Shown here in pieces: positions 1 to 64,000 of a DNA stretch of 64,000 nucleotides. Numbering within the stretch: position 1 is the first letter of the stretch; the number at the start of each line of letters is the position of its first letter. This DNA is from Phormidesmis sp. (GTDB lineage: Bacteria; Cyanobacteriota; Cyanobacteriia; Leptolyngbyales; Leptolyngbyaceae). The stretch is taken from NCBI GenBank assembly GCA_965248535.1, contig CBDFJR010000005.1, forward strand, positions 2,368,001-2,432,000, in the 5' to 3' direction. The notes below the pieces were generated by a model. The model saw nothing but the letters and a program-made list of their open reading frames with translations. It was not told the DNA's origin and did no database searches. The position numbers and the translations under genes were made by a program.

Positions 1-1278
1 TGAGTCGGGCGGCTCTGGCGGGCGAAATTGCATCAAGCGATCGAAGGTTTGCAGCTCTAGCGGTTGCATCAAGCCCAGCCCGCGAAGCAGCACGATCGCG
101 AGGGTGACCACGAGGCTAGACTGCGCGATCGTGAGAGTCTGCGATCGCGTCAGACGAGGAAATCGTGACGGACGAGGGGCAACCCAATCTGACCAGCGCG
201 ATGGCACCTCAGCCGGATTTTGACAAATGACTGGGAGCCAGGTTGCACACGGAAAATCGCCTTCTAACGATTGCAGTTTTTCGCGCGCTTCTCGAACGGC
301 AACATAGAGTGATTTATCTTGAGCAAAGCCCGATAAAAAGTGTTTGAGAAAGTCTTGGGCGACCCGATCGGGCACAAGTTCTCGCATCACGATCGTTTGA
401 GTTAGCTGCAAATCTGCTAGATCGTGGGCAAGTCCTAACCCGTCACAAGAGTTAAAGATTGCCAGTTTCAATCCATGGGCGATCGCGTTGCGCAATCCAT
501 ATTTCAACTGTTCAACTGTGATGGTGTCAGTCTGATTAATTTGGATGCAGCCTTTTTTGCGACTATCGCTATGACCTGCAAAAAATAGAATGTTCCATTC
601 CGATTGCCAAAGCTGATCTTGAACCGCTTGTAGAGTTGGTTCAATAAGCCATTTAATTTCAGCGTTGGGTAATTGCTGAAGGAGTTGTCGATCGCGATCG
701 ATTTCTATTCCGTTAGCGTTACCTAGAATGCTGAGAATCTTTACTGTTTCATGATGGGGTTTGGGTTGAATTTGTATGATCTCTGTCGATCGAGCAAACG
801 TAGACAGACTGATGGCAATTTCAGCGATCGCATAGTCAGTCAAAAAGTCCCATAGGTTCCACGGTAGCTGTAGAACTTGTAGATTATCTGCCACAATGAT
901 TAATCGAATCGCGTCTTGAGGAGAAAGTCGAGTTCTCAGCGATCGCTCGATCGATTGGAACGAAGCAACACTCAGCCATTGATTCAGATGACGCTGAAGG
1001 GTTTGACAAAGGGCGTTGAATTCTGCTAGCGAAACGCGGGTGTTATCATCCTCCTCAATATCAAAGTCTGGCAACCGCCGCAGCCCCAAATGAGCATAGA
1101 TCGCCGAGTAGTGCGATCGCCAGCGTTGATGATCTGCCACAAACTCAGGAATTGCAGGCAGACTGCCGCTAAACTGCATCGGGGTGGGATGATCGGGTTC
1201 CCAAAGCTGCGCGAACACGCTAGGGAACCCAGTTTTCCAGTGTCCTTGTCCAAAATTGAGCACAATCACAAATTCCAT
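1..1278 (-). CDS. CHAT-domain protein, probably CHAT-CHASE2 type; 3' end runs off the window
   Basis: Not in the ORF track. Manual translation from ATG 1278: MEFVIVLNFGQGHWKTGFPSVFAQLW...; contains ILFFAGHS and AIFNSCDG (CHAT His/Cys motifs). Starts 2 nt after the DUF1822 stop. CHASE2 part is inferred from typical architecture. Confidence 0.8.
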   Translation of the reverse strand, partial: MEFVIVLNFGQGHWKTGFPSVFAQLWEPDHPTPMQFSGSLPAIPEFVADHQRWRSHYSAIYAHLGLRRLPDFDIEEDDNTRVSLAEFNALCQTLQRHLNQWLSVASFQSIERSLRTRLSPQDAIRLIIVADNLQVLQLPWNLWDFLTDYAIAEIAISLSTFARSTEIIQIQPKPHHETVKILSILGNANGIEIDRDRQLLQQLPNAEIKWLIEPTLQAVQDQLWQSEWNILFFAGHSDSRKKGCIQINQTDTITVEQLKYGLRNAIAHGLKLAIFNSCDGLGLAHDLADLQLTQTIVMRELVPDRVAQDFLKHFLSGFAQDKSLYVAVREAREKLQSLEGDFPCATWLPVICQNPAEVPSRWSDWVAPRPSRFPRLTRSQTLTIAQSSLVVTLAIVLLRGLGLMQPLELQTFDRLMQFRPPEPPDS

Positions 1279-1280
1279 GA

Positions 1281-2432
1281 CTACACCACAAAAGGTAGGA
1301 TGAGGGTGTCAGCGGCGATTGCAAGCTCTATGGTAAAGCGAGTCGCGATCGGGCATTTAAACCGTTTTAGTTGAATGAGATTGTCTTGATCGGTCGCTTC
1401 AACTGTTTGGATCATTTCACCCGCAGCCGATCCCGATCGCAGCGTTAGTTGCAGTCCGCTCGGCAGCGTAGACTGTGGATCAGCCGATCGAAGCTGAAGG
1501 CGAATAGTGAGGCGATCGGGGGAATCTGGATCGAGTTGTACGATTAACAGCAGCGATCGTTGATTGAGATCGACTACTTTGACGCGCTGAACAGAGGTTG
1601 GTGCAGTTTCAGCCCCTTGTCTAAAACTATAGGCAAGCGCATTGTTGTAATCAAACAAACTCTCTAGGCTCTGCCAACCCGCGTCAAAACTCTGCTGTAG
1701 CCAACGGCTAAGATTGACCAAAGGAGCCTTCTCTCGGCGTTGAAGATTGACTAAGCGATCGCGCCACTCAGCTTGCTCGACCAATGCGCCCCATTGGGCA
1801 AACGGCAGCACCAAGCGAGGCTCAATCACTAATGGATTCGCCAACTGCTGCAAGAGCGTTTCTGCTTGGGTGGTGGTGATTGGATTGAGCGGCGCAACGG
1901 TTGAGCGAGTCACTTCATTTAGTCCTGCCTGCTGCGCGACCCAAAACACGCTGATATCTCGAATCAGATAGGCAGCATCTAGTGAGTAAGTGCGATCGTC
2001 GGCATTATAGGTTCCCAGGGTTTTAATCTGGGCGTGAGTGGTATATCCCCAGATCCGCAGCGTTGACTCATCAGGATCGATTTGAACTGCAAAATAATAG
2101 TCCCCAATCCAACTCGACAAATCCATCCATTCTTGAGAGACTCGCAGTTCAGACGTGTCGATCGAGCAAGTGGGAATCAGAATTAATCGGCAGTCATCCC
2201 AGACGATCGAGGTTCCCTTGACCAGTTGCCAAGCCGACGTGAGTTGCGAACCTGATAACCCGCTTTGAGCCTGAGGCACATACTCAGCTTGAATCCAGGG
2301 CAACACGGTCTGCAAACAGACTGGATTGAGATAAACACTCCAAGCCTGCCCCTCAAGTTGCCTCCACGCCGCCTCTTGCACAGAGGCAGAAATCTCTAAA
2401 TTCAGATCAGTCAGACACTCTAAAAAAGTCAT
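1281..2432 (-). CDS. DUF1822 family protein
   Basis: ELRVSQEWMDLSSWIGDYYFAVQI...LRIWGYTTH and VNLSRWLQQSFDAGWQSLE motifs; directly after the sigma-like gene. Confidence 0.85.
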   Translation of the reverse strand: MTFLECLTDLNLEISASVQEAAWRQLEGQAWSVYLNPVCLQTVLPWIQAEYVPQAQSGLSGSQLTSAWQLVKGTSIVWDDCRLILIPTCSIDTSELRVSQEWMDLSSWIGDYYFAVQIDPDESTLRIWGYTTHAQIKTLGTYNADDRTYSLDAAYLIRDISVFWVAQQAGLNEVTRSTVAPLNPITTTQAETLLQQLANPLVIEPRLVLPFAQWGALVEQAEWRDRLVNLQRREKAPLVNLSRWLQQSFDAGWQSLESLFDYNNALAYSFRQGAETAPTSVQRVKVVDLNQRSLLLIVQLDPDSPDRLTIRLQLRSADPQSTLPSGLQLTLRSGSAAGEMIQTVEATDQDNLIQLKRFKCPIATRFTIELAIAADTLILPFVV

Positions 2433-2434
2433 CG

Positions 2435-3649
2435 TTATTGCTCCGAAGCGTGATTTGCCGAGGCGCGATCGTCAGAGTCATGACTAGCGTAATAGTGACG
2501 AAGCCACTCGTCTAACTCAGCCCCCATTCCTTTGATCACGTTGGAACTGACCGAAATATGTAAGGTCTCCTGACTCCAATGCACTAATTTGAGCAATAAT
2601 TGTTCTCGTGTTTTAGACAATCTGCGAGAAATCGTATATTGCTGCATCTCAAGCTCGTGGGCAATTTGCTGCTGGGTAAGCTGCTGCTGATAATAAAGGG
2701 CTAATAGTTTCTGAGTCACGGCATCTAGCGAAGCCACACTCTCTGCTAGCACCTGAGACATCTCGCGGCGCTGAGTCTGACGCTGCTGAGTGTCTTCTTC
2801 AGCAATCAGCTTCTCTAACAGCGAGGTGTGGTCATGGACTAAATCATCCTGCCACTGTCCCGATTCACGATCGCCCTTGGGTGCATTGAGTGAGGCCACA
2901 GTGGGATAAGCGCTGCTTCGCACCCGACTGGCACAATAGAGCAGCCAGCGCTCTAGCTCAACCGCAGTCGTCACCGACCCGTCGGGCAACCGTGACTGAT
3001 GATAGCGATCGACGATGACGTGCCAAGTTTTGGGGTCAGGGGCAGTCGATCGCCGCAAACCCAGCGTTTTTGCAGGTTTATAGCTGGCTTCAAAACAGTG
3101 CCACGCCAGCACAAGCTGATCAATTCTCACGCTGTTTAGCCCTTCTTGCTGCAAGACTTCGATCAAGCGCTTGCGGCTGAGTTTGAGCAACAGCCCCCAC
3201 TCGCTGCACAGGTCGATTTCGCGCCGTTGTCGTAGCCAGTCGCGCACCACGTTGCCAAAAGCGCTACTGGCATAGGTTTTCAGCGTTGCCCGACCGCTGA
3301 CTTCACAGGCTGCGAGAATTTTGGGAACCGCCGCGATCGCGATTTGAAAAAAGTCTGAGATCTGACTGCCTCGTTGAGAATGAATGATTTTTTGCACACT
3401 CCAATAGCACGCTTCTTGCAAATAGGCAGAGAGATGCCCAACTGCCAGAGATCGTTGCCCCTCTGCTTCTGATTGAGCGCATTGGTGCCAATATCGCTCC
3501 CAAAAATCGGCGGCTACCTCTGGGCGACTTTGCATCTGAGTCTTGATACTGCGCTGAAGTTTTGCATCCACACTCCAGCGAGTCGCCACGTTCGATTCAA
3601 ACTGAAGAAACGTTGAAAACAGGTCGGGGATGCTCTGACGAGGACGCAT
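2435..3649 (-). CDS. cyanobacterial sigma-70 family RNA polymerase sigma-factor-like protein
   Basis: HLSAYLQEACYW region, C-terminal region-4 HTH (LTQQQIAHELEMQQYTISRRL). Confidence 0.8.
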   Translation of the reverse strand: MRPRQSIPDLFSTFLQFESNVATRWSVDAKLQRSIKTQMQSRPEVAADFWERYWHQCAQSEAEGQRSLAVGHLSAYLQEACYWSVQKIIHSQRGSQISDFFQIAIAAVPKILAACEVSGRATLKTYASSAFGNVVRDWLRQRREIDLCSEWGLLLKLSRKRLIEVLQQEGLNSVRIDQLVLAWHCFEASYKPAKTLGLRRSTAPDPKTWHVIVDRYHQSRLPDGSVTTAVELERWLLYCASRVRSSAYPTVASLNAPKGDRESGQWQDDLVHDHTSLLEKLIAEEDTQQRQTQRREMSQVLAESVASLDAVTQKLLALYYQQQLTQQQIAHELEMQQYTISRRLSKTREQLLLKLVHWSQETLHISVSSNVIKGMGAELDEWLRHYYASHDSDDRASANHASEQ

Positions 3650-3659
3650 GACAAAAACC

Positions 3660-4982
3660 TCACCACGGATTTCCTACTAGCGTAAAGGCTGCCCAGTGAT
3701 AAGGGTGAGATATGTTTGTACTGGATGCAGTCGCTTGGCTCGGCAAATCTTTGAGATGCAGTTGATTATGCAGCATTTCAAGCTGGGCGAGCCTGAGGGC
3801 TTCTGCCTTAATCGTCGCGGTTTTGAGATGCCGATAAAACGCCTGCATGAGCAATGGAGTGCTGAGATCACTGACTGACCAGAGAGACGCGATCGCGGCT
3901 TTACTCCCGGCTTGCACCGCTAGACCTGCAAACCCTAGCTCGGCGTTGCGATCGCCCAAGGCCGTTCGACAAGCGCTCAACACTAAAAGCTGCACGGGCG
4001 GCTGCTGCAATCCTAATTCTTGAAACTGATCGAGGCGAAGCTGTTGATTCCAGAACTGAATGTAAGAGCGATCGACGGTTCCAGCAGCAAACTCGGCGTG
4101 AGTCGCAAAATGCACAATGCTATAGGGAAAGCTGGCTCTCTGCTCCCGCAGATTTTTGAGCGTAAAGGCTTGATTGAGCAATTGTCTACCGCTCCAGGGC
4201 GGTTGGGTGATGGCCGCGAGTTCGAGGGGCACACCGGGCAGATCGGTCTGATGGTCAAACGTTGAGGCTCCCATTGCCAACACTTGAGTTTGAGAGGTGT
4301 TGCGGGCCGTGCGATCGAGCAAATTAAATGCGGGAATGATTGCCAGTTGGTAGGTCTCAATTAAGAACCGCTTTCCGTCGTGCAGTGCGGCGAGCGGAAG
4401 ACTTCGCAGCCCGCTTCCTAAGCAAAAAATCAATAGATCGGCGTTCCCTAAGTCTGCGGCAATAGAGCCAACCAGCCATTGATAGAGTTGTTGCCCTGGC
4501 TCAAGATATTCATCGGGCTGTGAGTCGGGACGCAGAATGCCCATGCGAAATGTCTGAATCGTCTCCCGCAATCGCACCGGATTGGCGGCGGGCACTTCTC
4601 GTCGAATCAGTTTTCCAGACTCTAAAACGAGAATCAGATCTAAGCGATCGGGCTGGGGAATGGCGTAGATCAGCGCAGCATGATGCTTTGTCTCTTGATT
4701 GATCTGGGCCAGCGATCGGGCAATCTGATCTGCTGGAACAATCTCGCTCGTGATTTTTCCCTGAAAGTAGTCTTCAAACTGCCGTTTCCAGCGTTGCTCA
4801 ACCTGCTCGATCGTGGTTGCAATCTCCGTGGTTGCAATCTCAGATGATGGCAAAACAGAGGGCGACACAACAGGCAGATCGTAGGAGTCTGACCCCGATT
4901 GAGCCGTTCCACTCTGAGCCAACATTGCTGCAAAAAGGCAAATCGACAGTGCTAGCAATACCCAAAATTGGAGTTTTCGCAT
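3660..4982 (-). CDS. CHAT-domain protein with N-terminal signal peptide
   Basis: Hydrophobic N-terminus; LPLAALHDG, HFATHA, LVLSACRTA, HPYHWAAFTLVGNPW. Confidence 0.9.
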   Translation of the reverse strand: MRKLQFWVLLALSICLFAAMLAQSGTAQSGSDSYDLPVVSPSVLPSSEIATTEIATTIEQVEQRWKRQFEDYFQGKITSEIVPADQIARSLAQINQETKHHAALIYAIPQPDRLDLILVLESGKLIRREVPAANPVRLRETIQTFRMGILRPDSQPDEYLEPGQQLYQWLVGSIAADLGNADLLIFCLGSGLRSLPLAALHDGKRFLIETYQLAIIPAFNLLDRTARNTSQTQVLAMGASTFDHQTDLPGVPLELAAITQPPWSGRQLLNQAFTLKNLREQRASFPYSIVHFATHAEFAAGTVDRSYIQFWNQQLRLDQFQELGLQQPPVQLLVLSACRTALGDRNAELGFAGLAVQAGSKAAIASLWSVSDLSTPLLMQAFYRHLKTATIKAEALRLAQLEMLHNQLHLKDLPSQATASSTNISHPYHWAAFTLVGNPW

Positions 4983-5239
4983 TGCATTTAGACGGCAAGT
5001 CTAAGAATAGAGCTACGTCATATTCTATCTGAAGGGTTTTCACCGTGGTGAATTCAAACACAATTATTCAGCGATCGCTCTGAAGGAACAAAAATATAGG
5101 ACAGCAAAAACGTCCTAACGCCAATCGCAATCACCTCTCAGACTGAATTTGCTTGATAATCCTAGAAGTATTTGAACAGCATTCCAGATGCGATCGCGAT
5201 TCTAAAATTCAAAACTAAGAACAGTCAACCTGTTAAGGA

Positions 5240-6622
5240 TCAAATGGGTAACGTAATAAAAAATTCTGTTCCCGTTCCGAGTTCAGATACACAATCAATC
5301 ATTCCACCATGTTTTTCTACAATAATTTGGCGACTGATCGGCAATCCTAATCCTGTTCCTTTTCCGACAGGTTTTGTTGTAAAGGACGGTTCAAAAATAT
5401 GGGACTGAATCTCAGGAGGCATTCCCGCTCCGCTATCTTTAATCTGAATCGTAATCTGATCTTTTGAAGCGCTCACTGTAGTAGTGATGAGAATGTTGGT
5501 AGATGCACCAATTTCTTGATAAGAAAGACCGTGAATTGTATCTTCGATCGCGTCAATAGCGTTGGCAATTATGTTCATAAACACCTGATTAAGTTGCCCC
5601 GGATAGCACCTAATCGGCGGCAAATCTCCAAACCGTTTGATGACTTGAATCTCTGGATGACGATCGCAGGCTTTTGTGCGATGTTTGAGCAGCATTAGTG
5701 TGCTCTCAATGCCTTCATGAATTTGAAACTCAGTTTTGGCTGAAATATCCGATCGAGCAAAAGTGCGTAACGACAAACTAATATCTCTCAGACGATTGAT
5801 CCCTTCTTGCATCGACACAAGCAGATTCGGCACATCTTCTATTAAATAGTCTAAATCAATTTCTTGAGTTAAATCGATGAGTTCTGGATCGGGATTTTGT
5901 AGCTTTGCTTGATATAAATTCAATAAATTAAGTAAGTCTCTTGTATAGTCTGTAACGTGCAAAAGATTACCGCTAATAAAATTAATTGGGTTGTTAATTT
6001 CATGACCAATGCCAGAGATTAACTCACCTAATGTAGACATCTTCTCACTTTGAATGAGTTGTAATTGAGTTTGACCTAGCTTTTGCATTGAGTCGGTTAG
6101 AGCAGCGGTGCGTTCGTCAACACGGCGTTCTAGCTCTTGGGCTAACTGTTGTAGTTGAGCCTCTGTCTCTGCCTGTTGAACTATTTTTTGCTGTAGTGAC
6201 TCATTTTTTTGTTCAAGGGCCTGAGCCAGCTTAGAAAGTTTTAAATGCAGCTTAATTCGAGCAATTACTTCTTCTTGTTGAAAAGGTTTAGTGATGTAAT
6301 CAACGGCCCCAAGTTCTAACCCTTTAACCTTATCAACGGCATCAGATAAAGCCGTCATAAAAATAACCGGAATCGCTTGTGTAGAAGCCCTAGCTTGAAG
6401 ATGCTGACAGGTTTCAAACCCATTCATGCCGGGCATCATCACATCTAACAAAATCAGGTCGGGGTGAGCATAGTCTGCTTGTTCGATCGCTGATTCACCA
6501 TCGGCAGCAACGAGCGTCATCCAGCCCTGTCCTCGAATCGCTTCAGCCAGCACTTTCAGGTTAGTCGGGTTGTCATCAACGAGCAGAATGCGGCTTGTGG
6601 TCAACTGAGCATCAGACATCAT
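5240..6622 (-). CDS. hybrid response regulator/histidine kinase (REC-HisKA-HATPase)
   Basis: ILLVDD...DVMMP receiver; GHEINNP H-box; GKGTGLGL. Confidence 0.92.
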
Positions 6623-9399
6623 GAGAGTGAGCCTATAGTTGAAAATGACTTCAGAAATTTGCGAATTTTACCTGTCTGATACTCTGCGGTGAGTTTGCTA
6701 AGTTCAGTCGTGAACCCTTTGAACTGATGATTTCTCGCGGTCATGTCTCTTAGAATGCCCTCGATCGTTTGCACATCTCCCATCATGGCCAGATGATAAA
6801 GCTGATCGATAACCGCTTGGTCAGGAAGAATCATTTCGTCAGCGGTAACTGCAACGTCAATGCGTTGAGAATCATAAATCCACTCAAGTTTTAACAGAGT
6901 TTGCAACGTGTCTAACAACGTCTCAGCCTGCAAAGGTTTTGCCAAAAAGATGTCTGCACCTGTCTGCAAGCTACGCTGGTGATCAGCCTCAAAAGCGCTG
7001 GCGCTCACCACCACGATCGACAGGGAATTTGTTTGCGGATTGTCTCGAAGATGATGGATTAGTTCAAAACCGTCCATCACAGGCATCGAGAGATCTAGAA
7101 TCACCGCATCGGGCTGATTTGTTAGGGCAGCAGTGAGTCCTTGTTGACCATCATCAGCTTCAAAAACGTGAAATCCCAGGCTCTGTAGTAGGGTAGCCAG
7201 ACCCGATCGGTGATTGAGATCGTCATCGACAATGAGAATCCGAGGCACAACGTGCTGAATGCCGATAATTTTTTGGCGATCGGGCACCGTTGTCAAGTCG
7301 TCCCAATCGTGCGAGATCGGCATGTTTAGATCAATCGAGAAGACACTTCCTTCTCCCAGTCGGCTCTGAACGGTGATTTGACTAGCCATCTGAGCAACGA
7401 TCTTGTGGCTAATTGCCAGCCCTAATCCCGTTCCCTCCGCTTTGCGTCTCGCGTCTCCCGCTTGCTCAAACGGCAAAAAGATTTTTCCCACCTGTTCAGG
7501 TGAAATGCCGACTCCGGTGTCTTCAACTTGAAATTGCAGTTTACACGTCGATGAGTCAACTTGTTCAACCAGCAGCACCCGAAAGGTAACGCTGCCCTGA
7601 TCCGTGAACTTGATGGCGTTTCCTAATAAGTTGATCAACACCTGCCGCAATCGCTTTTCATCCGTCAGAATGCCAGAGGGCAAGCGATCGCTGAATGCCG
7701 CTTCAAACCCAATCCCTTTCTGTTCAGCGCGAATTCGACAAATCTCAGTCACTCCCTTCAAAAAGACTGGCAAATGAACTGGAATCGGCTGCAACTCTAA
7801 CTTACGCGCCTCAATTTTTGACAGATCTAAAACGTCATTAATCAACATCAGCAAGTGAGAACCGCACTGATGAATGATGCCGATTCCTTCTAAATCTTTG
7901 GGAGCCAGCGTTGGCGATCGCTCTAAAACTTGGGCATAGCCGAGAATGCCGTTGAGCGGAGTGCGAAGTTCATGACTCATGTTCGCTAAAAATTCGCTCT
8001 TTGCCTGATTAGCTGAATCCGCTAATTGCTTGGCTTTTACCAATTCATGAGTCCGTTCTTCGACCTTGACTTCTAGATTTTTAGAGTAGTCGAGTAGCTG
8101 ACTGTTGGCTGCTTCTAATCGGCGATTTGCGTCTTCTAAATGTTGCTGTTTGTGAGCCAGCGTTGTGGCGATGATACTGCCCAAAAACGACACCATAACT
8201 GGAGTCATTGGCACCAGCGCATGGTTCAAAAACAATCCATAGACTCCACTACTCATGCTCACTCCGGCTCCCACCGTTGCCCAGAGAATCTTGCCCCCCG
8301 GAATGCGGCTTTTGCGACCACCCGCTAGCCACCAACTGCCGACCGATCCAATTAACGATCCCAGCACAATCCAACCAGTTTGCTCACCGCCTGAGAAAGC
8401 CCTCAAATTTTGCTGTCCTACCTTAGCTGATTGCACCAGATGATAGGCAATATTGGCGTGAACTACCACACCCGGAGTCGGCTTTTGAGCCGAAACCCAG
8501 GAAGAACTGTAGGGAGTGCTGAAAAAATCATTGGTGCTGGCAGCGATCGAGCCAATCAACACCATGCGATCGTGCATCACCTCCGCCGGAACTCGACCCG
8601 CCAAAACGTCGCGCATTGCCACCGTCCGAAATGCTTTTTCTGAGCCGTGCCAGTTGAGAAGAACTTGATAACCGCCTAAATCAGCCTCAGAATATCCAGC
8701 TTCTTGGGGCTTTAATGGCATGTACACTGATTTTCCTAGTCGAAACGTTTGCTGATGGGGATCAACACTTTCTAGCGTTATGCCGTCGGCTTCGAGATAT
8801 TTGAGGGCAACGCTAGCTGCAAGTCCGGCTTTGAGGGTGCCTTGCTCTTTGGTGTCTTCCGCCGTCAGCAGGGCACGACGAATATGGCGATCGCCGTCCA
8901 ATACTAAATCCGCTATTGCGACCTGATCGAGCTTTTTTAGCTCAGGGGGCGGACTGACGCGATCGCCCGTAATTTTCTCAACTCCAATCAAATTTGGAGT
9001 TGTTTTAAACACGCTCACAAGCTTTTCATGACCCGTTCCTTCGGGTAAGTCTCGATAGAGGTCAAGCCCGATCGCTCTCGGCTTCTGCGCCCGAATTTTT
9101 TCTATCAACTCAGCCAGCGCCCAATCAGGAATCGGCCACTTCTGCACGGATTGAATATCTTGCTCATCAATCGTCACCACCACGATAGAGTCGGCAAAGG
9201 TCTCTGAAGAGCGCAACCGAAACAACTCATCTCGTGCTTTCCACTCTAATAAATTAAAGAGTCCTAACGACTGACCTGCCATCACCGTCAACGCCACACT
9301 GGGAGCCACAATCAAGATGCTGCGGTTGCGATAAAAAAAGGTTTTGAGTGTTCGCCACATAGAATTGATATCAGCAGATAGGGGCAGGTTAGCGGGCAT
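6619..9399 (-). CDS. CHASE2-domain hybrid sensor histidine kinase with C-terminal receiver
   Basis: [11 protein letters not shown]...AIGLDLYRD (CHASE2), TM helices, [16 protein letters not shown], receiver. Confidence 0.92.
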
Positions 9400-9407
9400 T
9401 TAAACAG

Positions 9408-9445
9408 GATCGGGTGCGTTGTGAATTGTCTTAACGCACCCGATC
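9408..9445. repeat. perfect 13-bp inverted repeat (GATCGGGTGCGTT-N12-AACGCACCCGATC)
   Basis: Read directly; intergenic between DUF928 and the CHASE2 kinase. Confidence 0.75.
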
Positions 9446-9497
9446 GCCATCATCCTTTTAGCCTCTGGGGTGTCTCAATCGACTGAGAAAGCTAGGG

Positions 9498-10556
9498 CTA
9501 ATGAGCCGAGATCACCAAGGGTGCTTGAGCGATCTCCTTTAAGCCCACTGACGATAGAAGCTCAGACCAATCTTTAGCGAGGGCGGCACTGTTTGACTGA
9601 GTGGCTCTTAGGGTCGCTAAGGTGGCTACGCAGTCATACCACACGCCGTTGGCACCTAGAGCAGTCGCTTGTTTGAGCACATCGGGCTGTTTGAGCGCAG
9701 AGGCTAGCGCAGCACCCGGCTGAATCCGGCGAACCCAACCATTGACATAGGGCGTGCTGGGGCTGAGTTTTCCATCAACTTTCAGCGCTAAGAACCACTG
9801 ATAGTTTTTTCCTATCTCTAAAGCTAGAGCCTCGGCAGGAAGTTTGACCGCCATGATTCCTGTCTGACCTGACACAGGCACCGTCATTTGAGTGTGGGTG
9901 TTTCCGGCTTCATCTTTGAGACTGAAGACTGCTTCCTTGGCGATCGAGGCGGGGAGATAAACCAAAATCGTCGGATGGGCAGACACTGTAGTGCCATAGA
10001 AGGTTTGGGGCAAAACCGCAATCATTGCCAGGGGAGTGTCTGATTTTGAACCCGCGATCGCGGCTGCATTGAGCGGATAGTTCCCCACTCGCGATGCCCC
10101 CCCTGATCCTTGGCTCGGCGCACCATTGCCCGCTGCTGGAGTGAACACTTGCCCCCGTGATGCCCCCCCTGATCCTTGACTCGGAGCGCCATTGCCCGCT
10201 GCTGGAGTGAACACTTGCCCTCGCGATGCGCCCCCCATTGAGCCGTGGGGCGATCGCTGTCCCGAAGTCGGAGTAAACAGGCTACCCCGTGAGGCTCCAC
10301 CCGTCGATTGAACGGGCACAGCATTTTTAGCAGCAGGTGAAAAGAGCACCATTCCCCGTGATGCCCCCCCTGTCGATTGACTCGGAGCACCGCCCCCCGA
10401 TGGTGGTGTAAAGGTAACCGCTTGGGCATTTCCGACTGAAATGAATGCACTAGTGGCAATCAGGGCAATGCCTAAAGAAAACTGGTTGGTCATCTTCTGG
10501 AGATTGGCAGCGCCGATTGCACTTAACCGATTTGTTAACCCTGGATATTTCATCAT
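9498..10556 (-). CDS. DUF928 domain protein with five N-terminal GGASR repeats
   Basis: TVSAHPTILVYLP, LEIGKNYQW, GWVRRI, GVWYD, WSELLSSVGL motifs; signal-like N-terminus. Confidence 0.88.
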   Translation of the reverse strand: MMKYPGLTNRLSAIGAANLQKMTNQFSLGIALIATSAFISVGNAQAVTFTPPSGGGAPSQSTGGASRGMVLFSPAAKNAVPVQSTGGASRGSLFTPTSGQRSPHGSMGGASRGQVFTPAAGNGAPSQGSGGASRGQVFTPAAGNGAPSQGSGGASRVGNYPLNAAAIAGSKSDTPLAMIAVLPQTFYGTTVSAHPTILVYLPASIAKEAVFSLKDEAGNTHTQMTVPVSGQTGIMAVKLPAEALALEIGKNYQWFLALKVDGKLSPSTPYVNGWVRRIQPGAALASALKQPDVLKQATALGANGVWYDCVATLATLRATQSNSAALAKDWSELLSSVGLKEIAQAPLVISAH

Positions 10557-10704
10557 GATTTTGCTGAGGAGAAAAGGTCAGGGTCAAATGGTTTCCCAAG
10601 TTTGACCCTCAATTCATCCTAGAGAGGTGAGTCTAGAATTCTCTGAGAAGGTTTGCGTATCTTTTGACTCTGGGAGCCGTAGTATCACTGAAATTTAAGT
10701 AGCT

Positions 10705-13249
10705 CTACTGCCAGTTGCCTACGAGCACAAACCCTGACCAGAAGAATGGCTCCCGGAAGTCTGATTTGCGAATTAATTCGATTTGAGCTTGGCGAAGCGC
10801 CTCTGCTTTGCTGACCCCTGGTTGGCGAAGCTGCTGGTAGAAGTGAGCCATCAACCGAGCCGCCGCTTGATCTTTAACGGGCCAAAGAGTGGCTAGGGTT
10901 GATCGCGCCCCTGATTTAATCGCCAGCCCGGCAAGACCGAGAACCGCCCGATCGTCCCCACTGGCGGTGTCACAGGCGCTCAAGACCAAGAGTTCGATCG
11001 CTTGGCTGCCTTCTCGACTTCGCAGGAGTTCTGAAAGCTCTTTGACGTTGACTCGCCCATCCCAAGTGAGCAGAAAGGTATTCTCAAGCTGGGAGCTAAA
11101 CTGTCCGTGGGTCGCCAGGTGCACGATATTGGCATGGCTGTTTCTGACGCGATCGGACAGGGCTTTGTTCGTAAATTCCTGGTTGAGCAGCTTGGAGGAA
11201 GACACGATTTGAGCAATGTCTTGCACTTCTGACTCGACCGCAGGCAGAGACGCAAAGCCCGATCGAGACTGACTAATGCCGCCTACGATCGCGCTAATGT
11301 TGGCAGAATTCAGCGATCGTGCTCCCATTAACTGCAAGCCCGGTGAGAGCGTGACCGCATAGTTTTCAATCAGATAGTGCTGTCCATCATGCAGGGCCGC
11401 CATCGGAATATTTCGCAAATGCCCATCCAGCACAAATACCAGGGTTTTGGTGTGTTTAAATGCCTGATCTTGTTCTGCGGGACGAATCAGCCAATCATAA
11501 ACCTGCTGAGACAACTGCTGACGCTGTTTAGCATCTGCAACGGGATTGAGGGATACAAAGAGATCATCCAGGGTTTTCTCGACTTCAGCTTGGGGTTTGG
11601 GCGTGACATAGTAGCGCAACGGCTCCCCGGCAGTAGACAGAATGACCGCGAGACGATCGGGCAAAATAATCGGATAAACAACGGTTGCTGTAGGATCAAC
11701 CTGATCAATTTGCTTCACCTTGTCCAAACACGCTTCTCGGAAAAAGTTATCGAGTTCTGCAACTTGTAGGGCTTCGATCAAGCCACGAGCTTGAGTCAGC
11801 GCCGCTTGACTCGGTTGAGCATCAAGTAATAAACTCACCAACTCTCGATAGACTGGCTCAACGCTTTCGCGAAAGGAGAACTGCACATCGGCACTCACTG
11901 CCATCAGATCGCCTCGAATAGCTTGGAGAGCAGCCACTGCCTCAGTGTAGTGCGCGATCGCGTCCGATCGATTACCCTGATCCCGATCGAGCCGACCTAA
12001 CTGCCATGCCGATTGAGCAATCAGGTTGTCAGCCCGAAGTTGACGGGCGATCGTGAGAGATTGTTGGGTAACAATACGGGCTTCTGCTATTTGGTGAGTT
12101 CGAGTATATAATCTGTCCCCATTGTTGAAGAGCATAGGCTTCGGCTTGAGTATCCTGAATGCGCTGAGATGACTGCACCGTGCTGGAAAGCAGTTGAGAC
12201 AAAGCTTTCAGAGGCAAAACCTGAGAGGGATCGTCCAGTCTATTTAGCGTGGAGACAAAGTGAATCGCTCCATAAAGAGACGCATGACTGTCCGAGAGAT
12301 CGGCAAATTGTTGATAGATCTGAGTTGCAAGCGGGGCAGCCAGTTCGATTTTTTCGTGGTCAATCAAGAGCTTCAGACGATCGAGACGGGCTTGCAGTTG
12401 CTCTAGTGGATTAGTAGTCGTAGAGTGTTCTGCCTGCTCAAAATAATTCAAGGCAGCATCTGGGTCACCGAGATCGGCTGTAGTTTTGCCCAGAGCGAGG
12501 AGAATAGAGTTGAGGTCAGATGTGGCATTGAGCTTGCGAGCGATCGCCAATCCCTGCTCTAAAACTTTTTGGCTGTTGCTAGCATCCCCCATCGTTTGCA
12601 AAGCTGCACCAAGGGTTCGTAACCCGCTGACCTTAATGTCAGAATCGGGTTGGCTGGCAAGCTTTTGATTGAGCGCTTCTAATTGCTGTCGAGAACGACG
12701 ATAAAACCCCAGCGTTTGCATCGCCTGAGCCTGGTTGATTTGACTGCCTATACTTCCTGTTGAATCGCCTGCTTGGTCGTAAAGTTTTTGGGCTTGTTGC
12801 CAGGTGCTGAGGGCAGATTCAGCATGGCCCGTGTGGAGGAACAATCCAGCCTGAGTGTTGAGTATCTGTGCCCAGACAATCGCATCAGCACTAGGCTTGA
12901 CAGCTTTAAGAATCTGCAAGCTCTGCTCGATCGAGCGTTTAGCATCTTCCCACTGCGTCAATTCTTGCTGGGCCAATGAGCAATAGCTCAGGCTTAGGGC
13001 TTGATTTAAGCGATCGCCTTGCGTCTGATAGTGCTGTGCGGCAGCTTGCCACGCCATTACCGCCTCTACATAGCGCCCTGAGCGATAGAACGTGCGCCCC
13101 TGATCTAGCGAAGACGGAGCTACGATCGTAGAGGGAGACGCAACAGGGGGCATGGTTGCCACTACAGGGTGAGTAGCAATCGCGACCCACAAACTGAGAA
13201 CACTCAAACTGACCGACAGCCAACGGGGTTGATGCGATCGAGCAATCAT
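10705..13249 (-). pseudogene. TPR + CHAT protein split by a +1 frameshift near 12112-12120 (possible sequencing error)
   Basis: ORF 12029-13249 (signal peptide, TPRs, ...ALQQWGQ) continues in another frame as LYTRTHQ... (ORF 10705-12135) with HLATHG, VLSACDTA, PFFWSGFVLVGNWQ. Confidence 0.8.
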
Positions 13250-13265
13250 GAAAGATACCTAAATT

Positions 13266-16183
13266 TCAACGGTTAGCAACCGCACACGTTTCGGGGGCGC
13301 TGCCAGGGTTAGTGTTCCCATTTGTGGTTTGAGCTACCAGTTCTATAGTGCCGTTGGGGTTGCGAGTCCAATTGGTAGCTTCGATCAGAGGTTTTTTGGG
13401 GAGAAGGGCATCCTGGGCGATCGCGGGCGGTGTGTTCTGAAACGCTGATAAATCTCGCAGGTCAGACCAAGCCCGATCGCTGCTCACCTGCTCAGTGGGA
13501 TTGGTGGGCAAACCACCGCGTCCGGTCACCACAAAGCTATTGCTGTGGTTGCTCGTACAGCCTTGGGCAATTTGGTTGCTGGAGTCAGTCAAATTCGCAG
13601 GCAGTGTTCCTAAACCAGAATTAGGGTCAATGCCAATATTATTGATTTGCACGTTGCCATTGACACTAAATTCGGAACTAGCCGTAATGTCGTTGGTCAG
13701 GTCAGTTCGAGGAGTGAGCGTGTTGCGAAACGCTAGACCAATGATTCCTTGAGTGGTGATATCAATGTTGCCGCCCCGACCTTTGACCGCGTTGGCAATA
13801 ATGTCGCTGTTTTCTAACCCAGCAATAATTGGGGCAGCGATCGTGATGTTGCCGCCATTGCCATCTCCGCCTGCGGTTGCCACAAGTTGACTGCCCTGCC
13901 GCAGAAGCAGTAAGTCTTGGACTTGCAGATTAATGTTCCCGCCCTGTCCAGCAGCAGTTGACGCTTCGATGCTGCCATTCTCCAGCACCACGGTTTTTGC
14001 CTGAATGTTTAACTGTCCCGCGTTGCCTGTACCCTCGTGCTTGACGTTGATAGTTCCCTGATCGCGGATGGTGAGCCGATTGGTTGAGATGCTGACTGTG
14101 CCCGTATCGCCAGTCGGAAAATCTGGCAGCCCATAGAACTGGCGAGTGGTCTGGCTCAAAATCGTAGCATTGGAGACGATCGAGGAGTTTTGAAACTTCT
14201 TTCCCTCCACCAAAATGTCCTCTGCTTGGATCGTTAAGGTTCCCGCATTGCCTGTTGCCCCCGTGAAAGCATTAATCACTGCCCCATCTCGCACCTGCAA
14301 TTGACGGGTTTTAATCATCACATTGCCCCCATTGCCGCTGCCTAAGGTGGATGTACCCACATCACTGGCCCCCTTAGTGATGGGATTGCTGCCACTCACT
14401 TCAATCTGATCGGCAATGGTCAGCGTTACATTCCCCGCATTTCCCAAGTTGTTAGTCTGGGCGCGATCGCCAAAAGCGCCAACCACAGGCAATGAACTAG
14501 TCCCCAATCCACCACCAGCTTGAATGGACAGCTTGGACGCGGTGACCGACACAGAGCCAGTATTGCCTGCTCCAGCCGTAGCACTGCCGACGTAACTTAC
14601 TTGAGTTGGCTGGTTTGGGCTGAATCCCGCGATCACGATCGCATCCCGTGCAACAACTGTAATACTACCTGCGTTGCCAATACCAGTATCAGGAATGCCT
14701 GCAATCCGAGTCACAAAGGTGATAATTGCTCCACTATCTACCAGGCTTAACTGGTCGGTTGAGACATTCACTGCGCCACCATTGCCAATTCCTAGGGTGT
14801 AGGTCTGAATTCCGCTAGTGGTGAAGCTTAAGGGGCTAAACCCGATCGCCGTAATGTCTGAGGCATTGACTGCAATGTTGCCGCCCTGCCCGGTGGCTCC
14901 AGGCAACACATAGGTGGCAATTTGCCCACTCTCTGTCAGGGTAATTTGTCGTGCTGCCACGTCAACGTCACCGCCTGCACCAGACCCATAGACCGTGCTC
15001 GAAATATGGCTACTGCTGCTGCCACCTGCAAACAGCGGCGAATTCACCAGCACAGTGCCATCAGCCAGAATCGTGTCTGCCCTGACTTGCACTTTCCCGG
15101 CGGCTCCCGATCCCAGGCTAAAGGTTTCTATCCCAGCTCCATCTTGCAGAGAAAGGTTTCCTGTTTGAATGTTCACCGCGCCGCCGTTGCCCATTGCGCC
15201 AGGAGCCACTTGGTTTACAATCCAAGCGCTGGGTGCTTGGGCGTTAGCGGTGACTCCACCTAGAATGAGCGATCGTTGGGCATTGACGGTAATCGCGCCG
15301 CCCTGACCTGCACCCGCAGTAGCCGCAGCAATCTGAGATTGATTCAGGGTAATATCGCGCCCGACGACTTGAATTCCCCCAGCCAAGTTGCCCACCGGGT
15401 CAGGATTCCACAGCGAGGAGCGATTGATCAAATTCACATCCCCCAACACTTGGACTTGAGAGTATCCCAGTTGCCAGCCTGCGGGAGTAGGAGTGAGGCT
15501 GACCAACCCACTCTCGACTGCGCCCACTTCAATCCGCCCGGCTGGCGCTGTGATCACTCCACCTGTAAACCTAACGTTGCCACCCACAAGCGCGATCGTT
15601 TTCCTGGGCTGCTGATGATACCTAGATTGCTGGTGGGCACAATGCCATCATTGCCGTTTCCCTGCACCTGAATGTCCCCTGTTCTAGCGTAAAATTGCAG
15701 CCCAGTAGGAACGCTGATCGTCAACAACGGTGTAGCTGTTGGATTGACCGCACTAAACTCGACTCCATCAGCAAATTTGACACTGTTGGCAGTGGTGCCG
15801 ATGAATGAACCCCCCATATTCAACGCGGCATTGGGCCCAAATAAAATGCCACTGGGGTTGAGTAGAAATAAATTGGCCGTGCCGTTAGTCTGAATTACGC
15901 CATTAATGTTGGAAACCATGCCACCTGTGACGCGGCTGAAGATATTTTGCACATCTGCCGCGTTATTAAAACTGGCAGCGCCACCCGTGGGAACAGAAAA
16001 TTGACTAAAGCTATGGAATAGGTTGTTGCCGACGCGATCGCCATCATCAATCGTAAACCGATTCCCGCTTTGGGTCACACGAGTCGAAAGGGTGCCATCA
16101 GGGGTAACTTGAGCGATCGCACGTCCTGCCAATCCACTTAACCCGACTCCAATTATGATCAACCCTGCGATCGCTTTCATCAC
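13266..16183 (-). pseudogene. filamentous haemagglutinin-family (TpsA) exoprotein split by a 1-nt deletion at 15599-15602 (possible sequencing error)
   Basis: N-terminal ORF has [17 protein letters not shown] domain; adding one base to the T4 run restores [12 protein letters not shown], matching the paralogue's [12 protein letters not shown]. Confidence 0.85.
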
Positions 16184-16257
16184 ACTATTCCTGCCAGAAC
16201 TATCGCTAGAGTACCCAAAGGAGCGATCACAGTGACTCAGCGATGAATTTGATGAAT

Positions 16258-19179
16258 TTAGCGATCGGCTTTGCTAGATTCCAACAAATCGCTCCCTGCA
16301 CACGTTGCAATCTGGGCAACCGGAATGGGTTGAGCTGCGACGAGTTGGATTTCGCCATCATAGTTGCGCTGCCAATTGGTAGCCTCGACTAATCTGGGAG
16401 TCGGTTCGAGGGTGGCAATGTGATGAGAGTCTGAGAGCGGACGGAGATCTTGCCAGGTACGATCGCTGCTCACCTGCTCAGTGGGATTGGTGGGCAAACC
16501 ACCGCGTCCGGTCACCACAAAGCTGCTGCTGTGGTTGCTCGTACAGCCTTGGGCAATTTGGTTGCTGGAGTCAGTCAAATTCGCAGGCAGTGTTCCTAAA
16601 CCAGAATTAGGGTCAATGCCAATATTGTTGATTTGCACGTTGCCATTGACACTAAATTCAGAACTAGCCGTAATGTCGTTGGTCAGGTCAGTTCGAGGAG
16701 TTAGAGTGTTGCGAAACGCCAGACCAATGATCCCTTGAGTGGTGATATCAATGTTGCCGCCGCGACCTTTGACGGCGTTGGCAATGATGTCGCTGTTTTC
16801 TAACCCAGCAATAATTGGGGCAGCGATCGTGATGTTGCCGCCATTGCCAGTACCACCAGCCGTCGCCGTAATCTCGCTGCCTTGCCGCAGCAAGAGAATG
16901 TTCCGCACTCGTAGGGTAATATTGCCACCCTGCCCAGAAGCAGTTGAGGCTTTGATGCTGCCAGTCTCCAACAACACAGCGGCTGCCTGAATGGTTAACT
17001 GTCCAGCATTACCAATACCTTGGTGATTGACACTAACAGTCCCCTGATCGCGAATCGTGAGCCGATTGGTCGAGATGTTGAGCGTTGCGGTATCGCCCGT
17101 CGGGGATGCGGGCAAGCCATAAAACTGTCGCGTCGTCTGGTTCAAGATTGGTGCACTAGCAGCGATCGAGGAGCGCTGACTGTTCCTGCCCTCCACGAGA
17201 ATGTCTTCCGCCTGGATTGTCAACACTCCCGCATTGCCTGTCGATTCAGTTACAGCGCTAATCGTGCCACCGTCCCTTACGAGCAGTTGCTTTGTTTTAA
17301 TTGTCACGTTGCCCCCATTGCCATTGCTAAAAGCAGTTGAACCGAGAGGGCTGGGCGTTTGGGTAAAGGGATTGATGCCACTCACCTCAATTCGCTCGGC
17401 AGCATTCAGGGTGACATTTCCCGCATTGCCTAAGTTATTAGCCTGGGTGCGATCGCCAAACAGGCCTACAACAGACTGAGTGGTGGTGCCCAAGCCACCA
17501 CCAGCTTGCAAGGAAAGCCGCGGCGTGGTGACTGACACATTGCCACTGTTGCCTGATCCCACCGTCAGACTGCCCAAAAAGCTGATCAGGTCTGGTTTGT
17601 TTGGACTGGTACCCGTGATGGTAATCGCCTCCCGTGCTGTTACCGTGATGTCGCCAGCGTTCCCAATGCCTGTACTAGGAATGCCAGCAAGGCGAGCGGT
17701 GCCAGTAAGCACCTCGCCACCGCTGACAAGATTGAGTCGATCGGTGGAAAGGTTCATTGCGCCACTATTGCCAATGCCTAGCGTATAGGTTTGAATCCCA
17801 CTCGGCACCAAAGTCAAGGGGTTGAAGCCGCTGATCAAAATAGCGGACGCATTGACGGTGAGATTGCCGCCCTGTCCTGTGGCTCTTGGCTGGACAAAGG
17901 TATTAATTTGCCCACTGTCTGTCAAGCTAATTTGCCGTGCCGCCACGTCAATATTTCCTCCGGCTCCAGATTGATAAACCGTGCTGGAAATGCGGCTGGC
18001 GCTGCTGCCAGTGATAAGCAAGGGCGACTTGACCAGCACTGCGCCTGTAGCTGTAATGGTATCGGCGGAGACTTGGATGTTGCCAGCGGCACCCGCTCCA
18101 AGGCTCAATGTCTCGATCGCCGCCCCATCTTGCAGCGATACGTTGCCCGCCTGGATTGTAACCGTTCCCCCCTTCCCGGTCGCTCCGAGATTGACCAGAT
18201 TGACAATCCAGGCACTTGGTGCGAGAGCATTAGGCGCAATGCCGCCGAGGGTCAGCGATCGCTGGGCGTTCACCGTTACATTGCCCCCAACACTATTGCG
18301 TAGCGTTGCCGCCGCAATCTGGGATTGGTTTAAGGTGACATTGCGCCCAACTACTTGAATGCCCCCAAACGGATTGCTGGCAGGATAGGGATTCCACAAC
18401 GACGATCGCGCATTGAAACTTACATCTTGTAACGCCTGTGCTTGTGCATAACCCAATTGCCACCCTGCTGGCGTAGCGGTCAAACTGACGGTGCCGCTGT
18501 TCACTGCGCCCACTTCAATCCGTCCGGCTGGCGCTGTGATCACTCCACCTGTAAAATTCACATCGCCGCCCACCAGCCCGATCGTCTTTCCTGGGCTCCC
18601 GACGATCCCTGGATTCGCTGTGGGAAACATCGCATTATTGCCCTTGCCCTGTACTTGAATTCCCCCCTTGCTGCCGTTGAACTGTAGTCCGATCGGTACG
18701 CTAATTGTCAACAGCGGTGTAGCTGTTGGATTGACCGCACTAAACTCGACTCCATCAGCAAATTTGACACTGTTGGCAGTGGTGCCGATGAATGAACCCC
18801 CCATATTCAACGCGGCATTGGGCCCAAATAAAATGCCACTGGGGTTGAGTAGAAATAAATTGGCCGTGCCGTTAGTCTGAATTACGCCATTAATGTTGGA
18901 AACCATGCCACCTGTGACGCGGCTGAAGATATTTTGCACATCTGCCGCGTTATTAAAACTGGCAGCGCCACCCGTGGGAACAGAAAATTGACTAAAGCTA
19001 TGGAATAGGTTATTGCCGACGCGATCGCCGTCATCAATCGTAAACCGATTCCCGCTTTGAGTCACACGAGTCGAAAGGGTGCCATCTGGCACGACTTGCT
19101 GCCCTTGAGCTACCCCCGACCCGATCAGCAATCCTAGCCCACTAGCGGTCAACCCCCGGATCAATAACTCAACGCCCAT
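16258..19179 (-). CDS. filamentous haemagglutinin-family (TpsA) exoprotein
   Basis: Signal peptide, NLFHSFSQF and [13 protein letters not shown] motifs, GxGGxIxI beta-helix repeats, C-terminal C...[10 protein letters not shown]. Confidence 0.92.
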
Positions 19180-19470
19180 AGTCCGGCATCACAAATCAGA
19201 GCAGACCTAACGTTCCCTGAACGGCTCAAGGAATCGCTATTGGATCAGCATGGGACATTTTGACGATCGCCGCTTTATTTAGAACAGCAAGCCAAAAATC
19301 GAATTGGACTAAATGTGCTCGCAAAGTTAGCAAAACGGATTGTGTGACCATACTAGCGGCTAAGTCGGCTGTATTCTCCTTCATCTCGCTCGCCATAAAC
19401 TTAGAAGCCTCGTTGACAAAGAGGTTGAACCTCCCACTGCTGTTCAGCGCGGACTTGTTCCATCCCCCCA

Positions 19471-21327
19471 TTGATTCCCCCGTTGATAGCCCCCAATCCT
19501 ATGAACACTCGCCCCGCTCCCTCTTTGCCGAGGATGGCTCGACAATTATTGAGCACCTCACCCTTGTTTTTACTGAGTTTGCCTGCCATTTTACCGTTTC
19601 CCGCTTGGGCAGGTCTTGCCGACTCGACCTTAGCTCAAACGCCGCAGATCGGGAGACCTCAAATTCTCCCTCAAGTTTTGCCTCGCCCTTTCCAACCCGA
19701 ACCGACGCAACCCCTAACGCCGCGACCTCCAGCAGACGAGCTATTGCCTCAGCCTGCGATTTCTCAGCCTGCGATTTCTCAACCTGCGATTTCTCAACCT
19801 GCGATCGCAGCGCCGGGCCAAACCTCTGACACGATCTCGGTGCAGCGCTTTGAAGTCTTAGGCAGCACTGTTTTTAGCGCGCAAGACTTTGCTGAAATTA
19901 CCAAACGGTTTCTCGATCGCAATTTGACCTTTGCTGAATTGTTGCAGGTGAGGTCTGCGATCGTCGATCTCTATGTGCGTCGGGGCTATGTGACCTCTGC
20001 GGCAGTGCTGCCCCCTCAAAGGCTCACCGATGGCACAGTCAAAATCCAGGTAATTGAAGGATCGCTCGAAAGCATTAACGTTGCGGGCACACGTCGCCTT
20101 AACCCCAACTACATTCGCAGTCGTCTCAATCTCGCCGCCTCAAAACCTTTGAATGTCGAGCGGCTGCTCGAAGGACTTCAGCTTCTGCAACTCGACCCTT
20201 TGGTCAAGACGATTTCTGCCGATTTACAAACCGGAACTCAACCCGGCACCAGCGTGCTGCAAGTGATGGTCACAGAAGCAAACACGTTGAGCATTACGCC
20301 GTCGATCGATAACAGTCGATCGCCCAGTGTTGGCTCGCTTCGGCGACAGATCGAAGTTGCTCAAGCCAATCTACTGGGCATCGGCGACGGGCTGCGAGTC
20401 AGCTATACCAACACCGATGGCAGCAACGGCATAGATACCAGCTACACGGTGCCGATTAATCCCCACAATGGCACGGTGCGTCTTGCCTACAGCAACACTC
20501 ATAGCACGGTGATTGAGAAGCCGTTTGATGTGCTCGATATTCAGGCAAAATCTCGCTACTACGAATTCACCTACCGCCAGCCGATCGTGCAACACCCCGC
20601 GAGTGAACTAGCCGTAGGGTTGACTTTTTCACGCCAAGAAAGCCAAACCGAACTCGGCATTGACCACATTGGCCCCTTTCCTCTTTCTCCCGGAGCCGAT
20701 GATCAAGGGCGCACCCGGATTTCTGCTCTGCGCTTTTTTCAAGAATGGGTCAACCGCACCGATCGCCAAGTGATTGCCGCCCGATCGCAGTTCAGCACTG
20801 GTTTAGGACTTTTTGACGCAACGAGCAACGCCAATGCGCCAGACAGTCATTTTTTCACTTGGCGCGGGCAAGCCCAATGGACTCGACTTTTAGCCCGCGA
20901 CACCTTGTTCTTAATTCGCGGTGAGGTGCAATTAGCCGATCGCTCCTTGGTGCCGTTAGAACAGTTTGGCATCGGCGGACAAGAGACTGTGCGAGGCTAT
21001 CGCCAAGATGCCTTGTTGACTGACAGCGGACTGTTGTTTTCGACCGAGTTTCGGCTGCCAATTTTAAGAACGGCAAGAACGGCTCACGGAACTGGAGTAT
21101 TGCAGCTTACGCCCTTTATTGACATTGGCTCAGGCTGGAATCGAGGTGGCAACAATCCTGACTCCAAAACACTCGTCGGTGCCGGACTCGGACTGCTGTG
21201 GAGACAGGGCGATAACTTTTCGGCACGCCTCGATTTTGGGTTTCCGCTGATCTCGATCGAGGGCAATAAAAGCACGCTTCAAGAAAACGGTATCTACTTC
21301 TCGATTAAATACAGCCCATCCTTTTAA
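19471..21327 (+). CDS. ShlB/FhaC/HecB-family TpsB outer-membrane transporter (start probably ATG 19501)
   Basis: POTRA-like YVRRGYVTS, VRGY motif (GGQETVRGYRQD), terminal Phe; divergent from TpsA genes. Confidence 0.92.
   Translation: MIPPLIAPNPMNTRPAPSLPRMARQLLSTSPLFLLSLPAILPFPAWAGLADSTLAQTPQIGRPQILPQVLPRPFQPEPTQPLTPRPPADELLPQPAISQPAISQPAISQPAIAAPGQTSDTISVQRFEVLGSTVFSAQDFAEITKRFLDRNLTFAELLQVRSAIVDLYVRRGYVTSAAVLPPQRLTDGTVKIQVIEGSLESINVAGTRRLNPNYIRSRLNLAASKPLNVERLLEGLQLLQLDPLVKTISADLQTGTQPGTSVLQVMVTEANTLSITPSIDNSRSPSVGSLRRQIEVAQANLLGIGDGLRVSYTNTDGSNGIDTSYTVPINPHNGTVRLAYSNTHSTVIEKPFDVLDIQAKSRYYEFTYRQPIVQHPASELAVGLTFSRQESQTELGIDHIGPFPLSPGADDQGRTRISALRFFQEWVNRTDRQVIAARSQFSTGLGLFDATSNANAPDSHFFTWRGQAQWTRLLARDTLFLIRGEVQLADRSLVPLEQFGIGGQETVRGYRQDALLTDSGLLFSTEFRLPILRTARTAHGTGVLQLTPFIDIGSGWNRGGNNPDSKTLVGAGLGLLWRQGDNFSARLDFGFPLISIEGNKSTLQENGIYFSIKYSPSF
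19749..19808 (+). repeat. 4 x 15-nt tandem repeat encoding (S)QPAI units in the TpsB linker
   Basis: TCAGCCTGCGATTTC x2, TCAACCTGCGATTTC, TCAACCTGCGATCGC. Confidence 0.85.
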
Positions 21328-21520
21328 ATTAATTTGTTTCTGAAAACCTAGTCCTTGAGTTGGAGGCAGAGGTTGATCATTTCCCCACATCATATAGCTG
21401 TATCTGTACTAAACACCAAAGTCTGCAAGTCTGACATGGTTTGTAGTTTGGCATCTGACAGAGACTGAATCGCATTAGCGAGTTGCCTTAATCAATTTAA
21501 TAACGACTTAGGAGAATTCT

Positions 21521-21712
21521 ATGACTCGTGCTCACACTCCTAGCATTCCCCCGGTGATTGAAGCTGATGAAGCTGAATATCGCGATAGCGGTGTTCCTAG
21601 CACGATCGCTATTTTTGGACATCCGCTACATCCACTGTTGGTGACCTTTCCGATCGCTGATCTTCTCTACCGTCCTATAGAGTTTCTGGGTTTGGTTTGT
21701 GCTTTACATTAA
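21521..21712 (+). pseudogene. truncated 5' copy of the DUF2231 gene
   Basis: First 46 aa identical to ORF 22589-23179, then unrelated. Confidence 0.8.
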
Positions 21713-21742
21713 CGCCACAGACGATCAATAAGGACGTTAAGA

Positions 21743-22474
21743 ATGTCAGATTTGGGCGAACAAGCGCTAAACAAAGTTGCAGAACTAGGCATCTCTAGCC
21801 AGCTAGATGAGGTCAAAAACCTAGAGGTCGAAATTGAAACTGACCCGCTTAAACTCATCACAGGGGCCGTAGATTCTGTCTCTATCAAGGCTGAAGGACT
21901 CGTGATGCAGCACGACCTGCGGATTGAAGAGATGGAGATGCACACCGGGCACGTAGCCCTCAACCCGATGAGTGTGGCTTTTGGCAAAATTGAGTTAACT
22001 CGACCGACCCACGCTGCGACTCACGTGGTTCTCACTGAGGCAGATATTAACCGCGCCTTCAACTCAGACTTTATCAGGAGCAAGCTGCAAGATCTGAAGG
22101 TGCACGTCAATGGTGAACTAGCGATCGTAGACACCCACGCGATCGAGTTTGGTCTGCCGGGCGATGGCAAGATTTTTTTGAGCACTGAGGTGATGCTGCA
22201 AGCCACTCAAGAGAAGAAGCGGGTAGCGTTCACGACGGTTCCCAAAGTTGGGCAAGGGGGGCAGCAAGTGCTTTTAGAAGACGTGCAGTATGTCGAAGGT
22301 CAAGATCTTTCACCTGAACTGACCGAAGCCTTGCTCACTCAAGCACAAGACCTTTTGAATCTCAGGAACTTTGAGCTAGAGGGCATGGCTTTAAAGCTCA
22401 AAAAGCTAGACGTGCAAACTGGAAAACTAGTCCTTGAGTCAGAGGCAGAGGTTGACCATTTCCCCTCATCATAA
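21743..22474 (+). CDS. DUF2993/LmeA-family protein
   Basis: GEQALNK...LTEADINRAFNS pattern of cyanobacterial DUF2993 proteins. Confidence 0.75.
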   Translation: MSDLGEQALNKVAELGISSQLDEVKNLEVEIETDPLKLITGAVDSVSIKAEGLVMQHDLRIEEMEMHTGHVALNPMSVAFGKIELTRPTHAATHVVLTEADINRAFNSDFIRSKLQDLKVHVNGELAIVDTHAIEFGLPGDGKIFLSTEVMLQATQEKKRVAFTTVPKVGQGGQQVLLEDVQYVEGQDLSPELTEALLTQAQDLLNLRNFELEGMALKLKKLDVQTGKLVLESEAEVDHFPSS

Positions 22475-22588
22475 AGTCGTTTCTGCCCAGAGAGTTAAGC
22501 CTGCTGTGGCTATGATTCGCCTTTCCCTGTCTGGTGAGAGTCTCGCAGGCTGCCCAACTCGATTTAATAACCAATTAGGAGAACTCTA

Positions 22589-23179
22589 ATGACTCGTGCT
22601 CACACTCCCAGCATTCCCCCCGTGATCGAAGCTGACGAAGCTGAATATCGCGATAGTGGCGTTCCTAGCACGATCGCTATTTTTGGGCATCCTTTACATC
22701 CGCTGTTAGTGACCTTCCCGATCGCGTTCCTAACAGGTGCATTGGGCACCGACGTGGGCTACTGGCTTACGGGAGATTCTTTTTGGGCCAGAGCCTCTTT
22801 TTGGCTGATTGGAGTGGGCATCGCGTCGGGTTTGGTGGCAGCGGCGGCTGGCATGAGCGACTTTGTGAGAATCGATCGCGTCCGTGAACACAGCGCAGGC
22901 TGGGCGCACATGGTCGGCAACGTTGCTGCACTGGCGCTTTCGGCGGCAAACTTCTGGCTGAGATGGAATCGTCAAACCGATGCAATTTTGCCAATAGGAC
23001 TCATCCTCTCTCTTATTGTGGCGACTCTGTTAGCCATTACCGGATGGTATGGTGCAGAACTTATCTATCGTCACAAGGTTGCAGTCATTGGCTATGGCCC
23101 TAACAATAGACCGCAGCTGATATCGAGAGCATTGAAGATTTATTGCTCTCAGCGTTGGTGGTCGAATTTTATTTCATAG
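22589..23179 (+). CDS. DUF2231 membrane protein
   Basis: GHPLHPLLVTFPI, four TM helices, GWYGAELIYRH; RBS AGGAG upstream. Confidence 0.85.
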   Translation: MTRAHTPSIPPVIEADEAEYRDSGVPSTIAIFGHPLHPLLVTFPIAFLTGALGTDVGYWLTGDSFWARASFWLIGVGIASGLVAAAAGMSDFVRIDRVREHSAGWAHMVGNVAALALSAANFWLRWNRQTDAILPIGLILSLIVATLLAITGWYGAELIYRHKVAVIGYGPNNRPQLISRALKIYCSQRWWSNFIS

Positions 23180-23234
23180 ACCATTAGTAATTAGAACTTC
23201 ACTCTTTTGGACTATGGGCCAGTTCCGTCATTTG

Positions 23235-23262
23235 AAAGAGGCGTAATGGCCTCTTTTTTTTT
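23235..23262 (+). terminator. intrinsic terminator
   Basis: AAAGAGGC-GTAATG-GCCTCTTT followed by a T run. Confidence 0.7.
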
Positions 23263-23298
23263 ATTGTTGTGAATAGCAATTTATTCTAAAGAACTACT

Positions 23299-23655
23299 AT
23301 GAACCTTGATTCAAAACCGGGTGATAACAGTGGCGAGATCAATCAGCCGATGACGGCTGAAGAGGTTGACCCCAAACAAAAGCAGGAGCAACAGGCTGAG
23401 TTAGATAAAGAATATTTAGCCAGCAACCCTGGCGATCGCATTGACGAGTCAAAATCTCTTGAAGAAAAAGCGCAGCAAGTGGCTGTTGACACAACCGACA
23501 TCACGGGAGACCACATCACTGTTCCGACTTATTTTGTGGTTGACTTGCCCGATGGTGAAAAGAAACCGTTGCACCACGTTAAAGATGCTGAAGAAATCTC
23601 AGACGTGATTCGTCAAGCCAGAATTAATGAAGATGGCGAACAAGTTTGGCGATAG
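23299..23655 (+). CDS. small acidic hypothetical protein
   Basis: 118-aa ORF between two terminator-like hairpins; acidic, plausible composition. Confidence 0.7.
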   Translation: MNLDSKPGDNSGEINQPMTAEEVDPKQKQEQQAELDKEYLASNPGDRIDESKSLEEKAQQVAVDTTDITGDHITVPTYFVVDLPDGEKKPLHHVKDAEEISDVIRQARINEDGEQVWR

Positions 23656-23681
23656 ATCTAGCTTTGACATCGTTGCGATAA

Positions 23682-23710
23682 GCCCCAAACCCTCAAGGTT
23701 GGGGTTTTTT
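23682..23710 (+). terminator. intrinsic terminator
   Basis: CCCCAA(A)CC-CTCAA-GGTTGGGG followed by T6. Confidence 0.65.
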
Positions 23711-23929
23711 ATTAGTTTAGAAGCACGGGGCTGCCGAGCCTACAGCCTGTGTAAAGCGCCAACGCGATTTGGGGCACAATTCTTTGATCAATCTAAAAAT
23801 ATTAGCGATCGTATCCCTTGATAGAGACACATCGATAGCAGTTCAAGCACGATCACTATATTCTTAAAGAGAGACTGCTTTGAGAAGAAATGTAAAGCAT
23901 TTCTAATCTTCAACCCGCTATATAAAAAT

Positions 23930-24601
23930 ATGTTTCAGGTGTTTCCCTTTAAAACTGATTTTTTTGATCCAGACATTCCTCTACTCAAGCGTAAACAATC
24001 AGCCTTTGCGATCGAAGATTTGCCGGGGCTGTGGCGGCTGCACTGGCAGATAGGGCAGGTCACCATCTTCTCGACCTTTTATACACCGATTGATCAAGCT
24101 TGTCTTCTGTGGGGTGTCATTTCATTCGTTATTTTTATGACGGCTCAGTTTGCCCCGATCGATTGGGCAACACAAGCGTTTTTTTGGTCGGGTCTGACTC
24201 TGCTGGGCACAGGCGCAATGGTCAAGCTCTCAGACAGATGGACGGCGATCGAGCCGCTCAACCATGTCATTTTTGCCTGGATAGTTCTCATGTTGGCGGG
24301 TTTAGTGCTGACTGATTTGAGTGTCTTTTTGGGTTGGGGTTCGATGTTGATGCACCTACCCCTGCTGTGGCTTGCGCTCAACGCGTTTGGCTATCTCTAC
24401 ACGGGCCTCAAGATGCGATCGCGGGCATTTTTGCTGATCTGCGTGGTGCATCTGCTGGCGATCATGACCCTTGATTATGTGGGCGTTTGGCAGTTTCTCG
24501 AAACGGGAGTCGTCATTGGTCTAAGCTCTGTGCTCTTGGCCGAGCTTCAGTGGGATTCGAGCGGAGTTTGTGCGACTCATCGATTTGAAGAAAGTCCCTA
24601 G
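23930..24601 (+). CDS. hypothetical multi-pass membrane protein
   Basis: 223 aa with about six hydrophobic segments. Confidence 0.7.
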   Translation: MFQVFPFKTDFFDPDIPLLKRKQSAFAIEDLPGLWRLHWQIGQVTIFSTFYTPIDQACLLWGVISFVIFMTAQFAPIDWATQAFFWSGLTLLGTGAMVKLSDRWTAIEPLNHVIFAWIVLMLAGLVLTDLSVFLGWGSMLMHLPLLWLALNAFGYLYTGLKMRSRAFLLICVVHLLAIMTLDYVGVWQFLETGVVIGLSSVLLAELQWDSSGVCATHRFEESP

Positions 24602-24682
24602 GTTGAGATCTTTTGGTCTCGAATCTAATCGCTGATCCTGTCTTTTTGAATCTTTCTTAGGTTAGATGCTTGATCTCAGAAC

Positions 24683-24698
24683 TGTAGCTTATACTACA
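24683..24698 (+). promoter_or_regulatory. NtcA box overlapping a -10 element
   Basis: TGTA-GCTTATAC-TACA matches GTA-N8-TAC; TATACT at 24690-24695 lies inside it. Confidence 0.7.
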
Positions 24699-24734
24699 GA
24701 AACTTAGGTTAATCATCCAGTGCGGGTGACTCAA

Positions 24735-25112
24735 ATGCGATTTTCTTATTGGGGCAAACGCGATGAATGGATGTCTCCCACGATCGAGGTAACCGAACGT
24801 GAGATTCAAAGTGGATCTTATAGAATGCCTGAGAGATGTCACACTTTAGCTGAGGTTCAGGTTTTCCAGGCTCCCCAGCACTTAGAAGGTCAGAATAGAC
24901 TTTGTTCTCAGCGAGACGATTTTAAGATTGAGCCAAAGCAGCTTCGCAAAAGACTGCCCGTTTACTCAACCGTCTCGCAGCAACTCAAACGCATCCACAG
25001 CGCTAATATATATCGCAGTCTAGAGCGTCGGATGCAGGCGGCCAAAGACCGAGAAGATGATCAGCTTCTTCAGGTTTTAGAGTCTGAGTTGAGAGAAACC
25101 GTTTTGCGATAG
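24735..25112 (+). CDS. DUF4278-like protein with PirA-like C-terminus
   Basis: MRFSYWG...PTIEVTE...RCHTL resembles DUF4278; HSANIYRSLERRMQAAKDREDDQLLQVLESE resembles PirA. Confidence 0.6.
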   Translation: MRFSYWGKRDEWMSPTIEVTEREIQSGSYRMPERCHTLAEVQVFQAPQHLEGQNRLCSQRDDFKIEPKQLRKRLPVYSTVSQQLKRIHSANIYRSLERRMQAAKDREDDQLLQVLESELRETVLR

Positions 25113-25195
25113 CGCGATCGTTTTGTAGGTGAAGGTTATGGGTGGCACTGAGTGAGAGCTTAGTCCACCCTTTATTTTGCCGCTTTTTTTGAGAC

Positions 25196-26515
25196 TTAGC
25201 CGCCGCTTCGACCCGTCACTGACAGCCCCTCGACGATCAGCGAAGGCGTGTGACAGGAGCCGTTCCAATCTCCATCGCCGCCGAGTTCGACGAGGTTTTT
25301 GAGAGCGTTGTAAACACTGCCTGCCACCATCGTGTCTTTGACCCTGCCGACAATTTCACCCTTTTGAACTCGATAGCCCAAATCAACGTTGATCGAAAAT
25401 TCGCCAGAGATGCCTGCCCCGCCGCCCAGCATTTGATCTAAAACTAGGCCGTCTTCTAAGGTCGAGATCATATCTGAAAATGATTTTTTACCCGGCTCGA
25501 TCAGCAGATTGAATAAGCCAGGGTTAGGATAACTGCCCAAACCGGGGCGAAATCCGTTGCCCGTCGTGCCACTGCCCAGCAGGTTTCCGGTGGTGCGATC
25601 GGCATAAAACAATTGCAAAATGCCGCGATCGATGAACGTGATCGGTCGAGTCGGCGTGCCCTCATCGTCAAAGGGGCAGCTAAAGGGGCCGGCTTCTGGC
25701 TGTTGGCTAATCGTGATCGCTTCAGACATCACAGGTTGATTTAAGCGATCACTCCAGGGCGATGCCCCCTCGATCACCTGTTTGCCGTTGAGGGCTGACT
25801 GCACCGTTCCCCACAGCATATCCGCAGCTTTGGACGTGAAGAGAATCGGAACTCGCCCGATCGGGGCACCCACATTTTCTTTAGCCCACTCTAAGCGCTG
25901 CATGATCAAGTGAGCAACGATCGCTGGATCTAAGCGATCGCGCAAGGTCTGCCCATCGCTGACATTGAGAAAGTCGTCTCCTCGCACCCACTCCACTTCT
26001 AGATAGCCGCTGAGAGTGGTGTCTGTGTAGCCGCAGTCTAGCCCGTTAGACGTGATCAAGCGGGTTGTTTCTGATTCACACTCCCAGCCGCCCGCACAGA
26101 GCACTTCGGGATAGCGATCGCGCACTAGCTCAATCGCCTGTCTGCCCCATTCCACCAGCGTTTCGACCGAGACGGCCGTTCCCACGTTGGGATAGATCAG
26201 CTGAGAAGCCGGAGCTAGCTCGATCGCTTCGGGTTCATTGAGTTGGCTGAGAGCAATGGCGCGATCGACCAAGGTTTGCGCCTCAACGGGGCCGTAGGCC
26301 ACCGCCAACCCTGGGCAGCCGTTTTTCCACAGCCGCAGCGCCGTGCCTTCTGAGTCGGCGCTTTCGAGTTGCTTGAGCCGATTGGCCTCAAAATAAACCG
26401 GGCGAGAGAGCGATCGTGATTGAAAGACTTCTGCTGCTTGCGCCCCCGATCGGGCAGCGAGTTCCAGCAATTGTTCTGATAGCATATCCTGCAAGTCGAG
26501 AGAACCTGTTCCCAC
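25196..26515 (-). CDS. TldD/PmbA family protein (PmbA-like)
   Basis: PFDDEG, GTTGNG, SGEFS, GRVKDTMVAG motifs. Confidence 0.9.
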   Translation of the reverse strand: MGTGSLDLQDMLSEQLLELAARSGAQAAEVFQSRSLSRPVYFEANRLKQLESADSEGTALRLWKNGCPGLAVAYGPVEAQTLVDRAIALSQLNEPEAIELAPASQLIYPNVGTAVSVETLVEWGRQAIELVRDRYPEVLCAGGWECESETTRLITSNGLDCGYTDTTLSGYLEVEWVRGDDFLNVSDGQTLRDRLDPAIVAHLIMQRLEWAKENVGAPIGRVPILFTSKAADMLWGTVQSALNGKQVIEGASPWSDRLNQPVMSEAITISQQPEAGPFSCPFDDEGTPTRPITFIDRGILQLFYADRTTGNLLGSGTTGNGFRPGLGSYPNPGLFNLLIEPGKKSFSDMISTLEDGLVLDQMLGGGAGISGEFSINVDLGYRVQKGEIVGRVKDTMVAGSVYNALKNLVELGGDGDWNGSCHTPSLIVEGLSVTGRSGG

Positions 26516-26522
26516 TGTTAGC

Positions 26523-27383
26523 CTACGCTAATTTGACCTCCTGCAATAGCCAGAATCCGGCAAAGGCTTCGACTTGGGGGTCGGTTTGAATCGCCAAAAA
26601 GTGCACTTGATTAGCGTGCTGTTTTGCGGCTTCAAATTGTCTTGCTTCTGGCTGAGTTTTAGCGTCAAGGCTGGTGAGAATCCAGCGATCGCTGACTCCG
26701 GTTTCGAGCAGCAGCCGCGTTGGGGAATCAGGGTCGAATTTGATTGCTGCCATTTCTAACCCCGACATCCAGGCGGCCATGGGCACAGCGCGAGGCGAAT
26801 AGATAATCAACCCCGGAATTGGCGTGTCAGGAGCCAGCCCTGCCATCTTGAGCGGGAACGATTCACCAAAGTCGATCGCCCACTCGCTCATGTCATCAAA
26901 GGCGCTGGTTTCTAGGGTGGCAAAGATCCATTTCTGCCCAATCAGGGCATCGGGCAACGGCTCGGCCGGAGTCGTTGGAAACGTCACCGAAGGACTTTTA
27001 GACGGCTGAAACCCTGGATGAGCGGGGTAAACCGTCTCCATGCGATCGCGCACCCACTGACTGAGGGCAAACGTCCGCCGACTCAGTTGCGCGGGCACGT
27101 TTAGCCCATCGCAGGCCGTCACGATCATGTTATTCATCGCTTGGCGAAAAAAGCGAATCTTATCAGGCGGATGAGGAGCACGGGCAATGGCTTCTGAGAT
27201 CGCGCTTTTTAACCAACCGGAATTGACCTGCGTGCTCGAACAATATTCGGCATAGCGAAACAGCGAGTCTGGCTCAACATCAATCCGAGTCGGACTTTCG
27301 CAGATCAAAACTTCCCAGACTTTTTTATTGTTTTCATCCACGATCGGGCGTGAATAGTAATCAAGTTCCCAAATAGTTGTCAT
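26523..27383 (-). CDS. Tab2/Atab2 family RNA-binding protein
   Basis: WELDYYSRP...KVWEVLIC, LETG..DRW, FAGFWLL. Confidence 0.92.
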   Translation of the reverse strand: MTTIWELDYYSRPIVDENNKKVWEVLICESPTRIDVEPDSLFRYAEYCSSTQVNSGWLKSAISEAIARAPHPPDKIRFFRQAMNNMIVTACDGLNVPAQLSRRTFALSQWVRDRMETVYPAHPGFQPSKSPSVTFPTTPAEPLPDALIGQKWIFATLETSAFDDMSEWAIDFGESFPLKMAGLAPDTPIPGLIIYSPRAVPMAAWMSGLEMAAIKFDPDSPTRLLLETGVSDRWILTSLDAKTQPEARQFEAAKQHANQVHFLAIQTDPQVEAFAGFWLLQEVKLA

Positions 27384-27412
27384 GTTAGAGCATCAAAGGG
27401 CATCAGCGAATA

Positions 27413-28324
27413 TCAGTCTCCCAGCAGGTTTTTTCTAGCTCGTTCTTGACGCGAGTCTGCTTCATCCATTACCTGAGCCATATTCTCAGTCATTTCACCA
27501 GGGTGATTTTCTAGAATCTTGGTTGAGAGAGAAATTCTGCCTCTGCCCTCATCGAGTTCGACAATCATGGCTTTGATCACTTGCCCGACTTGCAGCAGCG
27601 CAGGCAGCGACGCGATGTAGTTTTTGCTGATCTGATTGATGTGCAGCAAACCCGTCGTGCTCTCAAATTCCACAAAGGCACCAAAAGGCTTGAGGCTGAC
27701 CACTTTGCCCTCGACCAGTTGCCCCACTTCTAGCCGACTAAAGCTAGCGCTCTTGGCGGCGAGACGATTGGACAGGACTAGTTTATTGCGATCGCGATCC
27801 ATTTCTAAAAACGTCGCGGTCAGAGTTTGACCTTTGAGGGCTTCGAGATCTTCGCGCTCGACGAGGTGCGATCGGGGAATAAACCCCCGCAAGCCCTGCA
27901 CATCGACGGTTACGCCGCCTTTGTTTGTGCCTGTCACCCGCACTTGCAGACTTTGCTTACTGTCTTGCACGTCGGCCAGCCGATCCCAGATTTTTTTGAT
28001 CTCTAGTTGACGCAGCGAGAGGGTGACTTGTCCGTTTTCATCTTGTTCACGAATAATCAGAAAATCTCGCTCTTCTTCCTGATCGGGCAGCACCGCCGAG
28101 ATATCGCTGATCTGGCGCACGCTGGCTTCTTCGATCGCTAAAAAGGCCGGAGACTTGCCCCCAATGTCGATCAGCGCCCCTCCGCTCTCATAGCTAAACA
28201 CCTTTCCCCGAACGATTTGCCCCTTGGCAAACTGGTAGTCGTGTTGCTCTAGTGCTTTTGCAAAGTCATCCATTGAGAAGGATGCTTCTGATCGAGACTG
28301 GGTTGATTTTTGATTCATGATCAC
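27413..28324 (-). CDS. S1 RNA-binding protein (ribosomal protein S1 homologue)
   Basis: Three S1 repeats (IDIGGKS, GLRGFIPRSH, GLLHINQIS). Confidence 0.9.
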   Translation of the reverse strand: MIMNQKSTQSRSEASFSMDDFAKALEQHDYQFAKGQIVRGKVFSYESGGALIDIGGKSPAFLAIEEASVRQISDISAVLPDQEEERDFLIIREQDENGQVTLSLRQLEIKKIWDRLADVQDSKQSLQVRVTGTNKGGVTVDVQGLRGFIPRSHLVEREDLEALKGQTLTATFLEMDRDRNKLVLSNRLAAKSASFSRLEVGQLVEGKVVSLKPFGAFVEFESTTGLLHINQISKNYIASLPALLQVGQVIKAMIVELDEGRGRISLSTKILENHPGEMTENMAQVMDEADSRQERARKNLLGD

Positions 28325-28374
28325 TGAGTGACACCCTCACGGTTGCGGGGGTTATTTTAAAGACTATTTCTAGT

Positions 28375-29124
28375 TTAGCCTGGGAGCGAGGTACCGAGAG
28401 GTTTAAAAAGTGCTTTCACCTGGTTCCAAGCGTCGGCGGCCGCATCGGGACTGTAGTCTGATCGGCGATCGCAAAAGAAACCGTGCCCTGCGGGATAGCG
28501 AAAAATCCGGTGAGCAATATGCTGTTGCTGGAGTTCGGCTTCGATCTGATCAATTTGCTCGATCGGAATTAACGGATCTTGAGTGCCAAAAAAACCGTAG
28601 AGAGTGCCCTTGATCTCTCCAGTGCGGCTAATGGTCGGGGTGCCGCCACCGGGAGTCATCGTGGCAATTCCGGCCCCATAGAATGACGCAGTGGCTTTAA
28701 TCTCTGGCAGCGTTGCCGCCAAATAAGCGACGTGACCGCCAAAACAGAAGCCGATCGCGCCGATCGCCTCCTTTTTCACTGACGAAAGGGATTTTAGGTA
28801 GGCGATCGTGGCCCGCAGATCACTCAATAATTCGTCAGCTTTGGTTTGTTCTTTGTGGAGTCGTCCGAGTTTTGTTTCGGCTTCACTGTAACCGACTTCA
28901 AAATTGGGAGCCGATCGCTGAAAAATTGCGGGCGCGATCGCCACATAGCCTTCTCGTGCCAGCCGCTCGGTCACATCACGAATGTGAGCATTTACGCCAA
29001 AGATCTCTTGAATCACCACGATCGCGGGGTGGGGTTCGCCCCCGATCGGCTCTGCTAAATAAGCCTTGATAGGCAATTCTCCGTTTAAAACGGTTACGTT
29101 TGTCGTTCTAATGTCGATCGCCAT
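28375..29124 (-). CDS. dienelactone hydrolase family protein
   Basis: QEIFGVN, GFCFGG, HGFFCD. Confidence 0.92.
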   Translation of the reverse strand: MAIDIRTTNVTVLNGELPIKAYLAEPIGGEPHPAIVVIQEIFGVNAHIRDVTERLAREGYVAIAPAIFQRSAPNFEVGYSEAETKLGRLHKEQTKADELLSDLRATIAYLKSLSSVKKEAIGAIGFCFGGHVAYLAATLPEIKATASFYGAGIATMTPGGGTPTISRTGEIKGTLYGFFGTQDPLIPIEQIDQIEAELQQQHIAHRIFRYPAGHGFFCDRRSDYSPDAAADAWNQVKALFKPLGTSLPG

Positions 29125-29293
29125 GCTTAAAATGGTACGAGTATTGACAGTTCTACGCTAAAAGTCCTGATGGCGCTTTTGATTTCACTCTATAAGGTGG
29201 AGTTTCCAGTTACTGTCTTTTTTTGTAAACGGATTCCGGTGGTAGGATTACTTAATTTGAATCTAGTATGTGAGCAAGTCTTGAGGCGCTGGC

Positions 29294-30280
29294 ATGGTGC
29301 AATTTCATATTCAGCCAGATAGCGATATCCCGGCATCGACGCAACTTTATAATCAGATTTTGTTTGCGATCGCGTCGCGGCAGTTTTCGCCGGGGCACCG
29401 TTTGCCCAGCACTCGCCAATTAGCGATGCAAACCGGGCTGCACCGCAACACCATCAGCAAGGTCTATCGACAGCTAGAAGAAGCCGGAGTCGTCGATGCT
29501 CAAGCCGGGTCAGGCATCTATGTGCGCGATCAAGCCCACGATGCAACCACCAGCGTTAAGTCGCCTTTGCTTGACCAAAACCCCCAGGCTCACAAAATTA
29601 TTCAGACCAGCTTAGATGATCTGCTCAAGCAAGGGTCTTCGCTCGGTCAGGCACGAGAGTTATTTTTAGCCGAAATCGATTGGCGGCTGCGCTGTAGCGC
29701 TCAAGTGCTGATTACGGCTCCGCAGCACGACATTGCCAACGGGGAGATTTTGCTGCGCGAGTTAGAGCGAGCGCTCAACATTCCCATGCAGTTGGTGCCT
29801 TTAGAAGAACTTAGCCGGGTGCTCGATCAGACGCGATCAAGCACCGTCGTCACCAGTCGCTATTTCATCGCTCAGGCCGAAGCGATCGCGACTCCCCGAT
29901 CGGCGCGGGTGATTCCGGTAGACATTTACGATTTTGAAAAAGAAATCAAAATGGTGCGATCGCTCCCTAAAGGCACCTGTCTAGGCATTGTCAGCCTAAG
30001 CTCAGGAACGGTTGGGGTGGCTGAGGTGATCATTCACAGCTTGCGGGGCGATGACCTGCTGGTGATGACCGCCCAGTTAAGCGATAAATACAAAATGAAT
30101 GCGATGGTGCGAAGTGCTCAAACCATCTTTAGTTTCGACGACGCAAGCACTGCGGTGGTCAAAGCAACGATCTCGGCGGCGAGAGAAGACATCATTCGTC
30201 CGCCTCAGTTGATCTGCTGTGAAAACTTTATCGTCAGCAAGTCAGTCAGTCTGCTCAAGCGCGAGTTAGGTCTAGATTAA
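29294..30280 (+). CDS. plmA: GntR-family regulator PlmA
   Basis: MVQFHIQPDSDIPASTQL, RLPSTRQLAMQTGLHRNT, EIDWRLRCSA, LLKRELGL. Confidence 0.85.
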   Translation: MVQFHIQPDSDIPASTQLYNQILFAIASRQFSPGHRLPSTRQLAMQTGLHRNTISKVYRQLEEAGVVDAQAGSGIYVRDQAHDATTSVKSPLLDQNPQAHKIIQTSLDDLLKQGSSLGQARELFLAEIDWRLRCSAQVLITAPQHDIANGEILLRELERALNIPMQLVPLEELSRVLDQTRSSTVVTSRYFIAQAEAIATPRSARVIPVDIYDFEKEIKMVRSLPKGTCLGIVSLSSGTVGVAEVIIHSLRGDDLLVMTAQLSDKYKMNAMVRSAQTIFSFDDASTAVVKATISAAREDIIRPPQLICCENFIVSKSVSLLKRELGLD

Positions 30281-30571
30281 TAGACCTCCTGCATGACTAG
30301 GATCTAGAGATAAGCTGCTCTGCGATCGCGCTACGTTGAGTTCTGCTTCAGCCCCCTTCTATTCTCTCTTTGCTTCGACGATCCCTGGGAAGAGGATGTC
30401 CAAAAACAATAGGATTCACTGGGTTTCCCAACTATTTCTTTTTCAATAAATCAGCCCTGCCCCAGAATTGGAGATTTAGGGGACTAAAGCCGACCGCAAC
30501 ACGGTGACAAAGCTTTATACACCGTGGCTCCTAAGGGGGAGGGCGAGACGTTGTACTTTGATCACACGTTC

Positions 30572-31138
30572 CTAAGTAGGAGTGACCGTAGGCTCGCTGT
30601 CAGACACAGCCGGGTTGAGCGCTAACCCGACGCGGGAGATGCCCGTAAACAGAATGCTTGCTCCGACTAGAGTGCCCAGCAGCCAAGGCGCATCGAAGGG
30701 GAACTGGAACCAGATCATCGCGCCTAGCAATAGCGTAATGATGCCATTGCCCAACACCCAAGTCCAATTCTGCTGTGGGCGTAGTCGGAAGGCCAAAATT
30801 AGCTCAAACACGCCTTCACTCAGCAAGAAGCTGCCCAGCAAAATCGTCAGCGTTAAAACGCCCGATAGCGGTGCCACAAACAGCATGATCCCCGTGCCGA
30901 TATAGAGAATGCTTAACACCAGCTTCCAGGCAAAGCCACCTTCTTGACGGGTTTGAAAGGCATAGCCAAACTTGGCAAATCCGGCAGAGAGAATGATTAG
31001 AGCGATCCACGTCTCAGTGACGATCGTCGAAACCCCCGGCAAAAAGATGCCAGCTAACCCTAAAACGATTAAGAGAATTCCAATCCAGAGCGACGAGTTT
31101 CTGGCTGGTTTGATTTCAGGTGGGACATTGGTAGTCAT
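30572..31138 (-). CDS. HdeD/DUF308 membrane protein
   Basis: Six TM segments, repeated G..lI.lG pattern, WLLGTLVGASILFTG. Confidence 0.85.
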   Translation of the reverse strand: MTTNVPPEIKPARNSSLWIGILLIVLGLAGIFLPGVSTIVTETWIALIILSAGFAKFGYAFQTRQEGGFAWKLVLSILYIGTGIMLFVAPLSGVLTLTILLGSFLLSEGVFELILAFRLRPQQNWTWVLGNGIITLLLGAMIWFQFPFDAPWLLGTLVGASILFTGISRVGLALNPAVSDSEPTVTPT

Positions 31139-31259
31139 ATAAGAGTTTTCCTATACCTGGTTGAATTGCACACTCAGAATAGAAAACTTCTCGGTCTTTA
31201 GGTAGCGTCTTAAGACAGAACTGCGATCGCGACGCATCAGACTTTAGCTAGAGACCGCC

Positions 31260-32081
<822 letters not shown>

Positions 32082-32084
32082 AAT

Positions 32085-32969
32085 CTAACGAGTCTTATAA
32101 CGATTAGAAGTAACGAGACGAGACGCAATGTTAACGAATAGAACGATGCCAACGAGAATCACAGATGCGCTCCACGCCAGCTTATTTTGCTCGGCATAGG
32201 CAGAACTCGCATAGTTATAAATCATGACGGATAGAGACGCGGTTGGGCTAGTCAAACCCTCAAACCAATTCTGGCTAAACAGCGCGGTGAATAGTAATGG
32301 AGCCGTTTCACCCGCCGCCCGTGCAACCGCCAGCAGAACGCCTGTAGTAATGCCGGGTAACGCGGTCGCGATCGTAACCCGAAACACCGTCTGAAATCGA
32401 CTTGCCCCCAGCGCCGATGACGCAAGCCTCAAGGAAGTGGGCACTAACTTTAAGGCTTCTTCGGTCGCTAAAACGACGATCGGCAGCATGATCACCGCCA
32501 AGGCAAAGCCACCTGCTAAGGCCGAAAACCCTTTAAACGTCAGCACGATGACCGCGTAGGCAAACACTCCCACCACGATCGAGGGCACCCCACTTAACAC
32601 GGTGACCACAAAACGAATCACCTGAGCGATCGCTTTGCCTTGACTAAATTCTGCGAGATAAATGGCCGTTAAGATGCCCACCGGGATGCTAATCAAAGAG
32701 GCGATGCCGACCATAATCACGGTGCCAACGATCGCGTTTGCAAATCCGTTCGGTACGCCCTCCATGCCAACCGGGGCAGGGAGATTGGTCAACACTTCCC
32801 ATTTCAAATTAGGCACGCCCTGACGCAAAATTTCAATCAAAATTGCCAACAGCGGCAGCAGCGCCAGCCCTGAAAATAGAGCGGCGATCGTCGTCATTCC
32901 ATAATTAAAAGCGGCTCGTGCCGGAGCCAAGGGGCGACAAAGTTCTTGAGCGATCGCGTCTTGTTTCAT
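32085..32969 (-). CDS. pstA: phosphate ABC transporter permease
   Basis: GVPSIVVG, ARAAGETAPL. Confidence 0.95.
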   Translation of the reverse strand: MKQDAIAQELCRPLAPARAAFNYGMTTIAALFSGLALLPLLAILIEILRQGVPNLKWEVLTNLPAPVGMEGVPNGFANAIVGTVIMVGIASLISIPVGILTAIYLAEFSQGKAIAQVIRFVVTVLSGVPSIVVGVFAYAVIVLTFKGFSALAGGFALAVIMLPIVVLATEEALKLVPTSLRLASSALGASRFQTVFRVTIATALPGITTGVLLAVARAAGETAPLLFTALFSQNWFEGLTSPTASLSVMIYNYASSAYAEQNKLAWSASVILVGIVLFVNIASRLVTSNRYKTR

Positions 32970-33955
32970 GATTGACCACCCGCGTTGAGAAACTTGACCA
33001 TAACGATCGCAATCATATTCACGATCAGCGTTAACGCAAACAGAATCAAAGCTAGATACATTAACGCACCGATGTGCAGTCCATCACTCGCTTCAGCGAA
33101 TTGATTAGCCAACAGAGCCGGAATGGTATTACCAGGGTTTAATAACGATGTGCTGATCTGATCAGAGTTGCCAATCACCATCGTGACGGCCATCGTCTCA
33201 CCTAATGCTCTGCCTAACCCCAACATAGCGGCTCCTAAAATACCAGAGATTGCCGACGGCAACAGCACTCTAAACGTAGTCTCCCACGGAGTCGCGCCTA
33301 AAGAAGCCGAAGCGCTGCGAAGTTCTTTAGGAATCGCAATTAACACGTCGCGGCTAATGGCGGCGATCGTGGGCAAAATCATAATCGCTAAAATAATTCC
33401 TGCGATCAACAAACTCGGCCCCGCAGGCTCAGAATTAAAAATAGGAATCCAGCTAAAGTGCTGAAATAACCCTTGTTGAATCGGCTGGAGGAATGGGATC
33501 AGCACAAAAATTCCCCACAAGCCGACAATCACACTGGGAATCGCGGCAATGAGTTCGACAATGAACGCGATCGGGGATCGTAACCACGGCGGCAAAAAGC
33601 TTTCACTCGTGACGATCGCCACCGCCAACCCGATCGGCAGGGCAATCAGTAGCGCGATCGCAGAACTCACTAACGTGCCATAGATATAGGGCAGTGCGCC
33701 AAAAGCGAGGGCATTAATATCCCAGTTTTGAGTTGTCAAAAAGCCTAGACCAAACCGCTCGATCGCGGGTCGAGCTTGCCCAAAAATCACCCAACTCATC
33801 CAGCCTAAAACAATCACGACCGACACCGACACCGCTTGAACCAGCCAGGTAAACCCCTGATCAATCAAAGAGTGGTTGCCTTCTTGACCCGTGAGATCAG
33901 TTCCTGGGAGGTCTCGACCGACAGATTTATGGGCAGGCTCAGGGGATGCGGTCAT
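32966..33955 (-). CDS. pstC: phosphate ABC transporter permease
   Basis: AAIPSVIVGLWG, GRALGETMAVTMVIGN. Confidence 0.95.
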   Translation of the reverse strand: MTASPEPAHKSVGRDLPGTDLTGQEGNHSLIDQGFTWLVQAVSVSVVIVLGWMSWVIFGQARPAIERFGLGFLTTQNWDINALAFGALPYIYGTLVSSAIALLIALPIGLAVAIVTSESFLPPWLRSPIAFIVELIAAIPSVIVGLWGIFVLIPFLQPIQQGLFQHFSWIPIFNSEPAGPSLLIAGIILAIMILPTIAAISRDVLIAIPKELRSASASLGATPWETTFRVLLPSAISGILGAAMLGLGRALGETMAVTMVIGNSDQISTSLLNPGNTIPALLANQFAEASDGLHIGALMYLALILFALTLIVNMIAIVMVKFLNAGGQS

Positions 33956-33993
33956 GAGTTTATCTGACTCTGATGGGTGAATGGGCTAGACCC

Positions 33994-34026
33994 ACGTAGG
34001 GGCATGGCAACGCCACACCCCTACGT
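33994..34026. repeat. REP-like hairpin between porin and pstC
   Basis: ACGTAGGGG-CATGGCAACGCCACA-CCCCTACGT. Confidence 0.65.
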
Positions 34027-34087
34027 AAATCTTTGACCTAATTGTCTTGACGATCGACAAGAGTTCTTGAGACCACAAAGTGGTTCT

Positions 34088-35881
34088 TTAGAACACGAAG
34101 GTTGTGCGAATGGTGCCAATATACTCAGTGGCGTTGCTGCTGTTGTGTTCTGGGTTCAAGATCACGAGCAGACCCGGTGTGATCGAGATGTTGTCATTGA
34201 GGCGATAGCGATAAAAGCCCTCGACATGGAGAGAGGTATCGAGATCGCGACGACGCGCTTGGTTGACGAGGGGGTTTCTGACTCCATAGTCGCTGCCCGA
34301 CGTTTTAGGAGGCATTCCGACAACGATGCCTGCCAGGTTGCCTTCTTTTAAGAAATCAGGGAACGCCAAGGTCACGGCCCAGTTCCAGATGTTGGCAATG
34401 TCGCCTTTGTTGATAATCGGGTTAGCAGGGATGTTGCCTCCTGTCTTTAAGGCTTCGGCGCGGGTGTAGCCACCCCATGCCGAGATAATCATGCCAGGGT
34501 TGAGCCGGAAGCTTCCTTCTAGCCCAAACGCATTGGTTTTCGTCGGCGTGATGTTAACAGCGTTGTTAAAGGGGCTGTCAGCAAACGCGCTGCCAGTGCC
34601 GCCTGAGATGCCAACGCCGTTGCGGTAATAGCCGTTCACATAGGTGAAACCGAGACTCAGTGCAGGTGTGGGCTGAAACACCAGTTGACCTAGGGCAGCA
34701 TAGTTGCCGTTAAACAAGCCGTTGCCGTCAACTGGGTTGCTAGCAATTGCAGTCGGCACCAGGTAACCCAAAGACAGACTAAATTTACTGCCGAGGGTAT
34801 ATTCTGAACCGAACTTGTGGTTGAGAACCAATCCAGTACCCGTGGCGGCGCGGTAGATGGGGTTAAATCGACCAAAGCGCGAAATCGAACCGTTGGCGCT
34901 AGATTCGGTCGGACTCAGCGTAGGCACGATGTCGTTATATTCCAGACCATCGTTGGTGCCCGTGCCGATATAGACGGTTGTCAAATCTCCCAGCGGGAAG
35001 CGATATTCTAACCGTGAGAGTTCGACGGAGTTGCCGTTATCGCCATCAAAGCCTAGCCGGGTCATGTTAGTGCCCGTGGTGGCAGTGTTAAACGCGACGG
35101 TGTTTCTGGCTTGTAGTCGAGTTCTCAAGCGGTCTTTGCCTGAGAAACTGGTGTCAAGGTTGAGTCGAACCCGATCGCTAAAGATCGTGTTTTCGCGCAC
35201 ACTGCGACCGTTAGGAAGAAACGTGTTGCGCTGCGCTTCTCTCTGAGCAGGCGTGAGGGCTGGGTTATCGACTTGACGCTGTTGGTCAGAGGTGAGGGCC
35301 CGATCGTCCCCAATGGCACCACTGACAGCAAAGATAATCTCGCCGTTGAGCTTGGTCGTTGTTGAAAATTGCTGCTTTTCTAAAGTAGTGGTGCGCGCTT
35401 CGAGGGCATCTACTTGACCGCGCAGGGTTGCCAACTCAGCCGCAAATTCTTCTTGTAGCTTTTGCAGAGTCGCTAAGTCTTCTTTTTTGACCAAATCAGC
35501 CGTTGATGCCGCGATTAACTCGTTGACGCGATCGAGACACGCATTCAACCCGGCCGCAAACTCAAAGCGAGACAGGGCCCGATTGCCGCGATAGGTTTTA
35601 TCGGGGTAGCCTGCAATGCAGCCATAGCGCTCGACTAAAGATTGTAGTGCCTGAAAAGCCCAGTCAGTGGGTCTGACATCTGAGAGTTGGGACACTGAGG
35701 TGACTTGACCCAAAATCACAGCAGGATTTGCGGGCAAAGTCTCGATCGAGGCAACTGAGGGGGCCTCTTGTTTCAAAGCGGGGTTAACTGTTGTCTGCGC
35801 TGAGGCACAGGCCGCAACTAATGCGGACGCACCCAAAAGCATTGGGGTAACTAGCAGTGATCTCCAAATCGTTAGAGACAT
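34088..35881 (-). CDS. SLH + OprB-type cyanobacterial porin (Som / iron-uptake porin family)
   Basis: SVSQLSDVRPTDWAFQALQSLVERYGC SLH domain, FSTTTKLNGE, terminal GTIRTTFVF. Confidence 0.93.
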   Translation of the reverse strand: MSLTIWRSLLVTPMLLGASALVAACASAQTTVNPALKQEAPSVASIETLPANPAVILGQVTSVSQLSDVRPTDWAFQALQSLVERYGCIAGYPDKTYRGNRALSRFEFAAGLNACLDRVNELIAASTADLVKKEDLATLQKLQEEFAAELATLRGQVDALEARTTTLEKQQFSTTTKLNGEIIFAVSGAIGDDRALTSDQQRQVDNPALTPAQREAQRNTFLPNGRSVRENTIFSDRVRLNLDTSFSGKDRLRTRLQARNTVAFNTATTGTNMTRLGFDGDNGNSVELSRLEYRFPLGDLTTVYIGTGTNDGLEYNDIVPTLSPTESSANGSISRFGRFNPIYRAATGTGLVLNHKFGSEYTLGSKFSLSLGYLVPTAIASNPVDGNGLFNGNYAALGQLVFQPTPALSLGFTYVNGYYRNGVGISGGTGSAFADSPFNNAVNITPTKTNAFGLEGSFRLNPGMIISAWGGYTRAEALKTGGNIPANPIINKGDIANIWNWAVTLAFPDFLKEGNLAGIVVGMPPKTSGSDYGVRNPLVNQARRRDLDTSLHVEGFYRYRLNDNISITPGLLVILNPEHNSSNATEYIGTIRTTFVF

Positions 35882-35950
35882 TTCAACTCCTCACATTTTA
35901 AAAGACTGAGAACCGATGGATGACGGACTACGATCGTCCCTGATTGAGTT

Positions 35951-35980
35951 TTAGGGACGATTTAGATAAATCGCCCCTAA
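35951..35980. repeat. hairpin between pstS and porin
   Basis: TTAGGGACGATTTA-GA-TAAATCGCCCCTAA; the one mismatch is a G-U pair on the minus-strand RNA. Confidence 0.65.
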
Positions 35981-35992
35981 GAGTATAAATGA

Positions 35993-37030
35993 CTAGGGCC
36001 TAACTTCGCTCTTGACCGTTTGCAAAGCGCGGGCTGCCGTTTCAGTAGGAATGCTCGTGTATTGAAGGCTGTTGTTGAGCTTTTGACCGTCGGTTAGCAC
36101 CCACTCAATCCATTTCTTCATGGCTGCTGCTTTATCCGGATCATATTGCTTATAAACCATCATCCAGGTTAGCCCGGTGATGGGGTAGCCAGCTTTGGGA
36201 TCGCCTTCAAACACGCGAAAGTTGGCAGGAAATGTAACGGTCGAGAGGGCTTCGTTAGCTGACTCAACCGAGGGCATCATGAATTCGCCCTTTTGGTTTT
36301 GCACTTGAGCGATCGACAGGTTGTTTTGTTTGGCGTAAGCATATTCAACATAGCCAACACTGTTAGCGGTGCGCGACACCTGAGCCGCAACGCCTGCATT
36401 GCCCTTGCCTTTGATGGGGTTGGTCGTCCATTTAGGAGCCGTGCCAAACCCGACTCTGCCCTTAAAGTAGGGGCTAACCGTGCTCAAGTGATTGGTGAAA
36501 ATAAAGGTGGTGCCGCTGCCATCGGCCCGGACAACGCTCTTGATTTCGGTGTTGGGTAGATTGACACCCGGATTGTCTTTGACAATTTTAGGATCGTTCC
36601 ACCGAGTGATTTTTCCGGCAAAAATTTCGGGCAGAGCGGTGCGAGATAGTTTGAGTCCAGAAACGCCCGGAAGGTTATAGACCACGGCAACTGCGCCGCC
36701 TGCGGTGGGCACCAAAATCACCCCTTTTCCGACTTTCTTGATGTCGTCATCGGTCATGGCCGCGTCACTGCCGCCAAAATCGACTACGCCTGCAATGACT
36801 TGTTTGATGCCGCCACCGCTGCCGATCGCTTGATAGTTGACCTTGATGTCAGGATTTTTGCTCTGAAATTCAGCAATATAGCGCTCATAAAGGGGAGCCG
36901 GGAAGGTGGCTCCGGCACCGTTGAGCGTGACGGCTTGCGCGATCGCCGTGAGGATCGGCCCAAAGGCGATTGCTGCGGTGACAACTGAGGTTGTTAAGGT
37001 TCGACGAAAAGCAACTGTTGAAAAAGCCAT
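35993..37030 (-). CDS. pstS: phosphate ABC transporter substrate-binding protein
   Basis: GAGATFPAPLY, GSGGG, RADGSGTT, GYVEY, YPI; start MAFST at 37030 preferred to the TTG at 37123. Confidence 0.95.
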   Translation of the reverse strand: MAFSTVAFRRTLTTSVVTAAIAFGPILTAIAQAVTLNGAGATFPAPLYERYIAEFQSKNPDIKVNYQAIGSGGGIKQVIAGVVDFGGSDAAMTDDDIKKVGKGVILVPTAGGAVAVVYNLPGVSGLKLSRTALPEIFAGKITRWNDPKIVKDNPGVNLPNTEIKSVVRADGSGTTFIFTNHLSTVSPYFKGRVGFGTAPKWTTNPIKGKGNAGVAAQVSRTANSVGYVEYAYAKQNNLSIAQVQNQKGEFMMPSVESANEALSTVTFPANFRVFEGDPKAGYPITGLTWMMVYKQYDPDKAAAMKKWIEWVLTDGQKLNNSLQYTSIPTETAARALQTVKSEVRP

Positions 37031-37139
37031 TGTGCGGTCCTCAAGCAAAGACTGATTAGAAATTGAGTGATCAATCAAACAATCTCTGACAACCCTACAA
37101 TTGAAGTGGTTAAGCACAAACAAACGGACGAATAAATAA

Positions 37140-37169
37140 TTGTTAATTTTGGGTAAAGTTCAGTTTAAG
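37140..37169 (-). promoter_or_regulatory. Pho box (SphR/PhoB site)
   Basis: Minus strand CTTAAACT-gaa-CTTTACCC-aaa-ATTAACAA: three PyTTAAPyPy(T/A)-like units at 11-nt period upstream of pstS. Confidence 0.75.
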
Positions 37170-37623
37170 GCGAACTTTAATTTGGGGTTGTCTCAGTGTT
37201 TCGGCTTAAAAAGTCTGCGCTCAATCATCACAGGTGACATTCTTAGGTACAATCTCTCTGAGGGATGATTATCTGAGACTAAGAACCTAGAAACTTTTGA
37301 AATCAAAGATTTAGAGCCGTTTAGAGAACTTGAGACAAATCCTAGATTGTTGCCGTTGAGAATTGAACTAGCGGCGATCGCTTCGTGATTGATGCAGTCA
37401 TTTTTGTTGACTATCGTATGATTGAATGCTGAATTTGCAGACCTTGGCTGATGAGCAAATCTAGGTTGATGCGGGATTTAGATCTCATCAACTTTAAGGT
37501 TCAAAACCGCTTGAATCTAGCGCGATTTGTTGTTTAAACTACTGATGAAACCCGTTTTGTTTTGCACGATCGCTGTGCCGAAGTGATTTTAGATTTCAGC
37601 CCCCCTTATTCTCAACAACCGTC

Positions 37624-38742
37624 ATGCAGAGCGAATTCGGAAAACTTCCGTCCATTCCCCAATTTTCTTTCTTCAACAATTTGCCTGCTCCGGTAAAAGC
37701 CCTAGTGAGACCGATGTTGTTTGCTTCAGTGGGGCTTCATGCGCTGTTCTTGTTTGTGCCCCTTCCGGGCGAACATCAGCCACCAAAACCTGCTCCAGAA
37801 AAGACGGTTAAAGTCACTCAGCTACCGCCTGCCAGCAAATCAAAGTCCAATGTTCCAGCGTTGCCCAAAGTCGCGATCGCGCCTCCAAAACCTGTGATCC
37901 CGGCGGCTCGCCCCAATGCGATCACGATTCCTGCGCTGATCAAGCCCATCCCGGTTGCTCAACCCACCCCCGCAGCAGCCGCCCCTCCAAAACCGACTCC
38001 GGCAGCGACACCCGGCAGTGACGCTCCACCAGCGACGGCTGCCGCTAACAACCCGTTTGCCGATTTTCCGCACTATGCCAACGCTACGCCGGGTTCTTTT
38101 GGGTCACTGTCGGCCGGGTTAGACCCTTCAAGTTTTCAGACTAGCGATCCCTTAGCGACTGTGGAAGGGTTCTTCACCAAAGAACTCCCTAAAAAGCAGT
38201 TTGAAATGGGGACTCCGACCAATCTGGGCAGCGTTAAAGTGATTTCAGTCACTAAGGGTGGCGTGACAAAATATCTGCACCTGCTGGCCCGCGACGGCAA
38301 GGGAACGGTCTTTTTGCTGCTAGACACTCCGATCGATATCAACTCGCTCCCCAAAGACACCAAAATTGCCACGGAGCCACCTGAAAAGCTAGAGCTAACG
38401 CAAAGCTTTACCGATCTTGCCGAGCAGGTCAACTTTGTCACCAACAACCCTGACACAGAATTGAGCGACCCGACTAGTTTTATTTCAGCGCCGGGCATTG
38501 AGTTTGACCAGGGCAAAGCAACCGAAATCGGAGCAGGCGCGACGGTTCAGCTAGCGCAATTAGATGCCATGGTGCAGACAAAATTAGCTAGCATTGGGTT
38601 TACGGTGAGCGCAGCGGCCCCTTATGGCGGCGGCAGTGTTTACCAGATCACTAAAAATTCCTACACGCGCTATCTGGCGATCGCGCCGACTAAAGATGGC
38701 GGTGGCTGGGTCTATGTTTTTGAGAAGGCTCCTAGTCGGTAG
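37624..38742 (+). CDS. membrane-anchored proline-rich protein (TonB/TolA-like N-terminus)
   Basis: TM helix with SVGLH, long Pro/Ala linker, globular C-terminus. Confidence 0.65.
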   Translation: MQSEFGKLPSIPQFSFFNNLPAPVKALVRPMLFASVGLHALFLFVPLPGEHQPPKPAPEKTVKVTQLPPASKSKSNVPALPKVAIAPPKPVIPAARPNAITIPALIKPIPVAQPTPAAAAPPKPTPAATPGSDAPPATAAANNPFADFPHYANATPGSFGSLSAGLDPSSFQTSDPLATVEGFFTKELPKKQFEMGTPTNLGSVKVISVTKGGVTKYLHLLARDGKGTVFLLLDTPIDINSLPKDTKIATEPPEKLELTQSFTDLAEQVNFVTNNPDTELSDPTSFISAPGIEFDQGKATEIGAGATVQLAQLDAMVQTKLASIGFTVSAAAPYGGGSVYQITKNSYTRYLAIAPTKDGGGWVYVFEKAPSR

Positions 38743-38750
38743 AGGTTGCC

Positions 38751-39290
38751 ATGAGTGAACAACTAGAGATCATTGAATTGGGACATCCGATATTGCGTCA
38801 GATTGCCCAGCCGATTTTGGACGTTGGGGATCACGTCCTGCAAACGCTGATTGATGATTTATTGTTGACCGTCAAACAGGCGAATGGGGTCGGCATTGCG
38901 GCCCCGCAGGTTGCCCGATCATGGCAGTTGATGATTATCGCCTCTCGCCCAAACCCTCGTTACCCGACTGCGCCAGAGATGGAGCCGATGGCGATTTTAA
39001 ACCCGCGAATTTTGTCCCACTCTACGGAGACCGCGATCGGGTGGGAAGGCTGTCTGAGCGTTCCGGGGCTGCGGGGTCAAGTGCCGAGATATCGGGCCGT
39101 AGAGATCGAATACCTCGATCGCCAAGGCAGGTTGCAAAAAATGGAGATGACCGATTTCGTTGCCCGCATTTTTCAGCACGAGTTTGATCATTTGAAGGGG
39201 ATGGTGTTTCTCGATCGGGTCGAGACCCTTGAAGCGATCGCAACCGAACAGGACTATCAGCGACAACTAGCAGCCTCAGCGAAAGAATAA
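38751..39290 (+). CDS. def: peptide deformylase
   Basis: GVGIAAPQ, EGCLS, QHEFDH. Confidence 0.96.
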   Translation: MSEQLEIIELGHPILRQIAQPILDVGDHVLQTLIDDLLLTVKQANGVGIAAPQVARSWQLMIIASRPNPRYPTAPEMEPMAILNPRILSHSTETAIGWEGCLSVPGLRGQVPRYRAVEIEYLDRQGRLQKMEMTDFVARIFQHEFDHLKGMVFLDRVETLEAIATEQDYQRQLAASAKE

Positions 39291-39647
39291 ATAGCGCGCT
39301 CCAATGCCAAATAGAAAAACACCGTAGAGTTTTTTCATTATCTCACTGCTGATAAAGGGTTGATTAGCAAACAGCGCTCCGAACAAATTGCCGACCAATA
39401 AACCTAGCGCGATCAAGACCGCATCTCGAATGTTGAGATTGCCATTGCGCTGATAGACAATCGCGCCGAGGATTCCGATCGGAAGAATTTGAGCCGCCAG
39501 TGACGTTCCGGTGGCAAATTTTTGATCCATTCCCATTAACAGCACCATTGCCGGAACCATGATCGCGCCGCCCCCAATGCCAAACATTCCGCCTGCAATG
39601 CCCGCCACCAACCCAATCACCAATAGCTGAATGATCTCAGTAGACAT
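39276..39647 (-). CDS. TauE/SafE family permease (half-size)
   Basis: GGMFGIGGGAIMVP, ATGTSLA. Confidence 0.85.
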   Translation of the reverse strand: MSTEIIQLLVIGLVAGIAGGMFGIGGGAIMVPAMVLLMGMDQKFATGTSLAAQILPIGILGAIVYQRNGNLNIRDAVLIALGLLVGNLFGALFANQPFISSEIMKKLYGVFLFGIGARYLFFR

Positions 39648-39768
39648 CTGATAAGCCCCCTTTAGCCGTGTTTGTAGAAGACTTTATCCTAGAGCAACTC
39701 TTCTCAAAAAAGCGTCACCAAAGCTAGATTATTTGATCTGGCGATAGAGCCATTAGCCGATCGTGCAA

Positions 39769-39945
39769 TTATTCTATTTCTCGGCAGACGAGATGGGCCA
39801 AAACCTGAGCCTTGCTGAGTTCGTTGACCAGTCGCTGCGCTTGATGCTTGTAGAGTGGATAGTCTAAACCACCTAACCCACAGACCAAAAAAGTAGTTGA
39901 GTCTAAGCTTAAGTCCGTTTTGTTAGAGGGTATTGCTGGATTCAT
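39769..39945 (-). pseudogene. 58-aa ORF, possible remnant of a TrkA-N/K+ channel gene
   Basis: Manual translation MNPAIPSNKTDLSLDSTTFLVCGLGGLDYPLYK...; FLVCGLG resembles a Rossmann-fold start; next to a MITE-like element. Confidence 0.3.
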
Positions 39946-39992
39946 GAATAGACGATTGAGGGAATGGACTTCTCCAGATCTGCGACTTCTTC

Positions 39993-40252
39993 AGATCCCC
40001 GACTTCTTCAACTCGACTTTAGCCATTTACGAGTTTGCTGGGTTACAGCAGCATCAGGGTTTCATGGAATGACCAGGGATTAAAACCGGACTACCCATTT
40101 GAGGCACTCCGGTTTAATTCTAAATTCCCGCCCTGTAAGGGTTTCGGGATTTTGCTTCCAAATTGCTCTGATCCGCACTGCGATCGCCGTTCAAGGCAGT
40201 GAACTCCATAACTCTCAAATGGCTAAAGTCGAGTTCAAGAAGTCGGGGATCT
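39993..40252. mobile_element. MITE-like element with 43-bp terminal inverted repeats
   Basis: 39993-40035 AGATCCCCGACTTCTTCAACTCGACTTTAGCCATTTACGAGTT vs reverse complement of 40210-40252: 40/43 match; no transposase. Confidence 0.6.
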
Positions 40253-40258
40253 TCGCCT

Positions 40259-43200
40259 CTAGCGATAGAGCCAGACTCTCAGCAGCGACAGTAATTGATC
40301 GGTGTCTACGGGTTTTGTGATGTAGTCTGATGCGCCCGCTTCAATACATTTTTCTCGATCGCCCTGCATGGCTTTTGCCGTTAGCGAAATGATTGGCAGA
40401 GCGCGAAACCGATCTTGCGATCGGATGGCGCGAGTTGCTTCATAGCCGTCCATTTCTGGCATCATCACGTCCATTAAAACAATGTTGACATCCACATTCT
40501 CTTCTAGGGTCGCGATGCCATCTCTGCCGTTTTCAGCAAACACGACCTGCATTTGATAGCGCTCCAATAAGCTAGTGATCGCAAAAATGTTTCGCACATC
40601 ATCATCAACGATGAGAACTTTTTTGCCCGTCAAAACCGAATCTGTTTGCCGTAAGTCTTCTAAAATTTGACGCTTAGGCTGCGGTAAATTAGCTTGGACT
40701 CGATGCAAAAATAACGCGGTTTCGTCGAGTAATCGTTCTGGCGATCGCACATCTTTAACAATGATCGTTTCGGCTAGTCGCTTCAGTTGAGTTTCTTCTT
40801 GACGAGTCAACTCTTTGCCTGTGTAAACCACGATCGGGGGTTTGGCCCGACCCGACTGCTGCCGAATCTGCTCCATTAGCTCAAAGCCATTCATATCGGG
40901 GAGGCCCAAGTCTAGAACAATGCAGTCAAAGTGGTTTGATTGCAGAGCCTCTAGCGCTTCTGCTCCTGAGTAGACAGCCATACTTTCAACATCACCGCTG
41001 CCAATCAATTCAATAATGCTTTGCGCTTGCACGGCATCATCTTCGATTACTAACAGGCGTTTAATCGGACGATCAACAAAACTCTTAATTTCAGATAACG
41101 CTGCCGTTAGCGACTCTGATGAAATTGGCTTTTGCAAATAATCCATCGCGCCAAGCTGGAAGCCTCGCTGCAAGCGATCGTCACTGGAAATAATGTGAAT
41201 GGGAATGTGACGAATATCGGGATCATGTTTGACGCGATCGAGCACCGTCCAGCCATCCATATCGGGGAGATGAATGTCAAGCAAAATGGCATCGGGCACA
41301 AACCGCCGCGCCAGATTGAGACCCGAACCGCCCCGCAGCGCCACCAAAACTTTAAAGCCCTGCTGTCTCGACAGATCGAGCAAAATCCGAGCAAAGTTAA
41401 TGTCATCTTCGATAATTAGCAAGACGCGATTTTCGTCTTGCTGATCTGAGCGATCGCCGGGTCGAATAATGTCACGATCGTCAGCAACTTCGTTAATCGA
41501 TAGGGTGGCCGTCACTGGCTCTGGCGCAGGCATTAATGGGTCAATCTGCACGGACACTTCAGGACGGCTGATCGCTTTGACGGGTGCTTGATAGGTTTGG
41601 GGCAGATAAAGCGAAAACGTGCTGCCCTCTCCGGGGTGGCTGACCAAATTGATCACGCCGCCCAAAAGATGAGCTAATTCACGGCTGATAGACAGCCCTA
41701 GCCCGGTTCCTCCATATTTGCGGCTGGTAGTGCCATCGGCTTGCTGAAACGCCTCAAAAATCACCTGCTGATGCTCGATCGGAACGCCAATGCCCGTGTC
41801 GGTGACTGAGAACGCGATCGTCGGATTTTCGGGCGATGTGTTGTCTAAGTCCATCTCTGCGGGATGAATGCGAAGCACGATGCTTCCCTGAGCCGTAAAT
41901 TTAAAGGCATTGGACAGTAGATTTTTGAGAATTTGTTGCAGACGTTTGGCATCGGTCAGAATGATCTGAGGCAGGTGATCATCAAGCTCGATCGCAAAGC
42001 TGAGTCCTTTTGCTTGAGCAACCTGCTGAAATGTGCCCCTCAAGAAGCTTTTGATATCAGCAAAGGATAGCCGTTCAGGGTCGATCGACAAAGTACCCGA
42101 TTCGATTTTTGCCAGATCTAGAATGTCGTTAATCAATTCCAGTAGGTCTCTGCCCGCCGAATGAATGGTGCGGCTATATTCCACTTGTTTAGTGCTCAGA
42201 TTGCCTTCAGCGTTATCTTTCAGCAATTGGGCCAAAATCAACAAACTGTTTAACGGCGTTCGCAACTCGTGAGACATATTCGCTAAGAATTCTGATTTAT
42301 ATCTCGACGACAGCGATAATTGCGCGGCCTTCTCTTCTAGCGCTTGTCTCGCTTCTTCAATCTCTTGATTTTTGTGTTCAACCTCTTGTTTCTGAGCTTC
42401 GAGCAATTCTGCTTTTTCTTCTAACTCTTCGTTTAACTGCTGCAATTCTTCGTTTGACTGCTGCAATTCTTCTTGCTGTTGCTGCAATCGTATCTCTGAC
42501 GCTTGCAGAATTTTTGCTTGTCCTTCCAGCTGCTGATTGCTTTCTTGTAGCTCTTCTTGTTGGGCTTGCAGTTCTTCGGCCAGGGTTTGGGTTTCTTCTA
42601 AAAGCTGCTGCGTTCGCATATCAGCCGTGATGGTGTTGAGGGCCACCCCGATCGTGGCACTCACTTCCTCTAAAAAGGTTAAATGAGCGTTGGTGAAGCG
42701 CTGCAATGATGCAAGCTCGATCACAGCGACTATCTGCTTTTCAAACATCACAGGCAACATAATCACGCTGCTTGGAGACGTACTTCCTAACGCTGAATGG
42801 ATATGAAAATAATCGCTGGAAACATCGTTTAGATGAATAGTGCGCTTCTCTAGAGCACACTGTCCGATTAATCCTTCGCCTAACGCGATCGAGTCAGACT
42901 GCGAAGCACTGCCTGCATAATTTCCCAAACGCCGCAATCGAGGTTGACCACTGGAGGAATCTAGCCCATAAAATGCGCCCTGCTGGGCATTGACGATCGT
43001 GGTCAAACTTGACAGCAGGGCGGTTGAGATCGCTGTTAGCCTGCGTTGACCTTGCAGCATTTGGCTCACTTCTGCCAGACTCGTTTTGAGCCAGGTTTGC
43101 GTCTCATTTTTTTGAGTGCTTTCGCGCAGGCCAATGATCATGTGATTGATGGTGCGCGATAACACTCCGACTTCATCTTGCCGTTCGGTGGCGGGCAAAC

Positions 43201-43897
43201 TCACTGATAAGTCACCCTGACCAATTTTTTCGGCGACGCTAGACACGTCATCAAGAGGTTTAGAGATGTGTCGGTTAAGCAAAATTCCCAATAGGGCAAG
43301 CAGCGTTAGCGAGAGGGCACCGCCATAGGTGATGCTGGCGATCGTGTCATGGACGGCCGCTTCAGCCGCCCCGGCACGCTGACGAAGCAAGCTTCGCTCT
43401 TCAGACTCCATCTGCCCGATGATGCGGCGAATATCATCCATCAACTGTTTGCCCCGATCGCTGCGAATGGTGACCAGCGCTACCTCAAGTCCTTTTGTTT
43501 GCCGCAGGCTGATCGTTTCTTTTAGCTCAGACAGCTTATCTCTAATTAAAGGTTCTAGCGTCTCAAGATTGCGCTGCTGACCGGGGTTATCTACGATTAG
43601 CTGCCGCACATCTTTGATCTTCTGAGCTAGCTTGGCGATCGCAGATTGATAAGGGTCAAGATAGCGAGATTCGCCCGTGAGAATGTAGCCTCGTTGCCCT
43701 GTTTCGGCATCTTTTGTGATGGAGAGAACCTCTTCTAACTCACTCAACACTTGGTAAGTGTGCGTCTCTTGACGGGCGCTCTCGGCTAGCTGATGAGTGC
43801 CGCGATAAGCAATAAACCCAACGATCGAAAAGACCACTAAGCCGAGGGCAAACCCTGATCCGATTTTGGTGCCAATTTTTAAACGGTTCAGCATCAA
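40259..43897 (-). CDS. CHASE3-HAMP-GAF hybrid histidine kinase with three receiver domains
   Basis: [13 protein letters not shown] (CHASE3), HAMP, GAF, Glu/Gln coiled coil, [10 protein letters not shown], three REC domains. Confidence 0.93.
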
Positions 43898-44128
43898 GTT
43901 GCCCTACCTGTGGCGTTCTGTTGATTTAAGGATAGCGGAGTTTAAAGAGAAAGCAGTGAGTTGTTTGGGGTGAATTGTCTAGGTAGAGCGATCGTGCTTC
44001 CAAATCACAAATCCTAGGCGTAAACATCCCCATTGCTGTAGATTTATGCCGTTAAAAATATAAGTATTTCTTTGAGTAGCCTTCAGAAATTGGTATCTTT
44101 TTTGACAAAGGATAAGGCGCAAATCTCT

Positions 44129-44244
44129 CTATAGGATGAGAGATTTGGATAGCCGCGAACTGCATAATGCGACTAAAAGCCCCTGAAAACTATAGGATGA
44201 GAGATTTGGATAGCCGCGAACTGCATAATGCGACTAAAAGCCCC
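44129..44244. repeat. perfect 55-bp direct repeat (44129-44183 and 44190-44244)
   Basis: CTATAGGATGAGAGATTTGGATAGCCGCGAACTGCATAATGCGACTAAAAGCCCC twice. Confidence 0.9.
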
Positions 44245-44270
44245 CATTTTAGCAAGCACGGTAAACGCTG

Positions 44271-44690
44271 ATGAACTACTGGTCTTTACACTCTAAGGCG
44301 CTACCCCGAATTTTGGTGGTGGATGATGTTGCTGATAACTCCGATCTGCTGCAAGCTCTTTTAGAAGGTGAAGGCTACCAGGTTGAGATTGCCGATAGCG
44401 GAAGGGATGCGATCGCTCAAGTTCACCTGTCTCCTCCCGATCTGGTGCTGCTAGATGTGATGATGCCAGAGATGAATGGTTTTGAGGTGACTCAACAGCT
44501 TCGGCAACACCACGATCGTTCAACGCTGCCGATTTTTTTAGTCACGGGTCACGATCAGATTCAGCTATCAACTTTAAAGATGGTCGAAGTCAATGGGCTG
44601 ATTCGCAAACCAATCGATTTTGAAGATGTGCTGACGAAAGTAAAGTCGGTGCTGCCTGCACATAACCCTAACTATACCTTCTGCGATTGA
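44271..44690 (+). CDS. single-domain response regulator
   Basis: ILVVDD, DLVLLDVMMP, RKP. Confidence 0.9.
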   Translation: MNYWSLHSKALPRILVVDDVADNSDLLQALLEGEGYQVEIADSGRDAIAQVHLSPPDLVLLDVMMPEMNGFEVTQQLRQHHDRSTLPIFLVTGHDQIQLSTLKMVEVNGLIRKPIDFEDVLTKVKSVLPAHNPNYTFCD

Positions 44691-44850
44691 AGTGTTTGAG
44701 GTCTCTAAGAGCCTCTAAAACGACGGGCCGTTCTTCTGGATTCAGCTTGTTGAGAAGGTCTTGCACCCAGTCTTCTCGCTGAATGTCAAGATAGATTTGC
44801 TGACTGTTTTCTGAGAGCATCCTTGTCTTAGATTGAGGAGTTGACATCAT
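44668..44850 (-). CDS. small hypothetical protein
   Basis: MMSTPQSK...DWVQDLLNKLNPEERPVVLEALRDL; helical composition, no recognised motif. Confidence 0.4.
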   Translation of the reverse strand: MMSTPQSKTRMLSENSQQIYLDIQREDWVQDLLNKLNPEERPVVLEALRDLKHFNRRRYS

Positions 44851-44960
44851 GGCAGACTTAGACACTCTTAGAACGTATGAGGATGCAGACTCCTGAAGTA
44901 TAAAGAAAGAATTAAAACTTATCAATACGTTTTAAAAATTATCTCGATCGCTGACTACGA

Positions 44961-46187
44961 TTGCGGCAACTGGCAAAATCTGTCACAGTGGTTGCCCACC
45001 TCATTCCTGTCTCAATGGCAAAGCTCCGCGAAATTCATCTGCCGACAACTCTGCGCGATCACCTAGTGAGAGGGCATCCCTGGGTCTATCGCACTCACAT
45101 TGCCAACGATCTGCATCTACCGTCAGGAAGCTGGGTCAAACTGCGCTGCGGCGGCTGGACAGGCTATGGACTGTGGGATGACCAAGGCGCGATCGCGGTT
45201 CGCATTTTCTGCGATCGTGATCTGCCGACTCCTCCCTGGTTTCGCCAACAGATTCAAGCTGCGTGGGATCTGCGATCGTCGCTCCGAGATCAAGGCTGCA
45301 CCGCCTATCGATGGCTGTTTGGCGAAGGGGACGGGTTACCAGGGTTGACCGTCGATCTATATGGCGATTTTGCCGTCGTGCAGACCTATATGCCAGGCGC
45401 AGAAGAACTTTTAGATTGGCTCGTTAAATCTCTGACTGCGATCAAACCCCTTGAGGGCATTTCTCTGCGAATCCAGCCGGGCGATCGGGCTGAGGGTGAC
45501 AGCAAAACTCAACTGCTGTGGGGCAATCCCGCTCCTTTAGAATTTGTTGTGCAAGAACACGGCTTGAAATTTGCGGTAAACCTACACACCGGGCAAAAAA
45601 CCGGATTGTTTCTTGATCACCGAGACAATCGGCGATTTGTGGAGGGGTTGAGTGGCGATCGCGACGTGCTGAACTGTTTCTCCTACACGGGAGCTTTTTC
45701 GCTCTATGCGCTGCGGGGCAATGCCCGTCACGTCACGAGTGTAGACATCGGCAAAGGGCTAGCAGCATCGGCAGATAAGAATATTGCTCTCAATCAACTT
45801 GATGCAACTCGACACCAGTTTATCACCCAAGATTGCTTTGAATTGTTAGATGGTTATGCTCAAGAAAAGCGCACCTTTGATCTGATCATTCTCGACCCGC
45901 CCAGCTTTGCCAAGAGCAAGCAAAACCGCTATGCCGCCATCCGTGGCTACACAAAATTAAATGCTTTGGCGATGCGATGTTTGGCTCCCAATGGGCTATT
46001 GGTGTCGGCAAGCTGCACGAGTCAAGTCAGTCCAGAGGCGTTTAAGGAAATGCTGGCGGCCGCAGGTGCTTCAGCCGGGCGACGAGTTCAAATGATTCAT
46101 GAAGCGGGACACGCGATCGACCATCCTGTTCCGGCACAGTTTCCAGAAGGGCGCTATCTCAAGTTTGTCGTCGGACGGGTTCGATGA
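44961..46187 (+). CDS. RlmI-like class I SAM-dependent rRNA methyltransferase (start probably at MAKLRE)
   Basis: GHPWVY PUA domain, GQKTGLFLDHR, FSYTGAFS, DPPSF, SCT, YLK. Confidence 0.9.
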   Translation: MRQLAKSVTVVAHLIPVSMAKLREIHLPTTLRDHLVRGHPWVYRTHIANDLHLPSGSWVKLRCGGWTGYGLWDDQGAIAVRIFCDRDLPTPPWFRQQIQAAWDLRSSLRDQGCTAYRWLFGEGDGLPGLTVDLYGDFAVVQTYMPGAEELLDWLVKSLTAIKPLEGISLRIQPGDRAEGDSKTQLLWGNPAPLEFVVQEHGLKFAVNLHTGQKTGLFLDHRDNRRFVEGLSGDRDVLNCFSYTGAFSLYALRGNARHVTSVDIGKGLAASADKNIALNQLDATRHQFITQDCFELLDGYAQEKRTFDLIILDPPSFAKSKQNRYAAIRGYTKLNALAMRCLAPNGLLVSASCTSQVSPEAFKEMLAAAGASAGRRVQMIHEAGHAIDHPVPAQFPEGRYLKFVVGRVR

Positions 46188-46331
46188 TTGGTGCAGCATG
46201 GGCTACACTAACCTCTTACAGACCTGATTAGTTGGAGAATGTTGGTCGAGTTAGCAGAATTCTTATCGTTGATTCGCTTGCGATCGCAACGGGTGACAAA
46301 ACAGGCATGAATGTCTACGATTCCAACTGCT

Positions 46332-46712
46332 TTATCGATTATAGGGTTGTTCAGTTACAAGCCCTGGAACAACTCGATAATGCTTGACATTAAACGTACA
46401 GAGTTTAGCACCGCGACCCACTGCACAAGCAGCGATCAACGCATCAAGCAGTCCTATATTATTTGACAAGTGGTAAGTTGTGAAATCTGATAAAGCACGG
46501 GCACAATCAACTTCAGTCGCCCAAATGACAGGAAGCGGAGCAATAAGCTTAAGGGTATCGCGAACTTGTTGCCTGTTTTGAGAATTCTGAATTAGCTCCA
46601 TCATGACAAAACCAGGCACACTAGAAAGCTCTAGCAGATTGCTAAACCAATCAATTGCAGGCTGATGTCCACGTTGAATGTCGATCAGGACATCTGTGTC
46701 CAACAAGTACAT
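46332..46712 (-). CDS. PIN-domain (VapC-like) toxin
   Basis: MYLLDTDVLID, DALIAACA, TFNVKHY. Confidence 0.9.
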   Translation of the reverse strand: MYLLDTDVLIDIQRGHQPAIDWFSNLLELSSVPGFVMMELIQNSQNRQQVRDTLKLIAPLPVIWATEVDCARALSDFTTYHLSNNIGLLDALIAACAVGRGAKLCTFNVKHYRVVPGLVTEQPYNR

Positions 46713-46716
46713 ATTT

Positions 46717-46977
46717 CTAACCACGTTTCCGTGTTTCAGCCTCATTTCGTAGCTTCCGAGCGTGGGCTTGACTATCAGTGATGTCAGGTCGTGAATTGAT
46801 CACTCCTTCACGCTGCCAATAGGCAACTAACTCCGCGCCTGTTTGAGGCAAATTTTCTGATGCTTGTCTTGTCGCAAGAACTCTCAGAACATACTCATTC
46901 AAAGGTAGATTTAGCTGAGAAGCTTCTGTATAAAGTTCATGCTCTAGTTCGGGTGGCAAGTCGAGATTGAGAGTCAT
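46717..46977 (-). CDS. putative antitoxin
   Basis: 86 aa, RHH-like MTLNLDLPPELE start, 4 nt upstream of the PIN gene. Confidence 0.75.
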   Translation of the reverse strand: MTLNLDLPPELEHELYTEASQLNLPLNEYVLRVLATRQASENLPQTGAELVAYWQREGVINSRPDITDSQAHARKLRNEAETRKRG

Positions 46978-47315
46978 TTCACGCTCCTAATTTGGTTTTG
47001 CTTTTGCAACGATCGTAACTTGAGTAGTCAAAATATGGGCATCTTTACAAAGTCAGCTAAACGGTCGCTATTACGCAAGCACCCATCAGACATAGATATA
47101 GTGGACTTTTGAATCGGGCCTTGTCTCTTCAACCGTCCTTTAGTCCGACTGCCAGCCCATAGGTTCCCTGAACCGGAAACATTCGCCTCAGCATTTCTCG
47201 TGCTTTGATTGCTGCACTCAACTTTTGATGCGATCGCCCCAACTTCTCCAGCCCGTCTTCGTCGCCAACCCGCTCACCCAACTATCATGGAGAGGCCGCC
47301 ATCTTCTCAACGCTC

Positions 47316-49812
47316 ATGCACGCTGCTGAAAACGAAACGTCTCCCGATAATCATCGTCTGCGATGTCCCGAATTGCTTGCCCCTGCGGGTCATTGGGATT
47401 GCGCCAAAGCCGCGATCGAGAACGGTGCTGATGCGATTTATTTTGGCTTAGAGCGATTTAACGCCCGAATGCGGGCGCAAAACTTCACTGAAGCTGATTT
47501 GCCGCAGTTAATGGAATTTTTGCATCGGCGCGGCGTGAAAGGCTATGTCACCCTCAACACGCTGATCTTTCCAGCAGAGTTGGCGGAGGCAGAACATTAT
47601 CTCCGCACAATTATTTCGGCGGGAGTGGATGCGGCGATCGTGCAAGATGTTGGCATTTGTCGGCTGATTCGTCACTTATCGCCCGATTTTCCGATTCATG
47701 CCTCGACTCAGATGACGGTTACGAGTGCGGCCGGGGTGGAATTTGCTCAAGCGATCGGGTGTCAGTTAGTGGTACTGGCTCGTGAATGTTCGATTAAAGA
47801 AATTGACAAAATTCAGCAGCAGATTGCGGAGAGAAATATCTCACTGCCGCTAGAAGTGTTTGTGCATGGGGCGCTGTGTGTCGCCTATTCAGGACAGTGT
47901 TTGACGAGTGAATCGCTGGGCGGACGCTCTGCCAATCGCGGCGAGTGCGCGCAAGCGTGTCGGATGCCTTACGAATTAATTTCAGACGGTGAAGTGATTG
48001 ATTTAGGCCATCAAGATAATCGCAAATATCTGTTGAGTCCTCAAGATTTAGCGGGGTTAGACGTGTTGCCAGAACTCGTTAAAACCGGAGTCAGCAGCCT
48101 CAAGATCGAAGGGCGGCTAAAATCGCCAGAATATGTGGCAACTGTGACGCGAGTTTATCGAGAAGCCCTCGATCGCATCATGTCAGATTTAGAATCTCTC
48201 GATCCTGGAGAAGATCGGTATCGATTGGAGATGGCATTCTCGCGAGGGCTTCACACGGGCTGGTTTGAGGGCATCAACAATCAAGAATTAGTTCACGCTC
48301 GATTTGGCAAAAAGCGCGGCGTTTATCTGGGCGAAGTCACCCAGATCCGGAACGAGCAGATCACAGTGCGACTGCAAGCGCCGCTCAAGCCAGGAGACGG
48401 CGTAGTGTTTGATAGTGGGCATCCCGAAGCGTCAGAAGAAGGCGGACGGATTTATACGATCGAGCATCACGGACAAGATGCAATTCTCGCATTTGGACGC
48501 GGCGCGCTGAATTTTCACCGCATTCATCTCGGCGATCGTGTATGGAAAACCAGCGACCCAGACCTCGATCGTCAAATCAGACAGACCTATGCAGGCGACA
48601 CGCCCCAGTTTCAGCGGCCGATTGATCTTGAGATTCATGGCAATGTCGGACAGACTCTCGTGGTGATTGCCCGCGATCGCATCGGTCATGTCGTGCAAGT
48701 TGAATCTGAGATGCCATTGGTAGAGGCACACAATAAACCATTGACGAGCGATCGCTTACGCGAACAATTAGGGACGACTCGGCAACACTCCCTTTTGTCT
48801 AGGAGAGTTGACTAATCATCTGAATGGATCGGCAATGCTGCCTGTAAGCGAATTAAATCGCATTCGTCGAGAGTTTGTCACGCAGCTAGAAACGCTGCGG
48901 GCAATGCCAAAACGCTGGCAAATTAATTCAAATGCAACGCTTTTAGAATTGCTGCCTAACATTCCTTCGCGATCGGTGTCGGCTCCCAATCTCCTCGTCT
49001 TAGTTCGTAGTTTGGGTCAGCTTCGAGCCGCGTTAGAAACCGATATTCAGACGCTCTATTGCGAGTTTGAAGATCCGCGTGCCTATAAACAAGCGGTGCA
49101 GCTAGTAAGACAGCACGAAGGCAAAGCGATTTGGGTCGCGCCGCCTCGCATCACAAAACCGGGAGAGAAGTGGATCTTGCAGCAGGTACGAGACTCTCAA
49201 GCCGATGGCTATCTGGTACGAAATTATGATCAGCTTGAGGCGTTTCAGTCAGTGCGCTGTGTCGGAGATTTTTCACTCAACGTTGCCAACGCTTTGACCG
49301 CCGATTACTTAATTCAGACGTTTGGGTTAGAGCGAGTCACCGCGTCTTATGACCTAAATATTTCACAACTGCAAGACTTATTAACCAGCGGTTCGCCCGA
49401 TTGGTATGAGGTGACGATCCATCAACATATGCCGATGTTTCACATGGAGCATTGCGTGTTTTGCGCCTTTATGTCTGACGGAACCGACTACACCAACTGC
49501 GGGCGACCCTGCGAAGATCATGAGGTGAAGCTGCGCGATCGCGTTGGCACCGAGCATATTCTCACCGCCGATGCGGGTTGTCGCAACACGGTGTTTAACG
49601 GCAAAGCTCAAACGGGCGCAGAATATTTGCAAACGCTGGCGAAACTGGGTGTAAATCACTTTAGGATTGAGTTTGTGAATGAATCTGATCAGCAAGTTAA
49701 ACACACGATCGAGTGCTATCAAAAGCTCTTAAAAGGAGAAATCAACGGCTCTCAACTCTGGCGATCGTTAAACCTGCAAAATCAGCTAGGGGTCACCCGC
49801 GGCACTTTTTAA
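47316..49812 (+). pseudogene. U32 peptidase-family (RlhA-like, DUF3656) protein split by a +1 frameshift at 48771-48773 (possible sequencing error)
   Basis: PELLAPAG, HGALCVAYSGQC, NRGECAQACR, KIEGR; deleting one G gives EQLGRLGNTPFCLGELTNHL, joining ORF 48808-49812. Confidence 0.85.
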
Positions 49813-49917
49813 GATCGAGTGTTGCTGGGCCCATTGCCCCGCAGATCGACGAAACTGAGAATGATCTGCCCTAAGAGTGAGCACTTCTCTACCTTTTGCT
49901 GAGTAGACTATTCGCTG

Positions 49918-50754
49918 ATGAACATCATCTCACCCACCCCTAACCTAGAGGATATCGAGATTCAGTTGCTCTTAGACGGCATTTATCGCTATTATGGTCA
50001 CGATTTTCGCAACTATGCTGCCGACTCGCTCAAGCGACGCATTCACCGTTTTTTGAACGTAGAGGGGTTCTCAACCATTTCGGCGTTGCAGGCGCAGGTT
50101 TTGCACGATCGGGCTTGTCTCAAGCGGTTCTTAATCAGCCTCACGGTCAACGTGACGGCAATGTTTCGAGATCCCAGCTTTTTTCTCGCCTTTAGAACTC
50201 TGGTGGTGCCGCTCTTGCGAACTTATCCCTTCATTCGCATTTGGCACGCAGGTTGCTCGACCGGACAAGAGGTTTATTCAATGGCGATCGTGCTGCAAGA
50301 AGAAGGGCTTTATCATCGCTGTCGCATCTACGCGACTGACACCAACGAGAGTGTTTTACAAAAAGCAACGCAAGGCATTTTTTCTCTAGAGTTAATGCAA
50401 GAATACACACAATTTTATTTGAAAGCAGGTGGTAAACAAAGTTTCTCAGAATACTATACGGCCGCCTATAATAGCGCCATCTTTCGCGCATCTCTAAGAG
50501 AAAATATTATTTTTTCTCAACACAATTTGGCGACTGATTCATCGTTTAATGAATTCAACGTGATTATTTGCCGCAACGTGTTGATCTATTTCAATCATCT
50601 CCTGCAAGACCATGTTTGCAGTCTGTTTCACAATAGCTTGTGTCCCTTTGGCATTCTGGGTTTAGGGCGACAAGAGTCTCTCAAATTTACCGCTTATGAA
50701 AAGCAATATGAAGAAATTGCTGCGGGTGAAAAGCTTTACCGTCGATCGAGCTAA
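49918..50754 (+). CDS. cheR: CheR-type protein-glutamate methyltransferase
   Basis: VTAMFRDP, IWHAGCSTGQE, CRNVLIYF. Confidence 0.9.
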   Translation: MNIISPTPNLEDIEIQLLLDGIYRYYGHDFRNYAADSLKRRIHRFLNVEGFSTISALQAQVLHDRACLKRFLISLTVNVTAMFRDPSFFLAFRTLVVPLLRTYPFIRIWHAGCSTGQEVYSMAIVLQEEGLYHRCRIYATDTNESVLQKATQGIFSLELMQEYTQFYLKAGGKQSFSEYYTAAYNSAIFRASLRENIIFSQHNLATDSSFNEFNVIICRNVLIYFNHLLQDHVCSLFHNSLCPFGILGLGRQESLKFTAYEKQYEEIAAGEKLYRRSS

Positions 50755-50778
50755 GTCGATTCCCTATTCCTGCTTTCC

Positions 50779-52440
50779 GTGCGATCAGTTCACAGTTCCT
50801 TTCCCTTAGAAAAGCCTATGCAGCCCGACCCAAAAGTAAATATTCTGCTGGTAGACGATCAGCCAGAAAACTTGCTAGCTCTTGAGGCAGTCTTGGCTAA
50901 CTTGGGCAATTTGGTAAGAGCTAACTCTGGGCAAGAAGCACTAAGGCATGTGCTGAGTCAAGACTTTGCTGTGATTTTGATGGATGTGCAAATGCCGGGA
51001 ATGGATGGCTTTGAAACGGCTACACTGATTCGCAATCGCCCGCGATCGCGCCACGTTCCTATTATTTTTCTCACGGCTTTTAGCGCTAGCGATCAGTTGA
51101 TGTTTAAAGGCTATGCGCTGGGAGCCGTTGATTATTTATTTAAACCCATTGACTCTAGCATTCTAATTTCTAAAGTCACTGTATTCGTTGATCTGTTTAA
51201 AAAGACCGAAGCGATGCAGCGACAGTCCGCCCAGCTTGTGGCCATGAATGAAGAACTGCGCCAGAGCGAAGAACGGTTTCGATCGCTGAGTGCTTGCTCT
51301 CCGGTGGGCATTTTTGTAGTGGACTCGGTGGGGCGCTGCACCTATGCCAATCCTCAGTTTCAGGCGATCTGCGGGTTGACCGAAGCTCAGAGTTTAGCAT
51401 CAGGGTGGTTTTCCTCGGTTTGCACTGAAGATCAAGAATCGGCGATCGCTCAGTGGCACGCCTATGTGAGGGAGGGTAGCCACTATTCTGAAGAGATGCG
51501 ATTCTACACGAGCGCCGATGATGCGCCGCGCTGGATGCATGTGCGGTCTAGCCCCATGCTGTCAACTCAAGGCGAACTTTTGGGCTATGTGGGCACGATC
51601 GAAGACATCACTGAGCGCAAACAAGCCGAAGCCACCCGCGCCGAAATGGTGCGTGAACAGATCGCCCGACAGGAAGCGGAAGCCGCTAGCTTGATGAAAG
51701 ACGAGTTTTTGTCCGTGCTTTCTCACGAGTTGAGAACGCCCCTTAACTCTATGCTGGGCTGGGCGCGATTGCTGCGATCGAAGAAAATGGATGAGACCAG
51801 CGTCGCCCGCGCTTTAGCAACGATCGAGCGCAATGCCGAAGCCCAAGCGCGATTGATCGAAGACATTTTAGATATGTCTAAAATCATTCGGGGCAAGCTT
51901 GAGATTAATTATTGTGCGGTGAATCTGATTCACGTTGTTGAGATCGCGATCGATTCGGTGCGTCCGCAGGCTGATCTGAAGTCTATTCAGCTAATCGCCT
52001 CGATCGATCCAACCGTGAGCAAAGTCTGGGGTGACCCGATGCGGTTGCAGCAGGTGCTGCTCAATCTGCTCACCAATGCCATCAAATTTACGCCCAATAA
52101 CGGCACGGTTGAGGTGAAGCTAGCCAAACGACCGAATGAAGAATTTCTTCAGCTTCAGGTCATTGACACGGGCATTGGCATTCGTCCTGACTTTTTGCCT
52201 AGAGTCTTCGATCGGTTTCGGCAAGCCGACAGCAGCACGACGCGATCGTTTGGGGGGTTGGGGCTAGGGTTAGCGATCGTGCGTCACCTCGTCGAACTGA
52301 CTCAAGGCACCATTTATGCAGAAAGCCCTGGCGAAGGCAAAGGTTCCACCTTCACCATCATCTTGCCTCTATGGCAGGGCACCGATCCGCTGCTTAATCG
52401 CTCTCTGTCAGAAGATTTAGAAGGCGCAAATATTAAATGA
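50779..52440 (+). CDS. REC-PAS hybrid histidine kinase (start probably ATG 50818)
   Basis: [34 protein letters not shown]. Confidence 0.92.
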   Translation: MRSVHSSFPLEKPMQPDPKVNILLVDDQPENLLALEAVLANLGNLVRANSGQEALRHVLSQDFAVILMDVQMPGMDGFETATLIRNRPRSRHVPIIFLTAFSASDQLMFKGYALGAVDYLFKPIDSSILISKVTVFVDLFKKTEAMQRQSAQLVAMNEELRQSEERFRSLSACSPVGIFVVDSVGRCTYANPQFQAICGLTEAQSLASGWFSSVCTEDQESAIAQWHAYVREGSHYSEEMRFYTSADDAPRWMHVRSSPMLSTQGELLGYVGTIEDITERKQAEATRAEMVREQIARQEAEAASLMKDEFLSVLSHELRTPLNSMLGWARLLRSKKMDETSVARALATIERNAEAQARLIEDILDMSKIIRGKLEINYCAVNLIHVVEIAIDSVRPQADLKSIQLIASIDPTVSKVWGDPMRLQQVLLNLLTNAIKFTPNNGTVEVKLAKRPNEEFLQLQVIDTGIGIRPDFLPRVFDRFRQADSSTTRSFGGLGLGLAIVRHLVELTQGTIYAESPGEGKGSTFTIILPLWQGTDPLLNRSLSEDLEGANIK

Positions 52441-52814
52441 AGCGCGTTTTGATTATTGACAACGAGCCTCATATTCGAGAAGTGACAAAAATTTGCTTGG
52501 AGACGATCGCTAACTGGGATGTGATCACGGCAAGTTCTGGAAGAGAAGGAATTGCTAAAGCTCAAACTGAACAGCCAGACGCGATTTTGCTGGATGTGAT
52601 GATGCCCGAAATGGACGGCTTAACGACGTTTGCCACCCTTCAAGCTGACGCGGCAACCCAGTTGATTCCAGTGATTTTGTTGACGGCTAAGATGCAGACA
52701 GGAGATCAGCGCCGCTATCGTCAATTGGGAATTAGGGCTACGATCGCTAAACCCTTTGAGCCGCTGAATCTGGCCCAGCAGATCGCCGCCGCGCTGAATT
52801 GGAACCTAAGCTAA
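52437..52814 (+). CDS. single-domain response regulator
   Basis: [20 protein letters not shown]; 4-nt overlap with the kinase. Confidence 0.9.
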   Translation: MKRVLIIDNEPHIREVTKICLETIANWDVITASSGREGIAKAQTEQPDAILLDVMMPEMDGLTTFATLQADAATQLIPVILLTAKMQTGDQRRYRQLGIRATIAKPFEPLNLAQQIAAALNWNLS

Positions 52815-52833
52815 CCGCCATTGCAACAGACCG

Positions 52834-54690
52834 TTAGGCGCGATAGGGCTGGGCTTGAAGTTCAAATAACTCGGCATAGAGACCCTGATGCCGCATTAGA
52901 TCTGGGTGGGTGCCGCTTTCTACAATGCGTCCTTGATCCATCACATAAATGCGATCGGCCATTTTCACCGTCGATAAGCGGTGGCTGATCAAAATCGCCG
53001 ATCGCCCTTTAATCAACTGTCTAAAATTCTCATAGACCACCTCCTCAGCTTTGGCATCTAGGGCACTGGTCGGTTCGTCGAGCACGACCAGTTGCGAATT
53101 GCGTAGAAACGCCCGCGCCAGCGCAATTTTTTGCCACTGTCCTCCACTCAATTCTTCCCCTTGGTGAAACGATCGCCCTAGCCAAGTCTCGTAGCCATCG
53201 GGCAGGGTTTGAATCACCGCATCGGCACCAGAGGCTTTAGCGGCTAACTGAACCTGCGGATCTTGAGGTGGCAACTCCACATTTCCTAGCCAAATATTGG
53301 TGTGGGCAGTGAGGTCATAGCGCACATAGTCCTGAAAGACGACACTGACCTGGCGACGCAAATCGGCGATTTGGAAGTTGCGGACATCGATTCCATCCCA
53401 GGTAATCTGTCCGGCGGTCGGTTCATATAAGCGGCAGAGTAGCTTGATCAGCGTCGTTTTGCCGGAGCCGTTTTCGCCGACGAGTGCCACCACTTCTCCG
53501 GGGCGAATGACTAAATCAATGCCTTGCACTGCCTGCCGTTGGCTGTGAGCATATTGAAAATCAACTTGATGAAACACAATACCCTGCTGCATGGGTTGCG
53601 GCACGGGCCGGGGCTGAACCGGATCAGGAAGCTTGGTTTCTAGATCGAAAAACTCATTGAGGTTGCACAGATACAGATAGTTTTCGTGCATACTAGACAG
53701 CCCGCCGAGTAAGGCTTGCAGCGAGCCTTTACCGCGCTGTAGAGCTTGATGATACAACACGAGATCACCCAGTTTTAGCGCGCCATTGACTGCTTGTAGA
53801 ATAATGAAGCTGTAGAGTGCCAGCATCAATATCGCCCCGATCGCTTGGACACCGATGTAGACTAAAGCCTGTTGCCGATCGATCGCGAGTTTTTCTCGAT
53901 GCAACTGTTTTTGCAATCGCAAGACCCATTCGGTAAAGTAGGGCCCCAAATTGAATAAGCGCAGTTCTTTGGCAAAGCCTGCCGAGGCGACAATGCTTCC
54001 TAAATAGCTGATTTGTCGGTGCATTTGGGTGCTGCGGCGCTCCCATTCATAGCCGATTTTGCCGTATTTAAACTGGGCAAGGAGGGTGGGCAGCGTGGTT
54101 AAAACCAAGGCCGGTAGCGTCACCCAGTGAATCGTGACGAGTAGCCCGATCATGGTGATCAGCGATAGCCCATTTTGCACCAAGGCGGTGGCGGTATACA
54201 TCACATGGGTGGGGCGTTGCACCTCCCGCTGGGCGCGTTGCAGAATATTGTAGTATTCTGTGTTTTCGTAGCATTCAATATCGACGGCGATCGCTTTGGC
54301 ATAGAAGCGTGCCTGCATATATTCGGTGAGTTTGAGTCCTTGCGCTTGGGTCACCCAGTTGTCGAAGGAAGAGCACAAGAGGTTTAACAGTAAGCACCCC
54401 CCCGCCAGTCCGAAGAGTATGGCCAGTTGGGGCATGATGGTGGCCCGATGTGCTGCATCCATGTCTGTTTTGATGCTGATGGTGAGCACATCGACGACCC
54501 ATTTGTTCACATAGAGGCTGGCGAGGGAGAGTCCGCTTTGAAGCAGCAGTAAACTCACATGGATGACTGTCCATTTAGGACTGCTCTGCCAGACCAATTT
54601 TAGGGCAGACAGCGATCGTATGCTGTGGCTTATTTGGCGAGAGAATTGTTTTAGACTACGAATAAACCAACGATTCACGGGCTTAATCAC
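52834..54690 (-). CDS. ABC exporter (TMD + NBD), RiPP-cluster type
   Basis: AKELRLF, GENGSGKTT, LSGGQWQKIALAR, LDEPT; no C39 peptidase domain seen. Confidence 0.92.
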   Translation of the reverse strand: MIKPVNRWFIRSLKQFSRQISHSIRSLSALKLVWQSSPKWTVIHVSLLLLQSGLSLASLYVNKWVVDVLTISIKTDMDAAHRATIMPQLAILFGLAGGCLLLNLLCSSFDNWVTQAQGLKLTEYMQARFYAKAIAVDIECYENTEYYNILQRAQREVQRPTHVMYTATALVQNGLSLITMIGLLVTIHWVTLPALVLTTLPTLLAQFKYGKIGYEWERRSTQMHRQISYLGSIVASAGFAKELRLFNLGPYFTEWVLRLQKQLHREKLAIDRQQALVYIGVQAIGAILMLALYSFIILQAVNGALKLGDLVLYHQALQRGKGSLQALLGGLSSMHENYLYLCNLNEFFDLETKLPDPVQPRPVPQPMQQGIVFHQVDFQYAHSQRQAVQGIDLVIRPGEVVALVGENGSGKTTLIKLLCRLYEPTAGQITWDGIDVRNFQIADLRRQVSVVFQDYVRYDLTAHTNIWLGNVELPPQDPQVQLAAKASGADAVIQTLPDGYETWLGRSFHQGEELSGGQWQKIALARAFLRNSQLVVLDEPTSALDAKAEEVVYENFRQLIKGRSAILISHRLSTVKMADRIYVMDQGRIVESGTHPDLMRHQGLYAELFELQAQPYRA

Positions 54691-54740
54691 TCACAATATC
54701 TGACGAGACTAAAAGAATGGTCGCAATAGACGCTCGATGT

Positions 54741-55715
54741 TCACGACGCAGAGAGTGACAAAGCAGAGTCTATGGGGAATAGTGTGGAAGCATGGGGCGG
54801 TTCGAGCAGCGATCGCAACCCTTGATCGAGCGACCAGCGGGGGCGAAAATTCAACGTCGATCGCGCTAGAACAATGTTGGCTTGGGAGTGTTGAATATCG
54901 CCAGGGCGACGGGCTGCAAATCGAATCGGACTCATTTCACCGGGATGGTTAGCGCGCAGGCATTCCAGCAATTGCAGCAGTGAAATCGCTACACCCGTGC
55001 CAATATTGCAAACTAAAGAGGTGCCAGCAGCGCGATCGATTTCCAACGCTTGCACAAATGCTTGGGCCACATCTTTTACGTAGATAAAATCGCGGGTTTG
55101 TGAGCCATCGCCGTAAATCGTAATCGGTAACCCCTGACTCAGCGCCTGAGAAAATCGCGAAATCACCCCAGAATAAGCCGAATTTGGCGCTTGACGCGGG
55201 CCAAAAACATTAAAGAGCCGCAGACCGACAAAGGCAAATCCGAGCCGATCGGCATACAAGCTGGCGTAGTGCTCACTGGTTAGTTTTTGTAAGCCATAGG
55301 GTGAAATCGGTGTGGTTAAATTGTCTTCTGCGATCAGCCTTGTGGATAAGTTTCCATAAACTGCCGCTGAACTTGTAAACACCAGCTTAGGAATCGACAG
55401 CGCTTGACACAAGCTGATCACCGCGATCGTGGCTGATAGATTATTGTGATGGGTGTGAATCGGATCTGACCAAGATTCACCGACAGATGGCGTTGCAGCT
55501 AGATGGGCTATGCCATCGACTGGACTCAAAAAATCTTCTGGTTGGCAATGCTGAATCTCTTTTTGGAGCACCGACAATGAGGGATGCCGGGGCAAATGCT
55601 TTAGCGTTCCTGTGCGTAAATTGTCCACAACGGTGACACAGTGCCCTTGGGCTAATAGCGCTTCGGTTAAGTGGGAACCAATAAATCCGGCTCCTCCAGT
55701 GACGATGATGTGCAT
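54741..55715 (-). CDS. NAD-dependent nucleotide-sugar epimerase/dehydratase
   Basis: TGGAGFIGSH, SSAAVYG, YGLQK, FNVFGPRQ, TRDFIYV. Confidence 0.92.
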   Translation of the reverse strand: MHIIVTGGAGFIGSHLTEALLAQGHCVTVVDNLRTGTLKHLPRHPSLSVLQKEIQHCQPEDFLSPVDGIAHLAATPSVGESWSDPIHTHHNNLSATIAVISLCQALSIPKLVFTSSAAVYGNLSTRLIAEDNLTTPISPYGLQKLTSEHYASLYADRLGFAFVGLRLFNVFGPRQAPNSAYSGVISRFSQALSQGLPITIYGDGSQTRDFIYVKDVAQAFVQALEIDRAAGTSLVCNIGTGVAISLLQLLECLRANHPGEMSPIRFAARRPGDIQHSQANIVLARSTLNFRPRWSLDQGLRSLLEPPHASTLFPIDSALSLSAS

Positions 55716-55733
55716 TTGGCTCTGTTCCAGTGC

Positions 55734-56792
55734 TTAAACGGTGAGGGATAGCAGCGAGTTTTGGGAAGATAGGATCTGATGACTGAGAGATGCCAAGTCA
55801 TCGGTGATGAGTGTGCAAAGCTGATCTAATTGCTGTAGATCATCAGGACGAGAGAGCAACCGGATCGGGATAGTTTGCGCGATCGCTGCCAATTCCTGTA
55901 GCTCCTGCTGCTGCTGGAGGGGCATGAGAATATCTCGCCCGTAGCTGTGCACTAAAAGATGCTGGAGGGAGGCGATCGCCGAGAGAGGTTGAACGATCGC
56001 GCTGTCACGAGAGGCTTCTCGCGGTTGCAGCACATAAATCGCCGCTAAAGGTAGAGAATGCTCGACAAACCGTTGAGGTAAGCGATCGTGCTCTGGCTGC
56101 AACTCAAAAAAGCATTTATCTAAGCGGCTAAACACCCGCGTGAGCGGTGCAATCGGAACCGTCAGCGCCTGGAGTGAAGGCTGCCACAGTCGCAGTGCTG
56201 GGTAGCCCGGTTGCACCCAAATCTGATCCTTGATGCTGTGCAGAGCGGCAATATCATCGGTCAGGGCCGCATATCCGCGCATCGCTAAAGCGGCGGCGGT
56301 GGTCGATTTGCCTGCACCAGATGCTCCGATTAGCGCGATCGCTTGTCCCTGAATTTTGACGACGCTGGCGTGTAAACAGAGTGTTCCTCGCAGCCGCAGC
56401 ACATGCCCCAGCACGCCACCGAGCAGCATTGAAACGGCATCCTGAAACAGGTGTTCTGCTGACCAAAAGCCCCAAACTCGATCGCCTGTCGGATGAATCA
56501 CAAATTCCAGAACGTCATCGTGCTCGACCGATCGCAGCCGCCAATAGGTGCCCTCTGCGGTCTCGGTTTGCCAGAGACAAAAGCCTGCCTGCTGTTCATC
56601 TGCTGTTGTTACTTGCCAAAACCGATGCTCTAGCAGGGGATGATCTAGCGTGGGTGCGCCAACAAATTCTACTGTCACCGTTGACGTTTTAGACGGCAGT
56701 GAATGGGTGGGTGTTAAACCGGGGAGGAATCGATTGGAGACTAGGCTCAAACCATAGACGGTATAGCAAGAATTGTCCTCTAGATTCTGCAT
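55734..56792 (-). CDS. HPr-kinase-like RiPP kinase (lasso-cluster type)
   Basis: YTVYGL start, LHASVV, Walker A GASGAGKST, LTDD, PGYPALRLW; start MQNLED (56792) preferred. Confidence 0.85.
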   Translation of the reverse strand: MQNLEDNSCYTVYGLSLVSNRFLPGLTPTHSLPSKTSTVTVEFVGAPTLDHPLLEHRFWQVTTADEQQAGFCLWQTETAEGTYWRLRSVEHDDVLEFVIHPTGDRVWGFWSAEHLFQDAVSMLLGGVLGHVLRLRGTLCLHASVVKIQGQAIALIGASGAGKSTTAAALAMRGYAALTDDIAALHSIKDQIWVQPGYPALRLWQPSLQALTVPIAPLTRVFSRLDKCFFELQPEHDRLPQRFVEHSLPLAAIYVLQPREASRDSAIVQPLSAIASLQHLLVHSYGRDILMPLQQQQELQELAAIAQTIPIRLLSRPDDLQQLDQLCTLITDDLASLSHQILSSQNSLLSLTV

Positions 56793-56916
56793 TGGCAATT
56801 CAACAGTAGATAAACATAAAATCGGCAGTTTGCTGCAACATAGGTGAGCGATCGTTTCAGGCGATCGCTCACCTATTCTCAAACTTGGCTCAATCTATAA
56901 TCAAGCTCGACTAAGC

Positions 56917-57093
56917 TCACGTCGTCGAGGGGAAGGTGGTATTTGTGGTACTGTTAGTAGTCCCGACCGTAGGACTCATACCTGTCGTCATGGGACTACC
57001 ACTGCCCCCGCCGCTTTGGGTCAGTCCAGCGATCGTGCCATGGGCCTCGAACACTGGTGATTCGTAGTCTTTTTGATGATCATTCATAGTCAT
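56917..57093 (-). CDS. RiPP precursor peptide with lasso-type leader and Ser/Thr-rich core (not in ORF track)
   Basis: MTMNDHQKDYESPVFEAHGTIAGLTQ|SGGGSGSPMTTGMSPTVGTTNSTTNTTFPSTT*; YxxPx(F)xxxG-x5-T(-2) leader motif; AAGGAG RBS at 57097-57102; alternative start ATG 57087. Confidence 0.85.
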   Translation of the reverse strand: MTMNDHQKDYESPVFEAHGTIAGLTQSGGGSGSPMTTGMSPTVGTTNSTTNTTFPSTT

Positions 57094-57205
57094 GAACTCC
57101 TTTGTTGGGTAAATAGTGTGAGCAGATGCACCCTGAAACTTTTAGCTGAGAACAAATGAAGCGGTTCTTTCCCATAACATTAGGATGTGGGTCAAGTGAC
57201 TGATC

Positions 57206-58435
57206 TCAGGCGGTTAAACTCAATGATTTATCGGCATGGCCGCGCTGTTTGATTTGACAAAGCCGATCGCAGGCGTTGAGAAAAAGCTGCTTAAATCGCG
57301 ATTCATCAAACTGATCGACCATCAGTTGGCGGGCTTGTGCGAGATGGTCGCGTCGCGCTTCGGGTGGTTGGTTTACCACTTGCACGATCGCTGCTGCCAA
57401 TGCTTCTGGATTCTCCGGCGGCGCTAAGGTGCAGACCTCCGGCACAAACGTACCATGATAGGCTTTTAAATCGACACTAATCACCTCACACTCACAGGCG
57501 ATCGCTTCAATCAACGTCGAGGGAAAGGCATCGGTGTAGGGATAGCTGATCACCACATCCGACAGGTTATAAATAGTTGGCATCCAGAGATGGGGAAAGT
57601 AAGGTAAAAATCGGAGGCGATCGGTGAGTTGGTATTCCTCGGCTCGCGCTTCAATTCGATTTCTCATCTCTTGTTGTTCTTTCTGAGGGGCGCGCCCCAT
57701 CACCAAAAAAACCATTGCTGTAGGTTTTGTTAGCTGGGGATAGGCTAACTGATAGGCATGAAAGATATCATCATGTTTGTAGAGCGCTGCCCAACCACGT
57801 GGCGACATAATCACCGTAGTCTCTTCGGGGAGCCGCAACACATCGCGTTTCCACTGTGCCACATTGCGGGTAGTGCCCCGGCAAAATAGCTGGGTTTTGG
57901 TGCCGATCGGAATCAGTTCAACCCGACCATCAGCAGGCATCAAGGCTTGCGCTGGCTCCAGTAGCTGCGGGGTTTCCACAATCAAGGTATCTGTATTTGC
58001 AAGCACAAATTCTGCTAACTCGCTCTGTTCCCTATTGATCTGATTTAGGAGCATATAATTCAGAAACCCCCAAGCGGATACAACGAGCGGTCGCACCCCC
58101 GCTAAGACACAACTGCGAGCGTGCCAATTGATCGCATTGACATGCACCACATCGGGCTGGAACTCGTCGAACAATGCTCGAATGCGCGGTGCCATGTCGA
58201 TCGCCATCTGATGGTCATCAAAGGTGCCACCGGGATTATCATCGTTTTCTAAGTGCCACTGACTCGGAACATAGCGGTAATTTGCGGGGGGATTGCCTTC
58301 ATAAAAATCTGCATCGCCCAGCAGACAGACGTGATGCCCAGCCTCAATGAGCCAACGCAGGGGACGCTCTGCCGCAGTGCCCCCACAGGAAACAACTAGA
58401 ATTCGCATGGGATTAGTCCTGACTATAAATCTCAC
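57206..58435 (-). CDS. GT-B (GT4-like) glycosyltransferase
   Basis: MRILVV, FQPDVVHVN, SAWG, SPRG, DAFPSTLIEAIAC, ENPEALAAAI. Confidence 0.88.
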   Translation of the reverse strand: MRFIVRTNPMRILVVSCGGTAAERPLRWLIEAGHHVCLLGDADFYEGNPPANYRYVPSQWHLENDDNPGGTFDDHQMAIDMAPRIRALFDEFQPDVVHVNAINWHARSCVLAGVRPLVVSAWGFLNYMLLNQINREQSELAEFVLANTDTLIVETPQLLEPAQALMPADGRVELIPIGTKTQLFCRGTTRNVAQWKRDVLRLPEETTVIMSPRGWAALYKHDDIFHAYQLAYPQLTKPTAMVFLVMGRAPQKEQQEMRNRIEARAEEYQLTDRLRFLPYFPHLWMPTIYNLSDVVISYPYTDAFPSTLIEAIACECEVISVDLKAYHGTFVPEVCTLAPPENPEALAAAIVQVVNQPPEARRDHLAQARQLMVDQFDESRFKQLFLNACDRLCQIKQRGHADKSLSLTA

Positions 58436-58460
58436 TAGCGCGGATAGAGTTCACGCCTGC

Positions 58461-58784
58461 TTAAATACTGTTGTCTTCAGTGCTGTGGAGTTCGACAACG
58501 CCCGCTTCTAGCCATTGGGTGACTAAGCTCATCAAGTCTGCCTGTAGGCGCTCTGGCTCTACTGCATACTCTTCTAACAATGTTTTGTAGGCAGATTCGA
58601 TCGAGGCTGCTTGAGTGAGCGCAGAGAGCATCTGGGTCGCGATCGTGTTTTGGCTAAAGTAAACTTCAGTGGTCATATTCAACAATGCCGATTCGCCCGA
58701 CATATCTTGTATCAAAACCTGGGGAGACAAGACTATTTTTTGAGCGGATGAGATTTGCGGTGCCAGGGAATCAGTACTCAACAT
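58461..58784 (-). CDS. PqqD-family RiPP recognition element (lasso B1)
   Basis: GESALLNMTTEVYFSQN...LLEEYAVEPERLQADLMSLVTQWLEAGVV. Confidence 0.88.
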   Translation of the reverse strand: MLSTDSLAPQISSAQKIVLSPQVLIQDMSGESALLNMTTEVYFSQNTIATQMLSALTQAASIESAYKTLLEEYAVEPERLQADLMSLVTQWLEAGVVELHSTEDNSI

Positions 58785-59136
58785 AATGTAGTCAACGAAG
58801 TCGATAGTGATCTATATCTAAGCTCTTCAGGGAGTTTAACAGTCATCCGACAGTGAGGTTCTAAGGTTTACGGAAATTAGTTATTTCTCTATGAAGTTTA
58901 AAGTCTTATCTTCTGTTTGAGCGATTTCTGGTCTTGTGAGGTATACATGAACACTGCGGTTCTGTTGCACAAACATGGCTACTTAGGTTACGCCGCAGGG
59001 ATAATCGGGGTTTCCTAAGAGCTTATATGAACGTATCTAAAACATTTGGCCCTTGCTTTTTAAAGATAGACAATGTGATTGTGACAGATGATCGAGTTGT
59101 CTCAGGCAATGGAGGTGAAAATTTGTGAGTGTTCAG

Positions 59137-59619
59137 TTACGAGAGTGATTTAGAAAAGGCGCTAAACTGTTGATGGACATCAGGGCGATCGTTCAACACT
59201 AGCTCCTCATACTCGATCCAGGCGTGGGCACAAAATGTTCCGTGTTCTCGCTGCACCCCAATTCGCACAGTTGTTTTGACCCCCTGACAGCGGAGCAAAA
59301 ACCAGAGCACCAGCGATCGTTTTAAGCAGTTACCCCAAATGCTCGATCGGGCGGCTAGATTCACGATTTGAGCGATGTGCTGCAACTGAGATAACTCGGT
59401 TGGCGGTCTAATAGGGCATCGTGCCGTCAGCCAATCGAGCCAGCATTGCGTCTGCTGCAACCCTCTGAGAGATAAACAGCACGACACGATCGGCAACAAC
59501 AAAAAGGCTTGCAAAAAGAGCGTGCGATCGCATGGAGGAAGCGCCATCCAGAGGTGTCCTTTACGAAAAAGTCGCTGCATGGGAATCATGACAAAGAGGT
59601 TGCTGAAACGATCAAACAT
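59137..59619 (-). CDS. lasso B2-type leader peptidase (transglutaminase-like)
   Basis: NCLKRSLVL catalytic Cys, RIGV, AHAWIE. Confidence 0.9.
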   Translation of the reverse strand: MFDRFSNLFVMIPMQRLFRKGHLWMALPPCDRTLFLQAFLLLPIVSCCLSLRGLQQTQCWLDWLTARCPIRPPTELSQLQHIAQIVNLAARSSIWGNCLKRSLVLWFLLRCQGVKTTVRIGVQREHGTFCAHAWIEYEELVLNDRPDVHQQFSAFSKSLS

Positions 59620-59702
59620 TGACTTGTTTATTGTACAATATTTTGCGTAAATATCCGGATCGATTCAGCGATCTGAAGTAATACAGATCACTACCTTAAC
59701 AG

Positions 59703-60938
59703 TTGCTCTTTCAGGGTTTCAATTTGATGGATCTTTCTTCTTTGACTCAAGGCTGTAGTGCTGAAGCTAATTTCTTGCTTGCCTGTGTCCGGCTCTATTG
59801 CAGACCCTCAGGCGCAGCAGAGATGAGATTGAATCTCGATGCTGTGAATTGGTCAAAACTGATCGAAATCGCCCACTTCAACAGCGTCATCCCGATTTTG
59901 CACAACAGTTTGAACGCGATCGCATCTCCCCATGTTCCCCCCGATATACTCACTGATCTTTCTGAAGCAACTCGTGCAAACAGCCACCTCAATCTGCTGC
60001 GTGCTAAAGAACTGCTCTGCCTGGTAGCGTGCCTAAAAAAACAAGGTATTGATGTCATTCCTTTTAAAGGACTGGTCTTAGCAGAAGTTGCTCATGGCAA
60101 TTTAGCGATGCGGCAATTTGGCGATTTGGATTTGTTAGTTCGTGATCAAGATTTTTGGCAAGCAAAGGCTGCTTTAATGGCTCAGGGATATTGCACCGAA
60201 ACAACCGCGATCGAAGAAGCGATCGGCTTTCGGCGCTACTGTCAAATTTCTTTGTCTAACTCAGCCCGATCGAGCAGTTTAGATCTGCACTGGGGCATTC
60301 CACCCCGGCGATTTTGGCATCGCGATCGCACCCCCACTCTTTGGCAAAATTTGCAGACCCGATCGCTAGCAGGACAGACCATTCAAACCTTTTCGATCGA
60401 GGTGATGTTAGTCATCCAAGCTATTAATGCGGTCAAAGAACCCCAGCGGCGGCCGGCTCTAAAACAGGTTTGTGATTTAGCAAAACTGATTCACGCTTAC
60501 CCAACCTTAGATTGGGAGCGAGTCTGGGAGATAGCAGGTGAACTCCGGGTTCAGACACTGTTGCTGATTAGTCTCAGTCTGGTACATCAACTCCTACAAG
60601 TGTCTCTTCCTAAAGAGATTCAAGCTGAAATTGCCAAAAATAAACGCATAGAAGCGATCGCCCGCCGAGTCAATCAACAAGTTGTTGCCAAAATCGATAC
60701 GCCATCTGAGAGTTGTGACCGATGGTGGTCAGAATATTGGTATCAGCTTAAAACCCTCGATCGAGGCTGGCATGGGGGAGTGATGATCTTACAAGAGTTG
60801 GGCATCAGGCTGATCGAGATTGGCAGGCGGATGACTCCTAATGAGCACGATTTACAGATGGTATCTCTGCCCGCTTCTCTGCATTTTGTCTACTACTTTT
60901 TGCGCGTTTTGAGAGTGGCGAGTAAATATCTCTCTTAG
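59703..60938 (+). CDS. nucleotidyltransferase (NTP_transf_5 type, lasso-cluster associated)
   Basis: IPFKGLVLA...RQFGDLDLLV, LDLHW, LDWERV. Confidence 0.88.
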   Translation: MLFQGFNLMDLSSLTQGCSAEANFLLACVRLYCRPSGAAEMRLNLDAVNWSKLIEIAHFNSVIPILHNSLNAIASPHVPPDILTDLSEATRANSHLNLLRAKELLCLVACLKKQGIDVIPFKGLVLAEVAHGNLAMRQFGDLDLLVRDQDFWQAKAALMAQGYCTETTAIEEAIGFRRYCQISLSNSARSSSLDLHWGIPPRRFWHRDRTPTLWQNLQTRSLAGQTIQTFSIEVMLVIQAINAVKEPQRRPALKQVCDLAKLIHAYPTLDWERVWEIAGELRVQTLLLISLSLVHQLLQVSLPKEIQAEIAKNKRIEAIARRVNQQVVAKIDTPSESCDRWWSEYWYQLKTLDRGWHGGVMILQELGIRLIEIGRRMTPNEHDLQMVSLPASLHFVYYFLRVLRVASKYLS

Positions 60939-61115
60939 CTTCCTACGGGCTTTTTTGGCACAATCAGGGGCTGTGTCGCCCATTATGAATACAGGAAAAA
61001 AGTTCAGCATTTGGACATCCTGCTCTTGACGACTATTGAGATTGAGTAGACTTTACGATCGTGCCATTCCCAATGTACTAATCTGGAGATCACAACGTCC
61101 TTATCTGTTCGGCTC

Positions 61116-62435
61116 ATGACTGTCTCAAAACCCGCTTCAAATTCCGTTGGTGACCTCTCGCTGGCTGCGTTGGCGCAAAAAACTCAGACGGCTGCTCGTC
61201 ATTTAGCCACGCAACCCACCGAGGTGAAAAATCGGGCGATCGCTGCCATCGCTGATGCTCTAGAAGCCAACAGTGCCGAAATTCTCGCTGCCAATGCCGC
61301 AGACTGTGAAGCAGCCAAACTAGCGGGAATCGCCCCCGCTCTCTATGCGCGACTGAAGCTTGACGAAGCGAAATTGAAGGGAGCGATCGCTGGGGTGCGT
61401 GATGTGGGCAAGTTGGCAGACCCGATCGGGGTCATTCAACTCGATCGCGAATTGGATGAAGGGCTGATTCTCAAGCGAGTCACTTGCCCGTTAGGGGTGC
61501 TAGGCGTGATTTTTGAGGCGCGACCCGATGCCGTGATGCAGATTTCGAGTTTGGCGATTAAGTCAGGAAACGGCGTGATTCTCAAAGGTGGCAAAGAGGC
61601 GATTCAGTCTTGCGAAGCTTTGGTGACAGCGATTCATCAAGGGTTAGCGCAAACAGAAATTGATCCATCAGTGGTGCAACTTTTAACTACGCGAGAAGAA
61701 ACGCTAGAGTTATTAAAACTCGATCACTTTGTGGATTTAATTATTCCGAGAGGATCAAATTCATTTGTGCAATTTGTGCAAAATAATACGAAAATTCCGG
61801 TGTTAGGACACGCTGAAGGAATTTGTCATCTATATGTCGATCGCACTGCTGACATTCAGAAAGCAATCAAAATCACAATAGATTCTAAAACTCAATATCC
61901 GGCTGCTTGCAACGCGATCGAGACTCTGATTGTGCATCAAGCGATCGCGTCAGAGTTTTTGCTAGAAGCGGTCTCTGCACTGCAAGCTAAGAATGTGGAA
62001 TTACGGGGAGATGAACGCGCTCGTGAAATTCTCAATATCGCTGCTGTGACAGACTTGGATTGGGTGACTGAATACAGCGACTTGATTTTAGCGATTAAAA
62101 TTGTGGATTCTTTAGAAGGCGCGATCGCCCATATCAATACCTATGGGTCACGACATACAGAAGCGATCGTGACTGAAGATTCAACATCGGCTCAAACCTT
62201 TCTAGCTCAAGTCGATGCGGCGGGGGTCTACCACAACTGTTCGACTCGTTTTGCAGATGGGTTTCGCTATGGCTTTGGCGCAGAAGTGGGCATCAGCACC
62301 CAAAAAATGCCCCCTCGCGGCCCCGTCGGCTTAGAAGGACTCGTCACCTACAAATATCAGCTAGTGGGCAACGGGCATATTGCTGCAACCTATACGGGAA
62401 GTCATGCTAAACCCTTCACTCATCGGGATTTATAG
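61116..62435 (+). CDS. proA: glutamate-5-semialdehyde dehydrogenase
   Basis: [50 protein letters not shown]. Confidence 0.96.
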
Positions 62436-62443
62436 GTCGCTAA

Positions 62444-63241
62444 ATGTTTGATAACATCTGCAAATTTCTTGCCGAAACCTTCTCGGCTGATTTCGCCACT
62501 TGGCTGCTGGGCGAACCTATTGAGCTAACTGAACTCAGCCCGTCAGAACTCTCACTCGAACCGATCCGCGCCGACGCGCTAATTTTGCTGCAATCTGACG
62601 AAGTGGTTTTGCATTTAGAGTTTCAGTCGCAGCCTAAAGCTGATATCCCGTTTCGGATGGTAGATTATCGGCTGAGAGTCCATCGTCGCTTTCCCAAAAA
62701 GCAGATGCGCCAAGCCGTGATTTATCTACAGTTCACTAAGTCTGATCTCGTGCAGCAAAGCGCGTTTACCTTGGAAAAAACTCGCCATGAGTTTGAGGTG
62801 ATCCGACTCTGGGAGCAGCCAACGAGTGCCTTTCTGCAATCTCCAGGCTTGCTTCCTTTTGCAGTTTTAAGTCAGGCAAGCAATCGGACTCAAACGCTCC
62901 GGCATGTAGCTCAAATCATTGATCAAATGCCTGACCCACGGGCACAAAGTAATGTTTTGGCATCGACCTTTGTTCTGGCTGGTTTAGTATTGGAATCAGA
63001 GGTCGTTCAGCAAGTGTTGCGGAGAGACATTATGCAAGAGTCAGTCACTTATCAGCTTATTAAGTCAGAGGGTCGGGAAGAGGGTCGGGAAGAGGGTCGG
63101 GAAGAGGCGAGACAAGAGACTTTGCGACAGATTGTTGCGAATCTGTCGAGAGAAGGAATGTCTTCTGATGCGATCGCTCGAATTACGGGCTTGACGATCG
63201 AGCAACTTCAGCAGATTCAAACGGCGATCGACCCATCATAA
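62444..63241 (+). CDS. Rpn-family recombination-promoting nuclease/putative transposase
   Basis: MFDNICKFLAE, IRADALILL, HLEFQ, C-terminal EEGR repeats and IARITGL. Confidence 0.85.
   Translation: MFDNICKFLAETFSADFATWLLGEPIELTELSPSELSLEPIRADALILLQSDEVVLHLEFQSQPKADIPFRMVDYRLRVHRRFPKKQMRQAVIYLQFTKSDLVQQSAFTLEKTRHEFEVIRLWEQPTSAFLQSPGLLPFAVLSQASNRTQTLRHVAQIIDQMPDPRAQSNVLASTFVLAGLVLESEVVQQVLRRDIMQESVTYQLIKSEGREEGREEGREEARQETLRQIVANLSREGMSSDAIARITGLTIEQLQQIQTAIDPS
63068..63107 (+). repeat. 12-nt tandem repeat GAGGGTCGGGAA x3 (EGRE)
   Basis: Read directly; typical of Rpn C-termini. Confidence 0.85.
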
Positions 63242-63487
63242 GTCTCACTCTATTTTCTGTAGGGGCTGTTCGAAGCCCGATCGCTTTGACGACAAATAAA
63301 TCATCCCTCTCTGGATGTAAGAATTTGTAATAAAAACGCTCATCAAATCAGATTAACGTAACAAAGGATGCGGATATTACCGATTTTGAGCTTTGGATTG
63401 AAGAGTCTTGCGCTTCAAATCCAGAGATTCGATTGACCTTTGAGGCTTGACGCGCCAGCAAACTACTTTAGTGTTGGGAAGTTTAGA

Positions 63488-64000
63488 ATGAGCAGTAATT
63501 TAGCAACGAAACTCCGCGAGGGCACCAAGAAAGCGCACACAATGGCGGAGAACACAGGGTTTATCTCCTGTTTCTTGAAGGGCACGGTGGAAAAAAACTC
63601 TTATCGCAAGCTGGTCGCAAATCTTTACTTCGTCTATTCGGCGATGGAAGAAGAGATGCACAATCACCGTGAGCATCCTGTTCTGGGCAAACTCTACTTC
63701 CCAGAGCTAGATCGCAAAGCCAGCCTAGAGCAAGACCTTGCCTACTATTTTGGCGCAAACTGGAAGACAGAAGCTGCCCCCTCTGAAGCGACCAAACTCT
63801 ATGTTCAGCGCATTCACGACATTGGTCAGACTCAGCCAGAGTTGCTGATCGCTCACCTCTACACTCGCTATATGGGCGATCTGTCGGGCGGACAAATTCT
63901 GAGAAAGATTGCACAAAACGCAATGAACTTGTCTGATGAAGATGGGCTAGCGTTCTATGCGTTTCAGCAGATTCCTGACGAGAAAGCTTTTAAGCAAACC
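63488..64000 (+). CDS. ho1: heme oxygenase (partial, runs off window)
   Basis: Not in the ORF track. Manual translation MSSNLATKLREGTKKAHTMAENTGFISCFLKG...AHLYTRYMGDLSGGQIL. Confidence 0.93.
   Translation, partial: MSSNLATKLREGTKKAHTMAENTGFISCFLKGTVEKNSYRKLVANLYFVYSAMEEEMHNHREHPVLGKLYFPELDRKASLEQDLAYYFGANWKTEAAPSEATKLYVQRIHDIGQTQPELLIAHLYTRYMGDLSGGQILRKIAQNAMNLSDEDGLAFYAFQQIPDEKAFKQT

Follow-up and report, generated by a model that had tools for sequence, protein, structure and literature searches.

A cyclase-free, lasso-type gene cluster of Phormidesmis sp. predicted to direct a linear peptide decorated with phosphate and sugar

Lasso-type machinery without a macrolactam cyclase has a described precedent in Bacillota, where lppA-K-B-S-D-N clusters direct the linear polyphosphorylated peptides (LPPs) with an RRE, a kinase of HprK-like type, an NTP transferase plus a pump that is MsbA-like (Popov et al., Nat Commun 2026;17:6633, PMC13381572; published May 2026). 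According to that report, LPPs are polyphosphorylated on core Ser3 by the kinase LppK; no activity was seen for the LPP nucleotidyltransferase, and in the authors' suspicion LppN depends on a partner whose gene is not part of the core cluster. They place LPP clusters within capsular polysaccharide loci, raise a role in biofilms and call the family restricted to Bacillota; the supplements hold a single cyanobacterial entry, an RRE labelled 'lasso'. Among peptides that do have a cyclase, pseudomycoidin carries a phospho-hexose on Ser installed by PsmK and PsmN (PMC9266682).

We analyzed a 64,000-nucleotide stretch of the Phormidesmis sp. genome, here called the window. An initial annotation had read positions 52834-60938 as a lasso-type cluster without a cyclase whose machinery may make an exported, non-lasso, phosphorylated and glycosylated peptide. 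Every gene that it named is present according to ORF, Pfam and NCBIfam analysis; its picture is corrected in that the nucleotidyltransferase gene is found on the other strand and diverges from that of the B2 peptidase. The genes and their flanks are as follows:

52437-52814, + strand: response regulator (flank)
52834-54690, - strand: MsbA-like ABC exporter, permease plus ATPase without a peptidase domain, 618 aa
54741-55715, - strand: NAD-dependent sugar 4-epimerase/dehydratase (GalE-like SDR), 324 aa
55734-56882, - strand: HprK-like peptide kinase, longest ORF 382 aa
56917-57093, - strand: precursor peptide, 58 aa
57206-58435, - strand: GT4 (GT-B, group 1) glycosyltransferase, 409 aa, directly downstream of the RRE gene
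58461-58784, - strand: discrete PqqD-family RRE, lasso B1-like, 107 aa
59137-59619, - strand: lasso-type B2 leader peptidase (transglutaminase-like Cys protease), 160 aa
59703-60938, + strand: PF14907 (NTP_transf_5) nucleotidyltransferase, 411 aa, divergent from B2
61116-62435, + strand: proA (flank; 560 bits)

An NCBIfam search also places an Rpn-family transposase-like gene 1.5 kb from the cluster.

The cluster shares with those of paeninodin (PadeK) and pseudomycoidin (PsmK/PsmN) the B1 and B2 proteins, the PF14907 nucleotidyltransferase, the ABC exporter, an HprK-like kinase with His-Lys-Asp-Asp residues and a YxxPxL leader with Thr at -2; it differs from them in having no cyclase, no Asp/Glu acceptor and no C-terminal Ser as kinase target, and in its additional GT4. 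The RRE, the single PqqD match in the whole genome (Pfam, 40.5 bits), scores below the cut-offs of the lasso PqqD chaperone models NF033530 and NF033536 (36.9 and 35.7 bits) and weakly matches three lasso RREs of solved structure, 9x90, TbiB1 and TfuB1. B2, also encoded once in the genome, exceeds the NF033537 cut-off (80.4 bits against 33; Transglut_core3, 76.4 bits); Cys98 and His132 (AHAW) are kept in all eight aligned B2s, and its closest relative is the B2 of a cyclase-bearing locus (L044, 38.6% identity). A Pfam search of the cluster detected no S26/S24 peptidase domain. The kinase falls slightly below the Pfam cut-off for Hpr_kinase_C (29.9 bits against 33.3; E 4.9e-7) and is 47-49% identical to its Nostocaceae orthologues, and the 12 kinases aligned all keep the His, the GxGKS P-loop and Asp-Asp. 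HPr-rel-A systems (TIGR04352, HprK-related kinase A) likewise combine an HprK-like kinase and a PqqD-family partner without a cyclase; membership of the window kinase was rejected, since it scored 40 bits where the cut-off is 200. Alignment with relatives suggests that translation of the kinase probably starts about 30 codons inside the longest ORF, near codon 31, and that of GT4 probably about nine codons inside.

GT4 matches Glycos_transf_1 (60.6 bits) and GT4 N-terminal domains in Pfam, shares 48-52% identity with the GT4 found behind the RRE in each of the related loci, and has the generic GT-B enzymes Tll1590, MshA and PimA as its nearest solved proteins. The epimerase (Pfam Epimerase, 188.2 bits; TIGR01179 galE, 188.6 bits against a cut-off of 262) is 62-65% identical to that of ten of the 13 complete Nostocaceae loci, and the nucleotidyltransferase (NTP_transf_5, 177.9 bits, covering profile positions 2-248 of 249) is 27-32% identical to its equivalents in cyclase-free and cyclase-bearing loci alike. 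The exporter (ABC_tran, 117.5 bits; ABC_membrane, 25.7 bits) has MsbA TIGR02203 as its top NCBIfam match, at 299 bits and under that model's cut-off, and shares 49-53% identity with its counterparts in the cyclase-free loci of Nostocaceae.

In the precursor gene an AGGAG ribosome-binding site lies 4 nt upstream of the ATG, and nothing else in the 64-kb window matches the leader pattern. The precursor's leader, ...DYESPVFEAHGTIAGLTQ, has a YxxPxF motif with Thr at -2 and weakly matches NF033528, the lasso_cyano leader model, at E 0.0037; among 5.8 billion proteins the precursor matched only itself. The 32-residue core, SGGGSGSPMTTGMSPTVGTTNSTTNTTFPSTT, contains 17 Ser and Thr and no Asp or Glu, which bears out the earlier observation that the acceptor residue is missing. 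Together with 29 Nostocaceae precursors it makes a set of 30 from 15 loci (24 distinct cores of 13-32 aa, rich in Ser, Thr, Gly and Pro) in which a lasso-type leader (YxxPxL...T at -2) is followed by a core of the form xxGGS5G...T10T11. Gly3-Gly4 and Ser5 occur in 30/30 and TT at positions 10-11 in 29/30, with four TT pairs beyond Thr10-Thr11 in the window core. The comparison drawn at first with kinases that act on a C-terminal Ser does not hold, since none of the 30 precursors ends in Ser.

No Asn_synthase match was found among the ORFs of the cluster, and its gaps amount to 113 bp and 353 bp only, leaving no room for a gene of about 600 aa, so that the cluster is indeed without a lasso cyclase. 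The whole-genome search suggested with the initial annotation gave the same answer: in this genome, 99.76% complete, no lasso cyclase was found; of the five PF00733 matches, the two substantial ones are AsnB-like, unlinked to the cluster, and have asparagine synthase TIGR01536 as best NCBIfam match. On the cyanobacterial lasso-cyclase model NF033535 these two score 53.5 and 115+44 bits, whereas eight cyclases from kinase-bearing cyanobacterial lasso loci, used for calibration, have it as their top match at 286-1073 bits. It is very improbable that the product is still a lasso-like or cyclic peptide closed by a cyclase encoded elsewhere or by an unrecognized enzyme of the cluster, although the 53.5-bit homologue, on contig C2, is a GATase-less paralogue of 611 aa that adjoins a divergent ABC exporter, canonical lasso cyclases occur elsewhere in two cluster-bearing genomes (G162 and G032), and 13 of the 30 cores contain an Asp or Glu somewhere. 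The window core has neither residue, and at positions 7-9 they are absent from all 30. The C2 paralogue has orthologues (48-65% identity) in 24 of 200 other cyanobacterial genomes, of which at least seven contain no homologue of the kinase, and G032 carries the cyclase-free cluster but not this paralogue; the paralogue is therefore not tied to the pathway. The cyclases of G162 and G032 lie beside their own second kinase gene, and no ATP-grasp, YcaO, radical-SAM or other cyclizing enzyme was found in the window cluster by Pfam.

A search of other genomes, likewise suggested at the outset, retrieved 14 Nostocaceae loci (13 complete, one cut by a contig end) that keep the tailoring genes and lack both cyclase and acceptor. 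Their common gene set is RRE-GT4-precursor(s)-kinase-GT2-epimerase-B2-ABC-nucleotidyltransferase, their flanking genes differ from one locus to another, and one more cyclase-free locus of the same architecture comes from metagenomes. The 14 loci are closely related to one another (end branches of 0.004-0.11 in the kinase tree), so that independent support comes from about two deep lineages, that of the window and that of Nostocaceae. The search for close relatives of the window's own version found none, the next kinase in rank being 49% identical, and its B2 and nucleotidyltransferase belong to another lineage and position than those of Nostocaceae, which makes the two versions mosaics.

A lasso cluster in decay, with the cyclase recently lost, the other genes drifting and no product made, could explain the erosion seen in some loci: the epimerase is reduced to remnants in L054, L062 and L067 (three of the 13 complete loci), in L067 the ABC gene is also split and the NTP gene shortened, and L064 consists of RRE and GT4 only, beside a group II intron reverse transcriptase. 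It could also draw on the transposase-like gene near the window cluster and on the weak constraint on B2, whose dN/dS (0.33-0.47) is the highest. Even so, pairwise dN/dS for RRE, GT4, kinase, GT2, epimerase, B2, ABC and NTP, over pairs with unsaturated dS, is 0.08-0.47, and so under 0.5 throughout; a pattern of most orthologues carrying frameshifts or stops was not seen; and all eight genes of the window cluster are full-length with intact catalytic motifs in Pfam searches and alignments, as had been stated for the leader-processing and tailoring genes. The cyclase-free architecture is common to two lineages whose kinases are just 47-49% identical, and the 30 precursors carry a conserved new core motif instead of degraded lasso cores. 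We consider decay highly unlikely and the window cluster probably a functional RiPP cluster and not a wreck.

In the kinase tree, a branch with support 91/80 has the 15 cyclase-free kinases on one side, and their neighbors are the kinases of cyclase-bearing cyanobacterial lasso loci. Such kinase-bearing lasso clusters (L044-L049 and L051) are also the closest sequence relatives of the window cluster (kinase 33-38%, RRE up to 48%, ABC 37-46% and NTP 27-32% identity) and have leaders of the same type; in contrast to the window cluster they encode a cyclase and no RRE-adjacent GT4, and four of the six precursors found in them (none in L048) have Asp/Glu at positions 7-9 (D8, E7, D9 and D9). The window cluster thus probably descends from kinase-bearing cyanobacterial lasso clusters, with loss of macrolactam formation.

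With a probability of roughly 0.6, judged from sequence, the window cluster makes a linear, exported peptide decorated with phosphate and sugar, by machinery of lasso descent that has lost macrolactam formation; the reading first given to the locus is supported. Gene content and conservation are what we observe, and from them we infer the chemistry. No RNA run was found to contain the stretch, which speaks neither for nor against the scheme. The discrete RRE would bind the 58-aa precursor by its YxxPx(L/F) leader, and the HprK-like kinase would phosphorylate a core Ser, possibly several times; by analogy with LppK on core Ser3, the best candidate site is the invariant Ser5 of GGSG. GT4, assigned to the peptide and not to another acceptor by its adjacency to the RRE, would O-glycosylate Thr, with Thr10-Thr11 as the prime site and a UDP-sugar epimer supplied by the epimerase as donor. 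The PF14907 enzyme may place a hexose or nucleotide on the phosphate, as PsmN does in pseudomycoidin, after which B2 would cut off the leader behind Thr-Gln and the MsbA-like pump would export the product.

In a variant of this scheme, which we regard as unlikely, the linear phosphopeptide carries its sugar on Ser only, GT4, GT2 and the epimerase building or extending the sugar started by the PF14907 enzyme, or making its donor, while Thr stays untouched. The hexoses of pseudomycoidin do sit on phosphorylated Ser (PMC9266682), the outside partner suspected for LppN (PMC13381572) would fit, and the two glycosyltransferases of the Nostocaceae clusters are as expected for chain extension. However, Thr10-Thr11 is conserved as much as Ser5, and RRE-GT4 adjacency recurs without a kinase or PF14907 in other Cyanobacteria and in Chloroflexi, beside small ORFs whose leader has [Y/W]xxP and whose cores contain TT, so that GT4 needs no phosphoserine primer there.

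The decorated peptide might instead be no free natural product and serve as primer or anchor of a cell-surface glycan or sheath component, which we hold to be rather improbable. The exporter is MsbA/HepA-like, a kind that moves glycolipids and polysaccharide, the Ser/Thr/Gly/Pro-rich cores resemble mucin-type linkers, and the capsular setting of LPPs and the biofilm role raised for them (PMC13381572) point the same way. Against this, the window cluster is flanked by signalling genes and proA in place of polysaccharide genes, the flanks of the Nostocaceae loci vary, and B2 is kept, which argues for release of a short core. Glycocins employ a SunS-type GT2, are not known to need an RRE, have disulfide-bearing helix-loop-helix cores and depend on a peptidase-ABC transporter for cleavage; the window cluster has none of these traits and is set apart from them by this description. 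Like the proposed product, glycocins are described in a review as ribosomal peptides with sugars on Ser, Thr or Cys.

Among known systems, LPPs as reported (PMC13381572) are the closest. Both families lack a macrolactam cyclase and have a discrete RRE, a kinase that is HprK-like, a PF14907-type NTP transferase, an MsbA-like exporter, one to three precursors per cluster and, instead of a C-terminal Ser, a conserved Ser soon after the cleavage site; both occur in some genomes alongside a canonical kinase-bearing lasso cluster (here G162 and G032). The LPP leader YxxPxVLxHQxIxFETxxS has the same spacing of Y1, P4, hydrophobic 6, H9, I12 and T16 as YSEPELKAHGKISGLTQ and YESPVFEAHGTIAGLTQ, whereas the conserved leader Thr is at -1 in LPPs and would be at -2 in the cyanobacterial family. 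Unlike LPPs, which use a SipW-like signal peptidase, the cyanobacterial family has the lasso B2 cysteine protease, a GT4 that always adjoins the RRE, GT2 and an epimerase as further members of the cluster, and short cores (13-32 aa) with GGSG...TT. The concept of a cyclase-free linear peptide is no longer new given the Bacillota LPPs, and the 'candidate class' initially proposed was overstated in its novelty. The window cluster is in effect a cyanobacterial, B2-dependent, glycosyltransferase-equipped counterpart of LPPs; what distinguishes it from them, as published, is the phylum (Cyanobacteriota instead of Bacillota), B2 in place of the SipW-like peptidase, and an RRE-adjacent GT4 with Thr-Thr cores.

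The cluster at 52834-60938 is best described as a cyanobacterial, B2-dependent and glycosyltransferase-bearing relative of the linear polyphosphorylated peptide (LPP) clusters, which the available part of their description presents as cyclase-free, from Bacillota and found via a SipW-like signal peptidase (Popov et al., Nat Commun 2026;17:6633, PMC13381572). The gene content listed in the initial annotation was borne out by an ORF listing with Pfam and NCBIfam scans, as were the response regulator and proA that bound it:

59703-60938, (+), PF14907 (NTP_transf_5) nucleotidyltransferase, 177.9 bits, divergent from B2
59137-59619, (-), B2 leader peptidase, NF033537, 80.4 bits against a cut-off of 33
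gap of 353 bp between B2 and RRE, in (-) strand order
58461-58784, (-), PqqD-type RRE, PqqD, 40.5 bits
57206-58435, (-), GT4 glycosyltransferase, after the RRE
56917-57093, (-), precursor of 58 aa, between GT4 and kinase
55734-56882, (-), HprK-like kinase, after the precursor
54741-55715, (-), GalE-like epimerase, after the kinase
52834-54690, (-), MsbA-like ABC exporter, last in transcription order

Both leader-handling components of a lasso pathway are present, the RRE (B1) and B2, at 40.5 and 80.4 bits, the latter with Cys98 and His132 conserved. The Pfam scan gave no Asn_synthase match in the cluster ORFs, and the intergenic gaps are too small to hold such a gene; the B2-RRE gap contains only ORFs of 28-31 aa, none with a leader motif, and is treated as a putative promoter region. 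Promoter and terminator scans of 52400-61200 returned 4 and 5 sites against 8.5 and 8.6 in shuffles and, lying below the shuffles, are uninformative. Searches of solved structures gave no match for the nucleotidyltransferase or B2, P-loop/HprK fragments only for the kinase, and weak matches to lasso RREs for the RRE; a sequencing-run search with the whole cluster listed four DNA-type runs and no RNA run, which has no bearing on expression. Next to the exporter, an operon-like row of genes (49918-52814, (+)) reaches to 20 bp from the stop codon of the exporter gene; it encodes a CheR methyltransferase, a hybrid PAS histidine kinase whose N-terminus carries a receiver domain, and a response regulator consisting of a single domain. 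On the other side, proA is immediately followed, 1.5 kb off the cluster, by a gene for an Rpn-family recombination-promoting nuclease/putative transposase (62444-63241, (+); TIGR01784, 118 bits).

A kinase search of 401 genomes of the phylum gave a match in 33. The four best matches (46-47% identity, full length), all from one family, come from 20-kb loci whose genes share one strand and one order, namely RRE, GT4, two precursors, kinase, GT2 with a TPR tail, epimerase, B2, ABC exporter and PF14907 nucleotidyltransferase; the flanks of these loci are mutually unrelated, and ~10 kb to each side of them gave no Asn-synthase/cyclase match. Kinases of the next tier (33-38% identity, BLASTP, full length) belong to lasso clusters of canonical make-up, which contain cyclase, B2, RRE, exporter and PF14907 (loci L044-L049 and L051). 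A pattern scan derived from the GT4 alignment across 185,579 species genomes retrieved 22 loci, none with a cyclase match; the set is complete in 13 of them, found in Nostoc, Desmonostoc, Cylindrospermum, Anabaena and two uncultured cyanobacteria, and one more is interrupted by a contig end, all of these counts being lower bounds because the scan rests on two peptide patterns. A metagenome scan added one complete and one truncated locus and re-found two known ones. Two Nostocaceae genomes with a cyclase-free cluster also hold a canonical lasso cluster with its own kinase (G162:C24:34665-38718 and G032:C71:23957-27695; cyclase scores of 937 and 620+204 bits), which mirrors the co-occurrence of LPPs and paeninodins reported in Bacilli in the portion of the literature at hand. 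A minimal locus, L050:9516-11492 (G125:C4), consists of an HprK-like kinase, two lasso-type precursors with the cores AISIVDVFRGRTAAS and AGENDGADFDNLGS, both with C-terminal Ser, and a B2; no RRE, cyclase or exporter was found within 10 kb of it, its flanks are housekeeping genes, and its genome has three further kinase matches.

An AGGAG site lies 4 nt ahead of the ATG of the window precursor, and a homologous-protein search with the 58-aa peptide matched only itself. Its leader, DYESPVFEAHGTIAGLTQ, contains YxxPxF and then a penultimate Thr; the lasso leader motif [Y/W]xxPx[L/V/I/F] with penultimate Thr, as defined in the available text of PMC13381572 and PMC10368454, is found as YESPVFEAHGTIAGLTQ in the window and as YSEPELKAHGKISGLTQ in its relatives. 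The core, SGGGSGSPMTTGMSPTVGTTNSTTNTTFPSTT, has 32 residues, 17 of them Ser or Thr, and no Cys; it also contains no acidic residue at all, in line with the initial annotation, which gave the acceptor residue as missing. A leader-pattern scan collected 30 precursors from 15 loci (each locus having between one and three, with 24 distinct cores of 13-32 residues), with a leader that is nearly invariant (YSEPELKAHGKISGLTQ in 21 of the 30). Gly3-Gly4 and Ser5 occur in every core, Gly6 in 29 and Thr10-Thr11 in 29, the remaining one having Ser-Thr, and the tails past core position 11 are variable. Homologous loci, to which the initial annotation had looked for a decision, thus include cyclase-free relatives in which none of the 30 precursors has Asp/Glu at core positions 7-9; C-terminal Ser is likewise found in none. 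The acceptor is present in four of six precursors from cyclase-bearing loci (D8 in L044, E7 in L047, D9 in L049 and L051), and the L044 and L046 precursors, which belong to the nearest kinases, have the C-terminal Ser that the accessible text of PMC9266682 gives as the paeninodin-type kinase target. The family has therefore swapped the lasso core for a new conserved platform, GGSG...TT, with no Asp/Glu at positions 7-9. Loss of cyclase and acceptor could also mark a lasso cluster in decay; we consider this very improbable, since replacement of the core by a conserved platform is the opposite of decay.

The genome of the window (G000; 5.03 Mb, 99.76% complete) gave five matches to PF00733, three of which fall in two genes of contig C2; the remaining pair are short, weak matches, scoring 25.6 and 21.9 bits over 59 and 81 profile positions. 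Both C2 homologues are AsnB-like, with asparagine synthase TIGR01536 as best NCBIfam match. Against the cyanobacterial lasso-cyclase model NF033535 they score 115+44 bits (AsnB-like gene) and 53.5 bits (611-aa paralogue), compared with 286-1073 bits for a calibration set of eight Asn-synthase homologues located beside kinase homologues in cyanobacterial lasso loci; NF033535 was the top match for all eight, and this best-hit criterion was used in place of the curated cut-off of 525 bits because just three of them clear the latter. The only B2 and the only PqqD gene of the genome are both inside the cluster. From these comparisons, which answer the genome-wide search proposed in the initial annotation, it is concluded that the genome probably encodes no lasso cyclase, and a cyclase that acts in trans or is of an unrecognised type is given very little weight. 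The AsnB-like gene (G000:C2:944908-946468; L008:8891-10598) encodes an amidotransferase with a GATase domain and is split into overlapping frames of 453 and 129 aa. In other cyanobacteria each orthologue occupies one ORF of 574-605 aa, and the split reflects either a frameshift or a mistake in the assembly. The paralogue (G000:C2:1349687-1351519; L007:8685-10520) has no detectable GATase (glutaminase) domain and adjoins a 207-aa membrane protein and a divergent ABC exporter. Among 200 other cyanobacterial genomes sampled, 24 contain an orthologue (48-65% identity), in most cases ~5 kb from the AsnB-like gene; at least 7 of those 24 genomes have no kinase homologue, and G032 has a cyclase-free cluster and lacks the paralogue. 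The paralogue is not tied to this pathway, and the idea that it forms, with its exporter, the missing half of a split lasso cluster was rejected on its TIGR01536 best match and its distribution across genomes.

The cluster is real and conserved. Pairwise dN/dS (NG86) over five Nostocaceae locus pairs is 0.08-0.18 for the RRE, 0.15-0.21 for GT4, 0.14-0.25 for the kinase, 0.23-0.36 for GT2, 0.20 for the epimerase, 0.33-0.47 for B2, 0.13-0.17 for the ABC exporter (two pairs, three being saturated) and 0.20-0.37 for PF14907 (three computable pairs, two being saturated). Cys98 and His132, which we take to be the catalytic Cys and His, are invariant in all eight aligned B2s. All 12 aligned kinases share an invariant His, GxGKS and Asp-Asp, and His-Lys-Asp-Asp is the kinase residue set named in the available text of a review (PMC9266682). 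A kinase tree of 23 rows places 15 cyclase-free kinases on one side of a branch (ultrafast bootstrap 91, SH-aLRT 80), with the window, on a long branch, as the sister of a tightly clustered Nostocaceae group (100/99) and with the nearest other kinases coming from cyclase-bearing loci; rooted solely by the chosen outgroup, it is consistent with, and short of proof for, a single origin of the cyclase-free kinases. As the Nostocaceae loci are close kin, the independent evidence amounts to about two deep lineages.

The two versions of the cluster are mosaics. The window B2 is nearest to that of the cyclase-bearing L044 (38.6%) and only ~25% identical to the Nostocaceae B2, which is ~50% identical to the B2s of L048 and L049, and in the window B2 and PF14907 lie at the other end of the cluster from where they lie in Nostocaceae. 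Both lineages have thus kept B2 through rearrangement, which speaks for a need to remove the leader. Between locus L058 and loci L057, L062 and L065, dN is 0.33 for the ABC exporter and 0.54-0.60 for PF14907 against 0.07-0.09 for RRE-GT4-kinase, a divergence suggesting that the ABC-PF14907 end was replaced by recombination in some Nostocaceae clusters. Erosion is seen as epimerase remnants in 3 of 13 loci and, in L067, as a split exporter gene and a shortened PF14907 gene. Just the RRE and GT4 of the cluster remain in a Nostoc MAG (L064:9709-11188), probably as a remnant after deletion; they are flanked at one end by a group II intron reverse transcriptase and a Ser-Thr kinase and at the opposite end by dapF/hfq.

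The cluster has in common with LPP clusters a stand-alone RRE, a kinase of the HprK-like type, an NTP transferase and an exporter resembling MsbA in the absence of a cyclase. In the part of Popov et al. (PMC13381572) available, LppK loads core Ser3 with as many as four phosphates, the peptidase cleaves behind Thr(-1), deletion of the NTP transferase caused no change, and LPPs and paeninodins are regarded as confined to Bacillota; a term search of its six supplementary files returned a single cyanobacterial item, an RRE labelled 'lasso'. The LPP leader YxxPxVLxHQxIxFETxxS in that text and the cyanobacterial leader agree in spacing at Y1, P4, position 6 (hydrophobic), H9, I12 and T16, but the latter lacks Q10, F14, E15 and the Ser at T+3, the conserved Ser being at T+6 instead. 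The LPP guide gene, a signal peptidase I of archaeal type (SipW-like LppS), is replaced by B2, and no signal-peptidase domain was found in the cluster ORFs of the window or the Nostocaceae loci. Lasso clusters share B1, B2 and the leader motif with the window, but not the cyclase or the core Asp/Glu at 7-9. The HPr-rel-A model (TIGR04352) gives the window kinase 40 bits against an equivalog cut-off of 200. Glycocins have a SunS-type GT2, a Cys-rich helix-loop-helix core and a peptidase-containing ABC transporter, whereas the window cluster has a GT4 and no GT2, a Cys-free core and an ABC exporter without a peptidase domain. The central idea of the initial annotation, a decorated peptide made without a cyclase, therefore stands but was anticipated in print by the LPPs, to judge from the available text of PMC13381572, and the candidate new class becomes a relative of a known one. 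New here are the phylum, the retention of B2, the presence of GT4, GT2 and epimerase within the cluster, and the GGSG...TT core; no published cyanobacterial version was found in the openly accessible literature searched.

We propose the following pathway, to which as a whole we assign a probability of roughly 0.6. The RRE would bind the leader, as is the property of its family and as the intact motif suggests; the kinase would phosphorylate Ser5, by analogy with LppK; GT4 would glycosylate Thr10/11 and further TT sites with a UDP-sugar presumably supplied by the epimerase; and PF14907 may extend the phosphate with a hexose or nucleotide, by analogy with PsmN of pseudomycoidin. B2 would then cleave after Thr-Gln, following the Thr(-2) rule, and the ABC pump would export the product. 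A linear, leader-dependent and cyclase-free product is considered highly likely; Thr O-glycosylation by GT4, proposed because of the recurring RRE-GT4 adjacency and the invariant Thr10-Thr11, is an evenly balanced prediction. Attachment of sugars to phosphoserine only is judged unlikely, and use of the peptide as a glycan primer or anchor in place of a free product quite unlikely.

GT4 follows the RRE by ~20-30 bp in every member of the cyclase-free family, and the pair also occurs without the kinase, PF14907 or B2 in other Cyanobacteria and in Chloroflexi. Kinase-free loci of the type RRE-GT4-GT34-like, also with a GT2/GT4 fusion, are found in Pannus brasiliensis (L066:9639-12610), a Microcoleaceae MAG (L069:6170-11224) and a metagenome contig (L078:3995-9218); their precursors have a lasso-like leader followed by three to five tandem TPQTTAK-type repeats, and the loci look like a separate, undescribed putative glycopeptide RiPP family. 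In Chloroflexi (Anaerolineae/Caldilineales; L073:6232-13670, L080, L081, L082 and L083), GT4-GT4-RRE (PqqD) is followed by a conserved small ORF, ...KWQEPAILVERSLTA..., with a leader-like KWQEP(A/K)(I/V)L and a C-terminal ...FGP(L/F)S-TT tail; next in L073 is a gene for a C25 (gingipain-type) peptidase of 1296 aa, a possible candidate for leader removal. Because the regex scan of metagenome loci required TT in the ORF, its matches are not independent evidence for a TT association, the unbiased cases being L066, L069 and L073, found without the filter. A complex prediction for GT4 (alignment A4) and RRE (A3) scored 0.10 against a mark of 0.32, which is no evidence either way. Tentatively, the RRE-GT4 pair might be the class-defining core of an undescribed ribosomal O-glycopeptide family, in which a PqqD-type RRE would present precursors with [Y/W]xxP leaders to a dedicated GT4 that glycosylates Thr-Thr. 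Such a core would occur in three settings. Pannus and Microcoleaceae-type cyanobacteria would have it alone, together with TPQTTAK-repeat precursors; Chloroflexi would have it as GT4-GT4-RRE, the precursors there being of the ...FGP(L/F)S-TT kind; and in the window and Nostocaceae it would be fused with a lasso-derived kinase/nucleotidyltransferase/B2/exporter module. The fused version would be expected to yield a linear peptide with two kinds of decoration (phospho- and glyco-), unlike every RiPP characterised so far.

LPPs have been known only since 2026 and, in the available account, only from Bacillota, where they are defined by the SipW-like peptidase. The cyanobacterial clusters suggest that the same evolutionary move, in which the cyclase is dropped from a phosphorylating lasso pathway and leader recognition is kept, was made in Cyanobacteria too, here with the original lasso B2 peptidase retained. 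Their glycosyltransferases lie inside the cluster and are not scattered in a capsule locus, so that these clusters are compact, self-contained test cases for the nature of the mature product, the role of PF14907 and the possible guidance of a GT4 to a peptide by an RRE. If such guidance exists, RRE-dependent O-glycosylation would join RiPP enzymology, and genome mining would gain a new handle. The tails, short and hypervariable and set behind a constant GGSG...TT platform, look suited to engineering. For the RiPP field, the family offers a compact route to the end product of this pathway type and possibly a new RRE-dependent glycosylation chemistry.

Follow-up and report, generated by a model that had tools for sequence, protein, structure and literature searches.

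A small open reading frame on the minus strand of a Phormidesmis contig joins a lasso-type leader to a core without a single acidic residue, and the question raised by this locus is what such a precursor is made into. The window (the whole stretch of DNA that was analysed) comprises 64,000 nucleotides of Phormidesmis sp. (GCA_965248535.1, contig CBDFJR010000005.1), and the features on which the argument depends are given below in its coordinates, with the basis of each call in brackets.

52834..54690, minus strand: MsbA-like ABC exporter, permease and ATPase fused (domain matches)
54741..55715, minus strand: GalE-like NAD-dependent sugar-nucleotide epimerase/dehydratase (PF01370; TIGR01179 188.6 bits, below cut-off)
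55734..56795, minus strand: HprK-like peptide kinase (PF07475 and TIGR04352, both below cut-off; tree)
56840..56876, minus strand: hairpin with a perfect 15-bp stem and a 7-nt loop, including the cyanobacterial GCGATCGC palindrome (folding)
56917..57093, minus strand: precursor peptide gene; the first ATG gives 58 aa (translation, alignments, profile search and core statistics)
57097..57102, minus strand: AAGGAG ribosome-binding site; spacing of 3 nt to the first ATG, 9 nt to the Met3 ATG (direct sequence reading)
57206..58435, minus strand: GT4 glycosyltransferase of the GT-B fold (PF00534/PF13439; alignment, structure model and synteny)
58461..58784, minus strand: B1, a stand-alone PqqD-type RiPP recognition element, RRE (PF05402 40.5 bits; lasso PqqD models below cut-off)
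59137..59619, minus strand: B2, a lasso-type leader peptidase of the transglutaminase fold (NF033537 80.4 bits versus a cut-off of 33)
59703..60938, plus strand: NTP_transf_5 (PsmN-like) protein of the nucleotidyltransferase (NT) fold (PF14907 177.9 bits; DLD motif)

Translation of 56917-57093 on the minus strand gave MTMNDHQKDYESPVFEAHGTIAGLTQSGGGSGSPMTTGMSPTVGTTNSTTNTTFPSTT followed by a stop codon, exactly as the first-pass annotation had read it, flanked by the genes of the GT4 (57206-58435) and the HprK-like kinase (55734-56882), and the AAGGAG box that it had named is present at 57102-57097 on the minus strand. The same annotation had called the ORF unannotated and 58 aa long. The former holds only for the ORF track that its reader had been given, because a 56-aa form is already present in the protein database (P0002), and the latter is correct when counting from the first ATG. 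The true start is probably the Met3 ATG at 57087, giving a product of 56 aa (MNDHQ...): the ribosome-binding site lies 9 nt from Met3 versus 3 nt from the first ATG, which makes the shorter product likelier, and in the alignment the start of the closest homologue (P0007) matches Met3.

The leader (residues 1-26) carries YESPVF, G19 and T25 at position -2, in agreement with the lasso-type leader that had been proposed, and the cyanobacterial lasso-precursor model NF033528 matched through the leader only, at a sub-threshold 17.2 bits versus a cut-off of 33. A recount of the core (residues 27-58, 32 aa after Gln26) reproduced the composition first reported, with 6 Ser, 11 Thr, none of Asp, Glu, Lys, Arg or His, and a C-terminal Thr; the core also lacks Cys. 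A word-based protein search with the precursor returned the self-match P0002 only, and a profile built from 9 homologues recovered the window precursor from 1.84 billion proteins at an E value of 1.3e-18. Homologous small genes occupy the same operon position in each related cluster examined. Judged by these comparisons, the ORF is a genuine RiPP precursor, far beyond chance.

An ordinary lasso core hidden by a frameshift was ruled out, the remaining two frames being full of stops, and a motif scan for a second precursor within the window gave the known one and one chance match in a stop-containing stretch. Scanning the minus strand around the precursor for a sigma-70 promoter or an intrinsic terminator yielded nothing beyond chance. 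The hairpin at 56840-56876 lies past the stop of the precursor gene and ahead of the kinase start, has z-scores of -4.6 and -5.0 (0/200 shuffles folded equally well), and is matched by comparable hairpins 3' of the precursor genes in all five sibling intervals folded. From its folding and position, it is likely a transcript-stabilising or attenuating element.

The precursor lies in an 8-kb minus-strand operon with the order B2, B1, GT4, precursor, HprK-like kinase, epimerase and ABC exporter, and the NTP_transf_5 gene is divergent. All eight cluster genes are open with intact catalytic residues, the scores of the kinase, B1 and the epimerase falling short of the curated cut-offs for the NCBIfam models named. 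B2 is the sole B2 of the genome (99.8% complete), and its Cys98 and His132 are invariant in 43/43 B2 rows. The GT4 likely starts at Met10 (58408). The kinase has an intact P-loop (GASGAGKST); its frame is open to a TTG at 56882 while homology begins near Met30, and a start at Met30 (56795) is likely, giving 353 aa, equal to the Leptolyngbya boryana orthologue. The GalE-like epimerase presumably supplies the sugar donor. The gap of 352 nt between B1 and B2 (58785-59136) has no open frame. Within it, a 35-nt stretch (59088-59122) is probably a short dispersed repeat, because unrelated and much deeper contigs match it in all four sequencing runs. An Rfam scan of the window found no family, and a repeat search showed no flanking repeats of the kind left by a mobile element.

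An enzyme that could close a lasso ring was then sought in the window and the genome. The window has no Asn-synthase-type (lasso cyclase) gene, and the whole genome (99.8% complete) has no lasso cyclase over the NF033535 cut-off of 525 bits, the best match scoring 114. Two Asn-synthase paralogues on another contig reached 53-115 bits against that cut-off and were classed as generic asparagine synthases (TIGR01536). A cyclase remnant in the B1-B2 gap was ruled out, there being neither an open frame nor a tblastn match. Since both the cyclase and a carboxylate side chain in the core (no Asp or Glu anywhere) are absent, a macrolactam is excluded on the enzyme and the substrate sides, and the claim that this peptide cannot form a standard macrolactam stands. 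Three of the five sibling genomes similarly have no match over the cyclase cut-off. Contig 2 of the same genome (944908-946468; L002, L113, L114) contains an Asn-synthase-like gene in two overlapping frames (ORFs of 453 and 129 aa), for which a frameshift or a misassembly could be the cause; no B1 or B2 lies nearby.

Surveying the phylum placed the window in a family of cyclase-less loci. B2 homologues were found in 32 of 401 sampled genomes, and about 20 kb were typed around 38 of the 41 B2 places from this search (the other three being G000, G009 and G053), by tblastn with reference proteins checked against Pfam. Among the 43 B2 loci typed, which are relatives and thus non-independent samples, 14 had a GT4 without a cyclase, 19 a cyclase without a GT4, and 10 neither. 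L. boryana and about 15 Nostocales genomes also have the cyclase-less gene set, with ~50% identity and varying gene order, for example as B1-GT4-precursors-kinase-GT2-(epimerase)-B2-ABC-NT in L055, L056, L059 and L063. L143, the L. boryana locus, belongs to the bacterial family of the window; it was found by the precursor profile and typed after the 43, and it too has a GT4 and no cyclase. It has the same genes as the window and the proteins closest to the window's, with identities of 61% for B2, 58% for the nucleotidyltransferase, 53% for the kinase, 68% for the epimerase and 49% for the GT4. Comparing the window with L017, a lasso locus of the same bacterial family, the operon reads B2-B1-GT4-A-K versus B2-B1-C-A-K; by gene order, the GT4 occupies the operon position held by the lasso cyclase in related clusters. 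Public records name the family 'hypothetical protein', with two records reading 'RiPP', and a full-text search of open-access papers and preprints found no paper describing a cyanobacterial B1/B2/GT4 family.

Two Nostocales genomes hold both a GT4-type and a canonical lasso cluster (G213 with L055 and L058; G091 with L063 and L065). The paired clusters both have YxxP leaders, which raises the question of leader discrimination as studied for linear polyphosphorylated peptides (LPPs) and paeninodin in Bacilli. The survey also turned up orphan B1-B2 pairs (L018:10024-10828, L019:9307-10042, L020:9979-10732 and L078); a cyclase, kinase, GT4 or recognisable precursor is absent from their vicinity, and they sit amid unrelated housekeeping genes (hydantoinase, PNPOx, kaiABC). 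Two further cyanobacterial clusters (L021:5110-10589 and L062:8086-10512) have B1, B2, kinase, ABC and nucleotidyltransferase genes and neither cyclase nor GT4. The kinase of L021 is apparently split in two, and the L021 precursor (9269-9499) carries a long core rich in Gly, Asn and Pro. Both clusters may be another linear variant or may be decaying.

Conservation of the precursors pointed to two core motifs. In alignments A2 and A5, Y10, P13, H18, G19, L24, T25 and core Ser5 (Ser31) are invariant in 15/15 rows, core positions 3-5 are conserved across the alignments, and Thr36-Thr37 (core 10-11) is nearly invariant. The 36 distinct cores collected comprise 35 GGS-type cores and one from Pannus (L105). 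All 35 GGS-type cores have Ser at position 4/5 and Thr-Thr at about 10-11, and none has Asp or Glu at 7-9, the positions singled out in homologues by the first-pass annotation. By comparison, among 25 distinct control cores from cyclase-type loci, for which the cleavage site was assumed from the motif, Thr-Thr occurs in 1 and Asp/Glu at 7-9 in 18. In Pannus a leader resembling those of the family precedes three TPQTT repeats, and core position 7 is Asp. No other core of the GGS type is as long as that of the window (32 aa), which also leads in Ser/Thr (17) and in Thr-Thr motifs (5); P0007, the closest relative, is 62% identical and has a run of seven Thr from position 10. On this alignment evidence, the window peptide belongs to a conserved family, of which it is the extreme case, and is not unique. 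The multi-site Thr-Thr scaffold proposed earlier is borne out in that Thr-Thr is common to all precursors beside B1-GT4 pairs; the label 'mucin-like' suits the window peptide more than the family, because most relatives carry 1-3 Thr-Thr motifs per core.

The GT4 has an Asp and Glu (D302-x7-E310) that are invariant in 22/22 relatives, and its structure model (pLDDT 87.6) has SPS, BshA, MshA, PimA and WaaG as nearest folds. On this model, it is a standard retaining GT4 of the GT-B fold and should be competent for nucleotide-sugar use. These neighbours are GT4s for small molecules, lipids and polysaccharides; none is a peptide glycosyltransferase. A predicted GT4-B1 complex, using a 22-row GT4 alignment, scored 0.11 against a mark of 0.32, a value that speaks neither for nor against the pairing. 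A search of genome contigs with the single GT4 protein as query gave no match, whereas a GT4 profile gave 22 genome loci and 14 metagenome loci, none of the metagenome matches being more than 52% identical to the window GT4 and the contig of P0007 not being recovered. B1 is present in all 22 genome loci (21 by tblastn, L112 by Pfam) and immediately adjacent in most.

Trees of the individual proteins gave differing histories. The window B1 groups with the B1s of GT4-type clusters (SH-aLRT 86), the window kinase with the kinases of GT4-type clusters (SH-aLRT 89), and the window B2 falls among lasso B2s in a clade apart from the Nostocales GT4-type B2s. From these placements, the B1-GT4-precursor-kinase block looks co-inherited and B2 appears to have a separate history; with the window B2 in a different clade from its Nostocales counterparts, the family is thus mosaic.

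The pairing of B1 and GT4 extends beyond the B2-containing family. In distant loci of the GT4 clade that lack B2, kinase and nucleotidyltransferase, the GT4 is still paired with a PqqD gene and accompanied by small genes with YxxP or WxxP leaders and Thr-Thr cores, and Thr-Thr is the one core feature common to all precursors found beside B1-GT4 pairs. Peptidases (S8, C25) and additional glycosyltransferases occur near such loci. Four of these precursors (L107:4862-5068, L108:5170-5379, L131:4929-5264 and L105:11335-11610) have a YxxP leader and 3-5 tandem TPQTT units of about 10 residues; their loci contain a GT34-like gene and a GT2-GT4 fusion (and an S8 peptidase in L108), with no B2, kinase or nucleotidyltransferase. 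Five precursors come from Chloroflexota MAGs (L110:10549-10710, L111:8395-8556, L112:9222-9446, L133:2755-2976 and L135:11678-11878) and have a WQEPx[IV]L leader, with cores ending in [SN]TT and one further residue in L110, L111, L112 and L135 and in STTIG in L133. Two tandem GT4 genes are present at these loci, a PqqD RRE was detected beside them in 4/5 (not L133), and a C25 peptidase lies downstream in L112. A precursor was not found at L103 or L109, nor resolved at L127, and in L109 and L127 the sequence stops not far past the GT4. L103 (8709-10188, a Nostoc MAG) is a lone B1-GT4 pair that has the gene of a group II intron reverse transcriptase close by and, within 9 kb, neither precursor nor kinase nor B2.

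The window thus has both the PqqD-adjacent GT4 and the Thr-Thr precursor that characterise the proposed family of RRE-linked GT4 'Thr-Thr' peptides, an unpublished grouping, and its relation to described systems can be stated as follows. With lasso clusters it shares B2 and B1, the YxxP leader (Y10, P13) and Thr at -2 (T25); it differs from them in having neither the macrolactam synthetase C nor an Asp/Glu acceptor at core 7-9, and is not a lasso peptide system. Paeninodin and pseudomycoidin share with it split B1/B2 proteins, an HprK-like kinase, a PsmN-like NTP_transf_5 protein, an ABC exporter, the YxxP leader and Thr at -2. In contrast to the window, those two have a cyclase, Asp/Glu at core 7-9 and a C-terminal Ser that is phosphorylated. 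This C-terminal Ser, the substrate of paeninodin-type kinases, is absent from the window core (C-terminal Thr) and from all 36 family cores (0/36 ending in Ser).

Glycocins (sublancin, glycocin F, thurandacin) are, like the proposed product, ribosomal peptides defined by the glycosylation of a linear precursor. They are disulfide-stapled helical hairpins, and no RRE is known to take part in their making. In the window the GT4 is accompanied by a PqqD RRE and Cys is missing from the core, whereas glycocin glycosyltransferases belong to GT2 and act mainly on Cys, according to a study which also describes glycosylation as rare among RiPPs, with glycocins as the only class defined by it (PMC11912497). 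As described in the same study, the davasins, Ser-polyglycosylated lasso peptides, share a dedicated glycosyltransferase (IgtG) in a lasso-type cluster; IgtG acts on a single Ser of the mature cyclised lasso, unlike the window, where the candidate sites are Thr-Thr and there is no lasso (PMC11912497).

The closest published analogue is the group of LPPs from Bacillota, described in 2026 as linear and cyclase-less, with an HprK-like kinase that phosphorylates core Ser3 (Popov et al., Nat Commun 2026, PMC13381572). Going by that paper, the window shares with LPPs the absence of a cyclase, a stand-alone RRE, a kinase resembling HprK, an NTP transferase, an MsbA-like pump, a YxxP leader and phosphorylation near the core N-terminus (Ser3 in LPPs; Ser5 as proposed here). 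There are four differences: the leader peptidase is a signal peptidase I of archaeal type (SpI, SipW-like) in LPPs and a lasso B2 in the window, the conserved LPP core set is described without a dedicated RRE-linked GT4, the LPP leader motif is longer (YxxPxVLxHQxIxFETxxS), and LPPs are described as restricted to Bacillota, whereas the window family is found in Cyanobacteria. No SpI-type peptidase over the TIGR02228 cut-off was detected in the genome, which has one weak match (25 bits) about 1.5 Mb away. With B2 present, a GT4 added and no SpI-type peptidase, the window system is not an LPP in the published sense. By analogy, it would work like a linear analogue of the phosphorylated lasso peptides with RRE-linked glycosylation on top.

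The reading I consider probable, from gene content and conservation, is a lasso-derived, cyclase-less pathway that would lead to a linear phospho-glycopeptide without a macrolactam; a linear, Thr-rich product decorated with sugar and phosphate appears most likely because a GT4 stands where the ring-forming enzyme should. In such a pathway, the leader motif YxxPx[LF]..HG..I.GLT would be bound by the stand-alone RRE B1, and the GT4, provided with a sugar nucleotide by the GalE-like epimerase, would then O-glycosylate Thr of Thr-Thr, core 10-11 first, at up to five motifs in the window peptide. The HprK-like kinase would phosphorylate core Ser5, after which the PsmN-like NTP_transf_5 protein would place a hexose on the phosphate. 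B2 would cleave after Gln26, between Thr(-2)-Gln(-1) and the core, and the ABC transporter would export a linear phospho-glycopeptide with an uncharged backbone. Thr-Thr goes with the RRE-GT4 pair and is hence assigned to the GT4; the GGS motif goes with the kinase and nucleotidyltransferase pair, so that Ser5 is assigned to the kinase and after it the PsmN-like enzyme. Both assignments are based on co-occurrence among related, non-independent clusters. The invariance of core Ser5 suggests it as the candidate phosphorylation site, and its assignment to the kinase and the PsmN-like enzyme is modelled on pseudomycoidin and LPPs, PsmN being required for the hexose on phospho-Ser of pseudomycoidin (PMC6993621).

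It is also conceivable that the product is LPP-like and nothing else, that is, leader-cleaved and (poly)phosphorylated with sugars on phosphate alone, the GT4 and the epimerase extending a phosphate-linked glycan or serving polysaccharide. The kinase, NTP_transf_5, RRE and MsbA-like pump do form the LPP/paeninodin tailoring set, and the LPP authors suggest that the NTP transferase depends on a partner enzyme outside the core cluster (PMC13381572); the fold neighbours of the GT4, none of them a peptide glycosyltransferase, fit as well. What makes this account unlikely is that B1-GT4 adjacency and Thr-Thr-rich precursors persist in loci without a kinase or nucleotidyltransferase, and that Thr-Thr stands at a fixed distance from the cleavage site in 35/35 family cores versus 1/25 control lasso cores.

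Decay of a lasso cluster after loss of the cyclase, with a small ORF drifting towards low complexity and no functional product, would account for the simple composition of the core, the absence of the cluster from the seven same-genus genomes searched and its position at a synteny break, and other cyclase-less or orphan B1/B2 loci do exist (L018-L021, L062). A remnant would not be expected to keep eight open genes with intact catalytic residues, conserved core positions 3-5 and 10-11, and mostly synonymous strain differences in its enzyme genes, nor to have the same cyclase-less set retained at ~50% identity in L. boryana and about 15 Nostocales genomes, and I consider this explanation very improbable. 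Even harder to credit is a ring closed all the same, whether by a cyclase whose gene lies elsewhere or by some non-canonical bond, for instance a Ser/Thr ester. The two Asn-synthase paralogues on another contig could be cited in its favour, as could a lasso cluster that works without B proteins, from which it follows that lasso systems can be incomplete (PMC6993621), but the paralogues are generic asparagine synthases at 53-115 bits versus 525, the core has no carboxylate side chain to offer, and 3/5 sibling genomes have no match over the cyclase cut-off. The phospho-glycopeptide pathway accordingly remains the preferred reading.

The cluster is rare in its surroundings. A precursor-profile search found the precursor in 2 of the 90 genomes of the window's order, its own genome included, and searches of same-genus genomes gave B2 in 0/7 and the precursor in 0/7. 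The cluster flanks (compared with L117-L126) are 79-85% identical to the window in five same-genus genomes, on different contigs in 5/5. The sparse distribution and the separate contigs of the flank orthologues suggest that the 8-kb cluster is an accessory island at a rearrangement point. Contigs from run X2, a second sample of the same organism, showed 10 differences in 3886 nt when compared with the window. Three of these fall in the precursor (P41T, V43F, N47H), all non-synonymous, within 19 nt and in the variable part of the core, while the enzyme genes have 5 synonymous and 2 non-synonymous differences. The pattern, at small numbers, agrees with conserved modification sites followed by a core tail that varies.

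On a wider scale, I tentatively propose that the RRE-guided GT4s may mark out a class of ribosomal O-glycopeptides not yet described ('Thr-Thr glycopeptides') in Cyanobacteria and Chloroflexota. One branch would have re-used the lasso toolkit with a glycosyltransferase in place of the cyclase and would secrete mucin- or antifreeze-glycoprotein-like phospho-glycopeptides, of which the window peptide would be the most densely modifiable. A surface, hydration or ice-binding role for the peptide is pure speculation. If the proposal is true, an RRE-dependent GT4 acting at ruler-like distances from the leader would be new enzymology and a tool for site-directed O-glycosylation of peptides. The family would be a second, independent case after the Bacillota LPPs of lasso machinery turned linear, here with the canonical B2 peptidase retained. 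Because L. boryana is genetically tractable and has a sibling cluster, what such peptides do in filamentous cyanobacteria would be directly testable.
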